DNA of 64,000 nucleotides from Hydrurus foetidus (taxonomy: Eukaryota), in the NCBI GenBank assembly GCA_900617105.1, contig UYFQ01000001.1, forward strand, positions 868,001 to 932,000. The letters are read 5' to 3'. Positions 1 through 64,000 of the stretch are shown in pieces. A model generated the notes under the pieces. It was not told the origin of the DNA. It saw only the letters and a list, made by a program, of their open reading frames with translations, and ran no database searches. The position numbers and the translations under genes were made by a program. Within the stretch, counting starts at the first letter, position 1; every line of letters begins with the position of its first letter.

Positions 1-1
1 T

Positions 2-1108
2 GAAGCTTTCTCGGCTGCTGCCAACGAAGCGAACTTGCGCGTTGCCGGTCAACCTCGTATCAGCGAAACCGAAACATCTCCCGAAGGCGCGTTGACGTTT
101 GACGCGGTGTTTGAGGTGTTCCCCGAAGTCAAAATTGCTGACCTGACCACTGCTACGGTTGAAAAACTGTCGGCTGAAGTGAGTGATGCTGCCATTGACA
201 AAACCATCGACATCCTGCGCAAGCAGCGTCGCACCTTTGCACAGCGCGCACTCGATGCCGGTGCTGTGGATGGCGACCGTGTAGCAGTGGATTTTGAAGG
301 CAAGATCGACGGTGAAACCTTTGAAGGCGGTAAAGCCGCTGACTTCCAGTTTTTGGTGGGCGAAGGCCAGATGCTGTCTGAGTTTGAAAATGCTGTGCGC
401 GGCATGAAAGCTGGCGAAAGCAAGACTTTTCCGCTCGCATTCCCTGCTGACTACCATGGCAAAGACGTGGCTGGCAAGACCGCTGACTTCATGGTCACCG
501 TCAAGAAAATCGAAGCGGCTAACCTGCCCGAAGTGAACGAAGCACTGGCCAAATCACTGGGTATTGCTGACGCTTCGGTTGAAGGCTTGCGCACTGACAT
601 CAAGAAAAACCTGGAACGTGAAGTCAAGCTGCGCTTGTTGGCACGCAACAAGCAATCTGTGATGGATGCATTGATCGCTGTTTCGGAACTCGATTTGCCC
701 AACTCCAGCGTCCAGTCTGAAATCGACCGTTTGCTTGAAGGCGCACGCGCTGACTTGAAGCAACGTGGCATCAAAGATGCTGACAAAGCAGAGATTCCAC
801 ACGATATTTTCCGCCCTCAAGCTGAGCGCCGCGTGCGCTTGGGTCTGGTTGTGGCTGAGTTGGTTCGTTCTAACTCGTTGCACGCTACACCTGACCAGCT
901 CAAAGCCCACATCGAAGAGTTGGCTGCCAGCTACGAAAAGCCTGCTGACGTGGTGCGCTGGTACTACAGCGACCGCCAACGCATGGCCGAAGCCGAAGCC
1001 GTGGTGATCGAAAGCAATGTCACTAATTTCGTGTTGACCCAAGCCCAAGTCACTGAGAAAGAAATTTCTTTCGATGATTTGATGGGTCAGCAAGGCCAAC
1101 AAGGTTAA
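2..1108 (+). CDS. tig: Trigger factor (5' end outside window)
   Basis: FKBP-type PPIase segment (VDFEGKIDGETFEGGKA...FPADYHGKDVAGK) and C-terminal RVRLGLVVAEL; directly upstream of clpP-clpX-lon. Confidence 0.97.
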   Translation, partial: EAFSAAANEANLRVAGQPRISETETSPEGALTFDAVFEVFPEVKIADLTTATVEKLSAEVSDAAIDKTIDILRKQRRTFAQRALDAGAVDGDRVAVDFEGKIDGETFEGGKAADFQFLVGEGQMLSEFENAVRGMKAGESKTFPLAFPADYHGKDVAGKTADFMVTVKKIEAANLPEVNEALAKSLGIADASVEGLRTDIKKNLEREVKLRLLARNKQSVMDALIAVSELDLPNSSVQSEIDRLLEGARADLKQRGIKDADKAEIPHDIFRPQAERRVRLGLVVAELVRSNSLHATPDQLKAHIEELAASYEKPADVVRWYYSDRQRMAEAEAVVIESNVTNFVLTQAQVTEKEISFDDLMGQQGQQG

Positions 1109-1272
1109 TAAGGCCTGATGGCCTAGGCGGTTTGAGCGCCATCTGCTGAAAGCCTAAAAAGGCCTGATGCCTGAGACTTGCAGTCCAGCCGTCAGGCCTT
1201 ATCTTTTGGTGGGTAGTCTTGGCCCTTAAGCGACTACAGTAACTACTTAACGGCATAACTGGAAAGAGAAAC

Positions 1273-1881
1273 ATGAGTTCACTGGATATTCAAGGCCTCG
1301 GCATGGTGCCGATGGTGATCGAGCAGTCTGGCCGTGGTGAGCGGTCGTATGACATTTATTCGCGCTTGCTCAAAGAGCGGGTGATTTTTTTGGTGGGCCC
1401 CGTGAACGACTACGTGGCCAACTTGGTGGTCGCGCAGCTGTTGTTCTTGGAAAGTGAAAATCCTGAGAAAGATATTTCGTTCTACATCAACTCGCCCGGT
1501 GGTTCAGTCAGCGCTGGCATGGCGATTTTTGACACCATGAACTTCATCAAACCTGATGTCTCCACGCTGTGTACCGGCTTTGCCGCCAGCATGGGCGCAT
1601 TCTTGTTGTCGGCTGGTGCCAAGGGCAAGCGGTTTTCGCTGCCCAATTCCAAGGTCATGATTCACCAGCCCTCGGGTGGTGCGCAAGGTCAGGCGACTGA
1701 AATCGAAATTTCAGCCCGTGAGATTTTGAAAACACGCCTGCAATTGAACAAAATCCTTGCTGAGCAAACCGGTCAGCCCCTGGAAAAAATTGAGCGTGAC
1801 ACCGAGCGCGATTACTACATGACAGCTGATGAGGCCAAAGACTATGGCTTGGTCGATCAGGTCATTGCTAAACGCCCTTAA
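1273..1881 (+). CDS. clpP: ATP-dependent Clp protease proteolytic subunit
   Basis: [27 protein letters not shown] (catalytic Ser), MIHQP motifs. Confidence 0.99.
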
Positions 1882-1995
1882 GCATCTTTCAATCTTTGCA
1901 TTGCGGTGGTGGTTTCCTCTAGAGATCCACCATCGCTTTGTTGTTTTTGTATTTGGGTATCATTGTTGTGAACCCCTAACTTTAAGCACCTCTCC

Positions 1996-2446
1996 ATGGC
2001 CGAAAAAAAAGGCTCTTCCAGCGAAAAAACCCTGTTCTGCTCCTTTTGCGGCAAAAGCCAGCATGAGGTGAAGAAGTTGATCGCTGGGCCGTCTGTGTTC
2101 ATTTGTGATGAGTGCATTGACCTCTGCAACGAAATCATCCGCGACGAGCTGCCTGCCAGCTCTGAGCCCAAAAAGCCCAACGGCGAACTGCCCACTCCGA
2201 CAGAAATCAAGCTCAATCTTGATAACTACGTCATTGGACAAGAGCGTGCTAAGCGCACTTTGGCCGTGGCGGTGTACAACCACTACAAACGCTTGCGGCA
2301 CAAAGAAAAAGCCAAAAAAGACGATGTAGAGCTGACTAAAAGCAACATCTTGCTGATTGGCCCCACAGGCTCCGGTAAAACGCTGCTGGCGCAAACCCTG
2401 GCCCGTATGCTGGATGTCCCCTTTGTGATGGCAGACGCTACCACTT

Positions 2447-2477
<31 letters not shown>

Positions 2478-3261
2478 TGAAAACATCATTCAAAAGCTGC
2501 TGCAAAGCTGTAATTACGATGTAGAGCGTGCCCAGCGTGGCATTGTCTACATTGATGAAATCGACAAAATTTCACGCAAATCAGACAACCCCTCCATCAC
2601 CCGCGATGTGTCCGGTGAGGGCGTGCAGCAAGCTTTGCTCAAGCTCATTGAAGGCACCATGGCGAGCGTGCCACCACAAGGCGGACGCAAGCACCCTAAC
2701 CAAGACTTTTTGCAGGTGGACACCACCAACATCTTGTTCATTTGCGGCGGTGCTTTCTCAGGCTTGGAAAAGGTCATTGGTAACCGCACGGAAGCCTCTG
2801 GCATTGGTTTTGGCGCCGCTGTCAAAAGCAAGAAAGAACGCAGCTTGTCGGAAGTGTTCAAAGATGCCGAACCAGAAGATTTGATCAAGTTTGGTTTGAT
2901 TCCCGAATTGGTAGGCCGCATGCCGGTGGTCGCTACCTTGGCTGAGTTGACCGAAGAGGCGCTGGTTCAAATCTTGACCGAGCCTAAAAATGCCCTTGTA
3001 AAGCAGTACAACAAGCTGTTTGGCATGGAAGGCGTTAACTTAGAGATTCGCCCCGCTGCGCTCAAAGCCATTGCCAAGAAGGCCTTGAAACGCAAGACCG
3101 GTGCTCGTGGTTTGCGCTCTATCCTTGAGCAGGCGCTGATTGACATCATGTTCGATTTGCCCACCACGTCCAATGTCGAAATGGTGGTGGTCGACGAGTC
3201 AAGCATTGACGACGACAAACCACCGTTGCTGGTGTACCGCGAAGCGGCTAAAAAAGCCTGA
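1996..3261 (+). CDS. clpX: Clp protease ATP-binding subunit ClpX
   Basis: C4 zinc finger CSFCGK...CDEC, Walker [13 protein letters not shown] and IGF loops. Confidence 0.99.
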
Positions 3262-3385
3262 TGCCCTAACGAGATAACGAGAGAGGGGCAATGCCCTCTC
3301 TTTTCTCGAGTTTAAAAGTTTGCCTTGCGCTTGAAATAGCGGTTTCACATCCGCTGCTCATTCCCCTGAATTTCAAAGGAAAACC

Positions 3386-5815
3386 ATGTCTGGCCAGACT
3401 CCCCTCCCGTCCATTGCCATCGACCTCCCTTTGTTGCCCTTGCGCGATGTGGTCGTGTTCCCGCACATGGTGATACCCCTGTTCGTGGGCCGTCCCAAAA
3501 GCATCAAAGCCCTTGAGGCCGCTATGGAAGTAGACCGCCGCATCATGCTGGTGGCCCAAAAAGCCGCAGCCAAAGACGAGCCTGAAGCCACCGACATGTT
3601 CGCGTCGGGCTGCGTCTCCACCATCCTGCAAATGCTCAAACTGCCCGATGGCACGGTCAAAGTGCTGGTTGAGGGTTTACAGCGTGCCGCTGTGAATGAA
3701 ATTACTGAAGGTGAAGCTTTTTTCACGGCGAATGTGACACCGCTGGACGCGCCTGTCGCGGGCAATGCCAAAGCCACCAGCGAACTTGAAGCTTTGCGCC
3801 GTGCCGTAATGCAGCAGTTTGACCAGTACGTCAAGTTGAATAAAAAAATTCCCCCTGAAATTTTGACTTCTATTTCCAGCATTGATGATGCTGGTCGTCT
3901 GGCCGACACCATCGCAGCACATCTGCCGCTCAAGCTGGAAAGCAAGCAAGCGGTGTTGGATTTGTCGCAGATTAAAGAGCGCTTGGAAAATCTATTTGAG
4001 CAAATTCAACGTGAAGTTGACATCCTCAACGTGGACAAAAAAATCCGTGGCCGAGTCAAGCGCCAAATGGAGAAAAATCAGCGCGATTTTTACCTCAACG
4101 AGCAGGTCAAAGCCATCCAAAAAGAGCTAGGTGATGGCGAAGAAGGTGCTGATGTCGAAGAGATCGAAAAGAAGATCATCGCAGCCAAAATGCCTGCTGA
4201 AGCCCGCAAAAAGGCCGATGCTGAGTTCAAAAAACTCAAGTTAATGTCGCCCATGTCTGCGGAAGCGACGGTGGTGCGCAACTACATTGACGTGCTGTGT
4301 GCGCTGCCCTGGAGCAAGAAAACCAAGATCAAACACGATTTGCCTAATGCTGAAACGGTGCTCAATGAAGATCACTTTGGCTTGGAAAAAGTCAAAGATC
4401 GCATCATGGAATACCTGGCCGTGCAGCAGCGCGTGGACAAGCTCAAAGCCCCCATTCTTTGCTTGGTCGGCCCTCCTGGCGTGGGCAAAACCTCGTTGGG
4501 CCAGTCGATTGCCAAAGCCACAGGTCGCAAATACGTGCGCATGGCTTTGGGTGGCATGCGGGACGAGGCTGAAATCCGTGGTCACCGCCGCACCTACATC
4601 GGTGCGCTGCCCGGCAAAGTTTTGCAAAGCTTAACCAAAGTCGGAGCCCGCAACCCCTTGTTCTTGCTCGACGAAATCGACAAGCTCGGCACCGATTTCC
4701 GGGGTGACCCGTCAAGCGCTTTGCTGGAGGTGCTCGACCCTGAGCAAAACCACACCTTTGGCGACCACTACGTCGAGGTGGATTTTGATTTGAGCGACGT
4801 GATGTTCGTGGCCACGTCAAACTCGATGAACATTCCTTCCGCCTTGTTAGACCGCATGGAGGTGATTCGTCTTTCCGGCTACACCGAAGATGAAAAAACC
4901 AACATTGCCGTGCGTTACCTGTTGCCCAAGCAGTTGAAGGTCAACGGCTTGAAAGACGGCGAGCTGGAAATCACGGCGGAGGCGGTGCGCGACATCGTGC
5001 GCTACTACACCCGCGAAGCCGGTGTGCGTTCGCTGGAACGTGAATTGTCCAAAATCTGCCGCAAGGTTGTCAAAGGCTTGTTGCTCAAGAAAATGACTGC
5101 CAAAGTGGTGGTCAATGCGGATAACCTGAACGACTTCTTGGGTGTACAAAAGTACACCTATGGCCGTGCAGAAGCCCAAAACCAAGTCGGCCAAGTCGTC
5201 GGTCTGGCTTGGACGGAAGTGGGCGGTGATTTGCTGACTATCGAGGCTGCAGTGATGCCCGGCAAAGGCATCATCACCCGCACTGGCTCGCTGGGCGATG
5301 TGATGAAGGAATCCGTCGAAGCCGCCCGTACCGTGGTGCGCAGTCGCGCTAAGCTGTTGGGCATCAAAGACGAGACGTTTGATAAAAAAGACATCCACAT
5401 CCATGTGCCCGATGGTGCAACGCCCAAAGACGGCCCCAGCGCCGGTGCTGCGATGACGACAGCGTTTGTCTCTGCATTGACAGGCATCCCCGTGCGGGGT
5501 GATGTGGCCATGACGGGTGAAATCACCCTGCGTGGCGAAGTAACCGCCATCGGTGGTCTCAAGGAAAAGCTGTTGGCAGCGCTGCGCGGCGGCATCAAAA
5601 CCGTGCTGATTCCGGAGGAAAACGTCAAAGACCTGCAAGAAATCCCTGACAACGTGAAAAGTGGTCTGGAAATCGTGCCGGTGCGCTGGATTGACCAGGT
5701 TCTGAAAGTGGCCCTTGAGCGCATTCCCGTGCCTTTGGCAGACGAAGACGTTGTTGTCTCAGTGGATACCAGCAATCCTCCCCAAGCTGCTGTTGTTGCC
5801 TCAGTCAAGCACTGA
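3386..5815 (+). CDS. lon: Lon protease (endopeptidase La)
   Basis: LPLRDVVVFP N-domain, Walker A GPPGVGKT, PKDGPSAG catalytic Ser, IGGLKEK. Confidence 0.99.
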   Translation: MSGQTPLPSIAIDLPLLPLRDVVVFPHMVIPLFVGRPKSIKALEAAMEVDRRIMLVAQKAAAKDEPEATDMFASGCVSTILQMLKLPDGTVKVLVEGLQRAAVNEITEGEAFFTANVTPLDAPVAGNAKATSELEALRRAVMQQFDQYVKLNKKIPPEILTSISSIDDAGRLADTIAAHLPLKLESKQAVLDLSQIKERLENLFEQIQREVDILNVDKKIRGRVKRQMEKNQRDFYLNEQVKAIQKELGDGEEGADVEEIEKKIIAAKMPAEARKKADAEFKKLKLMSPMSAEATVVRNYIDVLCALPWSKKTKIKHDLPNAETVLNEDHFGLEKVKDRIMEYLAVQQRVDKLKAPILCLVGPPGVGKTSLGQSIAKATGRKYVRMALGGMRDEAEIRGHRRTYIGALPGKVLQSLTKVGARNPLFLLDEIDKLGTDFRGDPSSALLEVLDPEQNHTFGDHYVEVDFDLSDVMFVATSNSMNIPSALLDRMEVIRLSGYTEDEKTNIAVRYLLPKQLKVNGLKDGELEITAEAVRDIVRYYTREAGVRSLERELSKICRKVVKGLLLKKMTAKVVVNADNLNDFLGVQKYTYGRAEAQNQVGQVVGLAWTEVGGDLLTIEAAVMPGKGIITRTGSLGDVMKESVEAARTVVRSRAKLLGIKDETFDKKDIHIHVPDGATPKDGPSAGAAMTTAFVSALTGIPVRGDVAMTGEITLRGEVTAIGGLKEKLLAALRGGIKTVLIPEENVKDLQEIPDNVKSGLEIVPVRWIDQVLKVALERIPVPLADEDVVVSVDTSNPPQAAVVASVKH

Positions 5816-5840
5816 TTTTCACGTTAAAACTTCACAGGAT

Positions 5841-5860
5841 CGGGGCTTCGGCCCCGTTTT
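5841..5860 (+). terminator. Intrinsic terminator after lon
   Basis: CGGGGC-TTCG-GCCCCG hairpin followed by TTTT. Confidence 0.7.
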
Positions 5861-5864
5861 CGTT

Positions 5865-6587
5865 ATGCAATTGCAAGATATTTTGTACAGTCAAGGCTTT
5901 GGCACCCGGCGCGTTTGCGCAGGCTTGGTTCAAAAAGGCCATGTCACCGTCTCAGGTGAGCTGTGTACTGACGCTGCAGCTGATTTTGAAGAGGTGGGGC
6001 TGGGTTTCACCGTGCAAGGCGTGGTGTGGCCCTATCAAGAACGTGCCTACCTGCTGCTGAACAAACCAGCGGGCACCGAGTGCTCACAAAAGCCTTCAAC
6101 ATGGCCTAGCGTCTACACCCTGCTGCCTTCGCCGCTACGCACGCGCCCCCAAAAAGCGTCGGTGCAGGGCGTACAGTGCGTGGGGCGTTTAGACCAAGAC
6201 ACCACCGGCATGCTGCTGATGACCGATGACGGCCAGTTCATCCACAAAATGAACTCGCCACGCCGCCATGTGCCCAAAGTCTACGAAGTAACCACCAAGC
6301 ACCCCGTGGATCAAAAGCAGATTGACCGTTTGCTTTCTGGTGTGGTGCTGGATGACGATCCAAAGCCTGTACTGGCCGCCGCCTGCGTCGCCACCTCTGA
6401 ATTGAGCCTGCAATTGACCCTGACCGAGGGCAAATACCACCAAGTCAAACGCATGTTGGCAGCCGTGGGCAACCGCGTAGAGGGTTTGCACCGTTCGCGC
6501 ATCGGTGGCATGGCCTTGCCTGCTGATTTGCTGCCTGGGCAGTGGCGTTGGCTGTCTGCGGACGATCTGGCTTTGCTGCAACCTTAG
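5865..6587 (+). CDS. rsuA: rRNA pseudouridine synthase, RsuA family
   Basis: S4-like N-terminus, LNKPAG, GRLDQDTTG catalytic motif, TEGKYHQVKRM; start taken at ATG 5865. Confidence 0.9.
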   Translation: MQLQDILYSQGFGTRRVCAGLVQKGHVTVSGELCTDAAADFEEVGLGFTVQGVVWPYQERAYLLLNKPAGTECSQKPSTWPSVYTLLPSPLRTRPQKASVQGVQCVGRLDQDTTGMLLMTDDGQFIHKMNSPRRHVPKVYEVTTKHPVDQKQIDRLLSGVVLDDDPKPVLAAACVATSELSLQLTLTEGKYHQVKRMLAAVGNRVEGLHRSRIGGMALPADLLPGQWRWLSADDLALLQP

Positions 6588-7381
6588 TCGGTTAATTCAG
6601 CAAAAAATGCTTGGATCAACCGCGTCGTCAGTGCGGTTTGATCGCGGTGGGGCGAGTGCCCACAGTGCTCTAGTTTTTGTAGCTGTATCCACCCATTAAA
6701 TGTGCTGATAAGCTCTATTTGAGCCATTGTTCCATAGGGGTCATCGTGGCCTTGGATGGCCAGCACTGGGCAGCGGATATTCGTGCATTCGAGTCGTATG
6801 TCAAAGCTGCGAAAAGCCTCGCTCAGCCACACATCGTTCCACTGCCAAAAGGCACAGTCCACATCCGCGTGGTAACGCGCCAAGCTGCTGCGCAGTGTGC
6901 CGTGCTCAAAGGCATCGCGTGCTTGGGCTATGGCTGCCAGCGAAATCTCTTCAACCATCACATGCGGTGCTATTACTACGCAGGTGCTGGTGGGGAAGCG
7001 TGCCGCATACAGCAGCGCAATGCTGGCGCCGTCGGAATGCCCCAGCAGCACAGGGTTGTGGATGTTCAGCTGCGTCAGCAGGGCGGGCAGCACCTCCCAG
7101 GCTTCGGTGTGCAAGTAGGTTGCGGGTAAACGGCCCTCGTTGCGTACGTTGGGAACGGTTTCCGACTGGCCATAGCCTTTACGCGAGTACACCAAGCCGG
7201 GGAGTCTGGTGGCATCACAGACCGCTTGGGGCCAGTCGCGCCATAGCGCGATGGAACCAAGGCCTTCGTGCAGAAAGATGATGGTTGGCGCTGGAATATC
7301 GGACTCAAGGTTTTTGAACCCTTGTGCCGGTGTTAAATGCGCTGTATCGAGCTGAACGCCATTGATGCTTATCCGTGCCAT
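6584..7381 (-). CDS. Alpha/beta-fold hydrolase
   Basis: LHEGLG, GHSDG nucleophile elbow, GHDDPY acid, CGHSPH His. Confidence 0.9.
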   Translation of the reverse strand: MARISINGVQLDTAHLTPAQGFKNLESDIPAPTIIFLHEGLGSIALWRDWPQAVCDATRLPGLVYSRKGYGQSETVPNVRNEGRLPATYLHTEAWEVLPALLTQLNIHNPVLLGHSDGASIALLYAARFPTSTCVVIAPHVMVEEISLAAIAQARDAFEHGTLRSSLARYHADVDCAFWQWNDVWLSEAFRSFDIRLECTNIRCPVLAIQGHDDPYGTMAQIELISTFNGWIQLQKLEHCGHSPHRDQTALTTRLIQAFFAELTD

Positions 7382-7503
7382 GTTGCGGTTTACCTGTGTT
7401 TTGTTGAGCTTTGTCAACAGCGGCTCTTGCCTGTGAAGACTGCGCCGCAGCCTGTCTATGCTCAGCGGCTACACTGTACGGTGTTTTTGTTGACTGGTTT
7501 GCT

Positions 7504-8559
7504 GTGAATTTTCTTCTTCGTACCCCGGCCCTGGGCCTGTTTGCTGCACTGCTGGCACTTGCCTTTTGTTCAGCCGCCCAATCTGCCCCTCCCGCTGCTG
7601 CTGTCCCTGCTGTTGCTCTCGCGCCCACCGTCGCGTCTGCCTCTGCCGTGCCCTCACCACTGTTCGTGTTGAACTCGCTTGATGCCAGCATCAGCGTGAT
7701 TGACCCTGTGACCTGGAAAGAAACCCAGCGCATGGCGACCGGCAAAGAGCCGCACCACCTGTACCTGACGCCGGATGAAAAATCGATCATCGTCGCTAAC
7801 GCCCTGGGCGATTCGCTGACGTTCATTGACCCCCGTACCGCCCAAGTGCAGCGCACCATTCACGGTATTTTGGATCCCTATCAGTTGCGGTTTTCACCCG
7901 ACATGAAGTGGTTTGTGACGGCGGCTAACCGTTTGAACCACATCGATATCTACCGCTGGGACGGCAAAGACATCGTGCTTGCCAAGCGCATCTCCACTGG
8001 CAAGACACCCAGCCACCTGTGGATTGACTCCAAAAGCACAACCATCTACTCCACCATGCAAGACAGCAACGAGCTGGTGGCGATTGACCTCGCCACCCAG
8101 ACGGTGCGCTGGCGCACACCCACAGGCGATACCCCTGCGGATGTTTTTGGCACGGCCGATGACCGCTTTATGCTGATCGGGTTGACCGGCAGCGATGGTG
8201 TTGAGGTGTATGACGTGTCGGGTAAAGAACCCAAGCGTGTCAACCAGTTCAAAACCGGGCAGGGCGCACACGCTTTCCGTGCGTTTGGTGACAAACGCCA
8301 TGTGTTGGTCAGCAACCGGGTGGCCAATACCATCAGTAAAATTGACCTGCAAACCATGAAAGTGGTGGACAACTACAAGGTTCCCGGTGGCCCTGATTGC
8401 ATGGACATGTCGAGAGATGGCAAACTGTTGTACGTGACCTCACGGTGGGCCAAAAAACTGACCGTGGTGGACACCAGTACCCGTGAAATTGTTCGACAAA
8501 TCAACGTAGGCAAATCTCCCCATGGTGTCTGGACTCTCGATCACGCTTCACGCCAGTAA
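7504..8559 (+). CDS. Secreted YVTN/YncE-type beta-propeller protein
   Basis: Signal-peptide-like N-terminus; repeated blades such as TGKEPHHLYLTPD, VVANA, YVTSR, VGKSPHG; start uncertain. Confidence 0.85.
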   Translation: MNFLLRTPALGLFAALLALAFCSAAQSAPPAAAVPAVALAPTVASASAVPSPLFVLNSLDASISVIDPVTWKETQRMATGKEPHHLYLTPDEKSIIVANALGDSLTFIDPRTAQVQRTIHGILDPYQLRFSPDMKWFVTAANRLNHIDIYRWDGKDIVLAKRISTGKTPSHLWIDSKSTTIYSTMQDSNELVAIDLATQTVRWRTPTGDTPADVFGTADDRFMLIGLTGSDGVEVYDVSGKEPKRVNQFKTGQGAHAFRAFGDKRHVLVSNRVANTISKIDLQTMKVVDNYKVPGGPDCMDMSRDGKLLYVTSRWAKKLTVVDTSTREIVRQINVGKSPHGVWTLDHASRQ

Positions 8560-9343
8560 GTGGCCTAAGCGCCTCCTTATCCTCGCAATCCTGGGGTGGG
8601 GTGCGGCGGGATTTTCCCAAACCTGCACCAAACCCGTTTATTTGACGATAGACACCGGTCACATGGGCGTTGCCCCGTTGATGGCCGATGTGCTCAAGCG
8701 CCACCAAGTGCGGGTCACTTTTTTTGCAGCCAATGAGCGCGCGCAAACCGGCGGTTCCAGCCTGGGGGCAGACTGGGCGCCCTGGTGGAAAGCCCGCGCT
8801 GCTGAGGGCCACGAATTCGCCTCCCACACCTATGACCATGTGTACTGGCGCGGCGACGTGGCCGGCGAACCTGCTCGCTTCAAGTTTCGCCCTTCGGCTG
8901 GCCCGCAAGAGGGGCAAGAGTTCGTCTGGGATGCCGCTCAGTATTGCGCTGAAATCAGCCGCTCGGCAGACCGCTTGACAAACATGACCGGCAAGTCAAG
9001 CCTGCCTCTGTTTCGCGCCCCTGGTGGCAAGACTTCACCGCGTTTGTTAGCCGCAGCAAAAGCCTGTGGCTATGCCCATGTAGGGTGGTCGCCAGCGGGC
9101 TTCTTGGGCGATGAGTTGTCCAGTGAGCAGTTCAGCAATGCGGCGCTCTTGAAGAAAGCCTTGCGTGACATCCAACCCGGTGACGTGCTGCTGGCCCACC
9201 TCGGTATTTGGTCGCGCAAAGACCCCTGGGCACCTGCCGTGCTGGAGCCGCTGATCACCGGCTTGCAAGCCAAGGGTTTTTGCTTCCAAACCCTGCGTGA
9301 GCACCCCGCTTACCGGGCGTGGATCGCCCAATCAGGACGCTGA
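8522..9343 (+). CDS. Polysaccharide deacetylase family (CE4/NodB-like) protein
   Basis: YLTIDTG, SHTYDH, FRAPGG, LLAHL motifs. Confidence 0.85.
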   Translation: MVSGLSITLHASKWPKRLLILAILGWGAAGFSQTCTKPVYLTIDTGHMGVAPLMADVLKRHQVRVTFFAANERAQTGGSSLGADWAPWWKARAAEGHEFASHTYDHVYWRGDVAGEPARFKFRPSAGPQEGQEFVWDAAQYCAEISRSADRLTNMTGKSSLPLFRAPGGKTSPRLLAAAKACGYAHVGWSPAGFLGDELSSEQFSNAALLKKALRDIQPGDVLLAHLGIWSRKDPWAPAVLEPLITGLQAKGFCFQTLREHPAYRAWIAQSGR

Positions 9344-9349
9344 TCTGCC

Positions 9350-10342
9350 ATGCGTTTTGACAGTCTAGAACAGGCGTTGTGGGCGCCGCTGACGGATGCT
9401 TTCAGTCATCTCTTCAACATAACCCAACAGTTTTTGTTTGAGCACGCTGTACAGCCGTTGGCGTTTGCGCTGGGTGCGGGAAACTTGCTGGAAGATGCCT
9501 ACGATGGCACGGGTTGGCTGGTCGTGGGCTTACTGCAAATTTCAGTGCTGTTGTTGCTGATTCGGCCCTTGCAAAAACGCTTTCCTGTGGAGCCCGTGGT
9601 AGACAAGCAGGCTATCCACGTCGATGTGATTTACACGCTGATTCACCGCTTGGGTCTGTTCAAGCTGGTCATGTTTTTCACGATAGAGCCTTTTGTGGAT
9701 GATGCCCTGGGCGTGCTGCGCACCCACGGTATGCCCACGCTGCACCTGGACGAATGGTGGCCCGGTGTCAGCGACAACCCCATCGTCAGCTTTGCGGTGT
9801 ACCTGATCGCCTTTGATTTTGTGCAGTACCTGGTTCACCGCGCACAGCACCACTTTGACTGGTGGTGGGCACTGCATTCACTGCACCATTCACAGCGCCA
9901 AATGACGATGTGGAGCGATAACCGCAACCACCTGCTGGACTCGGCCATTGTGGACATCGTGTTCGTGGTCGTCGCTTTGGGTATTGGCGTGCCACCGGGC
10001 CAGTTTGTGGGAGTGGTGGCCTTGATGCAGCTGTCCGAGAGCTTCCAGCACGCCAATGTGCGGCTGTGGTTTGGTGCGGTCGGTGAACGACTGTGGGTCA
10101 GCCCTCGCTTTCATCGCCTGCACCACAGCATAGGCTTGGGGCACGAGTCTGCGGGCAAAGGCACGCTAGGAGGTGCGAACTTTGGCGTGCTGCTGCCGTG
10201 GTGGGACATGCTGCTGGGCACCGCGAATTTCGAGCTGCGTTACGACCCCACAGGCGTGCGTGACCAAATCGATCAACAACGCGACTACGGTCGAGGGTTT
10301 TGGCAACAGCAGTGGCTGGGGTTGAAGCGCTTGGTGCGGTAG
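9350..10342 (+). CDS. Sterol desaturase/fatty acid hydroxylase family membrane protein
   Basis: His boxes HRAQH, HSLHH, HRLHH; NFG..WD motif; hydrophobic segments. Confidence 0.9.
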   Translation: MRFDSLEQALWAPLTDAFSHLFNITQQFLFEHAVQPLAFALGAGNLLEDAYDGTGWLVVGLLQISVLLLLIRPLQKRFPVEPVVDKQAIHVDVIYTLIHRLGLFKLVMFFTIEPFVDDALGVLRTHGMPTLHLDEWWPGVSDNPIVSFAVYLIAFDFVQYLVHRAQHHFDWWWALHSLHHSQRQMTMWSDNRNHLLDSAIVDIVFVVVALGIGVPPGQFVGVVALMQLSESFQHANVRLWFGAVGERLWVSPRFHRLHHSIGLGHESAGKGTLGGANFGVLLPWWDMLLGTANFELRYDPTGVRDQIDQQRDYGRGFWQQQWLGLKRLVR

Positions 10343-10451
10343 GTTTGGGTTGCCAAGTTCTTTTTGCTTTGCGTGATTTCTTCGCTGTCTTGTCTTTCCG
10401 AGACAAGCTGCATGCGCGGTGAGGCTGACCTGCACGGTTATGCTTCGCCCC

Positions 10452-11360
10452 ATGAACCTCCTCTTTGACTCTTTTTGGCGTGCAGCGGCTTACTGCTTGC
10501 ATCCCCGTGTCATTGCCCTGTCTTTTCTCCCGCTGGCCTTGATGGCTGGTTTGGCGTTTGGTCTAGGGTATTTCTTTTGGGACATGGCGTTGGACTGGGT
10601 GCGTGAATTGCTGGACTCATCTTCCCTTATCAACACCTTTTGGGCGTGGCTCCAAAGCGTGGGGGCTGGCAATCTGAAGACGGTCGCTGCGCCGCTGATT
10701 GTGATTTTCAGCGTCACGCCCGTGCTAGTGCTGCTGTGTCTGTTGGTGGTTGCCATGATGATGACACCGTCGCTGACTTCGTTGGTGGTCGAGCGCCGGT
10801 TTTTGCTGCTGGAGCGCAAAAAAGGAGGCTCGTTCTTGTTCAGCCTGATGTGGTCGTTGGGGTCTACCTTGCTGGCCTTGATCGCCATGGTAATTTCCGT
10901 CCCCCTGTGGCTGGTTCCGCCCTTGATTTTAATTTTGCCACCGCTGATTTGGGGGTGGCTGACCTATCGGGTCATGACGTTTGACGTGTTGGCTGCGCAC
11001 GCCAGCAAAGACGAGCGCCGAGAGATTTTCAAACGCCACCGCGCCAGCTTGTTGGGCATTGGCGTGATTACCGGGTATTTGGGGGCGGCTCCTAGTTTGG
11101 TATGGGCTTCCGGGGCGATGTTTGCTGCTGCGTTTGTGATTTTGGTGCCCGTGGCGATTTGGCTTTACACCTTGGTGTTTGCGTTTTCATCGCTGTGGTT
11201 CGCCCACTATGCCTTGGCTGCATTGGAAAAGCTGCGGGCTGAGGCTGCCGCTGTAGTGGCAGCGCAGGCCGCCCCGCCTGTGCCTGCTTATGACGTGCAT
11301 GACGCACAAGCCTTACCATTGCCGGATGTCCCCAAATCCCGCCCCCTCCCTTTGCGCTGA
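10452..11360 (+). CDS. EI24/CysZ-like membrane protein
   Basis: Multiple hydrophobic helices, WGWLTYRVMTFD segment. Confidence 0.7.
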   Translation: MNLLFDSFWRAAAYCLHPRVIALSFLPLALMAGLAFGLGYFFWDMALDWVRELLDSSSLINTFWAWLQSVGAGNLKTVAAPLIVIFSVTPVLVLLCLLVVAMMMTPSLTSLVVERRFLLLERKKGGSFLFSLMWSLGSTLLALIAMVISVPLWLVPPLILILPPLIWGWLTYRVMTFDVLAAHASKDERREIFKRHRASLLGIGVITGYLGAAPSLVWASGAMFAAAFVILVPVAIWLYTLVFAFSSLWFAHYALAALEKLRAEAAAVVAAQAAPPVPAYDVHDAQALPLPDVPKSRPLPLR

Positions 11361-12216
11361 GCCTGAAGCAGCCGCTGTAGCCACCTCACCTCCGGCTTTC
11401 GGTGTCATCATCATTGGTGACGAAATCCTTTCCGGTAAACGTGCCGATAAACACCTTGCCAAGGTGATCGAGCTGCTGTCTACACGCGGCTTGCCGCTGG
11501 CGTATGCCGATTACGTGGGCGATGACCCCACCCGTATTACCCACACCCTGGCCCGTGCCTTCGCTTCGGGTGATGTGGTGTTTTCTTTTGGTGGCATCGG
11601 CGCCACGCCTGATGACCACACCCGCCAGTGCGCTGCCCGTGCGCTGGGCGTGCCACTTGCGCTGCACCCACAAGCTGCGGCTTTGATTTACGAGCGCATG
11701 GCCGACATGGCCCGCGAAAAAGGCATACCTTACGAGCCAGACCGTGCAGACAATATGCACCGCCTCAACATGGCGATGTTTCCGCTTGGGGCCACCATCA
11801 TTCCCAACCCGTACAACAAGATTGCGGGTTTCAGTTGCGAAGGGATGGGTAAAGGAGGGCAGGGCGGTGGTCACGTGCATTTTGTGCCCGGCTTCCCTGT
11901 GATGGCGTGGCCCATGGTCGAATGGGTGCTGGACACGCACTACGCGCCTTGGTTTGGCCAAGTTCAGATGACTGAGAAATCTATCATCGTTTACGGCGCA
12001 ATGGAATCCACCTTGACCCCACTGATGGAAGACTTGGAGCGTCTGCACCCCGCTATCAAGGTTTTCAGCCTGCCCAGCGTAGACCATCCCCACTATGGGC
12101 GACACATTGAACTGGGCGTGAAAGGCCCAGCTGTGCACGTTGTCGGTGCTTATGTAGATTTACTTTCAGGGTTACGCCAGTTTAAGCTTGAGTTTGGCCC
12201 TGAATTGGTGCGTTAA
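11326..12216 (+). CDS. Molybdopterin-binding / CinA N-terminal-like protein
   Basis: IIIGDEILSG, VGDD, GGIGATPDDHT, VPGFP motifs; start uncertain. Confidence 0.85.
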   Translation: MSPNPAPSLCAEPEAAAVATSPPAFGVIIIGDEILSGKRADKHLAKVIELLSTRGLPLAYADYVGDDPTRITHTLARAFASGDVVFSFGGIGATPDDHTRQCAARALGVPLALHPQAAALIYERMADMAREKGIPYEPDRADNMHRLNMAMFPLGATIIPNPYNKIAGFSCEGMGKGGQGGGHVHFVPGFPVMAWPMVEWVLDTHYAPWFGQVQMTEKSIIVYGAMESTLTPLMEDLERLHPAIKVFSLPSVDHPHYGRHIELGVKGPAVHVVGAYVDLLSGLRQFKLEFGPELVR

Positions 12217-12244
12217 ATATAAGAATTCTTCAACCCACTCAATT

Positions 12245-12261
12245 TGCACTAATTTGGTGCA
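12245..12261. promoter_or_regulatory. NtrC binding site upstream of glnA
   Basis: TGCACTAATTTGGTGCA matches TGCACY-N5-GGTGCA; weaker copy GGCCCTGAATTGGTGCG at 12196-12212. Confidence 0.85.
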
Positions 12262-12374
12262 AATTGAGTGGGTAGTTGCATTTTGCAGCCACCAAGGTTC
12301 TTGCCTTTTCTAAAAATCGCTTAACTCAAGGCAGAATAAGGTGTTTGGCAGCGCGTTAAATTGGATTAGCGCGA

Positions 12375-12390
12375 TGGCACAAAAACTGCA
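12375..12390 (+). promoter_or_regulatory. Sigma-54 promoter of glnA
   Basis: TGGCACAAAAACTGCA with GG-N10-GC spacing, about 115 bp downstream of the NtrC box. Confidence 0.85.
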
Positions 12391-12440
12391 TTCCTTATGT
12401 TGTATCTGTTACTTTTAAATTATCCACCCAGGAGCCTTAG

Positions 12441-13856
12441 ATGACAAAGACGGTCGCTGACGTAATCAAAATGGTGAAAGAGAATGAAGTCAAGTTTGTT
12501 GACTTCCGTTTCACCGACACCCGTGGCAAAGAGCAGCACGTCACTGTGCCAGTTTCGCATTTCGACGAAGATAAATTCACTTCAGGCCATGCGTTTGACG
12601 GTTCGTCCATCGCTGGCTGGAAGGGCATTGAAGCCTCGGACATGCAGCTCATGCCCGACCCAAACACTGCCAACATCGATCCGTTTTTTGAAGAAACGAC
12701 GATGATTTTGACTTGCGACGTGATTGACCCCGTCGATGGCAAGGCCTACGAGCGCGACCCTCGCTCCCTCGCCAAGCGCGCTGAAGCCTACATGAAGGCC
12801 TCCGGCCTGGGCGACACGGCTTTCTTTGGGCCAGAGCCTGAATTCTTCGTGTTTGACAGCGTGCGTTGGGGCAACGACATGTCCGGCTGCTTCTCTAAGA
12901 TTGATTCTGAAGAAGCCGCTTGGAACACAGGCAAAGAATACGAGCACGGCAATACTGGCCACCGTCCTGCGGTCAAAGGTGGTTACTTCCCCGTGCCACC
13001 CGTTGACAGTTTCCAAGACATGCGCTCGGAAATGTGCCTCGTGCTTGAATCCCTGGGTATCCCCGTTGAAGTACACCACCACGAAGTGGCCAATGCCGGT
13101 CAAATGGAGATCGGCACCCGTTTCAGCACGTTGATCCAGCGCGCTGACTGGGTTCAGTTGCAAAAATACGTGATCCAAAACGTCGCGCATTCCTACGGCA
13201 AAACGGCAACTTTCATGCCCAAGCCCATCGTTGGCGACAACGGTTCTGGCATGCACGTTCACCAGTCGGTCTGGAAAGACGGCAAAAACCTGTTTGCTGG
13301 CGACGGCTATGCAGGCTTGAGCGAATTCGCGCTGTACTACATCGGCGGCATCATCAAGCACGCACGTGCTTTGAACGCCATCACCAACCCCGGCACCAAC
13401 AGCTACAAGCGCTTGGTTCCTGGCTACGAAGCCCCTGTGAAATTGGCTTACTCGGCCAAAAACCGCTCGGCTTCGATCCGTATCCCGTTCGTGGCGAACC
13501 CCAAAGGCCGCCGCGTGGAAGCCCGCTTCCCCGATCCATTGATGAACCCTTACCTCGGCTTCTCTGCCTTGCTGATGGCAGGTCTGGACGGCGTGGAAAA
13601 CAAAATCCATCCCGGCGAAGCAGCCACCAAGGATCTCTACCATTTGCCTCCAGAAGAAGACAAATTGATCCCTACTGTCTGCCACAGTCTGGACCAGGCG
13701 CTCGAATGCCTGGACGCAGACCGTGCGTTCTTGACCAAAGGCGGCGTGTTCACCGATGCCTACATTGATGCATACATCGAGTTGAAAATGACCGAAGTGA
13801 CTCGTCTGCGTATGGCCACCCACCCCGTGGAATTTGACATGTACTACTCGCTGTAA
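12441..13856 (+). CDS. glnA: Glutamine synthetase type I
   Basis: [43 protein letters not shown] adenylylation Tyr. Confidence 0.99.
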
Positions 13857-13900
13857 TCCAGCGTTTCAAAGACGCTGAAGAATTGAACTTCAGCGCCCAC

Positions 13901-13926
13901 AAAGGACAGCCTCGTGCTGTCCTTTT
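13901..13926 (+). terminator. Intrinsic terminator after glnA
   Basis: AAAGGACAGC-CTCGT-GCTGTCCTTT-T hairpin. Confidence 0.7.
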
Positions 13927-14023
13927 GTCGTTTGGAGCCCCTGGTTTGGAACTTGGCAGCAAGTGCGCGATACTAAGTACCCACCTGCTCAAGCTATTTT
14001 TCCAGTGTGGGCGCATTAAGTTT

Positions 14024-14545
14024 ATGAAATTTCCATTTTTTCCCATCGTACTTTTCCTGGGTCTGACATTTGTACCGCTGCTGCCTGCGACGGCGCAAGA
14101 CAGCATTTTTCGCTGTGGCAACGAGTACACCAACAATGCCGCCGATGCCAAAGCCAGAGGTTGTAAAACGCTGCAAGGTGGCAACATCACCATCGTCCAA
14201 GGCACCAAGCCTGCCAGCACCGCGTCAGGTGTTCGCGTGGCTTCGTCCACACCTTCAATGGCTGTATCGCCTCCTTCCGCCCCCCGTGTGGATGCCAGCG
14301 AACAGCGCAACCGTGATACCGGTGCCCGTGCTATCTTGGAAACCGAACTCAAGCGCACGGAAGCCCGGCAGGCAGAGTTACAGCGTGAGTACAACAACGG
14401 CGAACCTGAAAAAACCGGTGGCGAAGCCCGCAACTATCAAAAATACATTGACCGTGTGGCCGAACTCAAAGCCAATTTGGCCCGCAACGACGAAGACATT
14501 GCTGGCCTAAGGCGCGAGCTGGCGCGTTTGCCGTCCGGCAAATGA
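14024..14545 (+). CDS. Exported hypothetical protein (DUF4124-like) upstream of ntrB
   Basis: Signal peptide, IFRC...YTN...GC segment, coiled-coil C-terminus; overlaps ntrB start. Confidence 0.7.
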   Translation: MKFPFFPIVLFLGLTFVPLLPATAQDSIFRCGNEYTNNAADAKARGCKTLQGGNITIVQGTKPASTASGVRVASSTPSMAVSPPSAPRVDASEQRNRDTGARAILETELKRTEARQAELQREYNNGEPEKTGGEARNYQKYIDRVAELKANLARNDEDIAGLRRELARLPSGK

Positions 14546-15624
14546 AAGGCACGCCCGCTATCCCCACCAGCCCCATTAATCGCTTCCAAGCCTTCGATTT
14601 ACTGGCCACCCTGGTGGCCGTGGTTCGCACCGATGGCAATGTGATTTTTGCCAATGCGGCACTGGAAGACGCGCTAGGAACTTCGCGTCGTACCATCGAG
14701 GGTTCACGCTTTCCCGAGTGTTTCACCGAGCCGCATATCCTCCAAAGCGCCTTGACCAGTGCCAGGAGCAATGAGTTTGCGGCCTTGCGCTACGACGCTT
14801 GGCTCAAGCGTGCTGGCACCGATCTCGTGCCCGTCCATGTGGTGCTGGCCCAAACCGATCACCCTGCTGAATTCGTCATTGAGCTGCTGCCGTTGGAGCA
14901 GCAAGCCAAGCAAGACCGTGAAGAGCGGTTGATTGATCAAGCGCAGGCCAACAAAGAGCTGATCCGCAACCTCGCCCATGAGATTAAAAACCCCTTGGGC
15001 GGAATCCGAGGTGCTGCGCAGTTGCTGCAAATGGAAATCGAATCGCGTGAGCTGATCGAATACACCCAGGTCATCATCCACGAGGCTGACCGACTGCAAA
15101 CGTTGGTAGACCGTCTGCTGGCACCGCACCGCCGTCCCCATGTGGTGGGCGACGTGAACATCCATGAGGTGTGCGAGCGCGTGCGCTCCTTGATCGTGGC
15201 CGAGTTTCCCAAGGGCTTGACGCTGGTTCGTGATTACGACACCTCCATCCCCGAGTTCCGGGGTGACCGCGAGCAACTTATTCAAGCGTTGCTCAACGTG
15301 GTTCATAACGCCTGCCAAGCCCTGAGTGAGCAGATCGCGGATGAGAGCGCTGAGCTGATTTTGCGCACCCGCATCGCCCGCCAAGTGACATTCGGAAAAC
15401 AACGCTACCGACTGGCATTGGAATTGCATGTCATTGACAACGGACCCGGTGTACCGGATTCGATCAAAGACCGCATTTTCTATCCCCTGGTGTCAGGCAG
15501 AGAAGGTGGTTCAGGCCTAGGGCTGACATTGGCGCAAACCTTTGTGCAGCAGCATCATGGCCTGATCGAATGCGACAGCGTCCCTGGCCGCACGGATTTC
15601 AAACTGTTGATTCCGCTGCCCTGA
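14542..15624 (+). CDS. glnL: Nitrogen regulation histidine kinase NtrB
   Basis: LAHEIKNPLGGIRGAAQLL H-box, DNGPG, GSGLGL. Confidence 0.97.
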   Translation: MKGTPAIPTSPINRFQAFDLLATLVAVVRTDGNVIFANAALEDALGTSRRTIEGSRFPECFTEPHILQSALTSARSNEFAALRYDAWLKRAGTDLVPVHVVLAQTDHPAEFVIELLPLEQQAKQDREERLIDQAQANKELIRNLAHEIKNPLGGIRGAAQLLQMEIESRELIEYTQVIIHEADRLQTLVDRLLAPHRRPHVVGDVNIHEVCERVRSLIVAEFPKGLTLVRDYDTSIPEFRGDREQLIQALLNVVHNACQALSEQIADESAELILRTRIARQVTFGKQRYRLALELHVIDNGPGVPDSIKDRIFYPLVSGREGGSGLGLTLAQTFVQQHHGLIECDSVPGRTDFKLLIPLP

Positions 15625-15669
15625 TTCCCCCCAAGCGCACAAGCGCTGACCAGAGGTGACACAAGCGAC

Positions 15670-17375
15670 ATGAAACCTATTTGGATAGTAGATGACGACC
15701 AGTCCATCCGTTTCGTCCTGGAAAAAGCACTGTCCCGTGAAGGCCTGCCCACCCGCAGCTTCACCAATCCTCGCGATGTGCTGACCGCTCTGGCCACCTC
15801 CGCCGACGAAGATGGCCCGCAAGTGCTGGTCAGCGACATCCGCATGCCCGGCGGCTCAGGCCTAGATCTCTTGGCCAAAGTCAAAGAAAAGCAGCCCGGT
15901 CTGCCCGTCATCATCATGACGGCATTTTCTGATTTAGACAGTGCTGTGTCCTCTTTTCAAGGGGGCGCGTTCGAGTACCTGCCCAAGCCGTTTGACCTGC
16001 CAAAGCCGTGGAGTTGATTCGCCGCGCCGTCGAAGAAAGCCAGCGTGAAGAGGTGGCCGAAGAGCGCATGGCCGCCGCCCCTGAAATGCTGGGCCAAGCG
16101 CCCGCTATGCAAGATGTGTTCCGCGCCATCGGTCGCCTGAGCCAAAGCAACGTGACAGTGATGATTACCGGCGAATCCGGCTCAGGCAAAGAGCTCGTCG
16201 CCCGCGCTCTGCACAAGCACTCACCACGTGCCAATGGGCCATTTGTTGCTATCAATACCGCAGCAATTCCCAAAGATTTACTGGAAAGCGAACTGTTCGG
16301 CCACGAGCGCGGTGCCTTCACCGGCGCACAAACCATGCGCCGAGGCCGCTTCGAGCAGGCTGATGGCGGCACGCTGTTCCTCGACGAAATCGGCGACATG
16401 CCCTTTGATTTGCAAACCCGCTTGTTGCGGGTGCTGAGCGATGGGCATTTCTACCGCGTTGGTGGGCACAACGCCGTCAAAACCAATGTGCGTGTCATCG
16501 CTGCCACCCACCAAGATTTGGAACAGCGCGTCAAAGAAGGTGGCTTTCGCGAAGATTTGTTCCACCGCCTGAATGTCATCCGCCTGCGCCTGCCCGCCCT
16601 GCGTGAGCGCCGCGAAGACGTCCCCATGCTGACACGCCACTTTTTGCAGCAAAGCGCCCAGCAACTCGGCGTGGAGCCCAAGCGCATTGCGGACGCTGCG
16701 CTGGCCCGTCTCGGTTTGTTTGCCTTCCCCGGCAATGTGCGCCAGCTCGAAAATGTCTGCCATTGGCTGACCGTGATGGCCCCCGCGCAAGTGGTTGAAC
16801 CTAAAGATTTGCCACCCGAAGTGCTCAGTGGCACCGCAGAACACCTCGCCCCGCCTGAGCCACATGTGGGGACTGCCATCAGTGGCTACCGCTCAGAGCC
16901 GGTTAGCACCCTGGTGAATACATCCGCAAGCCCACCCCAGGCTCCAGTGGTGGTGCCCCCCGTCTTCACCATCCCCACGGTCGCAGCACAAAGCTATGGG
17001 GAACCTACCGGTATCGGCACAAACGGGCTGGCAGCGCATGAACAAGCACAGCCACAAGCGCTCACCACCTCGTCTGGCATGCCGGGCGATGTACGCAGCG
17101 ACAGCCTCGCCTCAAGCCTGCAAAACGGTGTCGTACCGATGCTCGGTGTCGCCGTTGACAGCAAGGCCTGGGAGCAAGGTCTGGAAGACGAAGCTTTGCT
17201 GCTGCTGGCCTCCGGTCGCCATGACGTATGGGATGAGTTGACCCGCCGTTTCGAGTCCAAGCTCATCCTCACCGCACTCGCCAACACCCGAGGGCGGCGC
17301 ATCGAAGCTGCTCAAAAATTGGGTATTGGCCGTAATACCATCACCCGCAAAATTCAGGAGCTGGGTTTAGAGTAA
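15670..17375 (+). pseudogene. glnG: Nitrogen regulation response regulator NtrC, split by a 1-bp deletion near 16000 (real or sequencing error)
   Basis: Receiver domain ORF 15670-16017 and AAA+/HTH ORF 16008-17375 (GESGSGKE, GAFTGA, LGIGRNTITRK) in different frames; one added base restores PFDLPKAVELIRRA. Confidence 0.9.
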
Positions 17376-18143
17376 CTCAACGATCACCGGTGTGTGGTCG
17401 CTGGGACGCTCGTTTTTGCGGGGTAGCTTGTCAATCACGCAGCTTTGCAGGTAAGGCTTCAGCGCCTCGCTTATCAAGGTGTAGTCGATGCGCATGCCTC
17501 GGTTGCGGCGAAAACCAAAATCGCGGTAATCCCACCATGAAAAGCTTTTTTCGGGGTGCTCAAATTCGCGAAAAGCATCGGTCAACCCCAGGCCTACCAG
17601 TGCTTTGAAATGGTCACGCTCAGCGGTGGTGTGGTGAATGGTTTCGCGCAAGCCTTCGGGATCGTAGCTGTCGCGGTCGTCAGCCGTGACGTTGAAGTCA
17701 CCCACCAGTACCAGTCTAGGGTGCTGGGCCAGCTCCAGCTTCAGCCAATCGTGCAGCGCCGTTAACCAGCGCATTTTGTAGGCGAATTTATCGCTGTCGG
17801 GCGCTTGGCCATTCACGAAATAGCCGTTCACCACCCGCACCGGCCCAAGCGCCGACATCACCGTGCCCGCAATCACCCGCGCTTGCTCGTCGTCAAAGCC
17901 AGGGATATTTTTTTGCACCTCTGTGAGTGGCGAGCGGCTCAGCAGCGCCACGCCGTTGTAGGTTTTTTGACCCAAGGCGCAAGCGCTGTAGCCCGCTGCC
18001 TCAAACGCTGCAAACGGGAATTTATCTTCGGTCATCTTGAGCTCTTGCAGCCCCAGCACATCGACTGGATTAGCGGTCAACCAGTCCAGAACTTGAGGTG
18101 CGCGAACGGTGAGAGAGTTGACATTCCAGGTCGCGATTTTCAT
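17367..18143 (-). CDS. xth: Exodeoxyribonuclease III
   Basis: MKIATWNVNS, LQELK, GDFN, WWDYR, RIDY, SDHTP motifs. Confidence 0.97.
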   Translation of the reverse strand: MKIATWNVNSLTVRAPQVLDWLTANPVDVLGLQELKMTEDKFPFAAFEAAGYSACALGQKTYNGVALLSRSPLTEVQKNIPGFDDEQARVIAGTVMSALGPVRVVNGYFVNGQAPDSDKFAYKMRWLTALHDWLKLELAQHPRLVLVGDFNVTADDRDSYDPEGLRETIHHTTAERDHFKALVGLGLTDAFREFEHPEKSFSWWDYRDFGFRRNRGMRIDYTLISEALKPYLQSCVIDKLPRKNERPSDHTPVIVELL

Positions 18144-18373
18144 ATTTTTTGTATCTTATTGATTTATATTGATAAATTATGCGTAGATCGACTGAATTTT
18201 TATCTAACTGTCGCATCCCGGGCGATTGTATGGACGCTTCCTCAACAAGTGCTGACAGAACCGATGGCAAGCTCCAAGGTTTGCTGAACCCCATCAGTTT
18301 CAGTAACCCGAAGTCGCTGCCAGAAAAAATTATTGAAGCAGGGCGGGACTGAGGTGGCGGTTTTCCTCGCAGC

Positions 18374-19027
18374 CTATAACTGCCGGTATACCGCTTCGGC
18401 CAGTTGCAACAACTCGGCACGCGGTAGATCACCTGACAGGGCATAGCCAAAGCCCTGATCGACCCAGTAAAAACGGGCCAGCTTACCTTCACCTGAAAAT
18501 TGAAAGCTGCTTGCAGGCGGGCTGGCTTCTTTCAACGCCCCCAGGTACAGCGTCAGCCGTTTTCCCTTCGCATCTTGGTACATGAACTGTGCCCGAACAC
18601 CGTCTTCTCCGGGCAGCAAACGTCCACCCACCAGCGCATAGCCTTGTGGGTTCAGATCGGCGAGCTTGAGAGGGCGGTCTAGGCGCTTGGACAGCCATTG
18701 CACCAAGTGCGCTTGCTGGGCCGCATCAACTTCTACCGGATGCTTGACCTCGGGCACATACGCCGCGTGTGCCAAGCCTGCCTGATGGGCAAAAGCCAAC
18801 GTGGCCGGGCGCGTAGATGCATACATCTGTCCGTGCATCGTCCAGCCGATGCCAAAAGACAGCAGCACAGAGGCCGCCATGCCGCCCCAGCGCCACTGGG
18901 TATCGCGCAGTGCATGGGCTGCGGCTGTGCGCTGCGCTGCGGCCAGAAGGCTTGGGGGTATGGTTTCGGTCAAAACCTCACTGTGCAAGGCTTGCAGACG
19001 TGCCTTAAGGCTCTTCTCATCGCTCAT
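18374..19027 (-). CDS. Transmembrane anti-sigma factor
   Basis: Single TM (AASVLLSFGIGW), HPVEV...WLSKRL, GGRLLP periplasmic motifs; overlaps sigma factor stop. Confidence 0.88.
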   Translation of the reverse strand: MSDEKSLKARLQALHSEVLTETIPPSLLAAAQRTAAAHALRDTQWRWGGMAASVLLSFGIGWTMHGQMYASTRPATLAFAHQAGLAHAAYVPEVKHPVEVDAAQQAHLVQWLSKRLDRPLKLADLNPQGYALVGGRLLPGEDGVRAQFMYQDAKGKRLTLYLGALKEASPPASSFQFSGEGKLARFYWVDQGFGYALSGDLPRAELLQLAEAVYRQL

Positions 19028-19551
19028 TTAAGCCTCCGCAAGACGGGTTTCTCACTGTGCAAAGCGGTAGATGGTTTCTCGTCCAGTAACTCGCGTAAGC
19101 GTTGGCGTGCGCGCGACAAGCGTGACATCACGGTGCCTACCGGCACACGGGTGATTTTGGCGACCTCGGCATAGCTCAACTCTTCCAGGCTGACCAGCAG
19201 CAAGACCGCACGCTGATCCACTGGCAAGCGCAGCAGGCAGCGCTGCAAATCAATGCCCAGATCGGCTTGTGTCGCCGGCGCATGCATCTCGGCTTCAGCC
19301 GTGTCCATATCGACAGCGCTACCGGCACTGGCTACGCGCATTTGGTAGCGCAAATTGTCTATCGCCAAGTTGTGCATCAACGTGAACAGCCAGGCCCGTA
19401 AATCACTGCCTGGCAACCACAACCGCCATTTGGTACAGGCACGCTCCAGTGTGTCATGCACCAAGTCATCGGCGGCCCAGGTATCGCCTGTCAACACCCG
19501 TGCATACCGGCGCAAGGCCGGTAACTGCGCGACGAGTTGATCCTGGTGCAT
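19024..19551 (-). CDS. ECF RNA polymerase sigma factor
   Basis: ADDLVHDT, AWLFTLMHN region 2; LSYAEVA...GTVMSRLSRAR region 4. Confidence 0.95.
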   Translation of the reverse strand: MHQDQLVAQLPALRRYARVLTGDTWAADDLVHDTLERACTKWRLWLPGSDLRAWLFTLMHNLAIDNLRYQMRVASAGSAVDMDTAEAEMHAPATQADLGIDLQRCLLRLPVDQRAVLLLVSLEELSYAEVAKITRVPVGTVMSRLSRARQRLRELLDEKPSTALHSEKPVLRRLK

Positions 19552-19562
19552 GCGAACGGGGT

Positions 19563-19949
19563 TTACTTGACGACGTGCCAGGCGTTGTTCAAGAAGCCGT
19601 CACCCAGCTTGTCACCGACCTTCATGTCTTTGATGAAGTAGTACAACGGCTTGCCATTCATGGCCCATTGCTTTTTGCCGTCATCACGGGTAACGATGCT
19701 GTAGGCACCCGTTGCCTTGTCGGTGTCAGCTGCCATTAACGCTGGCCAGTTGGTGGCGCAGGGGCCATTGCAGACCGACTTGCCGTTACCAGTGGTGTCT
19801 TTGTCAAACGTGTACAAAGTCATGCCGTTGGAGCCCACCAAAACGCCATCGGCCATTTTGGTAGGGGCCGACATGGTCGTGGCGCAACCGGCCAACAAAG
19901 CCACAGAGAGAGACAGCGCCAAGCCAATGCGCGAAGCTGTGAATTGCAT
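19563..19949 (-). CDS. Lipoprotein with Yx(FWY)xxD repeats (COG4315-like)
   Basis: Lipobox LAGC, GMTLYTFDKD, C..C...WP, GKPLYYFIKD. Confidence 0.88.
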   Translation of the reverse strand: MQFTASRIGLALSLSVALLAGCATTMSAPTKMADGVLVGSNGMTLYTFDKDTTGNGKSVCNGPCATNWPALMAADTDKATGAYSIVTRDDGKKQWAMNGKPLYYFIKDMKVGDKLGDGFLNNAWHVVK

Positions 19950-20103
19950 GGAAATCTCCTAGAGTCAAGAATAAGAACACAAACCAAGTGTTTGCACAGG
20001 GGTAAACGCCCGCACAGCTTGGTTTATTCCATGAGGTACACAATAAAGTTGAAATGAACTTTGCCAACGCAGCCGTGGCTGCGGGCATAATTCAAACCTC
20101 ATC

Positions 20104-20137
20104 ACCGCCGGGCGCAAACGCCCGGCGGTTTGCTTTT
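20104..20137 (+). terminator. Terminator-like hairpin in greA leader
   Basis: ACCGCCGGGCG-CAAA-CGCCCGGCGGT then TTGCTTTT, just before the greA RBS. Confidence 0.65.
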
Positions 20138-20149
20138 GGAGAATCAAAA

Positions 20150-20626
20150 ATGGCAACCCTACCTATTACCAAGCGCGGCGCAGAGAAACTCAAAGCCGAA
20201 TTGCACAACCTCAAAACCGTTCAGCGCCCTTGGGTCATCAACGCGATTTCTGAAGCCCGTTCTCAAGGTGACTTGAGCGAAAACGCCGAATACGATGCGG
20301 CCAAAGAGCGCCAAGGCTTTATCGAAGGCCGCATTCAAGAGATCGACGGCAAGCTGTCAGCAGCGCAAATCATTGACCCCTCTGTGCTGGACGCTGGTGG
20401 CCGTGTCGTGTTTGGCTCCACCGTTGAGCTGGAAGACGAAGACTCCGGTGCCAAGGTCAAGTACCAAATCGTCGGTGAAGACGAAGCCGATTTGAAGCTC
20501 GGTTTCATCAATATCGGCAGCCCCATCGCCCGTGCGTTGATCGGCAAGAACGAAGGTGACAGCGTTGAAGTGCAGGCTCCGGGTGGTCTCAAGCACTTTG
20601 AGATCATGAAGGTGTCTTACCTTTGA
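20150..20626 (+). CDS. greA: Transcription elongation factor GreA
   Basis: [31 protein letters not shown]. Confidence 0.98.
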
Positions 20627-21051
20627 GGCAACGCCTGCCCGTCTTTGCCGCCGCCTTGTGGTGGGGGAGCTTGACCACGCTGGGTTTTTTGGTGGTGCCG
20701 CTGTTGTTCATGTACCTTGCGACACCGGCCGTTGCTGGCAATATGGCGGCCAAGCTGTTTGCTGTGCAGACCTGGGTTTCGCTAGTCTGCGGGGTGCTGT
20801 TGATGCTTTTTTTACCCTCAAAAGCAAGCTCTGCGCAGGTTGAATATACGAGAGCAGCTCTTATTTTTGTAGCGATTGGCATGCTGCTCGCCGCGCTCAA
20901 CGCGTTCGCTGTGTCGCCGCGCATCGTGGCCCGTGAGAGTCTGAAACTCTGGCACGGTATCAGCAGCGCGATGTACTTGATCCAGTGGGTTTGCAGCGCA
21001 GTGGTGCTGTGGAAATTGGCCACCGAACCTGCTTCAGAGCAGCAGACGTAA
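20623..21051 (+). CDS. DUF4149-type membrane protein
   Basis: Four hydrophobic segments, PLLF..L...AG..A..LF and WHG.SS patterns; usual position after greA. Confidence 0.75.
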
Positions 21052-21105
21052 AAAAGGCCACGGGTAAGTGGCCTGGTGCATCGCTTTGAAGGATTTCTAA
21101 GGGTT

Positions 21106-21579
21106 TTAAGTTTGGCTGCGTTTCTTAACGCTGGTTTGCTTGGGCTTAGAGCGCTTCACTGTGCCGCCTTGGGTCAGCCGCTGGTTGCCTAAGACGCGCA
21201 GTGTTTTGACTTCAGGACGTTGACCACCGCGCTTGCTGTATTTCAGCACTTTGAAGTCGCGTGGGCCGGGCATGCGGTCTTCATCTACTGTGCGCTCTTT
21301 TTCGGGCATCGGGCGCCACAGCACCAGCAGTTTGCCGATGTGCTGAATGGGTGCAGCACCCAGTTCGTCGCACAGGGTTTGGTACATCGCCTCGCGGGCA
21401 GTGCGGTCATCGCCATGCACGCGGACTTTGATGAGGCCGTGGGCGTTCAGCGCGGCATCGGTTTCTTTTTTAACGCCGGCGGTCAGGCCATCGTTCCCGA
21501 TCATCACGACGGGGCTTAAATGGTGGGCGTTGGCGCGGTGGCCTTTGCGTTGCGCAATAGTCAGTTGTATTTGGGGCAT
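21106..21579 (-). CDS. yhbY: YhbY/CRM-domain RNA-binding protein
   Basis: [33 protein letters not shown]; divergent from rlmE. Confidence 0.92.
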
Positions 21580-21600
21580 ACCCGTATTATCGAGCCTAAT

Positions 21601-22293
21601 ATGAAATCTACACAAAAAAGCCCCAAGGTCAACATCAAAGCCAGCAGCAAAGTCAACAGAGCGTGGATTAACGACCACGTTAATGACCCTTATGTGAAGC
21701 TCGCCTCGCTGGAGGGCTACCGCGCCCGCGCCGCCTACAAGCTCAAAGAAATCGACGAAACACTGGGCCTCATCAAACCCGGCCATGTGGTTGTCGATTT
21801 GGGCAGTACCCCCGGTGCCTGGAGCCAGTACGTGCGGCGCAAGTTTTCGCCCCAAGGGGCCGCTGTGGGCGATTTGAACGGCACCATCATTGCGCTGGAC
21901 ATCTTGCCTATGAAGCCGATTGAGGGCGTGCAGTTTTTGTTGGGTGACTTCCGCGAAGCCAGCGTGCTAGCAGAATTAGAGCAAGCTATGCAAGGCAGAC
22001 TTGCTGATGTTGTTGTTTCTGATATGGCCCCCAATCTCTCGGGTATTGCCTCCGCAGACGCGGCACGCATTGTCCATTTGGTCGAGTTAGCGGTTGAGTT
22101 CAGCCAAAACCACTTGAAACCCGAGGGGGCGTTGGTTGCAAAATTGTTCCACGGTGGGGCGTATGACGAGCTGGTCAAGCTGTTCAAAGCCACCTTTAAA
22201 GTCGTCAAACCTTTCAAACCCAAAGCTTCGCGGGACAAATCCTCAGAGACGTTTTTAGTCGGTGTTGGCCTGAAGCACCCCACAGGGGCTTGA
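21601..22293 (+). CDS. rlmE: 23S rRNA Um2552 methyltransferase
   Basis: [35 protein letters not shown]. Confidence 0.97.
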
Positions 22294-22347
22294 AACGCCT
22301 AAAATGAGCCTTACGTACCTCATGTTTCTCTCTATCCGGAGCCTTGC

Positions 22348-24282
22348 TTGAACAATCAGTGGTTTTCTAAAATGGCCGTATGGCTGGTAATCGCCCTTGT
22401 GCTTTTTACCGTTTTCAAACAATTTGACAACCGGGGTGGCGTTGCAAGTGCAGGCTATCTGGGTTACTCGGATTTTCTGGAAGAGGTGCGCGGTAAGCGC
22501 ATCAAAACCGCCACCATCTCTGAAGGCCAAGGCGGTTCTGAGATCTTGGCGACCACGGTGGACGACCGCAAGGTGCGTACCAACGCCACCTACCTCGACC
22601 GTGGCTTGGTGGGCGACCTGATCGCCAACAACGTCAAGTTCGACGTGAAAGCCCGCGAAGAAGGCTCGCTGTTGATGACCTTGTTGGTCAGCTGGGGCCC
22701 CATGCTGCTGTTGATCGGCGTTTGGGTGTACTTCATGCGTCAAATGCAAGGCGGTGGCAAGGGCGGGGCGTTCAGCTTTGGCAAAAGCAAAGCCCGCTTG
22801 CTCGATGAGAGCAGCAACACCGTCACCTTCGCTGATGTGGCCGGTTGCGACGAAGCCAAAGAAGAAGTCAAAGAAGTCGTCGATTTCTTGAAAGACCCCA
22901 CCAAGTTCCAAAAACTCGGTGGCCGCATCCCCCGTGGTTTGCTGCTGGTTGGCCCCCCCGGCACCGGTAAAACCTTGCTCGCCAAGAGCATTGCGGGTGA
23001 AGCCAAAGTGCCTTTCTTTTCGATCTCAGGCTCTGATTTCGTTGAGATGTTTGTCGGTGTCGGTGCATCCCGCGTGCGTGACATGTTTGACAACGCTAAA
23101 AAGAACGCGCCTTGCATCATCTTTATCGACGAAATCGACGCTGTAGGCCGCCAACGTGGTGCCGGCGTGGGCGGTGGTAACGACGAGCGTGAGCAAACCC
23201 TGAACCAAATGCTGGTGGAGATGGACGGCTTTGAGACCAACGTCGGCGTGATCGTCGTCGCAGCCACCAACCGCCCCGATATTCTGGATGCCGCTTTGCT
23301 GCGCCCTGGCCGCTTTGACCGTCAGGTTTACGTCACGCTGCCTGATATCCGTGGCCGTGAGCAAATTTTGAACGTCCACATGCGCAAAGTGCCTGTCAGC
23401 CAAGACGTGAACCCCATGGTGATCGCCCGTGGCACCCCTGGCATGAGCGGGGCTGATTTGGCCAACCTGTGCAACGAAGCCGCCTTGATGGCAGCCCGCC
23501 GTAATGCCCGTGTCGTGGAAATGCAAGATTTTGAGAAAGCCAAAGACAAAATCTTCATGGGCCCCGAGCGCAAGAGCATGGTGATGCCCGAGGAAGAGCG
23601 CCGCAACACGGCTTACCACGAGTCTGGCCATGCGTTGCTGGGCAAAATTTTGCCTAAATGCGACCCCGTACACAAAGTCACTATCATCCCCCGTGGCCGC
23701 GCCCTTGGCGTCACAATGAGCCTGCCAGCGCAAGACCGCTACAGCTACGACCGCGACTACATGTTGTGCCAAATCAGCATGTTGTTCGGTGGTCGCATCG
23801 CAGAAGAAGTGTTCATGAACCAAATGACCACCGGTGCCAGCAACGATTTTGAACGCGCCACCAGCATCGCCCGCGACATGGTGACGCGCTACGGCATGAC
23901 CGAGGCGCTCGGGCCCATGGTTTATGCTGAAAACGAAGGTGAAGTCTTCTTGGGCCGTTCCGTCACCAAGACCACGACCATGAGCGAGCAAACCATGCAA
24001 AAGGTGGACGGCGAAGTGCGCCGCATCATTGATATGCAGTATTCGCTGGCCCGCAAGCTGATCGAAGACAACCAAGACAAAATGCACGCCATGGCCAAAG
24101 CCTTGCTGGAATGGGAAACCATCGACAGCGACCAGCTTGACGACATCATGGCCAACAAGGAGCCGCGTGCGCCCAAAGACTGGACACCTCGCGTACCACC
24201 CGCTGCGAGTGGTGGTACAGGGACAGGCAGTGGTGATGCCCCCGTCGCTGTCAAGCCAGACCCGGCACCGACAGCCGCGTAA
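22348..24282 (+). CDS. ftsH: ATP-dependent zinc metalloprotease FtsH
   Basis: Two TMs, [22 protein letters not shown] zinc motif. Confidence 0.99.
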
Positions 24283-24391
24283 ATTCACTGAAACCGCCGG
24301 GCCTAGGGGTCAGGGGTATTGAGGCAGGGGGCAATTCCCTGACTTTGATGCCACTGACCCTTTTCCGTTTTTGTTCCATAAGTTTTGTACG

Positions 24392-25267
24392 ATGCTCTGG
24401 CAAACCACCCGCTTTTCCATTGACCTGTCGCAACCCCAAATCATGGGCATCGTCAACGTCACCCCTGATTCTTTCTCAGATGGTGGTCAGCACGCTGACC
24501 ACCGCACCGCCTTGGCGCACTGCGAGCAACTGCTGCGCGATGGTGCCCATATCTTGGACATAGGCGGTGAATCCAGTCGCCCTGGTGCGCCGCCCTTGCC
24601 GTTAGAGGACGAATTGGCCCGCGTGCTACCCGTCTTGCGCGATGCTTTGACGCTGGGTGTACCCGTCTCGCTAGACACCTACAAACCCGCCGTGATGCAA
24701 GCTGCACTGGATTTGGGCGCTGACATCATCAACGACATTTGGGCGCTGCGGCAAGCGGGTGGGAACGTCGTAATGGGCGCATTCAACGCCGTTGATGTGA
24801 TTGCCCAGCATCCACGCTGCGGTGTTTGCCTGATGCACATGCACGGCGAGCCACAAACCATGCAACTCACACCGATGGCCGGGGCGGGTGTAGCAGAGGA
24901 GGGCGTGGTCGCTGAAGTGCTCTCATTTTTAGAGCTAAGAACATCCATCCTGCAAGTGAAAGGCGTAGATAAAGCACGCATTGCCTGGGACATGGGCATT
25001 GGCTTTGGCAAAACTATCGCACAGAACTTCAGCCTGCTCCAGCACCAAGCAGCACTCACCCACAGCGGATACCCGATACTCGCCGGTTGGTCGCGCAAGT
25101 CGTCGCTGGGCGCTGTCACCGGCTTGTCCGTTGATCAGCGCTTGGTGCCCAGCGTGGTCGCCGCACTGCTCGCCGTGCAGCAAGGTGCCCGCATCGTGCG
25201 TGTTCACGATGTGCGCGAAACGGCAGCCGCATTGCAGGTCTGGCAAGCGATGCTGGCCCAAGCTTAA
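24392..25267 (+). CDS. folP: Dihydropteroate synthase
   Basis: MGIVNVTPDSFSDGG, DIGGESSRPG, SRKS, RVHDV. Confidence 0.97.
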   Translation: MLWQTTRFSIDLSQPQIMGIVNVTPDSFSDGGQHADHRTALAHCEQLLRDGAHILDIGGESSRPGAPPLPLEDELARVLPVLRDALTLGVPVSLDTYKPAVMQAALDLGADIINDIWALRQAGGNVVMGAFNAVDVIAQHPRCGVCLMHMHGEPQTMQLTPMAGAGVAEEGVVAEVLSFLELRTSILQVKGVDKARIAWDMGIGFGKTIAQNFSLLQHQAALTHSGYPILAGWSRKSSLGAVTGLSVDQRLVPSVVAALLAVQQGARIVRVHDVRETAAALQVWQAMLAQA

Positions 25268-25331
25268 AACGTATCTAAAACTGATTTAGAACCCTTTTCA
25301 AAACCTTTTTCGCCCTTCTTTGGAGAGATAC

Positions 25332-26669
25332 ATGACCCGTAAATACTTTGGCACCGACGGCATCCGTGGCACCGTAGGGCAAGCGCCCATCACCCCCGAT
25401 TTCGTACTGAAGCTGGCCCACTGCGTAGGTCGGGTTCTCAGGCAAACAGAAGAACGCCCGACCGTCGTCATCGGCAAAGACACCCGTATTTCCGGCTACA
25501 TGTTGGAAAGCGCATTGGAGTCTGGCTTCAACTCCGCCGGTGTCGATGTGGTGTTGCTCGGCCCGCTGCCTACACCCGGTGTCGCCTACCTCACCCGTGC
25601 CCTGCGGGCCAGTTTGGGCGTGGTGATCTCTGCCAGCCACAATCCTTACCCCGACAACGGCATCAAATTCTTCAACAAACAAGGTGCCAAGCTCGACGAT
25701 GCCTGGGAAACCGCCGTCGAAGCTCTGCTGGAAGAGCCACCCCAATGGGTCGATTCCCACTCAGTAGGCCGTGCCCGCCGCCTCGACGACGCTGCTGGCC
25801 GTTACATCGAATTCTGCAAAAGCACCTTCGCCAATGATTTGACACTCAAAAACCTGCGCATCGTGGTCGATGGTGCTAACGGCGCGGCGTACCACATCGC
25901 CCCCATGGTGTTCCACGAGTTGGGGGCCGAGGTCATCTCCATTGGCTGTAGCCCCGATGGCTTCAACATCAATGACGATGTCGGTGCCACCCACCCCAAA
26001 GCTTTGATACAGGCCGTCAAAGCCAACCGCGCCGATTTCGGCGTAGCACTTGATGGCGATGCCGATCGCCTGCAACTGGTGGACTCTAAAGCCCGTCTCT
26101 TCAACGGCGATGAGGTGCTTTACTTGATGGCCGTTGAGCGCTTGGCACGGGGCGAAAAAGTCCCCGGTGTCGTTGGTACGTTGATGACGAACATGGCTGT
26201 GGAACTCGCCCTCAAAGCCAAGGGTGTGCAGTTCGTGCGCGCCAAAGTAGGTGACCGCTATGTGCTCGAAGAACTGGAGAAAAATGGCTGGCTCCTGGGT
26301 GGTGAAGGCTCAGGCCATTTGCTGGCGCTCGACAAACACACCACTGGCGACGGGCTGATCTCCGCGCTGCAAGTGCTCCAAGCCTGTGTGCGCAGCGGCA
26401 AAACCCTGGCTGAGCTGATGCACGGTTTGGTGCTGTTCCCGCAAGTGCTGCTGAACGTGCGCCTGCAACCCGGCTACCAAGATTGGAAAAGCAACACCCA
26501 CTTGGCCGAAGTCACCCAAGCCGTGGAAGCTGAGTTAGGCGACACTGGCCGCGTGCTGATCCGAGCCAGCGGCACCGAGCCTTTGTTGCGCGTAATGGTG
26601 GAAGCGCGCGACGCACATATGGCTCAATCCTGCGCTGACAGATTGGTACAAGCCGTGAAGGTTAATTGA
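25332..26669 (+). CDS. glmM: Phosphoglucosamine mutase
   Basis: [34 protein letters not shown]. Confidence 0.98.
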
Positions 26670-26833
26670 CCGCCCTGACCATCGCCAAAAGACAAGTAAC
26701 CTTCGTGTTTTTCACTGTGGCATTGCTCCCGTTTGGGCAATATGTCACACGATTTATTGGCATGAAAACCACCTGAAAATCAGGCTTTTTCGATAAACTG
26801 TGCGAATGTGTCGCACTGCCCATCGAGCCCAAC

Positions 26834-27640
26834 ATGCATGACCGCACTGAGGTCTCTGACACTCACGCTGATACGCTGACTGCCGGTGCAGTGAGCGCCA
26901 AGTTCACCGCGCCTCGGGTGGATCCCTTCTTTGCTTCAGCCCATGCGCACATGGGGCACCCGATGAGGCGGCGTAAAACCGATCACACTGACGCTACAGC
27001 CCGCCCAGCACCCGCCAATCCCCCAGCACTGCACATGTACTTGATGCGCATGCTCGATGAAATCGACTACGGCCTCATCTTGCTGGATGTCAAAGGTGCC
27101 ATCTGGCACGCCAACCATTTAGCCCGGTCTGAGCTGGGGCGAGGTCAAGTGCTGCATGTGGAGGAGGGCCGCTTGAACACCCGCGTAGCCGCCAAAAAAG
27201 CAGCCATGCAGCAAGCCATCTACCGCGCCAGCCAAGGTGTGCGCAGCATGATTGACCTGCGCCACCCCCCAGACGACCTTTCCGCCATTGACCACCCCGG
27301 AACCAGCGTCGCCTTCGTCCCTATGGGCCACCCCGCCGAAGCCTACCCCAATGCCCTGCCAGTGCTTGCCATCACATGCAGGCAAGTCATGTGCGAGCAA
27401 ATCAGCCTGCATTTTTTCGCCCAAAGCTATGGCTTGACCAGCACCGAAGAAGCGGTTCTGGCAGCGCTTTCACAAGGGCTGGATGTTGATGATATCGCCA
27501 AACAGCGTGCGCTTGCCCTGTCAACGGTGCGCACCCATGTGAAGCAACTGCGTGTCAAAACGCAGTGCCGCAGCATGCGTGAACTGCTGAACAAAGTGTC
27601 TGTGCTGCCGCCGGTGGTGTCGTCGATCAAGGCATTTTGA
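26834..27640 (+). CDS. LuxR-family HTH regulator with PAS-like region
   Basis: C-terminal GLTSTEEAVL...IAKQR..STVRTHVK HTH; central LDEIDYGLILLD...HAN segment. Confidence 0.85.
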   Translation: MHDRTEVSDTHADTLTAGAVSAKFTAPRVDPFFASAHAHMGHPMRRRKTDHTDATARPAPANPPALHMYLMRMLDEIDYGLILLDVKGAIWHANHLARSELGRGQVLHVEEGRLNTRVAAKKAAMQQAIYRASQGVRSMIDLRHPPDDLSAIDHPGTSVAFVPMGHPAEAYPNALPVLAITCRQVMCEQISLHFFAQSYGLTSTEEAVLAALSQGLDVDDIAKQRALALSTVRTHVKQLRVKTQCRSMRELLNKVSVLPPVVSSIKAF

Positions 27641-27675
27641 GCGTGGCTGCTGCACTTCGATCCTGAATCCGTCCC

Positions 27676-28044
27676 TTATCGCCCGATGAGCAATTTGAGC
27701 GCATCTTCAATGCGTTTGAGATGATTCACACTTAACATTGCCAAAGGTTGAGTGCCCATGAATCGTTTGTTGGAGATGGCGCGAATTTGATCTATGAGCA
27801 GATCCGTTTCTTGCACCAAGCCCAGTTGGTTGACCAAAGCCACACGAAGCGGAAAGTAGTCTTTGTCACGCTTAACTTTGGTGGTGCCCATCACCACGAT
27901 GGTGGTCGGATGCCCGTTTGTATTTAAAAGATCGGTCTGGATGACCAGTGCAGGGCGATTGCGTTTACCTGGTTCTTCTTTATGGGTTTGCGGCTCTAGG
28001 TTGACCTCCCAGATTTGCCCACGCAACACCTTAATCAAGGCCAT
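27676..28044 (-). CDS. MazF/PemK family endoribonuclease toxin
   Basis: RGQIWEVNLEP..EPGKRNRPALVIQ, DQIRAIS..RF. Confidence 0.92.
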   Translation of the reverse strand: MALIKVLRGQIWEVNLEPQTHKEEPGKRNRPALVIQTDLLNTNGHPTTIVVMGTTKVKRDKDYFPLRVALVNQLGLVQETDLLIDQIRAISNKRFMGTQPLAMLSVNHLKRIEDALKLLIGR

Positions 28045-28261
28045 CTGCCAGAGATCCTTCCAGGGACTCGTTGAAAGCGAGGTGTTCAGCAGACAGCTCT
28101 TTGGAGAGCATGGCAATGCGCTGCGCCATCACCTGTGCATTTTTTTCAGAAACTGCTTGGCGCATGTAATCTGAACTCTTGAGACCGACGATGCTGGCGA
28201 GTGACCTTACTTGTTCGGCGAAGTCGCTGCCGGCCCGAAATGAAAGTGTGGTGGCATGCAT
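28031..28261 (-). CDS. Ribbon-helix-helix antitoxin of the MazF-type toxin
   Basis: 76 aa, TLSFR...SSDYMRQAV RHH-like pattern, acidic C-terminus, overlaps toxin start. Confidence 0.78.
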   Translation of the reverse strand: MHATTLSFRAGSDFAEQVRSLASIVGLKSSDYMRQAVSEKNAQVMAQRIAMLSKELSAEHLAFNESLEGSLADGLD

Positions 28262-28348
28262 GGTTATTTCCTTGTGATCGAAATTTGTTAGTTAAATTGT
28301 AATGCGTTTATTGCAATACATTTTTTTGACAAAACAAGGGAGCTTGGC

Positions 28349-28536
28349 GTGGTGGGCGATTTTTGCCCTGCCTGTGCAGAAGTCGTGCTCACCATGCCAG
28401 AGGCGAGGCACTATGGGCGCTTAACGCCTTTTCACGCTACGAAAATGGCAGAATCAAGCCACCTTTGGCTCTGGTGAAGTTGCTGAAAGTATTGGACAAG
28501 CCCCCTGATTTGTTGAGTGAGGTGAGAGCGGCGTGA
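28349..28536 (+). pseudogene. Remnant of MqsA-family antitoxin
   Basis: Hand translation: VVGDFCPACAEVVL in one frame, then NAFSRYENGRIKPPLALVKLLKVLDKPPDLLSEVRAA* in another; N-terminus and middle missing. Confidence 0.8.
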
Positions 28537-28641
28537 GACAGCTCAATGCGCACGCATCCCCTCAGTGGCCAAGTCAATGACTTCGCCCTTGCGCTGTAAA
28601 ACAAACATACCGCGCTTTTGCGCTAATTTGACAACGTCCAG

Positions 28642-28906
28642 CGCATATCGTTATACACAACTCAAAAATTTGCCTGAAACCATTTTTTGAAGTTCCGCTA
28701 AGTTGTTGATTTTTATAGATCGAGATGACTCAGAGCAGGGAAACTGAGTTAACGTAAGTCATTGATTTTGCTGAAGAAAAAAGTTGTGCATAACGATATG
28801 CGTCAAAACCCCTTGACTGGGCATGCAGCGCGTTATTGACTTCGCTGCTGGTATCCGATTCTCGCGGGAACTTCAGGCTCTGGAGATTTGTGTATAACGA
28901 GATGCA
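28642..28906. repeat. Three ~21-bp repeats (one inverted, two direct) with two IHF consensus boxes
   Basis: CGCATATCGTTATACACAACT (28642-28662), AGTTGTGCATAACGATATGCG (28782-28802), ATTTGTGTATAACGAGATGCA (28886-28906); WATCAANNNNTTR on minus strand at 28699-28711 and 28755-28767. Confidence 0.85.
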
Positions 28907-28918
28907 TTAAACCAGCGA

Positions 28919-29950
28919 TTACAGAATACCTTGTTTGCACAAAATGGTATCAATCGTTACTGCGCTGACGGCGACGTTTTTGACGGCATATTCTCCTCCA
29001 AAATGCATTCCAATTACATGACCTGTGACCATATCGAGTAAAGGAGAGCCAGAGTTACCGACTAAAGTTGAACAATCATGAATCAGGTTTTCTTTGGAAG
29101 TTCCCGGTGCGTAAACCAACCCAGGGCAGGCACGCTTGACTCCATAGATGTGCTCAAAAATCGCATCTACAACCATAAGCGTATTTCCTTTTTCATTGGT
29201 CAGTGCGGGATATCCGAGCGTCACAATTGGCTTATTGACTTCAATCGGATCAAGCAACAATTTCAAGGGCCTAATACCTGTATTTTCTGCTGAAAGCTCC
29301 AGCACAGCGATGTCTGGATCGTTCTCGCTTGCCATGTAGGTAATCTTTGCAATTTCAATACATTGAGATTTCCGAATAGGATCTTCGTACTCGAGATCAA
29401 TCGCTACTTTGTACGATGAACGAAAAAAACCGCTTCCTTTTACCCCCTCAATAGCATGTGCAACATGCCTATTAGTCACGATATGACGCTGGGTGACAAA
29501 CCATCCTGTACCCAAGTGATCTAGGTTTGGGCCATCAAAATTCAACACGATAATGCGCCCAATCGCAGGTATTGCAGCGTTAACTGTCGATTTTTTTTCG
29601 AGCAATAAATTAGCCCAGCTATCTTCGCTTTTCAACGTTGATAAATCAATTTTTTCATCCCGTACAAACAGTGCTGGCCTGTTCACAGCGCATTGAATTG
29701 CTTCAGTACTAGGGGCTGGTTTTTTGAAGATGCCACCCGTTTGTAAAACTATTCTCCCAGGGCCAAAGATAACCTTAATATCTTTGCCCGATAAATCGCC
29801 AACCACATGGTAAGGATTGAAGCCACGAAGTGCCAAGAACCGACTTCGAAACTCATCGTTATTCAATAGTTGTAACTCATACACAGGACATTCTCCAAAA
29901 ACTACAAGGTCAAATTCGGTTACTGCTGCTGGGAATGCGTTTCTTTGCAA
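28919..29950 (-). CDS. Trypsin-like (S1) serine protease
   Basis: Triad VTNRHVA (His), PDIAVL (Asp), HDCSTLVGNSGSP (Ser); GTGW, LGYP, IGMHFGG; start uncertain. Confidence 0.9.
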   Translation of the reverse strand: MQRNAFPAAVTEFDLVVFGECPVYELQLLNNDEFRSRFLALRGFNPYHVVGDLSGKDIKVIFGPGRIVLQTGGIFKKPAPSTEAIQCAVNRPALFVRDEKIDLSTLKSEDSWANLLLEKKSTVNAAIPAIGRIIVLNFDGPNLDHLGTGWFVTQRHIVTNRHVAHAIEGVKGSGFFRSSYKVAIDLEYEDPIRKSQCIEIAKITYMASENDPDIAVLELSAENTGIRPLKLLLDPIEVNKPIVTLGYPALTNEKGNTLMVVDAIFEHIYGVKRACPGLVYAPGTSKENLIHDCSTLVGNSGSPLLDMVTGHVIGMHFGGEYAVKNVAVSAVTIDTILCKQGIL

Positions 29951-31838
29951 ACCCTCTTCGTACTATTGGTGGCACTTTGAGTGCTGGAGTCGAACCTTTA
30001 TCCAATCGTGCAAACAATGGTGTGGCAAAACTGGTGCCGACTCCGCGTTGCACGCCGCTGCCGTAGTGGGTTATGCTCATCGTGCCATGATTGGATGGCA
30101 GCTCTTCTGTGGGCGCTAAAAAGTCTGGGCCACTGGGCTTGACACCGTTTCGACCTGTTCCATCGCAAGAATACTTGGCTCTGTCGAAATTTCCCCAGTC
30201 CTCGTAGCCACCGATCAACTTGCTGGCGGCAAAACAACCTGCGCCCCAAATGGCGGTGGCTTGGCCCACTTGAACGCTTCTATTGCTGATGGCTTGGGGT
30301 GAGGCGATCAAGCGAGGCGACCACATCCGTTGAACAAATCCAATATTCTGCCCTCCCCAGTGCGTATAGAGATTGATTTCTTTGGGAGCTTCGTTAACGC
30401 TTTTGCTAATTGAAAAACGAAGCTTCCATACACCCGATTGACCTCGTGGAACAAGGCTGTCATGGGTGCAAGGCATCACGTGGATCAAAATTTGCCATTG
30501 CTTTTGCATACCGTCAGGGCAAGGGTGCTCTTTGACTACGGCTGTTGCTCCGTAGGGACTTCCAATCGACAGGTTGGGCATGACATTGCCGTCTTTTAAA
30601 ACAAGTTGCGTGACTTCCCCCCCTGCTGGGGCAAATACCTCAATGGTCAAATCAACGATGGAGTGAGTCCAGAGGTCAAGTGTAGATTCTGCGGCTTGTC
30701 CGCGTGGCACATACCAGCCAGTTTCGACAGAAGTCGTATTAACGGCATCCAGTTTCACAATAGCGCTGCTGCGGTTCTCATAGTTATTGCCTATAGGGAA
30801 TACGAGGTCTAGCGTTATGCCGAAGAGCGCTTGCGCTGCCTTAACCCGAAGCTGCATCGCCCGCCCAAACCAGGATGAACCATCGTGAGGCCCCATTTCT
30901 GTGCCGTAATCAATCACGACAGAGACGTGAGCGTCCCGTGCCGCACTTGCAATGATGTAATCTACCGCATCCAATACACTTCTCTCAATGAAACGGGGCA
31001 CTGGGGCTATATGAAATCCACGTGGAAGTTGCACAAAGATCAAGTCTGTTTTTGGCTCTTGCTCTTTTGACCTATCGTTTTGCCAATACTCTGAGGGCCG
31101 TGTGTGGGTTGCCGCGCTTCGGTCAGGCCGCAAGCCACGCGCCAGCAGGCCCAGCACCAATGAGCCATGCGATATTCGGTGACGCATGGCAGCATTGCTA
31201 CTAAGGCGATACAAACCCTCTATCCCAATACCCGGTGGCTTTGCACTGGCTGGCGTATCAAGCCAGCCCTGAATATCTGATCGCGCGACTTGACGCCCAT
31301 AGCCCAAACCTTCAGGCCGTGATCCCCCCATAAAATCAGGCGCAGAGTCTTGATCCCATATCGCTTGTATGACCGTTTTTCTACCATCCGTTGTTTGTCG
31401 CTGAAGCAAAGGGTGCCCAAACGGACAACCGTGATCGATGACGGCAAGTAGCCGCTTGCTGGTGCTTTTAAGTATGGGAGCTTCAGTAGCGGGAGGGCTT
31501 TGGTGACGGGGAGAAAGCGGGCGTGCAACGACGGGTGCATTACACAATTGAATAGAAAGACACCAAAATTGATTAGATAGCCATTCCAAGCCATGCCATG
31601 TAACTTCGCCGGTAAAAAAAGCCTTATTTTCTGCGCCTAAAGTCCACAGACCTAATGAGGAATACGTGAGGTTTTTGGCAAGTTTTTGCAGTTCAAGCAC
31701 CTGCTTAGCTGCCTCAATATCCTCAGCCTGAACTTCAATTCCAACAGGCATCATGCTAAAAGCTTCAGACGGATTATTCTGCGTCTGGCACTGAGAAACC
31801 AGAATCAACAGCATGGGGTCAAACTTGCTGGTTTTCAT
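29910..31838 (-). CDS. Divergent subtilisin-like (S8) serine protease
   Basis: AVIDHG (Asp), HGSLVLGL (His), IGN (oxyanion Asn), PDFLAP, GTSFATP (Ser); long insertion between Asn and Ser motifs. Confidence 0.85.
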   Translation of the reverse strand: MKTSKFDPMLLILVSQCQTQNNPSEAFSMMPVGIEVQAEDIEAAKQVLELQKLAKNLTYSSLGLWTLGAENKAFFTGEVTWHGLEWLSNQFWCLSIQLCNAPVVARPLSPRHQSPPATEAPILKSTSKRLLAVIDHGCPFGHPLLQRQTTDGRKTVIQAIWDQDSAPDFMGGSRPEGLGYGRQVARSDIQGWLDTPASAKPPGIGIEGLYRLSSNAAMRHRISHGSLVLGLLARGLRPDRSAATHTRPSEYWQNDRSKEQEPKTDLIFVQLPRGFHIAPVPRFIERSVLDAVDYIIASAARDAHVSVVIDYGTEMGPHDGSSWFGRAMQLRVKAAQALFGITLDLVFPIGNNYENRSSAIVKLDAVNTTSVETGWYVPRGQAAESTLDLWTHSIVDLTIEVFAPAGGEVTQLVLKDGNVMPNLSIGSPYGATAVVKEHPCPDGMQKQWQILIHVMPCTHDSLVPRGQSGVWKLRFSISKSVNEAPKEINLYTHWGGQNIGFVQRMWSPRLIASPQAISNRSVQVGQATAIWGAGCFAASKLIGGYEDWGNFDRAKYSCDGTGRNGVKPSGPDFLAPTEELPSNHGTMSITHYGSGVQRGVGTSFATPLFARLDKGSTPALKVPPIVRRGFAKKRIPSSSNRI

Positions 31839-31839
31839 G

Positions 31840-33015
31840 TCAATGATCCTCGCCGTTCAACCACCACCATTCAGCGCGTGCAGCCTCCCAAATGAGCTGC
31901 CATTCCAGGCACTTTTGGATACCGTTGGGCGAGGTCTGTGAGTTGGTGGTTGCGATCCATTTCTTGCTATTTGGATCGTAGGCCGTCACATCAAAATTTT
32001 CACCATTGAAGCTGTAACCGGCAAATATCTTGCTATCGGGAATCGGATATCCATCCGAATAATCACTCTTTACGCTACTGGCAGATGTGAATAAGTATTC
32101 CTCTAGCCATTCAGCCAGTGCAATACCTGCAAACAGATCAATCGGAAAATGCACACCCGCCACAATGCGGTTTTCGCTGACCCGCCATGCCAATGCCCGC
32201 AGCTGTTTACTTAAAGAGTCCCAAGAATCCTTGGGGCCTGATTTTTCAAAGGGATCTGTCAATCGCTCGAACAACATTGCCGCTACAAACGACTCACAGG
32301 CATGGCCCATCGGGTAGCTGCTGTGCACAGGCGTGCGCACCATAGGCTGAACTTGCGGCGACAATTCCACGGGTCGCGCGCAAGCCATTTCGTGCTTGAG
32401 TCGCATATAGACCGCCTGTGCCACCTCATGCGCGATCTTCATCACCAGATGTGTGTTGGGTGCTTGATCGGGGCTACGAGGCAGGATAGACCAGAAGAAA
32501 CTCCCAATATCAGTGACCTGTGCCAATATTTCAGAAGCCCTGTCATCACGCAGGTCGGCATCGGCGATCACATCAGGCAGCTCCTCTCGGAGTCTTTTCG
32601 TTGTTGGACGTTTCATGGTCAACACCGAAACATTGCTTATGGCAACAGTTACGCTGGAGTGATCCACAGCAACCTTGTAGTTGATATTGCTCAAGAGTTG
32701 CGGGGCCACGATGGCCGTGATGACGGAGTCGTCTAATTTAGCAAGGCGATTTTTGGTATTGCGAAAGTGATCACTGTCATACGTGGGAAAGTCTGGTGTC
32801 AAATCAGGTTTTCCACTTGTTGCATCGGGTTCATCGTAAGTTGTTGAGTCACCAGGAGCCACAATGGCATCGCGACTTCTGCGTAGAGCTTCTGCAACGC
32901 TCACCACCCCAAGCCATGTCCCTCCTGCCGCCCCACCCGCTGCACCGCCAGCCGCTCCCCCGGCAGCCCCACCAGCTGCGCCTCCTGCTGCACCACCTTC
33001 TGATCTAAAAGTCAT
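31840..33015 (-). CDS. PAP2/vanadium-haloperoxidase superfamily protein with N-terminal (GGAA)6 repeat
   Basis: KHEMACARP (Kx6RP), SYPMGH (PSGH-like), NRIVAGVHFPID (Rx5Hx3D); RBS AGGAGAG upstream. Confidence 0.88.
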   Translation of the reverse strand: MTFRSEGGAAGGAAGGAAGGAAGGAAGGAAGGTWLGVVSVAEALRRSRDAIVAPGDSTTYDEPDATSGKPDLTPDFPTYDSDHFRNTKNRLAKLDDSVITAIVAPQLLSNINYKVAVDHSSVTVAISNVSVLTMKRPTTKRLREELPDVIADADLRDDRASEILAQVTDIGSFFWSILPRSPDQAPNTHLVMKIAHEVAQAVYMRLKHEMACARPVELSPQVQPMVRTPVHSSYPMGHACESFVAAMLFERLTDPFEKSGPKDSWDSLSKQLRALAWRVSENRIVAGVHFPIDLFAGIALAEWLEEYLFTSASSVKSDYSDGYPIPDSKIFAGYSFNGENFDVTAYDPNSKKWIATTNSQTSPNGIQKCLEWQLIWEAARAEWWWLNGEDH

Positions 33016-33060
33016 TTTTCTCTCCTGGTTAAAAACAATGAAATAGCACCCTTAAAGCAT

Positions 33061-34935
33061 TCAGAAGCCCACAGCTTTCAAGGCTTCGTAAACACGCAAA
33101 CGGGCTTGGCTGTTTGCATTGCCAAGCGCTTTGTAAGATTCCAAGGACAGATTGGGACTCACCAGGCGCAACCTTCTTGCGGTTGTTTTTGCGCCTAGCA
33201 TGTCGCCGCTTTCGACTTGCGATAGCACAATAGTGCGAAGCGAAGGCGCATGGTTACGATCCAAACGCAGGCAGCGTTGGGCAATTTCAATGGCGCTGGC
33301 ATATTGCCGGTCAAAGGCCAGAGCACTGCATAAAACAGCATCGAAGAAGTGGCCTATAGGGTCAAGCGGTGATAGTGTTCGAGCGCGTAACGCATCGTTG
33401 ACGGCTTGGCCTGTGTCACCCCAGTGTTGCGACCAGACACTTTTATAGAGCCACCCTTGTGCATCGTTTGGCGCAAGTTTGAGTGCCTGGTCAAGCGCTT
33501 TCAGCGAGGCTTCACTGTCGCTGAAATTCTGAGAAAGCACATAACCCTTGATCGCGTGTGCGGCAGCAAGATCAGGAAACCGAGCCAGTGCAGAGTTACA
33601 GGCGCTTAACGCGCTCTGAGCATCTCTTTGTGGATCATCACTTAATCCCCGAATTACTCTCAAAACATGCCATTTCCCTATCCATGCTAGCGGTTCGGCA
33701 AGACGAGAGCAGCGTTCGGTAAGAGCCGTCAAAATCAATGATGATTTGTTGAAGTCCCGTAAGTTTGAAGAGTGCAGTAAATAGACGCCGCTCATTTGCA
33801 AGGAATAGGCCGCGAGCGTCTCTAACGGTGCAATCCAGGCTTTTTCAATTTCATGCCGTGAAAGAGCCGCGTGACAGCTTTGGGCCAATCGATCTGCCGT
33901 CTCGGACTCCAGACTCAGCAAGTCAGTGACAGAACCATGAAAACGCTCACTCCAGATCACATGCCCATGTTTGGTGTCAATCAGTTCGCATGTGATCAGC
34001 AGTTGATCGCCAATGGATCCCCGTGCGATCTGTGCGTATTTACCTGTTACCACGTAATTAGCATTCAAACCAGACAAACCAACAGCGACTTGATCTTGGC
34101 GATTTCGGAGATGGGCTGTTGACAGTCGAGTAACGACGTTGAAAGACTGACTGCGCACTAAACGACCAATCACGCCATCGGCGATGAGATCTCCGATGAC
34201 CAGTTGATCGACTTGGTCACTCATTGCGTTAAAAGGAACAATGGCGAGGGTGGGCCGTAACATGGCCGTGTCTTCATACTTTCCAAAAAGCACAGGCCGT
34301 GGCCCTGCTGGCCCCACTCGATATGCACGCACAGGCTCAGCGATGTGCTTCAGGTAGCACTCGCCCATGTCGTCCACTTCGGCGTCCAGTCCATCCGTCA
34401 ACTGATCGCGCACGCTGGCGCTGACGATGGTTTCACCGGGGCCGGCCAATCCGGCTAAGCGGGCGGCCAGGTTGACGCCGCTGCCGTAAATATCGTCGTT
34501 GCCCACATACACCGGGGTGGCGTTGATGCCGATGCGCAGGAACAGGTGCTGTTCGGGGTCGCGGCCAAGGTTCGCGGGTTTGATGATCTGGTGCAGGGCC
34601 AGGGCGACTTGCACGGCATCGCGGGAATGGTTGAACTCTGCCAGCAGGCCGTCGCCCAGGCTTTTGACGACGCGGCCGTTGTAGCGGGGGATCAATGCAT
34701 TGGCCTTTTGCACGAAGACCGTCCACCGCGCCACTGCGCCGCTTTCGTCTTGTGCCATCAAGTGCACGGATTCGACCAAATCCATCAAAAGCACCACCTT
34801 GTCCACCCTGGGTAACGCCGGGCCATCGTCATACGCACCAGTGGCCGAATTCACGGCGTTGGCAGCCACATCTGGCTCGTGCAGTGGCTGGGTGTTGATG
34901 GTGACAGGGGAGGAGGTGTTTGCGTTGGATGGCAT
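33061..34935 (-). CDS. Class III adenylate/guanylate cyclase with TolB-N-like and TPR domains
   Basis: LMDLVES, VKSLGDG, LRIGI, DIYGSGVNLAARL; LAIVPF; helical repeats ending ALKLAPND, ARTLSPLD, CLRLDRNH. Confidence 0.92.
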   Translation of the reverse strand: MPSNANTSSPVTINTQPLHEPDVAANAVNSATGAYDDGPALPRVDKVVLLMDLVESVHLMAQDESGAVARWTVFVQKANALIPRYNGRVVKSLGDGLLAEFNHSRDAVQVALALHQIIKPANLGRDPEQHLFLRIGINATPVYVGNDDIYGSGVNLAARLAGLAGPGETIVSASVRDQLTDGLDAEVDDMGECYLKHIAEPVRAYRVGPAGPRPVLFGKYEDTAMLRPTLAIVPFNAMSDQVDQLVIGDLIADGVIGRLVRSQSFNVVTRLSTAHLRNRQDQVAVGLSGLNANYVVTGKYAQIARGSIGDQLLITCELIDTKHGHVIWSERFHGSVTDLLSLESETADRLAQSCHAALSRHEIEKAWIAPLETLAAYSLQMSGVYLLHSSNLRDFNKSSLILTALTERCSRLAEPLAWIGKWHVLRVIRGLSDDPQRDAQSALSACNSALARFPDLAAAHAIKGYVLSQNFSDSEASLKALDQALKLAPNDAQGWLYKSVWSQHWGDTGQAVNDALRARTLSPLDPIGHFFDAVLCSALAFDRQYASAIEIAQRCLRLDRNHAPSLRTIVLSQVESGDMLGAKTTARRLRLVSPNLSLESYKALGNANSQARLRVYEALKAVGF

Positions 34936-35131
34936 ACCTCAAATTGTGGAGGAACTCGCTGACTGCGCCAAGGTGTTTATGCGGAGAAAAGGGCGCAACC
35001 GACCCTTAAAGCGCAAAAACCTACCCAATTTTGGGGAGAAGATTTGCTTTTTCTCCCCCATTTTGGGGATGCAGAAAAGTTCTGCCATTGGTTCAATGAA
35101 GGCTCCCTCGTTCACCCTATAGGAGTCTTCC

Positions 35132-36796
35132 ATGTCCACGATTGCAACCTCAACCGCTTCCGCCCAGAAGCTGCGTCAACTCCACTTCGCCTTTGCCGCC
35201 GTTGCGCTGGCAAGCCTTGCTGCTTGCGGTGGCGGGGGGGACGACAGCGCAGTCGCTGCGACACCCAGCCCGGCCCCTGTGGCGGCTGTACCGACACCAG
35301 CGCCTGTTCCCGCACCAGCCCCCGTCGTTGTGCCCGCGCCTACACCCGTCGCCGTCACCGGCAAAGTCATCATCAACCAAGGCATCAAAAACGCCATGGT
35401 TTGCATGGACTTGAATGCCAACAGCCTGTGCGATACCGGCGAGCCAGCATCTGCTGCAACCGGCGCTGATGGCACGTACACCCTCAGTTACGACCCCAGC
35501 GCCATCACCGCCTTGCAAGTGGCTGCTGCACCCATGCTGGCGATGATCGGCACGGATGCCGTAGACGCTGCTGATGCAACGGCAGTCAAAACCAAAAGCT
35601 ATGTGATGATGGCCCCCGCTGGCCGGCCCGCCCAAATCAACCCGCTGACCACACTGGTGCAAACCGGCATCGCCTCTGGCCTGAGCATGGCGCAGTCTCG
35701 TGCTGCGGTGGTGGTGCAATTGGGTATTTCCGATGCCGATATTGACGACTATCAAGCCAATGCCTCAGATCCCAAAATGTTTTTGGACAATGCCCGCAAC
35801 ATGGCTGGTCTGACCGATTTGGCGCTGCAAGCCGGTGACAAACTCAATGTGATCGACATTGCCGCCACGTCGGCTGTTGGAGACCAGTTGGCACAATTTA
35901 ACTTGACCGATGGCAACAACTTCTTCATTCGCACCTTCTCAAGTGCGGATATAGCAGGCACCGGCAAGAGCTTGTTGACCGATTCCCGCCGAGGCATGAC
36001 GACAGGGCGAACCTCCACGCAACTCGAACTCTACGGTGCCCAGGCTTACCTGACTCCCAGCGGCTGGCAGACTTGTAGCGGTAGCTTCGAGGGAACACGG
36101 GGTACGCCCAGTCGATCGACTTACTGTGGTGGCTTGCCATCAGCGGGTTACACCATCAGCACCGATATTTCCGGCAAATTGATGGCTGATGTGGTGAAAT
36201 CCATGCAAGCGGCAACCGATGGCAGCAACACCATCAACATGAATGCGGACGTGCTGGCAACGCAAACCTTTCCCGCAGGATCGAGCTTGTACAAACGCGC
36301 CAATGCCAACCTCGGTCAAGCCATCTATATCAACAACCTCAACTCCACCAATGAAGTGGGTGTGGCTGGAGGGGTAACCAGCTTGGAGGCCTTCATTGCT
36401 GCGCGCCCCAACAGCAGCGCGAACCTGACCACGGGTGCTGGCATGGTCTATACCGGTAACGCCGTGGACACCAGCCATTGGCTGATGGCTTCGTTCGTGG
36501 ATGCTGTAAGCCAAGTGCAGTACTACAGCTGCACCTTCAATACGGCGGCGACCTCCATCACGGGCTGCGTGGCCATCAACACCGGCACGTACAGCATCAA
36601 AACAGTGAATGGCGTGCGCTTGATCGCCTTTGCGGGTCAACCCGCCAATCCACTGAGCTACACCACGGGCTATGCCGAGTACAAAGGTGGTGTCGCACGT
36701 TACCGCATGAACGCTGCAAACTCCAGCAGCATTAGCCAACGCCTCAATGGCACAGCGTGGGATGCCATGCTCAAGTTTTTGAATCTGCGAGGCTGA
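35132..36796 (+). CDS. Large lipoprotein of unknown function
   Basis: Lipobox LAAC-GGGG, Pro/Ala/Val linker, VCMDLNANSLCDTGEP and INPLTTLV segments; RBS AGGAG. Confidence 0.8.
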   Translation: MSTIATSTASAQKLRQLHFAFAAVALASLAACGGGGDDSAVAATPSPAPVAAVPTPAPVPAPAPVVVPAPTPVAVTGKVIINQGIKNAMVCMDLNANSLCDTGEPASAATGADGTYTLSYDPSAITALQVAAAPMLAMIGTDAVDAADATAVKTKSYVMMAPAGRPAQINPLTTLVQTGIASGLSMAQSRAAVVVQLGISDADIDDYQANASDPKMFLDNARNMAGLTDLALQAGDKLNVIDIAATSAVGDQLAQFNLTDGNNFFIRTFSSADIAGTGKSLLTDSRRGMTTGRTSTQLELYGAQAYLTPSGWQTCSGSFEGTRGTPSRSTYCGGLPSAGYTISTDISGKLMADVVKSMQAATDGSNTINMNADVLATQTFPAGSSLYKRANANLGQAIYINNLNSTNEVGVAGGVTSLEAFIAARPNSSANLTTGAGMVYTGNAVDTSHWLMASFVDAVSQVQYYSCTFNTAATSITGCVAINTGTYSIKTVNGVRLIAFAGQPANPLSYTTGYAEYKGGVARYRMNAANSSSISQRLNGTAWDAMLKFLNLRG

Positions 36797-36893
36797 TTCG
36801 CACAAACGCCCAAGCATCACGTCACAACACCCCGCGTTTCGAGGGCCGTCAAGACCACCGAGATTGGGGTTTCGCGTGACTTGGCGGTTTTAC

Positions 36894-36926
36894 GCCCCAC
36901 GTACCTTGTGTGCATGGGGCTTTTTT
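36894..36926 (+). terminator. Intrinsic terminator after lipoprotein gene
   Basis: GCCCCACGTAC-CTTGT-GTGCATGGGGC followed by TTTTTT. Confidence 0.7.
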
Positions 36927-37071
36927 GCGAGCTGAGGTGGGTGGATAGCAAGGGTAAACACGGGCTTTCAAAGCCATCAAACTGTCTCGTTCGGCCACCC
37001 TGTGCCGCGCTAAAAAACTTACGATAGTGCCCTTGATCCCACGTTTGACAACACCCAGGAGACAGCACCCC

Positions 37072-37665
37072 ATGAACGCCCGCGCTACCTTCACCCGCAT
37101 GGACATCAGCACCAAAGAGGACTGGATGGCCATCGTCCCCGAGGCGATGAAGATGAACAAAACCCTGCCAGACCGTGTGCTCGATCACCTCAAACTTCTC
37201 GATGGCGATTACGGTGGCTTCCCCATCGACCGCTACAGCCACTGCTTGCAAACCGCCACCCTCGCACTGCGCGATGGCCGAGACGAAGAGTACGTGGTGT
37301 GTGCACTGCTGCACGACATTGGCGACACGCTGGGTTCTTACAACCACCCAGATATTGCGGCGGCAATTTTGAAGCCCTTTGTGAGCGATGCCAACTTGTG
37401 GATGGTGCAAAACCACGGCATCTTTCAGGGCTACAACTTCTTTCACCATATCGGTATGGACCGCAATATGCGTGACATGTTCACCGGCCACGAACATTAC
37501 GCCCGTACCGAAGAGTTCATCGCGCTGTACGACAACCCGGCGTTTGATGCTTCCAAAGAGATTTTGCCCATCAGCGAGTTCGAGCCTATGGTGCGCCGCG
37601 TGATGGCTGCGCCTAAAAACACCATCTACAAAGCAGCCCTGAGCGCTGCCCCAGTTGCAGCCTGA
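37072..37665 (+). CDS. HD-domain protein (PhnZ-like)
   Basis: HCLQTATLA, VVCALLHDIGD, NHP, NHG conserved His pattern. Confidence 0.8.
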   Translation: MNARATFTRMDISTKEDWMAIVPEAMKMNKTLPDRVLDHLKLLDGDYGGFPIDRYSHCLQTATLALRDGRDEEYVVCALLHDIGDTLGSYNHPDIAAAILKPFVSDANLWMVQNHGIFQGYNFFHHIGMDRNMRDMFTGHEHYARTEEFIALYDNPAFDASKEILPISEFEPMVRRVMAAPKNTIYKAALSAAPVAA

Positions 37666-37713
37666 ATTCCCACCCCTTCGCCCCTTTCGCCGCCCCACAG
37701 AAACTGAATCACC

Positions 37714-38469
37714 ATGAACATCCCCTCCCTGAAAAACAGCGTCAGTCCCGAAGAATGGCAACTGCGCGTTGATCTCGCCGCCTGCTACCGCTTGATCGCC
37801 GCCTACGGCTGGAGCGATTTGGTGTTCACCCATGTCAGCGCCCGCGTACCCGGCACCGATCACCACTTCCTCATCAACCCTTATGGCCTGATGTTTGACG
37901 AGATCACCGCGTCAAGCCTCATCAAAATCGACTTGCAGTGCAACAAGCTGAGCGAATCGCCTTTCCCTGTGAACCCCGCAGGTTTCACCATCCACGGCTG
38001 CATCCACGCCGTGCGTGATGACGCGGGTTGCGTGCTGCACACCCACACCCGTGCTGGCATTGCCGTCAGCGCCCAAAAATGCGGCGTGCTGCCTTTGAGC
38101 CAGCAGTCCACCTTCGTGCTGGGTTCACTGGCCTACCACGACTACGAAGGCGTGGCGCTGCATGAAGGCGAAAAACCCCGATTGCAAGCCGACTTGGGCC
38201 GTGCCAATTACCTGATGCTGCGCAACCACGGATTGCTGACAGTGGGGCGCACCATTCCCGATGCGTTTTTGCACATGTACACGTTTGAGAACACCTGTCG
38301 CATCCAAATTGATGCGCAAGCCGGTGGCGAGCTGCACCAGATTGCACAACCTGTGATTGACCTCAACGGCACCATCATGAAAGTTGCCACAGCAGGGCAG
38401 GGTGCAGCACTGACATGGCCTGCTTTGCTGCGCAAGCTTGATCGGATGGATGAGAGCTACAAGACCTGA
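37714..38469 (+). CDS. Class II aldolase/adducin family protein
   Basis: DLAACYR, FLINPYG, HTHT, LRNHG. Confidence 0.92.
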   Translation: MNIPSLKNSVSPEEWQLRVDLAACYRLIAAYGWSDLVFTHVSARVPGTDHHFLINPYGLMFDEITASSLIKIDLQCNKLSESPFPVNPAGFTIHGCIHAVRDDAGCVLHTHTRAGIAVSAQKCGVLPLSQQSTFVLGSLAYHDYEGVALHEGEKPRLQADLGRANYLMLRNHGLLTVGRTIPDAFLHMYTFENTCRIQIDAQAGGELHQIAQPVIDLNGTIMKVATAGQGAALTWPALLRKLDRMDESYKT

Positions 38470-38703
38470 TTTTGTGGGCTGCGCGGGTCGTCCGGTCAGC
38501 CTCTCTGTTTAGAGCGGTCTGCCCAAAACGCCCCTTATTTGTCCCACACGAGACTGAAAACACTGCTGAAAGCCCCGTTTTGGGGCTTTCCCCGTTTTGC
38601 TTAACGTCACAGTTGCGCATAATCCGGTAAGCGAAAATCGAACGATCGTTCTTTTTTTATCCTTCTCCGATCTACCCACCGACCACCCCAGAGGAAGCTC
38701 CGC

Positions 38704-40815
38704 ATGACTGCTGAATACAAAGTCCACGGCAACGTCGCCGTCATCACCTTGAACAACCCACCCGTCAACGGTTTGGGCCTGTCCACACGACTAGGCATCA
38801 CCGACGGCTTGACCCAAGCTAACAACGATGCTGCGGTGACTTCCATCATCATCACCGGTGCCGGCAAAGCCTTCTCGGGTGGTGCAGACATCAAAGAATT
38901 TGGTTCACCCAAAGCCCTGCAAGAGCCGAATTTGCTCAGCGTGATCATCGCGGTTGAGAACTCCACCAAGCCTGTGGTAGCTGCTATTCATTCTGTAGCT
39001 ATGGGCGGTGGTCTGGAGCTGGCGCTGGGTTGCCATTACCGCATTGCAGCCCCTGGGGCGAGCATCGCGCTGCCCGAAGTCAAACTCGGTTTGATCCCTG
39101 GTGCGGGCGGCACGCAGCGTTTGCCCCGCGTGCTGGGCTGTGAAGTCGCTCTGAACATGATCGTCAGCGGCGAGCCGGTCAAGAGCGAGCTGATCGCCTC
39201 TATGCCCGGCCAAAAGCTGTTTGACAAGATGGCCGCATCGGCTGAATCCCTGGCCGAAGAAGCCCTCGCGCTGGCCCAGGCGATGGCCACCAAGCACGCT
39301 GACGGCTCCGCACTGCCCCTGGTGCGCAACCTGCCTTGCAAGCACCCGTTGGGCGACGCTTACTTCCAGTTTGCCCGCAACATGGTCAAGGGCATGTCCA
39401 AAAACTACCCAGCGCCGGGCAAGTGCGTGGACGCGGTGCAAGCCGCCACCAAAAACAAGTTCGATGCCGGGATGCTGGTTGAGCGCGACATCTTCTTGGG
39501 CCTGATGATGACCCCCGAGTGCCGCGCCTTGCGCCACCTTTTTGTGGCCGAACGTGCAGCCTCCAAAATTCCTGATGTGCCTGCCGATACACCACAGCGT
39601 GCTATCAACTCGATAGCTGTCATTGGTGCTGGCACAATGGGTGGCGGTATTTCCATGAACTTCTTGAACGCGGGCATCCCCGTCAAGATGCTGGAGATGA
39701 AGCAAGAGGCGCTTGACCGTGGCATCGCCACCATCCGCAAAAACTACGAATCGCAAGTGGCCAAGGGCAAGCTCAAACAAGACAAGTACGAGCAGCGCAT
39801 GAGTCTGCTCACCACCACGCTGAGCTATGACGATTTGAAAGACGCAGACATGGTGATCGAAGCCGTGTTTGAAGAAATGGGCGTGAAACAAGCTGTCTTC
39901 AAAGAACTCGACCGCGTGATGAAGCCCGGTGCCATCCTGGCCAGCAACACCTCCACGCTGGACGTTAACCAGATCGCGGGCTTCACCCAGCGTCCCCAAG
40001 ACGTGATTGGCACCCACTTCTTCAGTCCCGCCAACGTGATGAAGCTGCTGGAAGTCGTGCGCGGCGAAAAGACGGGCAAAGACGTGCTCGCCACCGTCAT
40101 GGCTTTGGGCAAAAAGATCAAAAAAACCTCGGTGGTCTCCGGCGTGTGCGATGGCTTCATCGGCAACCGAATGATCGAGCAGTACAGCCGCCAAGCGGGC
40201 TTCTTGCTCGAAGAAGGCTGCACCCCGGCGCAAGTGGACAAAGCGGTCGAGAAATTCGGCTTTGCGATGGGCCCGTTCCGCATGGGCGATCTGGCTGGCA
40301 ACGACATTGGCTGGGCCATCCGCAAGCGCCGCAACATCGAAAAGCCAGGCATGAAGTACAGCAAAACCGCTGACCTGCTGTGCGAGTTGGGTCGTTTTGG
40401 TCAAAAAACGGGTGCCGGCTGGTACGACTACCAAGCAGGCAAGCGCGACGCTATCCCCAGCGATATCGTCATCAAGATGGTGGAAGAGCACCGCAAAGCT
40501 GTAGGCATCACCGCCCGCAAAATTTCTGACGAAGAAATCGTGCAGCGCTTGGTGTATTCGATGGTCAACGAAGCAGCCCACATCCTGGAAGAAGGCATTG
40601 CCAGCAAAGCCAGCGACATCGACATGGTGTACCTGACCGGCTATGGCTTCCCCATCTACCGTGGTGGCCCTATGCATTACGCTGACCAAGTGGGCCTCTT
40701 TAACGTGGTGCAAAGCATGAACCGCTTTGCCAAGAATCCACTGGACGACGGTGCTTTCTGGCAACCCGCACCTTTGCTCGCCAAGTTGGCGGCTGAAGGC
40801 AAGACCTTCAGCTAA
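38704..40815 (+). CDS. Enoyl-CoA hydratase / 3-hydroxyacyl-CoA dehydrogenase
   Basis: AFSGGADI, GGGLELAL, LPEVKLG crotonase; GAGTMGGG, IEAVFE, SNTS, HFFSP dehydrogenase. Confidence 0.95.
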   Translation: MTAEYKVHGNVAVITLNNPPVNGLGLSTRLGITDGLTQANNDAAVTSIIITGAGKAFSGGADIKEFGSPKALQEPNLLSVIIAVENSTKPVVAAIHSVAMGGGLELALGCHYRIAAPGASIALPEVKLGLIPGAGGTQRLPRVLGCEVALNMIVSGEPVKSELIASMPGQKLFDKMAASAESLAEEALALAQAMATKHADGSALPLVRNLPCKHPLGDAYFQFARNMVKGMSKNYPAPGKCVDAVQAATKNKFDAGMLVERDIFLGLMMTPECRALRHLFVAERAASKIPDVPADTPQRAINSIAVIGAGTMGGGISMNFLNAGIPVKMLEMKQEALDRGIATIRKNYESQVAKGKLKQDKYEQRMSLLTTTLSYDDLKDADMVIEAVFEEMGVKQAVFKELDRVMKPGAILASNTSTLDVNQIAGFTQRPQDVIGTHFFSPANVMKLLEVVRGEKTGKDVLATVMALGKKIKKTSVVSGVCDGFIGNRMIEQYSRQAGFLLEEGCTPAQVDKAVEKFGFAMGPFRMGDLAGNDIGWAIRKRRNIEKPGMKYSKTADLLCELGRFGQKTGAGWYDYQAGKRDAIPSDIVIKMVEEHRKAVGITARKISDEEIVQRLVYSMVNEAAHILEEGIASKASDIDMVYLTGYGFPIYRGGPMHYADQVGLFNVVQSMNRFAKNPLDDGAFWQPAPLLAKLAAEGKTFS

Positions 40816-40827
40816 GCGGAGAGCAGC

Positions 40828-42315
40828 GTGGTCAAAAAAATCCTGCTCAGTTTGCTGGCAGCCTTGCTGGTGTTGGTGACCGTCTTGGCTGTCAACACTC
40901 TGCGAAAAGGTTCGCGTCAACTTGACGTGCCACCTCTTGCGGTGCTGCCTGTCGATGAAGCAGGTGCGGCCACCCGGCTGAGCGAGGCGGTGCGCTTGCG
41001 TACGGTCTCGTCGCGTGATGATGCCACGCTGAACTCCGACCAGTTTGCGCAGCTTCATTCGCTGCTGCAAACCCGTTTCCCTCAAACCCACACCACGCTC
41101 AAGCGCGAGGTGGTGGGGGGGTTGAGCTTGTTGTACACATGGCAAGGCTCCAAGCCTGATGCAAAACCTATTTTGTTGATGGCGCACCAAGACGTGGTGC
41201 CCATCGCGCCGGGAACCGAAAAAGACTGGGCCGTTGACCCGTTTTCAGGCCAGATCAAAGACGGCTTCGTCTGGGGCCGTGGTGCCTGGGACGACAAAGG
41301 CAACCTGATGGCGCAGCTGGAAGCTATTGAGATGCTGGTCGCCAGCGGCTACAAACCTGAGCGCACCGTTTACCTGGCCTTCGGTGCTGACGAAGAAACC
41401 GGCGGCATGAACGGTGCCGCCAAAATTGCAGCGCTTTTGAAAGAGCGCAAAGTTCGCCTTGAAATGGTGCTGGACGAAGGCTTGTTGATTACCGAAGGCA
41501 TCATGCCCGGCCTCAAGCAGCCTGCGGCGCTGATTGGCGTGGCCGAAAAAGGCTACCTGTCGGTGGTGCTCAAAATGTCCGCCACCCCTGGACACGCCTC
41601 CATGCCGCCGCCCAAAGGCACCAGCGCCATCGCCATGATGAGTGCGGCCTTAAAGCGCATTGACGACGACCAGCTGCCCGGTGGCATTCGCGGTGTGGCA
41701 GGCGAGATGTTCGCCACCATCGCCCCTGAGATGAGCGGGTTCTCGCGGGTGGCCCTGTCCAACCTGTGGCTGTTTGGCCCCATTGTGCAAAAGCAATTAG
41801 AGACCGGTGCCAGCACCAACGCCATGCTGCGCACCACCACGGCGCTGACGATCTTCAACGCGGGCAACAAAGACAACGTGCTGCCAGGGCGTGCCGAGGC
41901 CACCGTGAATTTCCGTCTGCTGCCCGGCGATACCAAAGAGCAAGTCATGGCGCGGGTGAAAAACCAAGTTACCGAGACCATCGGCGCCGACAAGTTTGAG
42001 CTGGTGGCGCTGCCCGCTGCGGTAGATGCATCCAAAGTGGCACCCACCGATTCAGCCCAGTTTCAGCTCATCAACCGCACCGTGCGCGAGGTGTTCCCCG
42101 GCACCTTGGTGGCCCCCGGTTTGATGATTGGCGGCAGTGATTCGATCCACTTTGGTGAAATCAGCGACCATATTTTCAAGTTCTCACCCGTGCGCGCCAA
42201 GGCGCAAGACCTGCCTCGCTTCCACGGCACCAATGAGCGCATCGCCACCGCCAATCTGGCTGAGCTGATTCGCTTTTACCACCGCCTTGTGACCCAGGGT
42301 GCCAAAGCACCTTAA
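40828..42315 (+). CDS. M20 family peptidase/amidohydrolase (PM20D1/Cps1-like)
   Basis: N-terminal TM, AHQDVVP, GRGAWDDKG, DEE, DEG, HGTNE. Confidence 0.9.
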   Translation: MVKKILLSLLAALLVLVTVLAVNTLRKGSRQLDVPPLAVLPVDEAGAATRLSEAVRLRTVSSRDDATLNSDQFAQLHSLLQTRFPQTHTTLKREVVGGLSLLYTWQGSKPDAKPILLMAHQDVVPIAPGTEKDWAVDPFSGQIKDGFVWGRGAWDDKGNLMAQLEAIEMLVASGYKPERTVYLAFGADEETGGMNGAAKIAALLKERKVRLEMVLDEGLLITEGIMPGLKQPAALIGVAEKGYLSVVLKMSATPGHASMPPPKGTSAIAMMSAALKRIDDDQLPGGIRGVAGEMFATIAPEMSGFSRVALSNLWLFGPIVQKQLETGASTNAMLRTTTALTIFNAGNKDNVLPGRAEATVNFRLLPGDTKEQVMARVKNQVTETIGADKFELVALPAAVDASKVAPTDSAQFQLINRTVREVFPGTLVAPGLMIGGSDSIHFGEISDHIFKFSPVRAKAQDLPRFHGTNERIATANLAELIRFYHRLVTQGAKAP

Positions 42316-42393
42316 GTCCACGTTTTGACCCTCTAAACAACCTGTATCGCTTATCTGTAAAGCTACTCTTGCTATAAACCTAGGAGCATTTTA

Positions 42394-43569
42394 ATGACCA
42401 ACGCCGTAATCGTTTCCACCGCCCGCACCCCTCTTGCCAAAAGCTGGAAGGGTTCTTTCAACATGACCCACGGTGCCACGCTGGGTGGTCACGCGGTTGA
42501 GCACGCCATCCAACGCGCTGGCATCGAAGCCGGTGAAGTCGATGATGTCATCATGGGTTGCGCCAACCCCGAGGGTGCTACTGGTGCCAACATCGCCCGC
42601 CAAGTCGCTCTGCGTGCGGGTTGCCCGATCACCGTCTCCGGTATGACGGTCAACCGCTTTTGCTCGTCTGGCCTGCAAACCATCGCCTTGGCCGCACAGC
42701 GCATCATCGCGAACGAGGGCGATGTTTACGTCGCGGGCGGCGTGGAAAGCATTTCTTGCGTGCAGCAAGAAATGAACACCCATATGCTGGCTGACCCGTG
42801 GCTTGCCAAAAACAAGCCCGAAATCTACTGGAACATGCTGCAAACCGCTGAAAACGTGGCCAAGCGCTACAACATCAGTCGCGAAGCGATGGACGAATAC
42901 GGGGCAGCCAGCCAACAGCGTGCTACCGCCGCCTTGGCCGCTGGCCTGTTCGCCGCCGAGATCGCCCCCATCACCGTCACGATGGGCGTGGCCGATAAAG
43001 TCATGGGCTTGACCACCAAACAAGTCACCGTGAGCGCTGATGAAGGCATCCGCGACGGCACCACCAAAGAGGGCATCAGCGGCCTGCGCTCCGCCGTCCC
43101 TGGTGGTTTGATCACCGCCGGTAACGCCAGCCAGTTTTCTGACGGCGGCGGTGCTGTGGTTGTGATGAACGAAGTGCTGGCCGAACAACGCGGCTTGAAG
43201 CCCCTGGGCCGCTTCCTAGGCTTCGCCGTGGCCGGTTGCGAGCCAGACGAAATGGGCATCGGCCCGGTCTACGCCATCCCCAAAGTGCTGGCACGCTTGG
43301 GTCTGAAAGTCAGCGACATTGACTTGTGGGAACTGAACGAAGCCTTCGCTGTCCAGGTGATCTACTGCCGCGACAAACTGGGCATCCCCCATGACCGTTT
43401 GAACGTCAACGGTGGCGCGATTGCCGTCGGCCACCCCTACGGTGTCAGCGGCCAGCGCCTCACTGGCCACGCCCTGATCGAAGGCAAACGCCGTGGCGCC
43501 AAGCGTGTTTGCGTCACCATGTGCATTGGCGGCGGTATGGGTGCTGCGGGTATTTTTGAGGTTTTGTAA
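42394..43569 (+). CDS. Acetyl-CoA C-acyltransferase (thiolase)
   Basis: [29 protein letters not shown]. Confidence 0.96.
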
Positions 43570-43717
43570 GCCATGAACCTGAGCCGTTCAATGTCTGATT
43601 TTTGAAATTGACCGTGCTCTAGCGCACTCATGAATCCAAGGGTTGCAGTCACGCTGATTGCAACCCTGTTTTTTTGCCTTTTTGTGTCATTTTTGCACCC
43701 ACAACAGCCTGTCCACC

Positions 43718-45568
43718 ATGTCCCTGCAAAACCCCAAATCCCTGCGTCCCACCCTCGATTTTTTGCTCTACCAGTGGCTGAACGCCGAAACACTGAACCA
43801 ACGTGAGCGCTTTGCGGACCACAGCCGCGAAACCTTCGACGCTGTGCTCGACACCTGCGAGCGCATCGCCCGTGAAAAGTACGCGCCGTTTAACCGTTTG
43901 GTGGACACGCAAGAGCCGCATTTTGATGGCGAAAAAGTCATCTTGCCCCAGGCCACGCACGATGCGCACAAGGCGTTTGTCGAGTCTGGGTTGCTCAGCG
44001 CAGCGCAAGATTACGACATTGGTGGCATGCAATTGCCCTACACGATTGACGCTGCGGCCAATGCTTTCTTTGCGATGGCCTCCGTCAGCATCGGCTCGAA
44101 TTTGCTCACCAAAGGCAATGCGGGCTTGTTGATGGTGCATGGCACACCGCTGCAAAAAGAGGTGTTTGCGCTGAACGAATTTTCAGGCCGCTGGGCGGGC
44201 ACCATGTGCCTGTCTGAGCCGCAGGCGGGGTCGTCGCTGAGCGATGTGGCCACCCGCGCCATCCCAGACGGGGAGGGCAGCGAGACCGATCCCTTGGGCG
44301 CACGCTACCGTCTCAAAGGCAACAAGATGTGGATTTCATCTGGTGAGCATGAGCTGACTGAGAACATCGTCCACCTCGTCCTCGCCAAAATCCCCGGCCC
44401 TGATGGCAAGTTGATTCCTGGCACGCGCGGCATTTCGCTGTTCATCGTGCCTAAAAAGATGGTAAATGTGCAAGGCCAACTGACTGGCGTGCGCAACGAC
44501 GTGGCACTCGCGGGCCTGAACCACAAACTCGGCTGGCGCGGCACCACCAACACCTTGCTCAATTTTGGCGAAGGCAAGTACCCCGTAGACGGTCAACCCG
44601 GTGCCGTCGGTTACTTGGTCGGCAAGCCCCACGAAGGCCTGCGCTGCATGTTCCACATGATGAACGAGGCCCGCATTGGTGTGGGCACCGCTGCCGTGAT
44701 GCTGGGCATGGCGGGCTACTACGCGAGCTTGGATTACGCCAAAAACCGCCCCCAGGGCCGTCCCACCGGGGCCGGTGGCAAAGATGCCGCGCAACCGCAA
44801 GTCCGCATCATCGAACACGCCGATGTGAAGCGCATGCTGCTGGCGCAAAAATCCTACTGCGAAGGCGCATTGGCGCTGGAGCTGTACTGCGCCCGCTTGG
44901 TTGATGAGCAGCACACCGGCACCCCTGACGCGGCAAACGTTGCCCGTTTGCTGCTCGAAGTGCTGACCCCCATCGCCAAAAGCTGGCCCAGCGAGTGGTG
45001 TCTGGAGGCGAACAGCCTCGCCATCCAAATCCACGGAGGTTACGGCTACACGCGCGATTTTCCGGTCGAGCAGTACTGGCGTGACAACCGCCTGAACATG
45101 ATCCACGAAGGCACCCACGGCATCCAGGCCGCTGATTTGTTGGGCCGCAAAGTGCTTATGGAAGGCGGGCAGGGCTTCACGCTGCTGTCAGCCCGCATCA
45201 ACGCCACCGCCGCGCTGGCTTTGACGGATTCGACGCTGGCCCCGTATGCCAAAGCCTTGGCTCAAGCCCTGCACGACATCGGTGTGGCGACCCAAGCCGC
45301 ATGGCAAACCGGCAACCCCGTCGAAGCGCTGGCCAACGCCGTGCCCTACATGCAAGCCTTCGGTCACATGGTGCTGGCGTGGATTTGGCTGGATGTGGCG
45401 CTCGCCGCACAGCAGAAAAATGCTGCGCTTTCTGTAGCTTCTATGGCCGGTATCATGGGCTCTACTCGGTATTTTTACCACTACGAATTGCCCAAAATAG
45501 GTGCATGGCTGAAGGTGGTGTCCTCGCGTGACCCCACCTGTGCGGATTTGCCAGAGGATGCGTTTTAA
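43718..45568 (+). CDS. Acyl-CoA dehydrogenase
   Basis: MCLSEPQAGS, KGNKMWIS, MMNEARI, QIHGGYGY, IHEGT. Confidence 0.95.
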   Translation: MSLQNPKSLRPTLDFLLYQWLNAETLNQRERFADHSRETFDAVLDTCERIAREKYAPFNRLVDTQEPHFDGEKVILPQATHDAHKAFVESGLLSAAQDYDIGGMQLPYTIDAAANAFFAMASVSIGSNLLTKGNAGLLMVHGTPLQKEVFALNEFSGRWAGTMCLSEPQAGSSLSDVATRAIPDGEGSETDPLGARYRLKGNKMWISSGEHELTENIVHLVLAKIPGPDGKLIPGTRGISLFIVPKKMVNVQGQLTGVRNDVALAGLNHKLGWRGTTNTLLNFGEGKYPVDGQPGAVGYLVGKPHEGLRCMFHMMNEARIGVGTAAVMLGMAGYYASLDYAKNRPQGRPTGAGGKDAAQPQVRIIEHADVKRMLLAQKSYCEGALALELYCARLVDEQHTGTPDAANVARLLLEVLTPIAKSWPSEWCLEANSLAIQIHGGYGYTRDFPVEQYWRDNRLNMIHEGTHGIQAADLLGRKVLMEGGQGFTLLSARINATAALALTDSTLAPYAKALAQALHDIGVATQAAWQTGNPVEALANAVPYMQAFGHMVLAWIWLDVALAAQQKNAALSVASMAGIMGSTRYFYHYELPKIGAWLKVVSSRDPTCADLPEDAF

Positions 45569-45599
45569 GGGCTGCATTGCCCAATAGCCTGCATGGCCA

Positions 45600-46487
45600 T
45601 CAACGCGGCCCAGCGGTGACTTCCAGCGCTGTGGCCATGAAGGCTTGAACTTTGGGCGATGGGTATTTGTGCCCTGCATAAACAAAATACACCGCACCGC
45701 CTTGCGTCGATGTCCAGTCCGGCAGCACAGGCACCAGTGTGCCTTCGGCCAGGGCGTCAAAGGCCAAAAAATCAGGCAACCACGCAATGCCTTCACCCAG
45801 CAGCAGCAGTGATTTAACCGTTTCCAGGTCGTCAGCCCGCACACGGCTGGTGACAGGGATTTGAATGTGGATGCCGTCTTTGTGCAGGTCAATACGGCCC
45901 GTGTCTGTGAAACTGACGAAGCGCAGTGGTGACAATTCACGGGGATGCGTGATGTGTGCCATGCCCTCGCGATCCAGATAGCTTGGTGCGGTATACAGAC
46001 TGCCACTCAAGCCCAAAAACCGCTTGCCGATCAGTGTGGAGTCTTTCAATTGGCCCGCGCGGATCGCCAAATCAATCCCTTCACCCACCACATCTACCAC
46101 GCTGTTGGAAATCAGCAGCTCACAGGTGGTGTCCGGGTATTTCTCCAGGTAAGCCCGCACGATACGGGGCAGCAGTGTGTGCCCGATGTCAACCGGCGCG
46201 GTGATACGCAGCAAGCCCATTGGCTGGGTTTTGGTCGCCAGCAGTTCGGACTCCCCTTGTTCCACGGCCCGTACCGCTGTGGCGCAGTGCTGAAAATAAC
46301 GCTGCCCCGCTTCTGTGACAAAGAGTTTGCGCGTGGTGCGTTGGATCAAATTTACACCCAGCCGCTTTTCAAGTGCTGCCACCTTGGCGCTCACCGTGGT
46401 TTTCGGCATTTTCAGCAACCGCGCTGCACCTGAGAAGCTGCCCGCCTCAACCACTTTCACAAACACCGAGATTGCGTCTAAATCCAT
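45600..46487 (-). CDS. LysR family transcriptional regulator
   Basis: GSFSGAARLL...LEKRLGVNLIQRTTR HTH; EGIDLAIR. Confidence 0.95.
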   Translation of the reverse strand: MDLDAISVFVKVVEAGSFSGAARLLKMPKTTVSAKVAALEKRLGVNLIQRTTRKLFVTEAGQRYFQHCATAVRAVEQGESELLATKTQPMGLLRITAPVDIGHTLLPRIVRAYLEKYPDTTCELLISNSVVDVVGEGIDLAIRAGQLKDSTLIGKRFLGLSGSLYTAPSYLDREGMAHITHPRELSPLRFVSFTDTGRIDLHKDGIHIQIPVTSRVRADDLETVKSLLLLGEGIAWLPDFLAFDALAEGTLVPVLPDWTSTQGGAVYFVYAGHKYPSPKVQAFMATALEVTAGPR

Positions 46488-46575
46488 GCTGACAACTCCA
46501 TTGTCCAAAATATTGCACAGTCATTCCTGATATGACCATCTAGTGCATTGTGACCTCTGGCCCTATATTCACAGC

Positions 46576-47373
46576 ATGAACACCACACTCCCCACCTTTT
46601 TTGTATCCCACGGCGGTGGCCCCTGGACTTTCATGGACGAAATGAAAGCACCCTACGCCAAAACCATCCAAACCTTCAGCGAACTGGCCCAAACCCTGCC
46701 CGCCAAGCCCAAAGCGATTTTGGTGATCTCTGGCCACTGGGAGGCTCCCGGATTCACCGTGTCCACCAGCGAACACCCGCCCATGGAATACGACTACTCC
46801 GGTTTTCCCGCACACACTTACAGCATCCAATACCCGGCCCCCGGCTCAACCAGCGTGGCGGCCAGGGTGCGTGAGTTGCTGAGCGCTGCGGGTATCCCCA
46901 GCCAGGAAGACCCCAAAAAAGGCTTAGACCACGGCACCTTCATCCCCTTGGGCTTGATTTACCCTGATGCCGACGTGCCCGTCGTCACCCTGTCCATGAA
47001 ATCTAACTACGACCCCACCGAGCACATCCGTGTGGGTCAAGCCCTGGCCCCCTTGCGCGACGAAGGCGTGCTCATCATCGGCAGTGGCCTCAGCTACCAC
47101 AACATGCGCGGCTTTCGTACCGCAGGCGCGATGGCGGTGTCAGAAGCCTTTGAGGCTTACTTGAACGATGCCATCACCACCCCTGATGCCGCACAGCGCT
47201 TAGAAAAACTCGCCAATTGGGAATCCGCCCCCAGCGCCCGCGCCGCCCATCCCCAAGAAGACCACTTGATCCCGCTGATGGTGGCCGCTGGTGCCGCACG
47301 GGGCGACACGGGGCAGCGCCTGCTGGTGGACAAGGTGATGAACGTAGCGATGGCTTCGTACCGGTTTGGGTGA
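46576..47373 (+). CDS. Class III extradiol dioxygenase (DODA/LigB family)
   Basis: SHGGGP, ISGHWE, DHG, GSGLSYHN, AHPQEDHLIPL. Confidence 0.92.
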   Translation: MNTTLPTFFVSHGGGPWTFMDEMKAPYAKTIQTFSELAQTLPAKPKAILVISGHWEAPGFTVSTSEHPPMEYDYSGFPAHTYSIQYPAPGSTSVAARVRELLSAAGIPSQEDPKKGLDHGTFIPLGLIYPDADVPVVTLSMKSNYDPTEHIRVGQALAPLRDEGVLIIGSGLSYHNMRGFRTAGAMAVSEAFEAYLNDAITTPDAAQRLEKLANWESAPSARAAHPQEDHLIPLMVAAGAARGDTGQRLLVDKVMNVAMASYRFG

Positions 47374-47419
47374 GTGCGGCTTGGTCGCTGTTAAAATACC
47401 ATTTTGGTATAATTGAGGC

Positions 47420-47713
47420 ATGCATGTCATCGCGAAACCTGCGCTTGTTGAATTTTGGATTCTCCATCCAGACTCAGAAAACCCGCTGCAAGCGTGGTTC
47501 CGAACCATGGAGTCATGCGTTTTTACCGACTTCAACCATCTGAGAGCTACGTTCGCCAGCGCCGACTATGTGGACGGGCTGACGGTCTTCAATATCGGCG
47601 GTAACAAGTACCGGCTGATAACGGCCATCCACTACAACCGACATAAGGTTTTCATCCGTGCTGTGCTGACGCACCCGGAATATGACCTTAGCGCATGGAA
47701 ACGGAAAAAATAA
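47420..47713 (+). CDS. higB: HigB-type toxin
   Basis: MHVIAK..L.EFW..HP, SADYV, VFNIGGNKYRLI, LTHPEYD. Confidence 0.9.
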   Translation: MHVIAKPALVEFWILHPDSENPLQAWFRTMESCVFTDFNHLRATFASADYVDGLTVFNIGGNKYRLITAIHYNRHKVFIRAVLTHPEYDLSAWKRKK

Positions 47714-48138
47714 TGGGATACGCACTCAGAGCGGTGCCCGAACCGCAAGCGATTCTTCGGGCGTGGATGCCCTTTAAAGAGCTGATTGGTGTGACTGCTG
47801 TGCATACCGATGAGGATTACGCACAAGCCAGCGCCACCATTGCAGCGCTGCTGGATGTCGTGGGCGATGACGAAGAACACCCCTTGGCCGATGTGTTGGA
47901 CTACTACGCCGATCAAGTGAAGGCTTATGAGGACGCCCATATCACCATTCCTGTGGCGCAGCCCAAGGAGGTATTGCGGTTTTTGATGGCGCAACACAAT
48001 CTCAGCCAAGACCAATTGAGCGACTGCGCACCCCAAGGGCGGATCTCTGACATCCTGACGGGCACACGTTCCATCAGCAAGACCGTGGCAAAGCGCCTTG
48101 CCCAGCGCTTCAATGTCCGTGCGGATTTGTTTTTGTAG
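47713..48138 (+). CDS. higA: HigA-type antitoxin
   Basis: EDYAQA...YE, LRFLMAQHNLSQ Xre HTH; TAATG overlap with toxin. Confidence 0.9.
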   Translation: MGYALRAVPEPQAILRAWMPFKELIGVTAVHTDEDYAQASATIAALLDVVGDDEEHPLADVLDYYADQVKAYEDAHITIPVAQPKEVLRFLMAQHNLSQDQLSDCAPQGRISDILTGTRSISKTVAKRLAQRFNVRADLFL

Positions 48139-48182
48139 GGCATAGCATCGTCATTCGACGCGATAGACCCGCCACCTTCACC

Positions 48183-48641
48183 TCATTTTTTCACCATCTG
48201 CAACTTGTCACGCAGCTTGTTCAGCGACTCGGCAGATTCACGCTCAATGCGCCGCTTTAGTACCAAAAAATTCAGCACCCGCATCACCAGCCCTGGCAAC
48301 TGGTAGTGCAATGTCCTTGAAAAAACAGCACCAGAGCCACTGGGGCGGCACTCGTAAATCACTTCCATGCGCAGCTTGTGCGGCATGCCCGTGGCTTTGG
48401 CCACCCAGCGCAGGGGCGGTGCTGTCGGCGTGCATTCCTGAATATCCCAGCAGAGATGCCCCTTGCGCCCACCCGCAAAAATGTCCTCTTCAAACAGCGT
48501 GCCTGCGGGCAGCACCCCATCGGGGGCATAAACACGTACCGAGTTGGGATGCCATTCGGGCCAACGAAAAGGCGTACAGGCATAGGCCATGACTTCTTCT
48601 GGCGAGCGGTCAATGGTGATGTGGTGGGTGTGCTGTGTCAT
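48183..48641 (-). CDS. SRPBCC/polyketide-cyclase family protein
   Basis: ITIDRSPEEV...WPEWHP pattern, C-terminal helix SLNKLRDKL. Confidence 0.8.
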   Translation of the reverse strand: MTQHTHHITIDRSPEEVMAYACTPFRWPEWHPNSVRVYAPDGVLPAGTLFEEDIFAGGRKGHLCWDIQECTPTAPPLRWVAKATGMPHKLRMEVIYECRPSGSGAVFSRTLHYQLPGLVMRVLNFLVLKRRIERESAESLNKLRDKLQMVKK

Positions 48642-49345
48642 GGCGTACCTTGTGCTTCATTTTTGACCCTATTTTTGAAGGCTGCTTTGTCTGCGGCGCT
48701 GTCGGTGTACCAGGTCCCATAGAGCCAGTCGGTCAGCGGGATCACCAAATTGAAGTTGTACCGCTGCATCAAATTACGCCGATGGTGCAGCATGTGGTGA
48801 CGGCGCATGTAGCGGATGCCGGGCAGGCGGGTAATGGGGTTGCTCGCGGGCAAATGCTGGGTGGCGTGAAACACCTCATAAAACAAATAACCCCCCAAAA
48901 ACGTGGCGGCGAACAGCCAACCCGCGTTTTCGCTGAGCACCTGGCTTATCAACCACACCGCCATCAACGCCCCCACCGTGAACACCAGAATCAGCGCTGG
49001 CGGGAACAAAATGACTCGCCAGTCCTTCATGGTTTCGTAATGCATGCGTTGGGTGGAAAAAAAGCTGTGGTGGTCGCCCGTGTGGCGCTTGTAAAACAAG
49101 GCCGCCAAGCGCGTTTTGGTGTGCCCCCAATTCTTGTGTATTGTGTATTCACCCCAGTTGAAAAACACATACGCGCACGGGATCATCAGCCACTCCAACG
49201 GTTGCACGTTGTGCATGCGCGAGATGTAATAGCCCATACACGCCAGGCCAAACAGCAGTACAAAACCGCCGTGCAAAAAAGCGTTGTAACGCGGGCTGAT
49301 ACCGGCACGGTAGGTGTCACGAAAGGCTTGCGGGTCGTAGTCCAT
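48638..49345 (-). CDS. Fatty acid hydroxylase family membrane protein
   Basis: EYTIHKNWGH, HTGDHH, YEVFH, RHHMLHH, NFN...DWLYGT. Confidence 0.85.
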   Translation of the reverse strand: MDYDPQAFRDTYRAGISPRYNAFLHGGFVLLFGLACMGYYISRMHNVQPLEWLMIPCAYVFFNWGEYTIHKNWGHTKTRLAALFYKRHTGDHHSFFSTQRMHYETMKDWRVILFPPALILVFTVGALMAVWLISQVLSENAGWLFAATFLGGYLFYEVFHATQHLPASNPITRLPGIRYMRRHHMLHHRRNLMQRYNFNLVIPLTDWLYGTWYTDSAADKAAFKNRVKNEAQGTP

Positions 49346-49437
49346 GAGCGGGTCTCCTGTGGTTTTAACACGCAGTGTAGGGATTGACGTGTTATTGTTC
49401 CAATGGATATTGGTGATGTAAATTATTCATAAAACGT

Positions 49438-50379
49438 ATGATGAATACCCGTTTGAGACATCTGGATTTGAACCTGCTGTGGGTGTTTGATGCCCTCATG
49501 CAAGAGCGGCATTTATCGCGTGCGGCCACGCGCCTGCACATGAGCCAGCCTGCCGTGAGCAACGCCTTGGCGCGCCTGCGAAGCCAATTGGGCGAGAGTT
49601 TGTTCACCCGCACGGCACGTGGTATGCAGCCTACGCCTCAAGCGCTAGAGCTGCACACGGCGGTGCGGCAAGCCCTGCACTTGCTGCAAACAGGCTTGAG
49701 CCTGAACGACCAGTTTGACACCAGTGCACCGCATACGTTTCGCCTCTCTATGGGCGACTATGTGCAGGCCAAGTTGCTGCCCGTGCTGATGCAAAAACTT
49801 TCGGGTATCGCGCCGCACACCACCTTGTCGATCCAGACCGACGAAGCGCATTCGCTGCCCCGCAGGCTGGAGACGGGTGAGCTTGATTTGGCCATTGATT
49901 ACCTGCACTTTGACAACCCTGAGCTGTGCTACGCGCCTTTGCTGCAAGAAACCACTGTGGTCATTGCGCGCCCAGGGCACCCCACCTTCACCACGCCCAT
50001 CAGCGTTGGCGCGTTTGAAGCGGCCCAGCATGTGGCGCTGGGTGCACGTGACGGGCGAGGGGGGCCGCTTGAGATTTTGCTGGGGTCAGCCAGGCTGCGT
50101 CGCCAAGTGCAACTCTACCTTCCGCACTACCTGCCCATACCGGCCATAGTAGCGCAGACCGATTTGCTCGGCACCGTGCCATTGCGTTTGGCTCGGCAAT
50201 TTGCACCGCTGTTTCCGCTGCAAATGTCTCCCTTGCCTGTGCCGATGTCGGTGGTGCAAATCAGCATGATGTGGCACCGACGGCAAGACAAAGTGCCCGG
50301 CCTTCGCTGGCTGCGCGAACAAATCAGCGCGATGGTGGCGGAAGATGCCGCGTTTGCTTCACCTTTGATGAAAGTGTGA
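49438..50379 (+). CDS. LysR family regulator (NodD/LeuO-like)
   Basis: LDLNLL, SQPAVSNALARLR, LFTR. Confidence 0.95.
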   Translation: MMNTRLRHLDLNLLWVFDALMQERHLSRAATRLHMSQPAVSNALARLRSQLGESLFTRTARGMQPTPQALELHTAVRQALHLLQTGLSLNDQFDTSAPHTFRLSMGDYVQAKLLPVLMQKLSGIAPHTTLSIQTDEAHSLPRRLETGELDLAIDYLHFDNPELCYAPLLQETTVVIARPGHPTFTTPISVGAFEAAQHVALGARDGRGGPLEILLGSARLRRQVQLYLPHYLPIPAIVAQTDLLGTVPLRLARQFAPLFPLQMSPLPVPMSVVQISMMWHRRQDKVPGLRWLREQISAMVAEDAAFASPLMKV

Positions 50380-50408
50380 TTGAACGGTCGTTCATTACCC
50401 GAAGGACA

Positions 50409-50516
50409 TCAAACACCTGTAACACGCTCACCTTGGACGTTGATGACCTGCTTGCCTTCTTCTTTGCTGAACGCGCTCTGCTTCTGTGTGGGCAAGATGT
50501 CCAACGTCAGTTCGTC
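50409..50516 (-). pseudogene. 3' fragment of a glutaredoxin-type arsC
   Basis: Hand translation DELTLDILPTQKQSAFSKEEGKQVINVQGERVTGV* is 23/35 identical to the C-terminus of ArsC at 57648-58079. Confidence 0.85.
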
Positions 50517-50650
50517 ATATTGCCAAAACCAGCGCACTCGCCAGGGCAGGCGAAACCGGCGACATCAAAAAGCTAAAGCCGCGTTTGAGAGCGCGCACGA
50601 CATGAGAACGCCCAGCATGCTGATACAGCGAGATGGGTGTTTGGTGATTC

Positions 50651-51328
50651 TCAGGCCGCGGGGGGCAATGCTGGCGCGCTTGCCAGCAAGTCGATCAGGT
50701 CTTGCCTGACGGCTTCTATGTGTTTCCCCAGCAGTTCACAGGCCTCGTCGGCCTTGCCTTGCCTGGCCAGGCTGATCAGCCCGTCATGTTCGTCCTCTGC
50801 GCGCTTGGTTGCACTCTTGGACGAGAGTTGGACGCGGGTGTAGCGGTCGCTCTTTTGAAGCAGGCTCGCCACCATGGCAGAGGTTTGGGGCAGTTCCGCG
50901 CGGGAATAGAGCGCAGTATGCACTTGCGTGTTTAACACGCCCCACTGCTGTCGGTTCATGTCTCGGACGGCGCCTGAAAAACTGACCTGAATGCGCTTCA
51001 GCAGGGCAAAGTCTTCTGCGGTCAGCTTGGGGATGGAGTCTCTGAAAAGCCTGGTTTCCAACAGGATTCGAAGGTCAAACACATCGTTAACTTCATCGCG
51101 CGACAAGCTGGTGACCACCGCACCTTTGTGGGGGATGAGTTGGACCAGTCCCTCGGCCTCAAGCTGAATAAGTGCTTCACGCACGGGAATGCGGCTCACA
51201 CCAAAGGTTGCAGCCAGGGCGTCCTGACGCAGCTGCGTGCCCGCCTGGTGCGCATTGCTGAGGATCTCTTGTCGGAGTTGCTCTGTGATGGCGCTCGCCA
51301 GCGTGCGGTGTTTGATGTTTGGGTTCAT
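50651..51328 (-). CDS. GntR family regulator (FCD type)
   Basis: LRQDALAATFGVSRIPVREAL wHTH; N..VH and EH FCD motifs. Confidence 0.93.
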   Translation of the reverse strand: MNPNIKHRTLASAITEQLRQEILSNAHQAGTQLRQDALAATFGVSRIPVREALIQLEAEGLVQLIPHKGAVVTSLSRDEVNDVFDLRILLETRLFRDSIPKLTAEDFALLKRIQVSFSGAVRDMNRQQWGVLNTQVHTALYSRAELPQTSAMVASLLQKSDRYTRVQLSSKSATKRAEDEHDGLISLARQGKADEACELLGKHIEAVRQDLIDLLASAPALPPAA

Positions 51329-51429
51329 GTCGGAAGGAATTTTAATCCTAAATACAATTGACATGGATATTTTATACAATATACAATTTTGAAAACGCCA
51401 TTTGTAGGTTTTAACGAAAGGAGTTCCTT

Positions 51430-52062
51430 ATGCAGGTCAACACCCCCGAAGGGCAACCGAATCCGTCACCACCAGGCTTTGTCCGGGTGATTCGGGGTTT
51501 ATCGGATGCGACACTGAACATCGAGCGAAAGGCCATCACGGCCCTGATGTTTCTTTTGGCTTTTCTGATTTTGCTCAATGTGGTGACACGGTACAGCGGT
51601 CTTTCGCTGTACTGGGTGGATGAGTCAGCGGTCTATTCAGTGGTCTGGTTGACTTTTATCGGGGGTTCTGCCATGACGCGCTTGCGGATGGATTTCGCGG
51701 TGAGTCTCTTGACCGACCATTTGTCTGAAAAAATGCAAAGGATCGCCAAGGTAATTGCTGGCATCGGCGTGGTTGTCTTTGCGCTCCTGTTGGCTTGGAT
51801 GTGCTGGCTGTGGCTCGACCCTCTGGGCATCGCGCAATCGGGCTTTGATCCCAAAGCCTATGCGGCCAAGTCTTTCAACTTCATCTACACCGAACGCACG
51901 CAAACCCTGAACTGGCCAACTTGGGTGGTGTACATGATCATTCCAATTTTCGCGCTGACCATGACCTTGCATGCGTTGGCCAATGTCTTGGAAGACATGG
52001 GCCTGGCGGCTGTGACCAAGTTCCCCGAGTTCAGTCTGGGCACCTCTGAAGGGATCAACTGA
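51430..52062 (+). CDS. TRAP transporter small permease (DctQ)
   Basis: NVVTRY...WVDE...VWLTFIG, four TMs. Confidence 0.9.
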   Translation: MQVNTPEGQPNPSPPGFVRVIRGLSDATLNIERKAITALMFLLAFLILLNVVTRYSGLSLYWVDESAVYSVVWLTFIGGSAMTRLRMDFAVSLLTDHLSEKMQRIAKVIAGIGVVVFALLLAWMCWLWLDPLGIAQSGFDPKAYAAKSFNFIYTERTQTLNWPTWVVYMIIPIFALTMTLHALANVLEDMGLAAVTKFPEFSLGTSEGIN

Positions 52063-52063
52063 C

Positions 52064-53329
52064 ATGGCCACGATAGTTGTCTTTGTTTTGATCCTGCTGG
52101 CCGGTGTCCCGATTGGTCTGTGTTTGTGCCTTGGGGCGCTAGCCTATATTGCCGATTCTGGCAACCCTCTGCTCTTTATGAATTACCCGCTCCAGTTGTT
52201 CGGCGGGGTGGACAGCTACGGCTTGATCGCGATTCCGCTTTTCATTCTGATTGGCGAGATCATGAATGAGGGCGGCATCACGCAGCGAATCGTCAATTTG
52301 GCAATGGCGTTTGTGGGGACACTCAAAGGCGGTCTGGCCTACGTGAACATTCTGGCCAACATGCTGGTTTCATCGATCCTCGGCTCGGCGACGGCCCAGG
52401 TGGCCATCATGGCGCAAATCATGGTGCCAGAGATGGAAAAAAAGGGCTATGACAAAACCTTTGCGGCGGGTTTGACGGCCTACGGCGGCATGCTGGGGCC
52501 GATCATTCCGCCGTCGGTGATGTTCGTGGTTTACAGCACCTTGGCGCAGGTTGCGGTTGGTGACATGTTGGTTGCAGGTATCTTGCCGGGGCTCATCCTG
52601 ACGGTGATGTTTTGCGTCATCGTCGCCATGATGGGCTATGTTTACAACTACCCCCAGGGTGACAAGCAAACGGTGAAGCAGCGCTTGGCAACCATTCTGA
52701 ACGCCGCGCCCACTATGCTGATCCCGATTGTGATCGTGGGTTCAATCCTGTCCGGCCTGGCCAATGCCACCGAATCGGCTGCCGTGGGGTCTGTGGTGGC
52801 CGCTTTGGTTGGGCGGTATTGGACGCGCGAATTTCAGTTCGCAAAATTGCCGCAAATGATGCTGCGAGCAGGCATTTACTCAGCCATTGTCTTGTTTTTG
52901 GTGGCTGCGGCAGCAGTGTTCTCGTGGGTGCTGGTGTACGGAAAAATCCCACAGGAGCTGGCCGCCAGTGTGCAAACGATTGCGAAAGATCCCGTCAGCT
53001 TTCTGTTGCTGGTGAGCGTGGCCTTGCTGGTCATTGGGACGGTGATCGACGGCATTCCGGGACTGATCATGACCGTGCCCATTTTATTGCCCATCGCGAC
53101 CGAAATTTACGGCATTGACCCCCGCCACTTTGGGGTGGTGGTAGTGGTCAATTTGGTGCTGGGCCTGTTGACGCCGCCGGTTGGGCTTTGTTTTTTTGTG
53201 GCGGCTGCCGTGACAGGCGCCAAGCCGGGGCGCATGTTCGTGGTGACCCTGCCGTTTTTCATTATCTCGTGTGTCCTGCTGATCTTGCTCTGTGTGTACC
53301 CATCGCTGTCTTTGGCTTTGCTGAAGTAG
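52064..53329 (+). CDS. TRAP transporter large permease (DctM)
   Basis: AIPLFILIGEIM, IIPPS, ATESAA, LTPPVG. Confidence 0.95.
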   Translation: MATIVVFVLILLAGVPIGLCLCLGALAYIADSGNPLLFMNYPLQLFGGVDSYGLIAIPLFILIGEIMNEGGITQRIVNLAMAFVGTLKGGLAYVNILANMLVSSILGSATAQVAIMAQIMVPEMEKKGYDKTFAAGLTAYGGMLGPIIPPSVMFVVYSTLAQVAVGDMLVAGILPGLILTVMFCVIVAMMGYVYNYPQGDKQTVKQRLATILNAAPTMLIPIVIVGSILSGLANATESAAVGSVVAALVGRYWTREFQFAKLPQMMLRAGIYSAIVLFLVAAAAVFSWVLVYGKIPQELAASVQTIAKDPVSFLLLVSVALLVIGTVIDGIPGLIMTVPILLPIATEIYGIDPRHFGVVVVVNLVLGLLTPPVGLCFFVAAAVTGAKPGRMFVVTLPFFIISCVLLILLCVYPSLSLALLK

Positions 53330-53351
53330 TGCTATCTGAACCTTGAAGGAA

Positions 53352-54341
53352 ATGAACATGAAACTCACTCGCCGTCAAATTGTCTTGGCCGGTTCGGCCT
53401 TGTCTTTGGGTGCGCCGTCCTTGTCTCTGGCCCAACCGCGGCAACTTCGGCTGGGCATCGTCACGCCCAACGGCCATCCCTGGAACCGCGCGGCCTTAAA
53501 AGTGGCCGAAACCTTGAAGAACGAGACCAACGGCCGTCTGTCATTGACGGTCTTCCATGCCGGGCAGTTGGGCAACGAATCCGCGATGCTGCAACAGATG
53601 CAGTCCGGTGCGCTAGATATGGGCTGGATCATGGCGGCCGAACTGGGTTCGCGGGTCCCGGCGATTGCGGCTATCACAGCACCGTATGTGGTGAATTCCA
53701 CCGCAAAAATAGCCAAACTGGTGCGTCATCCGGTTGCCACGCGCTTGCTCGATGTGCTGCCCGCCGAAACCGGCACCATAGGTTTGGGATGGGGCATCAC
53801 GGGCATGCGCGCCATCTTCTCAAGCAAAGACATCTCGACGCTGGCTGACATCAAGGGGATGAAGCTTCGCATCAACCCCACGCCCGCTTACCGCGACTTC
53901 TATCAATTGCTGGGTGCCGCACCGACCCCGATACCCACCCCGCAGGTTTTTGACGCCATGGCCAATGGACAGGTGGATGGTCTGGAGGCCGACTTGGAGT
54001 TTTCGTGGAATCAACGCTTTGACAAGGTCTCAAAAGTCATCCTGCAAATGAACGCGATCTTCATGCCAGTGGTTGCCCTGGTCTCGGGTCGTGTTTGGCA
54101 AGGCATGCCAGCCGCTGACCGAGACGTGATCACTGCCGCAGTGCGTGCCGCTCTGACAACGCAAGTCGATGAGTTGGCGGAAAACGAACCCAAGCTGATC
54201 GAGCAGTTCAAGTCGACCAAGATCCCGTTTCGCAATGCCAATGTCACCGACGCCGACGCCGTGGTGGCGGAGTACGACAAGCTGTGGTTGCCCAAGGCAC
54301 CGATCCTGGCCGAGTTGCGCAAGGTTGGCAAGACTTTGTGA
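53352..54341 (+). CDS. TRAP substrate-binding protein (DctP)
   Basis: Tat-like TRRQIV signal, GQLGNE, GMKLR, GAAPTPI, GQVDG. Confidence 0.93.
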   Translation: MNMKLTRRQIVLAGSALSLGAPSLSLAQPRQLRLGIVTPNGHPWNRAALKVAETLKNETNGRLSLTVFHAGQLGNESAMLQQMQSGALDMGWIMAAELGSRVPAIAAITAPYVVNSTAKIAKLVRHPVATRLLDVLPAETGTIGLGWGITGMRAIFSSKDISTLADIKGMKLRINPTPAYRDFYQLLGAAPTPIPTPQVFDAMANGQVDGLEADLEFSWNQRFDKVSKVILQMNAIFMPVVALVSGRVWQGMPAADRDVITAAVRAALTTQVDELAENEPKLIEQFKSTKIPFRNANVTDADAVVAEYDKLWLPKAPILAELRKVGKTL

Positions 54342-54416
54342 TGCCCTTTTTAACCCCGACACAACACGACTGCACGCATTTGCTGCGGTTTGCCACTCAC
54401 TCTTAGGAAATAAATC

Positions 54417-55364
54417 ATGTCAAAAAACGTATTCGCCGGGGTCATCCCGGCTTTGATGACACCGTGCACGGCTGAGCGTCGCCCGGACTTCGATGCCTTG
54501 GTTGCCAAGGGGCAGGCGCTCGTGGCGGCTGGCATGTCGGCTGTGGTCTATTGCGGCTCCATGGGAGACTGGCCTTTGCTGAGCGATGAGCAAAGAATGG
54601 AGGGCGTGGCGCGGCTCACAAGTGCGGGCGTGCCTGTCATTGTGGGCACGGGGGCGCAGAGTCCCCGGCAGGCCGTTGCGCTGGTGGCGCACGCCCGCAG
54701 CGTGGGCGCAAAAGGCTTGATGGTGATTCCTCGGGTTCTCTCACGTGGCAATTCTGTTGCTGCACAACGCGCACATTTTGAGGACATTCTTGAGGCGGCT
54801 GGCGATTTGCCAGCGGTAATTTACAACAGCCCCTACTACGGCTTTGAGACCAAGGCTGAACTTTTCTTTGATCTCCGCAAGCGCTACGCCAATTTGGTGG
54901 GTTTCAAGGAGTTTGGTGGCGCAGCCTCGCTGCGCTATGCTGCCGAGCACATCATCGGCCAGGATGCTGATGTGACTTTGATGGTCGGTGTGGATACGCA
55001 GGTCTTCCATGGCTATGTGAACTGTGGTGCCGTTGGTGCCATCACGGGCATCGGTAATGTGCTCCCGAAGGAGGTGTTGCACATGGTCGAACTGTGTACG
55101 CGAGCAGCCAAGGGCGACGCTCTGGCACGTCGGCAGGCGCTTGAACTAGAGGCCGCCCTGGGCGTTTTGTCATCTTTCGATGAGGGTGTTGATCTGGTGC
55201 TGTATTACAAGTACTTGATGACTTTGGAAGGCAACCAGGGATACGAACTGCATTTCAATTCTAGGGATCGCTTGTCAATGAGCCAAATGCATTACGCTAA
55301 AACGCAGCTGAGTTTGTTTAAGCTTTGGTATGCGAACTGGGGCGATCAAAACAAAGCCGTATAA
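54417..55364 (+). CDS. DHDPS-family enzyme, probably pyrroline-4-hydroxy-2-carboxylate deaminase
   Basis: GVIPALMTP, YCGSMGDWP, IYNSPYY, GFKEFGG (Schiff-base Lys); specific activity inferred. Confidence 0.8.
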   Translation: MSKNVFAGVIPALMTPCTAERRPDFDALVAKGQALVAAGMSAVVYCGSMGDWPLLSDEQRMEGVARLTSAGVPVIVGTGAQSPRQAVALVAHARSVGAKGLMVIPRVLSRGNSVAAQRAHFEDILEAAGDLPAVIYNSPYYGFETKAELFFDLRKRYANLVGFKEFGGAASLRYAAEHIIGQDADVTLMVGVDTQVFHGYVNCGAVGAITGIGNVLPKEVLHMVELCTRAAKGDALARRQALELEAALGVLSSFDEGVDLVLYYKYLMTLEGNQGYELHFNSRDRLSMSQMHYAKTQLSLFKLWYANWGDQNKAV

Positions 55365-55450
55365 AGCCTACAGCCTCTGTGGAGCGAAGCGCAATGGAGG
55401 CTGTTGCAGTTTTTTCAGACCGGGGATACTTGTCAATAATCATGGCTCCA

Positions 55451-56782
55451 GAGGGTGTCCCGGATTTTGTGTAAACGGCGATTAAGTTAGACGCGCGGCA
55501 TACGCTCGTCAAACTGAATGGTAAATCGATTCAGGGCGGCCTTCCAATCCCGAATCGGCATCGTCCATTTCTGACTGATGTTGTTCAGTGCCAGATAGAA
55601 CAATTTGAATACCGCGTCATCGGTTGGAAATGACCCGCGGGTCTTCGTGATTTTGCGTAGGCTCATATTCACCGATTCAATGGCATTGGTCGTGTAAATC
55701 ACTTTGCGGATGTCTGGCGGGTAGTCAAAGAATGGCGTCAGGCGTGCCCAGTTGCGCCGCCAGGACTGACCAATCGGGGCGAATGATGCATCCCATTTGC
55801 CCTCAAATTCCGTCAGCCGCAGCAGGGCCTCGTCCTCAGTGGCGGCGCTGTAGATCATGCGCAAATCGGCGGCCACTTCCTTGCGCTGTTTCCAGCCCAC
55901 GAAGTTCAGGCTGTGGCGCACCATGTGAACCAAACAGAGCTGCACAGCAGTCTTGGGGAACACGGCCTCAATCGCATCTGGGAAGCCCTTGAGGCCATCG
56001 ACACAGGCAATGAAGATGTCGGCCACACCACGGTTCTTCAACTCGGTCACCACTTGCAGCCAGAACTTGGCACCTTCCGTCTGGGCCATCCACAGGCCCA
56101 GCACCTCCTTGAGGCCGTCTAGGTTGACACCAATGGCCAGGTACAGGGCCTTGACCCGTACTGCGCCGTTGTCGCGCACCTTGACGTGAATGCAGTCCAT
56201 GTAAACGATGGGGTACAGCGCGTCCAATGGACGAGCCTGCCAGGTTTTGACCTCATCCATGACGGCATCGGTCACCGAGGAGATTAGGGTGGGTGAAACT
56301 TCAGCGCCATACATTTCCTGCAGGTGGCTTTGAATTTCGCGCACTGTCATGCCCCGGGCGTAGAGCGACAGTATCTTGTCGTCAAAGCCGCTCCAGCGGG
56401 TCTGGTGCTTGGTGATGATTTGGGGTTCGAACGTGCCCGCCCGGTCACGGGGGATTTCAATGGGCAGTTCACCAAAGTCGCCCTTGAGGGTCTTCTTGCT
56501 GCGTCCGTTGCGGGTGTTGCCTGCCTCGTTGGCCACCAATTGGTTCTTGCTGTGACCCAGGTGCTCTGTCAGCTCGGCCTGCAGTGCGCGTTCTACCAGG
56601 GCCTTGGTGAGTTGCTTGAGGATGCCGTTCTGGCCAATCAAATCTTCAGGCTTTTTGTAGTCTGCCAGCAGTGCGTCTATCAGTTCGGCGGGTAAGGGTT
56701 TCTGTTCTACGGTCATCATTGCTCCATGCAAGACGGCAGTTTCCTGCCAAAAGACCGTTTACACAAAACTTCTTACACCCTC
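55451..56782 (-). mobile_element. Complete IS256-family insertion sequence
   Basis: Ends GAGGGTGTCCCGGATTTTGTGTAAACGG and (reverse complement) GAGGGTGTAAGAAGTTTTGTGTAAACGG; 8-bp target duplication TGGCTCCA at 55443-55450 and 56783-56790. Confidence 0.95.
55487..56731 (-). CDS. IS256 family (Mutator-type) transposase
   Basis: RNG, PRDRAGTFEP, YMDCI, VDGLKG, QLCLVH, YTTNAIES. Confidence 0.97.
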   Translation of the reverse strand: MHGAMMTVEQKPLPAELIDALLADYKKPEDLIGQNGILKQLTKALVERALQAELTEHLGHSKNQLVANEAGNTRNGRSKKTLKGDFGELPIEIPRDRAGTFEPQIITKHQTRWSGFDDKILSLYARGMTVREIQSHLQEMYGAEVSPTLISSVTDAVMDEVKTWQARPLDALYPIVYMDCIHVKVRDNGAVRVKALYLAIGVNLDGLKEVLGLWMAQTEGAKFWLQVVTELKNRGVADIFIACVDGLKGFPDAIEAVFPKTAVQLCLVHMVRHSLNFVGWKQRKEVAADLRMIYSAATEDEALLRLTEFEGKWDASFAPIGQSWRRNWARLTPFFDYPPDIRKVIYTTNAIESVNMSLRKITKTRGSFPTDDAVFKLFYLALNNISQKWTMPIRDWKAALNRFTIQFDERMPRV

Positions 56783-56870
56783 TGGCTCCACCGCCTTTTG
56801 CGCCTTGGTAGGCAGTTTGTGGCGTGCGGTAGTCCAGCGCTTGGTGTGGCCGCTCCTCGTACTTTACATT

Positions 56871-56900
56871 TGCTTCACCCCTGCTGACGGGGTGAACGCA
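56871..56900 (-). terminator. Hairpin after arsH
   Basis: TGCTTCACCCC...GGGGTGAACGCA inverted repeat just beyond the arsH stop; no clear U-tract. Confidence 0.45.
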
Positions 56901-56911
56901 CTGCGTCAGCC

Positions 56912-57655
56912 TCAAATCCCCCTATGATTCACCCGCTTCATCAACGCCTCAGCGCTTTCTTTGCGCTCGCTGTAGCGGTCAACCAAATACGGCGCGGCAT
57001 CGCGGGTGAGCAGGGTGAATTTCACCAGCTCCTCCATCACGTCCACCACCCGGTCGTAGTAGGCTGAGGGTTTCATGCGGCCTGCGTCGTCAAATTCCAT
57101 GAACGCTTTGGCCACCGACGACTGGTTCGGGATGGTTAACATCCGCATCCAGCGGCCCAGCACGCGCAGCTGGTTTACGGCGTTGAACGATTGCGAACCG
57201 CCGCTGACTTGCATCACTGCCAGCGTCTTGCCCTGAGTGGGACGCACCGCCCCTTGGTTCAACGGAATCCAGTCGATCTGGGTTTTCAGGATGCCGGTCA
57301 TCGCACCGTGCCGCTCAGGGCTGCACCACACCATGCCCTCGCTCCACTGCGCCAGCTCGCGCAGCGCTTGCACGCGGGGATGTGACTCGGGCGCATCGTC
57401 GGCCAGCGGCAAACCGTGCGGGTCAAAGGTGCGGGCTTCGGCCCCCATCGCAGTCAGCAAACGGGCGGCTTCTTCGCACAGCAAGCGGCTGAACGAGCGC
57501 TCGCGGAGTGAGCCGTAGAGCAGCAAGATGCGCGGCGGGTGGCTGCTGGGTACTGTGCTGTGCAGCGCGGCCTGCGTCGGCACCGCGAACAGCGCGGGGT
57601 CGATGTTCGGCAGATCAGTTGGGTAACGGGTTGAAAGGGCGGTTGAATCAAGCAC
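56912..57655 (-). CDS. arsH: Arsenical resistance NADPH-dependent FMN oxidoreductase ArsH
   Basis: [34 protein letters not shown]; start uncertain. Confidence 0.96.
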
Positions 57656-58079
57656 CTGCAACCCTTGCCCCTTGGGCGTTGACAACCTGCTCGCCGTCCT
57701 CTTTGCTGAACGCACCCTGCTGCGGTGTGGGCAAGATGTCCAGCACCAGCTCTGAAGGGCGGCAAATGCGGGTGCCTAAAGTGGTCACGACGATGGGGCG
57801 CTCCATCAAAATCGGGTGCGCCACCATCGCATCGAACAGCGCGTCATCGCTCAGGGCCGGGTTGTCCAGCGCCAGCTCGTCATACGGCGTGCCTTTGCGG
57901 CGCAGCATGGCGCGTGCTGGTAGAGCCAATAGTGCAGCCAGCGCTACCAATTTGTCGCGCCCAGGGGGCGTTTTTTGGTAGTCGATCACCTCAGGCTCTG
58001 CACCTGAATTGCGAATCAGCGCCAGTGTGTTGCGCGAGGTTCCGCAGGCTGGGTTGTGGAAGATGGTGATGTCGGTCAT
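57648..58079 (-). CDS. arsC: Arsenate reductase, glutaredoxin-dependent
   Basis: [26 protein letters not shown]. Confidence 0.96.
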
Positions 58080-58128
58080 AAGTTACCCGTGAAATTACCT
58101 GTGAAGTTGGCCGTCAAAGAAATGAAAT

Positions 58129-58866
58129 TTAAAGCTGCGAAAACTGCGGCTTCGGCACTGGTTCAGGCGCGAGTGCATGGGCCAAACCCACGCCCGCCAA
58201 CGCCCCCACGCACTGCGCCAGCACAAAACCCAGCGCACTGGCAGGCGCGATGCCCGCAAAACTGTCGGTCAGCATCCGCCCCAGCACCGCTGCCGGGTTG
58301 GCAAAGCTGGTGCTGGCCGTGAACCAGTACGCCGCACCGATGTAGCAGGCGACCAAGGCGCTGGCACAGGCACTCACACGGGCATCGAGCGTGCGCAGGA
58401 TGACGAACACCAGCCCCCCCGTTGCCACCGCTTCAGCCAACCACTGCCCCACACCGCTGAACTGGCCCGCCGCCGTCCAGCCGCCGCGCAGCTTGTGGCT
58501 GAGCTGCCCTATCGGCAAGTCAAACATGGCGTGCACAACCCAAGCCCCCACCACCGCTCCCAGCAATTGCGCTGCTATATAAAGCATAGCTGTCTGTGCA
58601 GGTTTTTCCTTCACAAGCAAGCCTTTTGCAGCCATCACCAGCGTGACCAAGGGGTTGAAATGCGCGCCACTCACTGGCCCCAGCGTTTCAATCAACACAA
58701 ACAGCGCAAACACTGTGACCAACGTGTTCGCCAGCAGCGCCACCGCCACATTGCCCCCCGCCAGTTGCTCCGCCATGATCCCTGAGCCGATAACGGCGCA
58801 GAGCAGGGCAGCGGTACCGGTGAATTCGGCAAGGAGTTTTTGAGATAAACCTGTCGTTTGTGTCAT
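58129..58866 (-). CDS. MIP/aquaporin family channel (AqpS-like)
   Basis: AEFTGT, SGAHFNPL, STSFANPA; inside ars operon. Confidence 0.92.
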   Translation of the reverse strand: MTQTTGLSQKLLAEFTGTAALLCAVIGSGIMAEQLAGGNVAVALLANTLVTVFALFVLIETLGPVSGAHFNPLVTLVMAAKGLLVKEKPAQTAMLYIAAQLLGAVVGAWVVHAMFDLPIGQLSHKLRGGWTAAGQFSGVGQWLAEAVATGGLVFVILRTLDARVSACASALVACYIGAAYWFTASTSFANPAAVLGRMLTDSFAGIAPASALGFVLAQCVGALAGVGLAHALAPEPVPKPQFSQL

Positions 58867-59363
58867 GGCTTGGCCAAATCACGCGCACTGGTTTGCAGCG
58901 CCAGCTTGTCCACACTCGCCGCAGGCAAGTTCACCAACAGTTCCAGCCGCCGACGGATGGCGTGCAAGGTTTGGCGAAAGGCATCCAGGCGCTGGTCTTC
59001 GGTGCCTTGTGCTTCCGACGGATCGGCATAGCCCCAGTGCGCCGTAGCGGGCTGGCCGGGCCAATAGGGGCAGACTTCGCCAGCGGCGTTGTCGCAAACG
59101 GTGATGACCAAATCCATATGAGGGGCATCAGGCGCGGCGAATTCATCCCAGGTTTTGCTGCGCAGGCCGTCGATGCTGACACCCGCAGCATGCAGGGTTT
59201 TGAGGGCTAGCGGATTGGGTTGTTGGTTGTCGCGTGGGCTGCTGCCCGCTGAAAACGCTTTGAACCGGCCTCGCCCCATGTGGTTGAGCGCGGCTTCTGC
59301 CAAGATGCTGCGGGCCGAATTGTGGGTGCAGAGAAAAAGTACGTTGATGACGGGTGTGTTCAT
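58863..59363 (-). CDS. arsC: Arsenate reductase, LMW-PTP/thioredoxin type
   Basis: CTHNSARS P-loop, TVCDNAAGEVCP, HWGYADP. Confidence 0.93.
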   Translation of the reverse strand: MNTPVINVLFLCTHNSARSILAEAALNHMGRGRFKAFSAGSSPRDNQQPNPLALKTLHAAGVSIDGLRSKTWDEFAAPDAPHMDLVITVCDNAAGEVCPYWPGQPATAHWGYADPSEAQGTEDQRLDAFRQTLHAIRRRLELLVNLPAASVDKLALQTSARDLAKP

Positions 59364-59455
59364 GACATCTCCAATGAAAGAGGGGGACAAGGTGAAGAGT
59401 GAAGAGTGAAGGGTGAAAGCGAAGCGGTGATGACAAGGTGTACGCTGAAAACGGA

Positions 59456-59821
59456 TCAACAGCATTCCGGTAGCAACGGCGTATTGCACGGCTGTCCCGC
59501 ACAGCAGTGCTCAGTCAGGTAGCCGAGCAGGGCGCTCATGTGGGCGAAATCTGCGCGGTAGATGAGGTTGCGGCCTTTGGATTCGCAGCTCACCAGGCCG
59601 GAGTTGGCCAGCTCTTTCAAGTGGAACGACAAGGCGCTGGGCGTGGCTTGCAACTGCTCGACCAAAACGCCGGGGGTAAGGCCTTCGCTGCCAGCGACCA
59701 CCAAGGCGCGAAACGCACGCAGGCGCTGGGTTTGCGCCAGCGCCGTCAGGGCTTTGACGGCGGCGGTTTCGGTCAAAGGGATTGACGGGGTGGTAGCTGC
59801 TGTGGTGGTGATTGTTTCCAT
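59456..59821 (-). CDS. arsR: ArsR family repressor
   Basis: ALAQTQRL..FR.LV, LSFHLKEL, C-terminal HCC...C and ECC. Confidence 0.93.
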   Translation of the reverse strand: METITTTAATTPSIPLTETAAVKALTALAQTQRLRAFRALVVAGSEGLTPGVLVEQLQATPSALSFHLKELANSGLVSCESKGRNLIYRADFAHMSALLGYLTEHCCAGQPCNTPLLPECC

Positions 59822-59897
59822 GATTCAATTATGATTGAAATATAGAAGTTTAGTGTAGCGTCGTTTGAAAATTGCCTTTTATCATTGATTTAAAAAT

Positions 59898-59928
59898 AAT
59901 TGCTTGGACATTTATTGCCTAGTCAATA
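59898..59928. promoter_or_regulatory. Probable tandem MarR operator
   Basis: AATTGCTTGGACATTT and TATTGCCTAGTCAATA imperfect palindromes just upstream of the MarR gene. Confidence 0.55.
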
Positions 59929-59939
59929 TAATAATTGTC

Positions 59940-60455
59940 ATGACAAGTATGCAAATCCCCCCAGCCGAACCTGAGCCGTTTTACAAGCCCGAGTCTTACA
60001 ACCCCGATGTCAGCGTGGGGCATTTGATGCGCACGCTGTTGGCCTGCCTCAGCCAAGAAATCGAGCGTGAACTGGAGCCTTCGGGCCTGACCAACGCGCA
60101 GTGGAAACCCCTCTTTACCTTGGCCCTAGGCCGGGCTTTCACCGTGGCCGAGTTGGCGCGAACCTGCCAGCTTGACGCTGGTGGCACCACGCGCTTGCTT
60201 GACCGGCTGGAGGCCAAAGGTTTTTGCAAACGCCTGCGCTCGCTGGAAGACCGCCGGGTGGTCAACGTGGAACTCACCGACGCGGGGCGCGAAGCGGCCA
60301 AGGCCGTGCCCATCGCGCTCAGCCGCGTGCAAAACGCCCATTTAGCCGGTTTCTCAGCGGACGAGGTGCAGATGCTGACGGGCTTTTTGCGCCGGATGCT
60401 GGACAACGCTAACGCCATTCAGGCCCAAGGAAAAAACAATGACGAAGCTCTCTGA
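59940..60455 (+). CDS. MarR family regulator
   Basis: LTNAQW, TRLLDRLEAKG, DRR...LTDAG. Confidence 0.95.
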   Translation: MTSMQIPPAEPEPFYKPESYNPDVSVGHLMRTLLACLSQEIERELEPSGLTNAQWKPLFTLALGRAFTVAELARTCQLDAGGTTRLLDRLEAKGFCKRLRSLEDRRVVNVELTDAGREAAKAVPIALSRVQNAHLAGFSADEVQMLTGFLRRMLDNANAIQAQGKNNDEAL

Positions 60456-61920
60456 CGTGACATCCTCCGGCGGCGGCATGGGGCGTTTGGCCTCTCGCTT
60501 TTCGCTCTCAACCCTGCTGATTGCCGTGCTGGCAGCCTGCGCCAACCCGGCGGGTATTGCGCCCACGGCCCAGCTGCGTGATGCCGCCTCACTGGGGCTG
60601 ACTTTCGGCAGCGGTGCTGAAAGCCAGATCGCCTCGGATTGGTGGCTGGCCTTCAACGACGCGCAGCTCAACCGGCTGATAGACCAAGCCCTGCAAACCG
60701 GCCCCAGCCTCAAAACCGCCCAAGCCCGTCTTGCCCGCGCCCAGGCCGTGACCGAGATGGTGGACGCGGCCAGCGGCCCGCAGCTCAACGCCAGCGTTGA
60801 CCTCACCCACCAGCGCTACACCGCCAACGGTGCCGTGCCCCCGCCGCTGGCCGGTTCCGTGCGTGACAGTGGCACGCTGCAACTCAGTGGCAGCTGGGAG
60901 TTTGATTTCTTCGGCAAAAACCGCGCTGCCCTGGATGCGGCTTTTGGCAGCGCCCAAGCTGCTCAGGCCGACGCACAAGCGGCGCGGGTGCTGCTGGCCA
61001 GCATGGTGGCACGCCAGTACGTTCAATTGGCCCGCTTGAACGATCAACTGGGTGTTGCCCGGCGCACGCTGGCCCAGCGCGAGGAAACCTTGTCGCTGGT
61101 GCAAGACCGCCTGAAAGCCGGTTTGGACACCCGCCTGGAGCTGCGCCAAAGCGAGGGCGATTTGCCTGAGGCACGCCAACAAATCGAAGTGCTGAACGAG
61201 CAAGTCGCGTTGACGCGCCATGCCTTGTCCGCGCTTGTAGGCCAACCAAAAGCGGCAGACCAGCTTATCCCATCTGCGCTGACAGCTATCACAAGCATAG
61301 CGACTGTCAACCGCATCCCGGCGGATCTGCTGGCCCGCCGCGCCGACATTGCCGCTGCCCGCTGGCGCGTCGAAGCCTCGGGGCAGGACATGGTGAGCGC
61401 CAAGGCCCAGTTTTATCCGAACATCAACCTGGTGGGCTTCGCTGGCCTTTCCAGCATCGGTTTGGGCCGCTTGGTGAACAGCGGCAGCGAGCAGTGGGGC
61501 GCAGGCCCGGCGGTGCGTTTGCCGATTTTTGATTCGGGCCGTTTGCGGGCCAACTTAGGCGCCAAAGCGGCGGACGTGGACGCGGCGGTCGAGAGCTACA
61601 ACAGCGCGGTGATTGACGCGCTGCACGAGGTGGCCGACAGCCTCGCCTCGGTGCAGTCCATCACCCGCCAGCAGGCAGAGTTGCGCCAGACCCAAGCCGC
61701 CGCTGACGGGGCTTACGCCCTGGCCGTGCAACGCCAAAAAGCCGGTTTGGTCAACAAAATCCAGGTGCTGAACGCTGAAACCCGCCTGCTGGCCCTGCGC
61801 CGCCAGCAGCTTGACCTGACTGCCCGTGCGCTCGATACGCAGGTCGCGCTGGTACGCGCCTTGGGCGGCGGCTATGCACAGGCCAACGCCAGCGGCACGG
61901 CCTTGGCGGCTGCGCAGTAA
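60439..61920 (+). CDS. Efflux outer-membrane lipoprotein (NodT/OprM family)
   Basis: Lipobox LAAC, WWLAFNDAQL, SWEFDFFG, RRADI, RALGGG. Confidence 0.93.
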   Translation: MTKLSDVTSSGGGMGRLASRFSLSTLLIAVLAACANPAGIAPTAQLRDAASLGLTFGSGAESQIASDWWLAFNDAQLNRLIDQALQTGPSLKTAQARLARAQAVTEMVDAASGPQLNASVDLTHQRYTANGAVPPPLAGSVRDSGTLQLSGSWEFDFFGKNRAALDAAFGSAQAAQADAQAARVLLASMVARQYVQLARLNDQLGVARRTLAQREETLSLVQDRLKAGLDTRLELRQSEGDLPEARQQIEVLNEQVALTRHALSALVGQPKAADQLIPSALTAITSIATVNRIPADLLARRADIAAARWRVEASGQDMVSAKAQFYPNINLVGFAGLSSIGLGRLVNSGSEQWGAGPAVRLPIFDSGRLRANLGAKAADVDAAVESYNSAVIDALHEVADSLASVQSITRQQAELRQTQAAADGAYALAVQRQKAGLVNKIQVLNAETRLLALRRQQLDLTARALDTQVALVRALGGGYAQANASGTALAAAQ

Positions 61921-61975
61921 GGCCTGAAGCACCCAGCCCAAGATTTGAACGATTTGAACGGTTAGAAAGACTTCT

Positions 61976-63271
61976 ATGAACGCTCCTGAAAACAAAGCAA
62001 GCAACGCAGTACCTGTCAGCGATAAAGCCATGAATAACACCACAACAGTACCCTCAACGGCTCCCACCAAAACCAACCCCCAGCGCAAAAAATACCTCAT
62101 GCTGCTGGCCCTGTTGGTGGTGATCGGTGGCATTGGGGACGGCATTTACGACTGGATGGTGTCGCGCAATTTTGAGGACACCGACAACGCCTACGTCAAC
62201 GGCAACATCGTCCAGATCACCCCGCAAATCACCGGCACCGTGCTGGCCGTTTTGGTGGAAGAGAACGATTTCGTCAAAGCTGGGCAGCCACTGGTCAAGC
62301 TTGACCCCGCTGATGCCAAAGTCGCACTGAACCAAGCCGAAGCGAACCTCGCCCAAGCCGTGCGCCAAGTCCGCACGCTCTACGCCAACAACACCACGCT
62401 GGCCGTGCAAATCACCGCCCGCACGGCGGACGTGGCTAAGGCGCAAAGCGACATTGCCCGTGCAACCGATGACCTGACGCGCCGCCAGTCGCTGCTGGGC
62501 AACGGGGCCGTGTCCACCGAAGAAGTCAACCACGCCAAAAGCCAGCTCGATGTGGCCAAAAGCACGCTGGCCTCGGTGCAGGCAGCGGTCGTCGCGGCTA
62601 AAGAGCAGCTCGCCAGCAACCAGACCATGACCGACGGCACCACCGTCGAGCAGCACCCCAGCGTACAGGCCGCCGCCGCCAAAGTCCACGAAGCCTTTCT
62701 GAGCAGCCAGCGTGCCGCTTTGCTCGCCCCAGTGGACGGCTACGTCGCCAAACGCACCGTGCAACTGGGCCAGCGCGTGGCCGCCGGTGCGCCGCTGATG
62801 TCCATCATCCCGCTCAGCCAAGTCTGGGTGGACGGCAACTTCAAAGAGCCGCAACTGCGCAATATCCGCATCGGCCAGCCCGTCACGCTGACGGCTGACA
62901 TGTACGGCAAAAAGGTGGAATACACCGGCACGGTGTCTGGTCTGGGTGCGGGAACCGGTGCCGCTTTTGCCTTGCTGCCCGCCCAAAACGCCACAGGCAA
63001 CTGGATCAAAGTGGTGCAGCGGGTGCCGGTGCGCATCGCGTTGAACCCCGCCGAGCTGGCTAAAAACCCGCTGCGCATCGGTTTGTCGATGGACGCGAAC
63101 GTCGATGTACGCAACAAAGACGGCAAAACCCTGGCCGATGCACCCCGTGTCGCTGCCGTGAGCGATGCCCCCGCACTCAGCGCCACCGAGCAAGCCGCCG
63201 ACGCGGACGTGCGCCGCATCATCACGGCCAACTTGGCAGGGGCCAAAGTGGTTGCTGTCGTGGCCCGCTGA
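61976..63271 (+). CDS. emrA: EmrA-type membrane fusion protein
   Basis: TDNAYV, APVDG, NFKE, FALLPAQNATGNWIKVVQRVPVRI. Confidence 0.93.
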   Translation: MNAPENKASNAVPVSDKAMNNTTTVPSTAPTKTNPQRKKYLMLLALLVVIGGIGDGIYDWMVSRNFEDTDNAYVNGNIVQITPQITGTVLAVLVEENDFVKAGQPLVKLDPADAKVALNQAEANLAQAVRQVRTLYANNTTLAVQITARTADVAKAQSDIARATDDLTRRQSLLGNGAVSTEEVNHAKSQLDVAKSTLASVQAAVVAAKEQLASNQTMTDGTTVEQHPSVQAAAAKVHEAFLSSQRAALLAPVDGYVAKRTVQLGQRVAAGAPLMSIIPLSQVWVDGNFKEPQLRNIRIGQPVTLTADMYGKKVEYTGTVSGLGAGTGAAFALLPAQNATGNWIKVVQRVPVRIALNPAELAKNPLRIGLSMDANVDVRNKDGKTLADAPRVAAVSDAPALSATEQAADADVRRIITANLAGAKVVAVVAR

Positions 63272-63279
63272 GAGCACAC

Positions 63280-64000
63280 ATGTCCAGCGCCCCCGCTCCT
63301 GCCCCGGCCTTCATTGCCCACCCGCCGCTCGAAGGCTCCGCCCGCCTGTGGGGCACCGTGGCCCTGTCAGCGGCGACTTTCATGAACGTGCTGGACACGT
63401 CGATTGCCAACGTCTCCTTGTCCGCCATCGCCGGTGATTTGGGGGTCAGCCCGAACCAAGGCACCTGGGTGATTACCAGCTTTGCGGTGGCGAACGCGAT
63501 TGCCGTGCCCTTGACCGGCTGGCTGTCGCAGCGCTTTGGCCAGGTGCGGCTGTTCGTCGCCAGCGTCATCTTGTTTGTCATTGCCTCGTGGCTGTGCGGC
63601 TTGGCCCCCAACATGAACGCGCTGATCGCCGTGCGTGCCCTGCAAGGCTTCGTGGCCGGGCCGATGATTCCGCTGTCGCAAACCCTGCTGCTCGCCAGCT
63701 ACCCGAAAGCGCTGGCAGGCACCGCGATGGCGATGTGGGCCATGACCACGCTGATTGCGCCGGTGATGGGGCCGCTCTTGGGCGGCTGGATCACCGATAA
63801 CGTCAGCTGGCCGTGGATTTTTTACATCAACATTCCCGTGGGCTTGGTCACCGCTGCGGCCACCTGGATGGTCTTCCGCCAGCGTGAGTCTTTGGTGCAA
63901 AAGCTGCCGATTGATTCGGTGGGGCTGGCCTTGCTGGTGGTGTGGGTGAGTTCCATGCAAATCATGCTGGACAAAGGCAAAGAGCTGGACTGGTTCCACT
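63280..64000 (+). CDS. emrB: EmrB/DHA2 MFS efflux permease (3' end outside window)
   Basis: Hand translation from ATG 63280: ATFMNVLDTSIANV, WVITSF, GPLLGGWITDN.SWPWIFYIN. Confidence 0.92.
   Translation, partial: MSSAPAPAPAFIAHPPLEGSARLWGTVALSAATFMNVLDTSIANVSLSAIAGDLGVSPNQGTWVITSFAVANAIAVPLTGWLSQRFGQVRLFVASVILFVIASWLCGLAPNMNALIAVRALQGFVAGPMIPLSQTLLLASYPKALAGTAMAMWAMTTLIAPVMGPLLGGWITDNVSWPWIFYINIPVGLVTAAATWMVFRQRESLVQKLPIDSVGLALLVVWVSSMQIMLDKGKELDWFH

Follow-up and report, generated by a model that had tools for sequence, protein, structure and literature searches.

A candidate peptide-coded signalling switch: a three-gene module of cyclase-TPR sensor, repeat-tailed PAP2 enzyme and subtilase

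Four closely spaced minus-strand genes, in a window of 64,000 nucleotides (the whole stretch of DNA analysed), raise the question of whether a cyclase-TPR sensor, a PAP2-superfamily enzyme and two serine proteases form one system and, if so, what passes between them. The first-pass annotation had proposed them as a candidate new system, and its reading of the layout (Table 1), with gaps of 45 bp between the sensor and PAP2 genes and 1 bp between the PAP2 and S8 genes, was borne out; the 41-bp overlap described between the S8 and trypsin genes results only from the choice of the longest-ORF start, as the homologue profile leads to the GTG at 29884, behind GGAGAA, which leaves a 25-bp gap. The Pfam matches are Guanylate_cyc, TPR and a weak TolB_N in the sensor, PAP2, a weak Peptidase_S8 (E 0.06) and Trypsin_2. 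No 19-residue window exceeds a Kyte-Doolittle value of 1.56 in any of the four proteins, which agrees with the claim that no signal peptide or TM helix is evident, and the PAP2 protein, with its maximum of 1.56 at residue 284, has no basic-hydrophobic N-terminus.

Table 1. Features of the locus, in window positions.
Feature	Position	Strand	Remarks
LuxR-type HTH regulator	26834..27640	+	Recurring accessory member; beyond the genes first annotated
Inserted segment	27641..28904	.	Antitoxin, PemK/MazF toxin and recombination-site-like repeat cluster
PemK/MazF toxin	27676-28044		In inserted segment
Antitoxin	28031-28261		In inserted segment
Recombination-site-like repeat cluster	about 28560-28910		Inverted repeats at 28642-28905
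Trypsin-like S1 protease gene	28919..29884	-	321 aa from GTG 29884; local accessory
S8 subtilase gene	29910..31838	-	642 aa; core member 3
Soluble PAP2-superfamily enzyme gene	31840..33015	-	391 aa; core member 2
(GGAA)x6 perfect peptide array	32926..32997	-	PAP2 aa 7-30; its six 12-bp DNA units all differ
Sensor gene	33061..34935	-	624 aa; core member 1; class III cyclase aa 43-207, TolB_N-like alpha/beta aa 225-370, TPR superhelix aa 376-621
C-terminal TPR repeats	33064..33570	-	Sensor aa 456-624; part varying with the repeat unit in relatives; contains R567
Approximate recombination junction in sensor gene	34290..34330	-	Separates resident-type cyclase domain (upstream) from imported cassette (downstream)
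Lipoprotein-like protein, uncharacterised	35132..36796	+	554 aa; divergent from sensor gene

The conserved unit consists of three genes, which encode the cyclase-TolB-like-TPR sensor, the soluble PAP2 enzyme and the Csp-like S8 protease. This module is found across alpha- and betaproteobacteria, where the S8 gene follows the PAP2 gene in 92 of 92 scorable loci and a co-oriented TPR sensor precedes the PAP2 gene in 85 of 88, 79 of these with a cyclase, in counts to which the S8 query contributed 12 loci. The proposed co-occurrence therefore holds for the sensor, PAP2 and S8 genes, and the four-gene version with two proteases is rejected, as the trypsin-like gene is present in 0 of 96 loci (80 of which offered at least 1 kb after the S8 gene) and in 0 of 138 by homologue profile. 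Among 301 family genomes the trypsin query gave no match at E 1e-12, and some relatives of this protease are fused to a non-specific endonuclease domain. The trypsin gene and the TA element are later passengers in the window.

The occurrence of the module is patchy (56 of 301 family genomes, 17 of 401 Pseudomonadota and 47 plasmid records), and 27 pattern matches in viral contigs yielded 0 relatives. Its output domain and its protease are exchangeable: the sensor output may be a cyclase, an OmpR-type wHTH or a SARP/BTAD domain, depending on the lineage, so that in several lineages the sensor is itself a DNA-binding regulator, and the S8 slot is taken in distant branches by peptidase A4 (3 loci) or a papain-like C1 protease (1 locus). 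Regulators recur in the flanks, with CRP-family genes in 49 of 96 loci and LuxR-type genes, counted within 2.5 kb, in 47 of 96; the CRP gene, which carries a cNMP-binding domain, adjoins 47 of 80 cyclase-type loci. The LuxR-type regulator of the window is 64% identical to the copy in locus L011, and relatives of the 554-aa lipoprotein-like protein lie near the module in 3 loci.

The window itself holds a composite version of this module. The AT-richness reported for the four genes is real, given that the GC of the sensor, PAP2, S8 and trypsin genes is 0.55, 0.53, 0.51 and 0.43, the last the lowest, against 0.56-0.60 in flanking core genes; the drop begins inside the cyclase gene and not at the operon edge, with a GC3 of 0.73-0.83 to codon 180, 0.63 in codons 181-210 and 0.33-0.57 beyond. 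At this step the blastn match to L011 also stops (at 34289), and amino-acid identity with the L011 sensor is 79% in the cyclase domain and 25-45% downstream. The sensor is a chimera, in which a resident cyclase domain is joined to an imported TolB-TPR/PAP2/S8 cassette. Each of the four Comamonadaceae-type genomes checked has a single copy of its subfamily, with one strong match over the full length, and a Bradyrhizobium genome carries many paralogues of the cyclase-TolB-TPR type.

The TA genes and the recombination-like site had been rightly placed next to the operon, and the inserted segment that holds them sits where relatives usually have the CRP gene, of which neither a copy nor a remnant was found within the window. 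In run X4, position 27640 is linked to 28905 by a single contig, as read from its two flanks. A CRP-box scan of positions 26000-37200 gave 8 loose matches, none in front of the sensor gene; a loose match lies near the sensor start in 17 of 73 loci, a count without a chance control, and the promoter scan (3 found against 7.6 expected) was uninformative.

The catalytic motifs, described as intact in all four proteins, are so in the cyclase and the S8 protease, where D52/K91/D95/D148/N155/R159 and D135/H224/N351/S603, respectively, are each conserved in 65-78 of 78 aligned homologues, and in the trypsin, whose H-D-S is visible in the sequence. The PAP2 enzyme, with a Pfam match above the cut-off, carries KHEMACARP, PMGH and NRIVAGVHFPID, which correspond to the superfamily motifs KX6RP, PSGH and (S/N)RX5HX3D on the expected fold, except that motif II reads P-M-G-H, not P-S-G-H; this second residue is Met in 32 and Ser in 79 of 126 loci. 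Its model (mean pLDDT 62.6) resembles class A acid phosphatases, with Z 17.8 to 7f17 and a class A range of 17.8-14.6 against at most 11.7 for haloperoxidases, which also rank lower by sequence.

Arrays of at least four perfect copies are present in 116 of the 126 PAP2 loci and comprise 60 different units, followed by an observed motif AL..SR..I. Neighbouring units differ synonymously at a median of 67% of codons, and identical DNA units were seen in just 2 of 116 arrays; the array is kept perfect at the protein level only. Three genomes with two arrayed copies have a different unit in each copy. Dialects within species were not seen: among plasmids of three Phaeobacter species the unit is NSF in 6 of 6, with an identical sensor C-terminus in 5 of 5 compared, and the genome collection contains one genome per species.

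On the sensor side, the best fold match of the cyclase domain is the Ma1120 adenylyl cyclase, and the two metal Asp, the Lys/Asp adenine pair and the Asn/Arg pair of class III adenylyl cyclases are all present on the class III fold, from which the protein is predicted to make cAMP. In the TPR region, R408 is invariant in the 77 sequences compared and R567 is kept in 76 of them, a conservation that would suit the binding of a free peptide carboxylate or a phosphate.

The array and the sensor vary together, a match that the first-pass annotation had missed. In disjoint close pairs, a sample heavy in Hydrogenophaga, the C-terminal TPR is less identical than the background in all 12 pairs with differing units and in none of the 8 that share a unit (p 1.6e-5); the effect is absent from the cyclase, TolB, N-terminal TPR and S8 regions, and the PAP2 core shifts slightly (p 0.031). 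As the S8 protease does not change with the unit, it cannot read each unit specifically. The exchanged block comprises the last 300-500 bp of the sensor gene and the array, 400-700 bp in all, and since these lie side by side on the DNA, hitchhiking could by itself account for their joint exchange; divergence at synonymous sites is likewise higher in this block. At a synonymous divergence of 0.43-0.56, the C-terminal TPR differs at 17-44% of residues when the units differ (4 pairs) and at 4-13% when they are the same (3 pairs). TPR residue 499 appeared to separate 3-mer from 4-mer units (31 of 33 against 1 of 44), yet this reduces to 3-5 independent contrasts and was rejected as not significant after tree correction. 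The complex prediction for TPR aa 371-624 with PAP2 aa 1-48 scored 0.01 with the alignment unused, and is evidence neither way.

The sensor, PAP2 and S8 proteins probably form a peptide-coded signalling switch, RRNPP-like in its working. The S8 protease would release the GGAA repeats from the PAP2 protein, the freed peptide would be bound by the sensor in its matched TPR groove, and the cyclase domain would make cAMP for a CRP-family transcription factor, while the PAP2 enzyme most likely alters the signal chemically or helps to turn it over, or is switched on by the removal of its tail. We infer the cleavage, the binding, the direction of cyclase control and the part of PAP2 from the sequences and their comparison. 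The earlier suggestion that a protease processes the Gly/Ala extension is the better half of the first-pass annotation, favoured by the repeat arrays, the protease replacement and the RiPP-enzyme neighbours. In agreement with the switch, three sensor-PAP2 loci without an array (L145, L160, L161) likewise have no identified downstream protease. On the other hand, three arrayed distant loci (L147, L162, L165) have none alongside, and given these and the existence of array-less sensor-PAP2 pairs, the sensor may instead read a PAP2 product.

More tentatively, and with rather less than even likelihood, the module may be a Gram-negative language of quorum sensing or kin recognition with dozens of dialects, in which an enzyme-fused, multi-copy precursor is cut, and perhaps cyclised or capped by PAP2, into leaderless peptides that leave the cell and act through the matched TPR receptor on cAMP or directly on transcription. 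Dialects would then spread through swaps of a cassette of receptor tip plus peptide, with whole cassettes grafted onto resident cyclases as in the window. If the switch is real, Proteobacteria would possess a peptide code that is genetically encoded and allele-matched, one group of orphan cyclase-TolB-TPR proteins would gain a ligand, and orthogonal peptide-receptor pairs would be useful for synthetic biology; the ligands can be predicted from the sequence, non-cognate alleles occur naturally in backgrounds of 90-99% identity, and cAMP can be read out easily. The homologues in R. johnstonii 3841, which by position we take to be pRL120625-627, reportedly appear in a quorum-sensing paper, which the searches did not confirm. 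No paper with these tags was found, and they occur 0 times in the main text of PMC4149787; no description of the module was found in the freely accessible literature searched.

The array could instead be a docking tag or an inhibitory propeptide on the PAP2 enzyme, held by the TPR domain inside the cell, so that one S8 cut frees or activates the phosphatase. The S8 protease is nearest to the Csp proteases, among which CspB activates pro-SleC, its indifference to the unit is what would be expected of a single cleavage at one conserved position after the array, no signal peptide is seen, and no exporter family recurs across lineages in the flanks. Such a switch is nonetheless unlikely, as a tether that works privately inside the cell has no need of 60 alleles or of block exchange, the perfection of the units suits in-register processing better than docking, and one branch carries RiPP tailoring enzymes.

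A role in conflict, the anti-phage or cell-death inference of the first-pass annotation, would make the array a bait and the TPR domain its guard, with the cyclic nucleotide and the proteases leading to dormancy or death. The patchy spread, the allele exchange, the plasmid records, the TA module next door and the endonuclease fusions of trypsin relatives speak for it. It is nevertheless improbable, given that the recurring partners are transcription factors and the sensor is in several lineages a DNA-binding regulator, that no toxic effector family recurs in the 4-kb flanks of 96 loci, that 21 loci share the same housekeeping-type upstream neighbour, and that the trypsin and TA genes are local; PADLOC gave partial domain matches alone.

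There is a similarly small chance of a RiPP pathway, in which the array is a multi-core precursor, PAP2 tailors it as a phosphotransferase or vanadium haloperoxidase, S8 releases or cyclises the product, which acts on other organisms, and the TPR protein is a feedback regulator only. Multi-copy perfect cores accord with it, as do, in the Rhizobium branch, an aKG-HExxH peptide hydroxylase (72.5 bits, cut-off 40), a ThiF enzyme and a weak PatA/PatG match of the S8 protease, far under the cut-off. The HExxH and ThiF genes do not, however, accompany two other members of the branch, the PAP2 fold is nearer to class A acid phosphatases than to haloperoxidases, Gly/Ala-only units (4 of 60, including that of the window) offer no side chain that could be tailored, and S/T/Y/H are missing from 23 of 60. 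Finally, a low-complexity linker whose TPR link is hitchhiking, in an operon of an ordinary cAMP regulator and two unrelated enzymes, would suit the adjacency and the raised synonymous divergence of the block, and is very improbable given that the repeats are perfect in the protein although their codons have diverged, that amino-acid change is in excess only between differing units, and that unrelated folds replace the protease.

Among known systems, the rhizobial class III cyclase-TolB-TPR proteins with CRP-like receptors (CyaF-type and Clr) are alike in domain order and in the neighbouring cNMP-binding CRP; the module subfamily differs by its tie to PAP2 and a protease. Multi-core or enzyme-fused RiPP precursors are known from cyanobactins (PatE/PatA/PatG), dikaritins, burpitides and borosins, and have in common with the module the repeated cores, the enzyme-fused precursor, subtilisin-type release and, in one branch, HExxH/ThiF neighbours. 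The module, in contrast, has no leader or recognition sequences between units and no common modifiable residue, and has a dedicated allele-matched receptor; no class-defining enzyme was found in the window, and HExxH and ThiF are confined to the Rhizobium branch. The likeness to Pycsar/CBASS and other PADLOC entries (PycC, IetS, Avs1b, RT-protease XI) is limited to single domains, the PycC match covering just the cyclase domain; the module has an adenine-specifying Lys/Asp pair, a TPR fusion and a CRP transcription factor as receptor, and the cyclic-nucleotide-gated toxic effector that accompanies the cyclase in those systems recurs nowhere in the 4-kb flanks of its 96 loci.

The class A non-specific acid phosphatases (PhoN/PhoC; 7f17, 8yc1, 2a96) and the vanadium haloperoxidases (1qi9, 4usz, NapH3) share the PAP2 fold and its three motifs, and the module enzyme differs in that no signal peptide is seen, in its extra N-terminal array, helix and beta segment, and in the Met for the motif II Ser. 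The closest solved relatives of the S8 protease are the clostridial Csp subtilases (CspA/B/C; 9sj6, 4i0w, 6mw4), with E 2.7e-13 to 9sj6 and a score far below the CspBA cut-off. Alike are the long N-terminal stretch that precedes the catalytic Asp and the insertion between the Asn and Ser motifs, which the sequence match spans and in which the Csp jelly roll lies (PMC3567191, in part); the triad is seen in S8, the likeness is one of sequence, and the module differs in having no spores or SleC and, as partner, a PAP2 enzyme with a repeat tail.

The precursor design, perfect arrays of 3-4 residues fused to a phosphatase-fold enzyme, fits no class found. RRNPP systems are defined by a propeptide of 10-100 aa, Sec or PptAB secretion, a receptor of 250-500 aa with TPRs, and adjacent genes (PMC10075063, in part), and the module departs from three of these five in propeptide size (391 aa), in Sec/PptAB secretion (by hydropathy) and in receptor length (624 aa), and shares the TPRs and the adjacency (45-bp gap; 85 of 88 loci). 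It is proteobacterial, where signals are typically enzyme-made small molecules, cytoplasmic TPR receptors of peptide signals being known from Gram-positive bacteria (PMC10075063, in part); its source is fused to an enzyme, with 4-16 identical units, a cytoplasmic protease of its own and no visible Sec signal, and its receptor has a TolB_N-like domain and a cyclase, wHTH or SARP output. With the RRNPP systems of Bacillota (Rap-Phr, PlcR-PapR, NprR-NprX, PrgX, ComR-XIP, AimR-AimP) it nevertheless has in common a cytoplasmic TPR receptor whose output domain is N-terminal, a receptor gene directly beside the putative peptide source, and peptide and receptor matched by allele, as in the PlcR-PapR pherotypes (PMC2441798, in part).

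The four adjoining reading frames reported by the first-pass annotation are borne out in position, as are the intact catalytic residues of the cyclase and the S8 protease, which are conserved in 65-78 of the 78 aligned homologues, and the hydrophobic segments of the four proteins all lie at or below 1.56. A 41-bp overlap before the trypsin-like gene had also been claimed. The most likely start codon of this gene is GTG 29884, which turns the overlap into a gap of 25 bp; GGAGAA lies upstream of this GTG, and the homologue profile begins at residue 23 of the long form, approximately 58 positions ahead of its residue 81. As for the three motifs ascribed to the PAP2 enzyme, the family motifs are there, with motif II in the window's enzyme being PMGH; the AT-richer composition of the supposed operon is a real change that sits inside the cyclase gene.

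Features of the window and of homologous loci (L numbers)
Location	Strand	Feature	Pfam or remarks
33061-34935	-	Sensor gene	Guanylate_cyc, TPR, weak TolB_N
31840-33015	-	PAP2 gene	PAP2
29910-31838	-	S8 gene	Weak Peptidase_S8
	-	Last gene of the four	Trypsin_2
27641-28904		Inserted segment, 1264 bp	PemK/MazF toxin-antitoxin pair, inverted and direct repeats
26834-27640		LuxR-type gene
35132-36796	+	Lipoprotein-like protein, 554 aa	No Pfam family
L001:7483-9546		Phaeobacter sensor	wHTH ahead of apparent degenerate cyclase domain (by eye)
L144:2805-4175	-	PAP2 N-terminus	Imperfect spaced repeats, NPPV cores
L162:4610-5932	-	PAP2 N-terminus	Imperfect spaced repeats, PNYAA cores
L146, L149, L159, L148		S8 replaced	Bacterial peptidase A4 (glutamic peptidase) or papain-like C1
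L132, L135, L136		Rhizobium cluster (plasmids pRltTA1D, pRL12)	Array LNKS/(NK)n; ThiF adenylyltransferase

The cyclase domain resembles Ma1120 in fold and has the adenine-specifying residue pair. The PAP2 enzyme is closest to class A acid phosphatases (E 4e-16 to 7f17), and its model (pLDDT 62.6) aligns over 201 residues with 7f17 at Z 17.8 and rmsd 2.4, versus Z 11.7 and rmsd 3.5 over 201 residues with a bromoperoxidase. The nearest relatives of the S8 protease are the Csp germination proteases (PMC3567191).

Linkage of the four families elsewhere holds for three of them. In a set of 96 loci, which joins four plasmid loci, the 80 best of the 258 genome loci that a PAP2 alignment retrieved and 12 metagenome loci retrieved by an S8 alignment, S8 lies directly behind PAP2 in all 92 scorable loci, and a co-oriented TPR sensor precedes PAP2 in 85 of 88, 79 of them with a cyclase, the TPR gene being divergent in the other three. 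Besides cyclase, the N-terminal domain of the sensor may be an OmpR-type wHTH (Phaeobacter) or SARP/BTAD, and the L001 sensor is possibly an intermediate between cyclase and DNA-binding outputs. In the same set, in which Hydrogenophaga is over-represented, 49 of 96 loci (47 of the 80 of cyclase type) have a CRP-family protein with a cNMP-binding domain no more than 1.5 kb away, and 47 of 96 a LuxR-type regulator no more than 2.5 kb away; the window has the LuxR-type gene and no CRP gene. In L012, L039 and L091, relatives of the lipoprotein-like protein (36-41% identity) adjoin LuxR/CRP in the neighbourhood of the module; its look-alikes in the Atlas are unnamed proteobacterial clusters, and it is a possible regulon member.

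The trypsin-like protease is rejected as a module member, being found in 0 of 138 related loci. Its 118 relatives reach 38% identity at most, some fused to a non-specific endonuclease domain, and it may be a recruited second protease.

The PAP2 family occurs in 56 of 301 family-sample genomes (a few by weak matches), in 17 of 401 Pseudomonadota (centre genome counted), in 47 plasmid records and in 852 clusters at 50% identity (E up to 1e-30); viral contigs yielded no member. One family-sample genome, G150 (locus L109), is unpublished; it is one row of the 56, of the 126 PAP2 loci and of the 138 loci, supplies one of the 60 units described below, and stands outside the pair tests. Sensor or S8 genes are split or frameshifted in L131 (Phaeobacter inhibens M647 plasmid), L027, L062 and L095; some copies are decaying or mis-assembled.

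Among 126 PAP2 loci (the window counted, at least five repeating earlier loci), 116 open with a perfect array of 4-16 copies (median 8), the unit being 3-6 residues long, and 60 distinct units occur; of the ten remaining loci, two run off a contig end, and in most the array is shorter, imperfect or poly-Gly. At DNA level the array is no microsatellite: neighbouring units differ at a median of 67% of codons; the six GGAA units of the window are six different 12-mers, and selection holds the array peptide exact. Lys, Arg, Asp and Cys are absent from all 60 main-branch units, while such residues do occur in distant loci (DAR, AGR, NK). Three genomes carry two arrayed copies, each with a different unit; in a fourth genome, neither of the two copies has a perfect array, and one unit is common to six Phaeobacter plasmids.

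The array changes together with the end of the sensor. From 78 loci with the whole triad and array, 39 disjoint nearest pairs were formed. Of these, 20 were kept, which had a background identity of at least 0.70 and a C-terminal TPR that could be measured, a frameshift having excluded one pair. TPR residues 456-624 fall below background in 12 of 12 different-unit pairs versus 0 of 8 same-unit pairs (Mann-Whitney p 1.6e-5); the cyclase, the TolB-like domain, the N-terminal TPR and three S8 regions show no unit-linked difference (p 0.13-0.36), and the PAP2 core a slight one (p 0.031). In six different-unit pairs, DNA identity is about 50-70% across the array and the last 300-500 bp of the sensor, with flanks mostly at 80-99%, and three same-unit pairs have no drop over the TPR. 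Given that synonymous divergence is also raised there, the block has been imported by recombination. At like synonymous divergence, amino-acid change is 17-44% with different units versus 4-13% with the same unit. A residue-level link to unit length was lost after tree correction (FastTree, PAP2 core plus S8; L062 and one 6-mer-free set of 77 rows).

One contig of sequencing run X1 covers window 24000-38000 with zero differences and may be the source of the stretch, three further runs from three other studies hold short near-identical pieces of module genes, and the gene neighbours suggest a Comamonadaceae-type betaproteobacterium. The cyclase domain shares 79% identity with its counterpart in homologous locus L011 (unit NGSY), and every downstream region 25-45%; by blastn the cyclase domain matches at 76.6% up to 34289, where GC3 falls within the sensor gene, the LuxR gene at 70.3%, and also 113 bp of PAP2. 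On the simplest reading, the resident cassette downstream of the cyclase domain would have given way to a foreign TolB-TPR/PAP2/S8 one. The adjacent CRP is missing in L011 as well. One contig of run X4 omits the inserted segment, joining 27640 to 28905 (intervening letters not known). Because part of its repeat cluster (right end) matches five other X1 contigs, this is a multi-copy mobile site; the repeats resemble tyrosine-recombinase sites.

The protease itself is exchangeable. Among distant, weaker-scoring loci, the gene behind the sensor and arrayed PAP2 encodes a peptidase A4 (three loci) or a papain-like C1 (one); since unrelated folds replace S8, the proteolytic step seems to outweigh the enzyme family. 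No protease was identified in three arrayed loci (L147, L162, L165) or in three array-less sensor-PAP2 loci, two of which have CRP directly behind. L163, L164 and L166 were rejected as relatives, having unrelated PAP2 genes and no sensor.

Given this, we consider reasonably probable a single model in which S8 would cut the PAP2 array, the released peptide would bind the TPR groove of the sensor (R408 and R567 are conserved), the cyclase domain would make cAMP, and CRP and LuxR-type proteins would alter transcription. Its observed basis is the linkage, residues, array, co-exchange, domain swaps and protease swaps. Allele diversity and paralogue insulation suit cell-to-cell communication; the missing signal peptide and missing conserved exporter suit an internal switch. 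That the array serves PAP2 as a docking tag or propeptide is unlikely. A defence or cell-death role, the first suggestion made for these genes, is distinctly improbable. Equally improbable is a RiPP product, although on Rhizobium plasmids a SARP-TPR sensor, a PAP2 whose array is (NK)n and an S8 protease precede an aKG-HExxH peptide hydroxylase and then ThiF; the arrangement resembles a RiPP-type cluster not yet described, and it is common among plasmids of the R. leguminosarum group (its PAP2 has matches in 66 Rhizobium records), and both hydroxylase and ThiF are absent from two other members of the branch. The L144 and L162 repeats are closer to ordinary multi-core precursors than perfect arrays are. 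Hitchhiking of a neutral linker array, kept in play because array and C-terminal TPR adjoin on DNA, is very improbable.

PADLOC matches to the module are to single domains only, and a targeted search of open-access papers found no description of it. The module would work like RRNPP signalling, but it departs from three of the five criteria that PMC10075063 gives for such systems.
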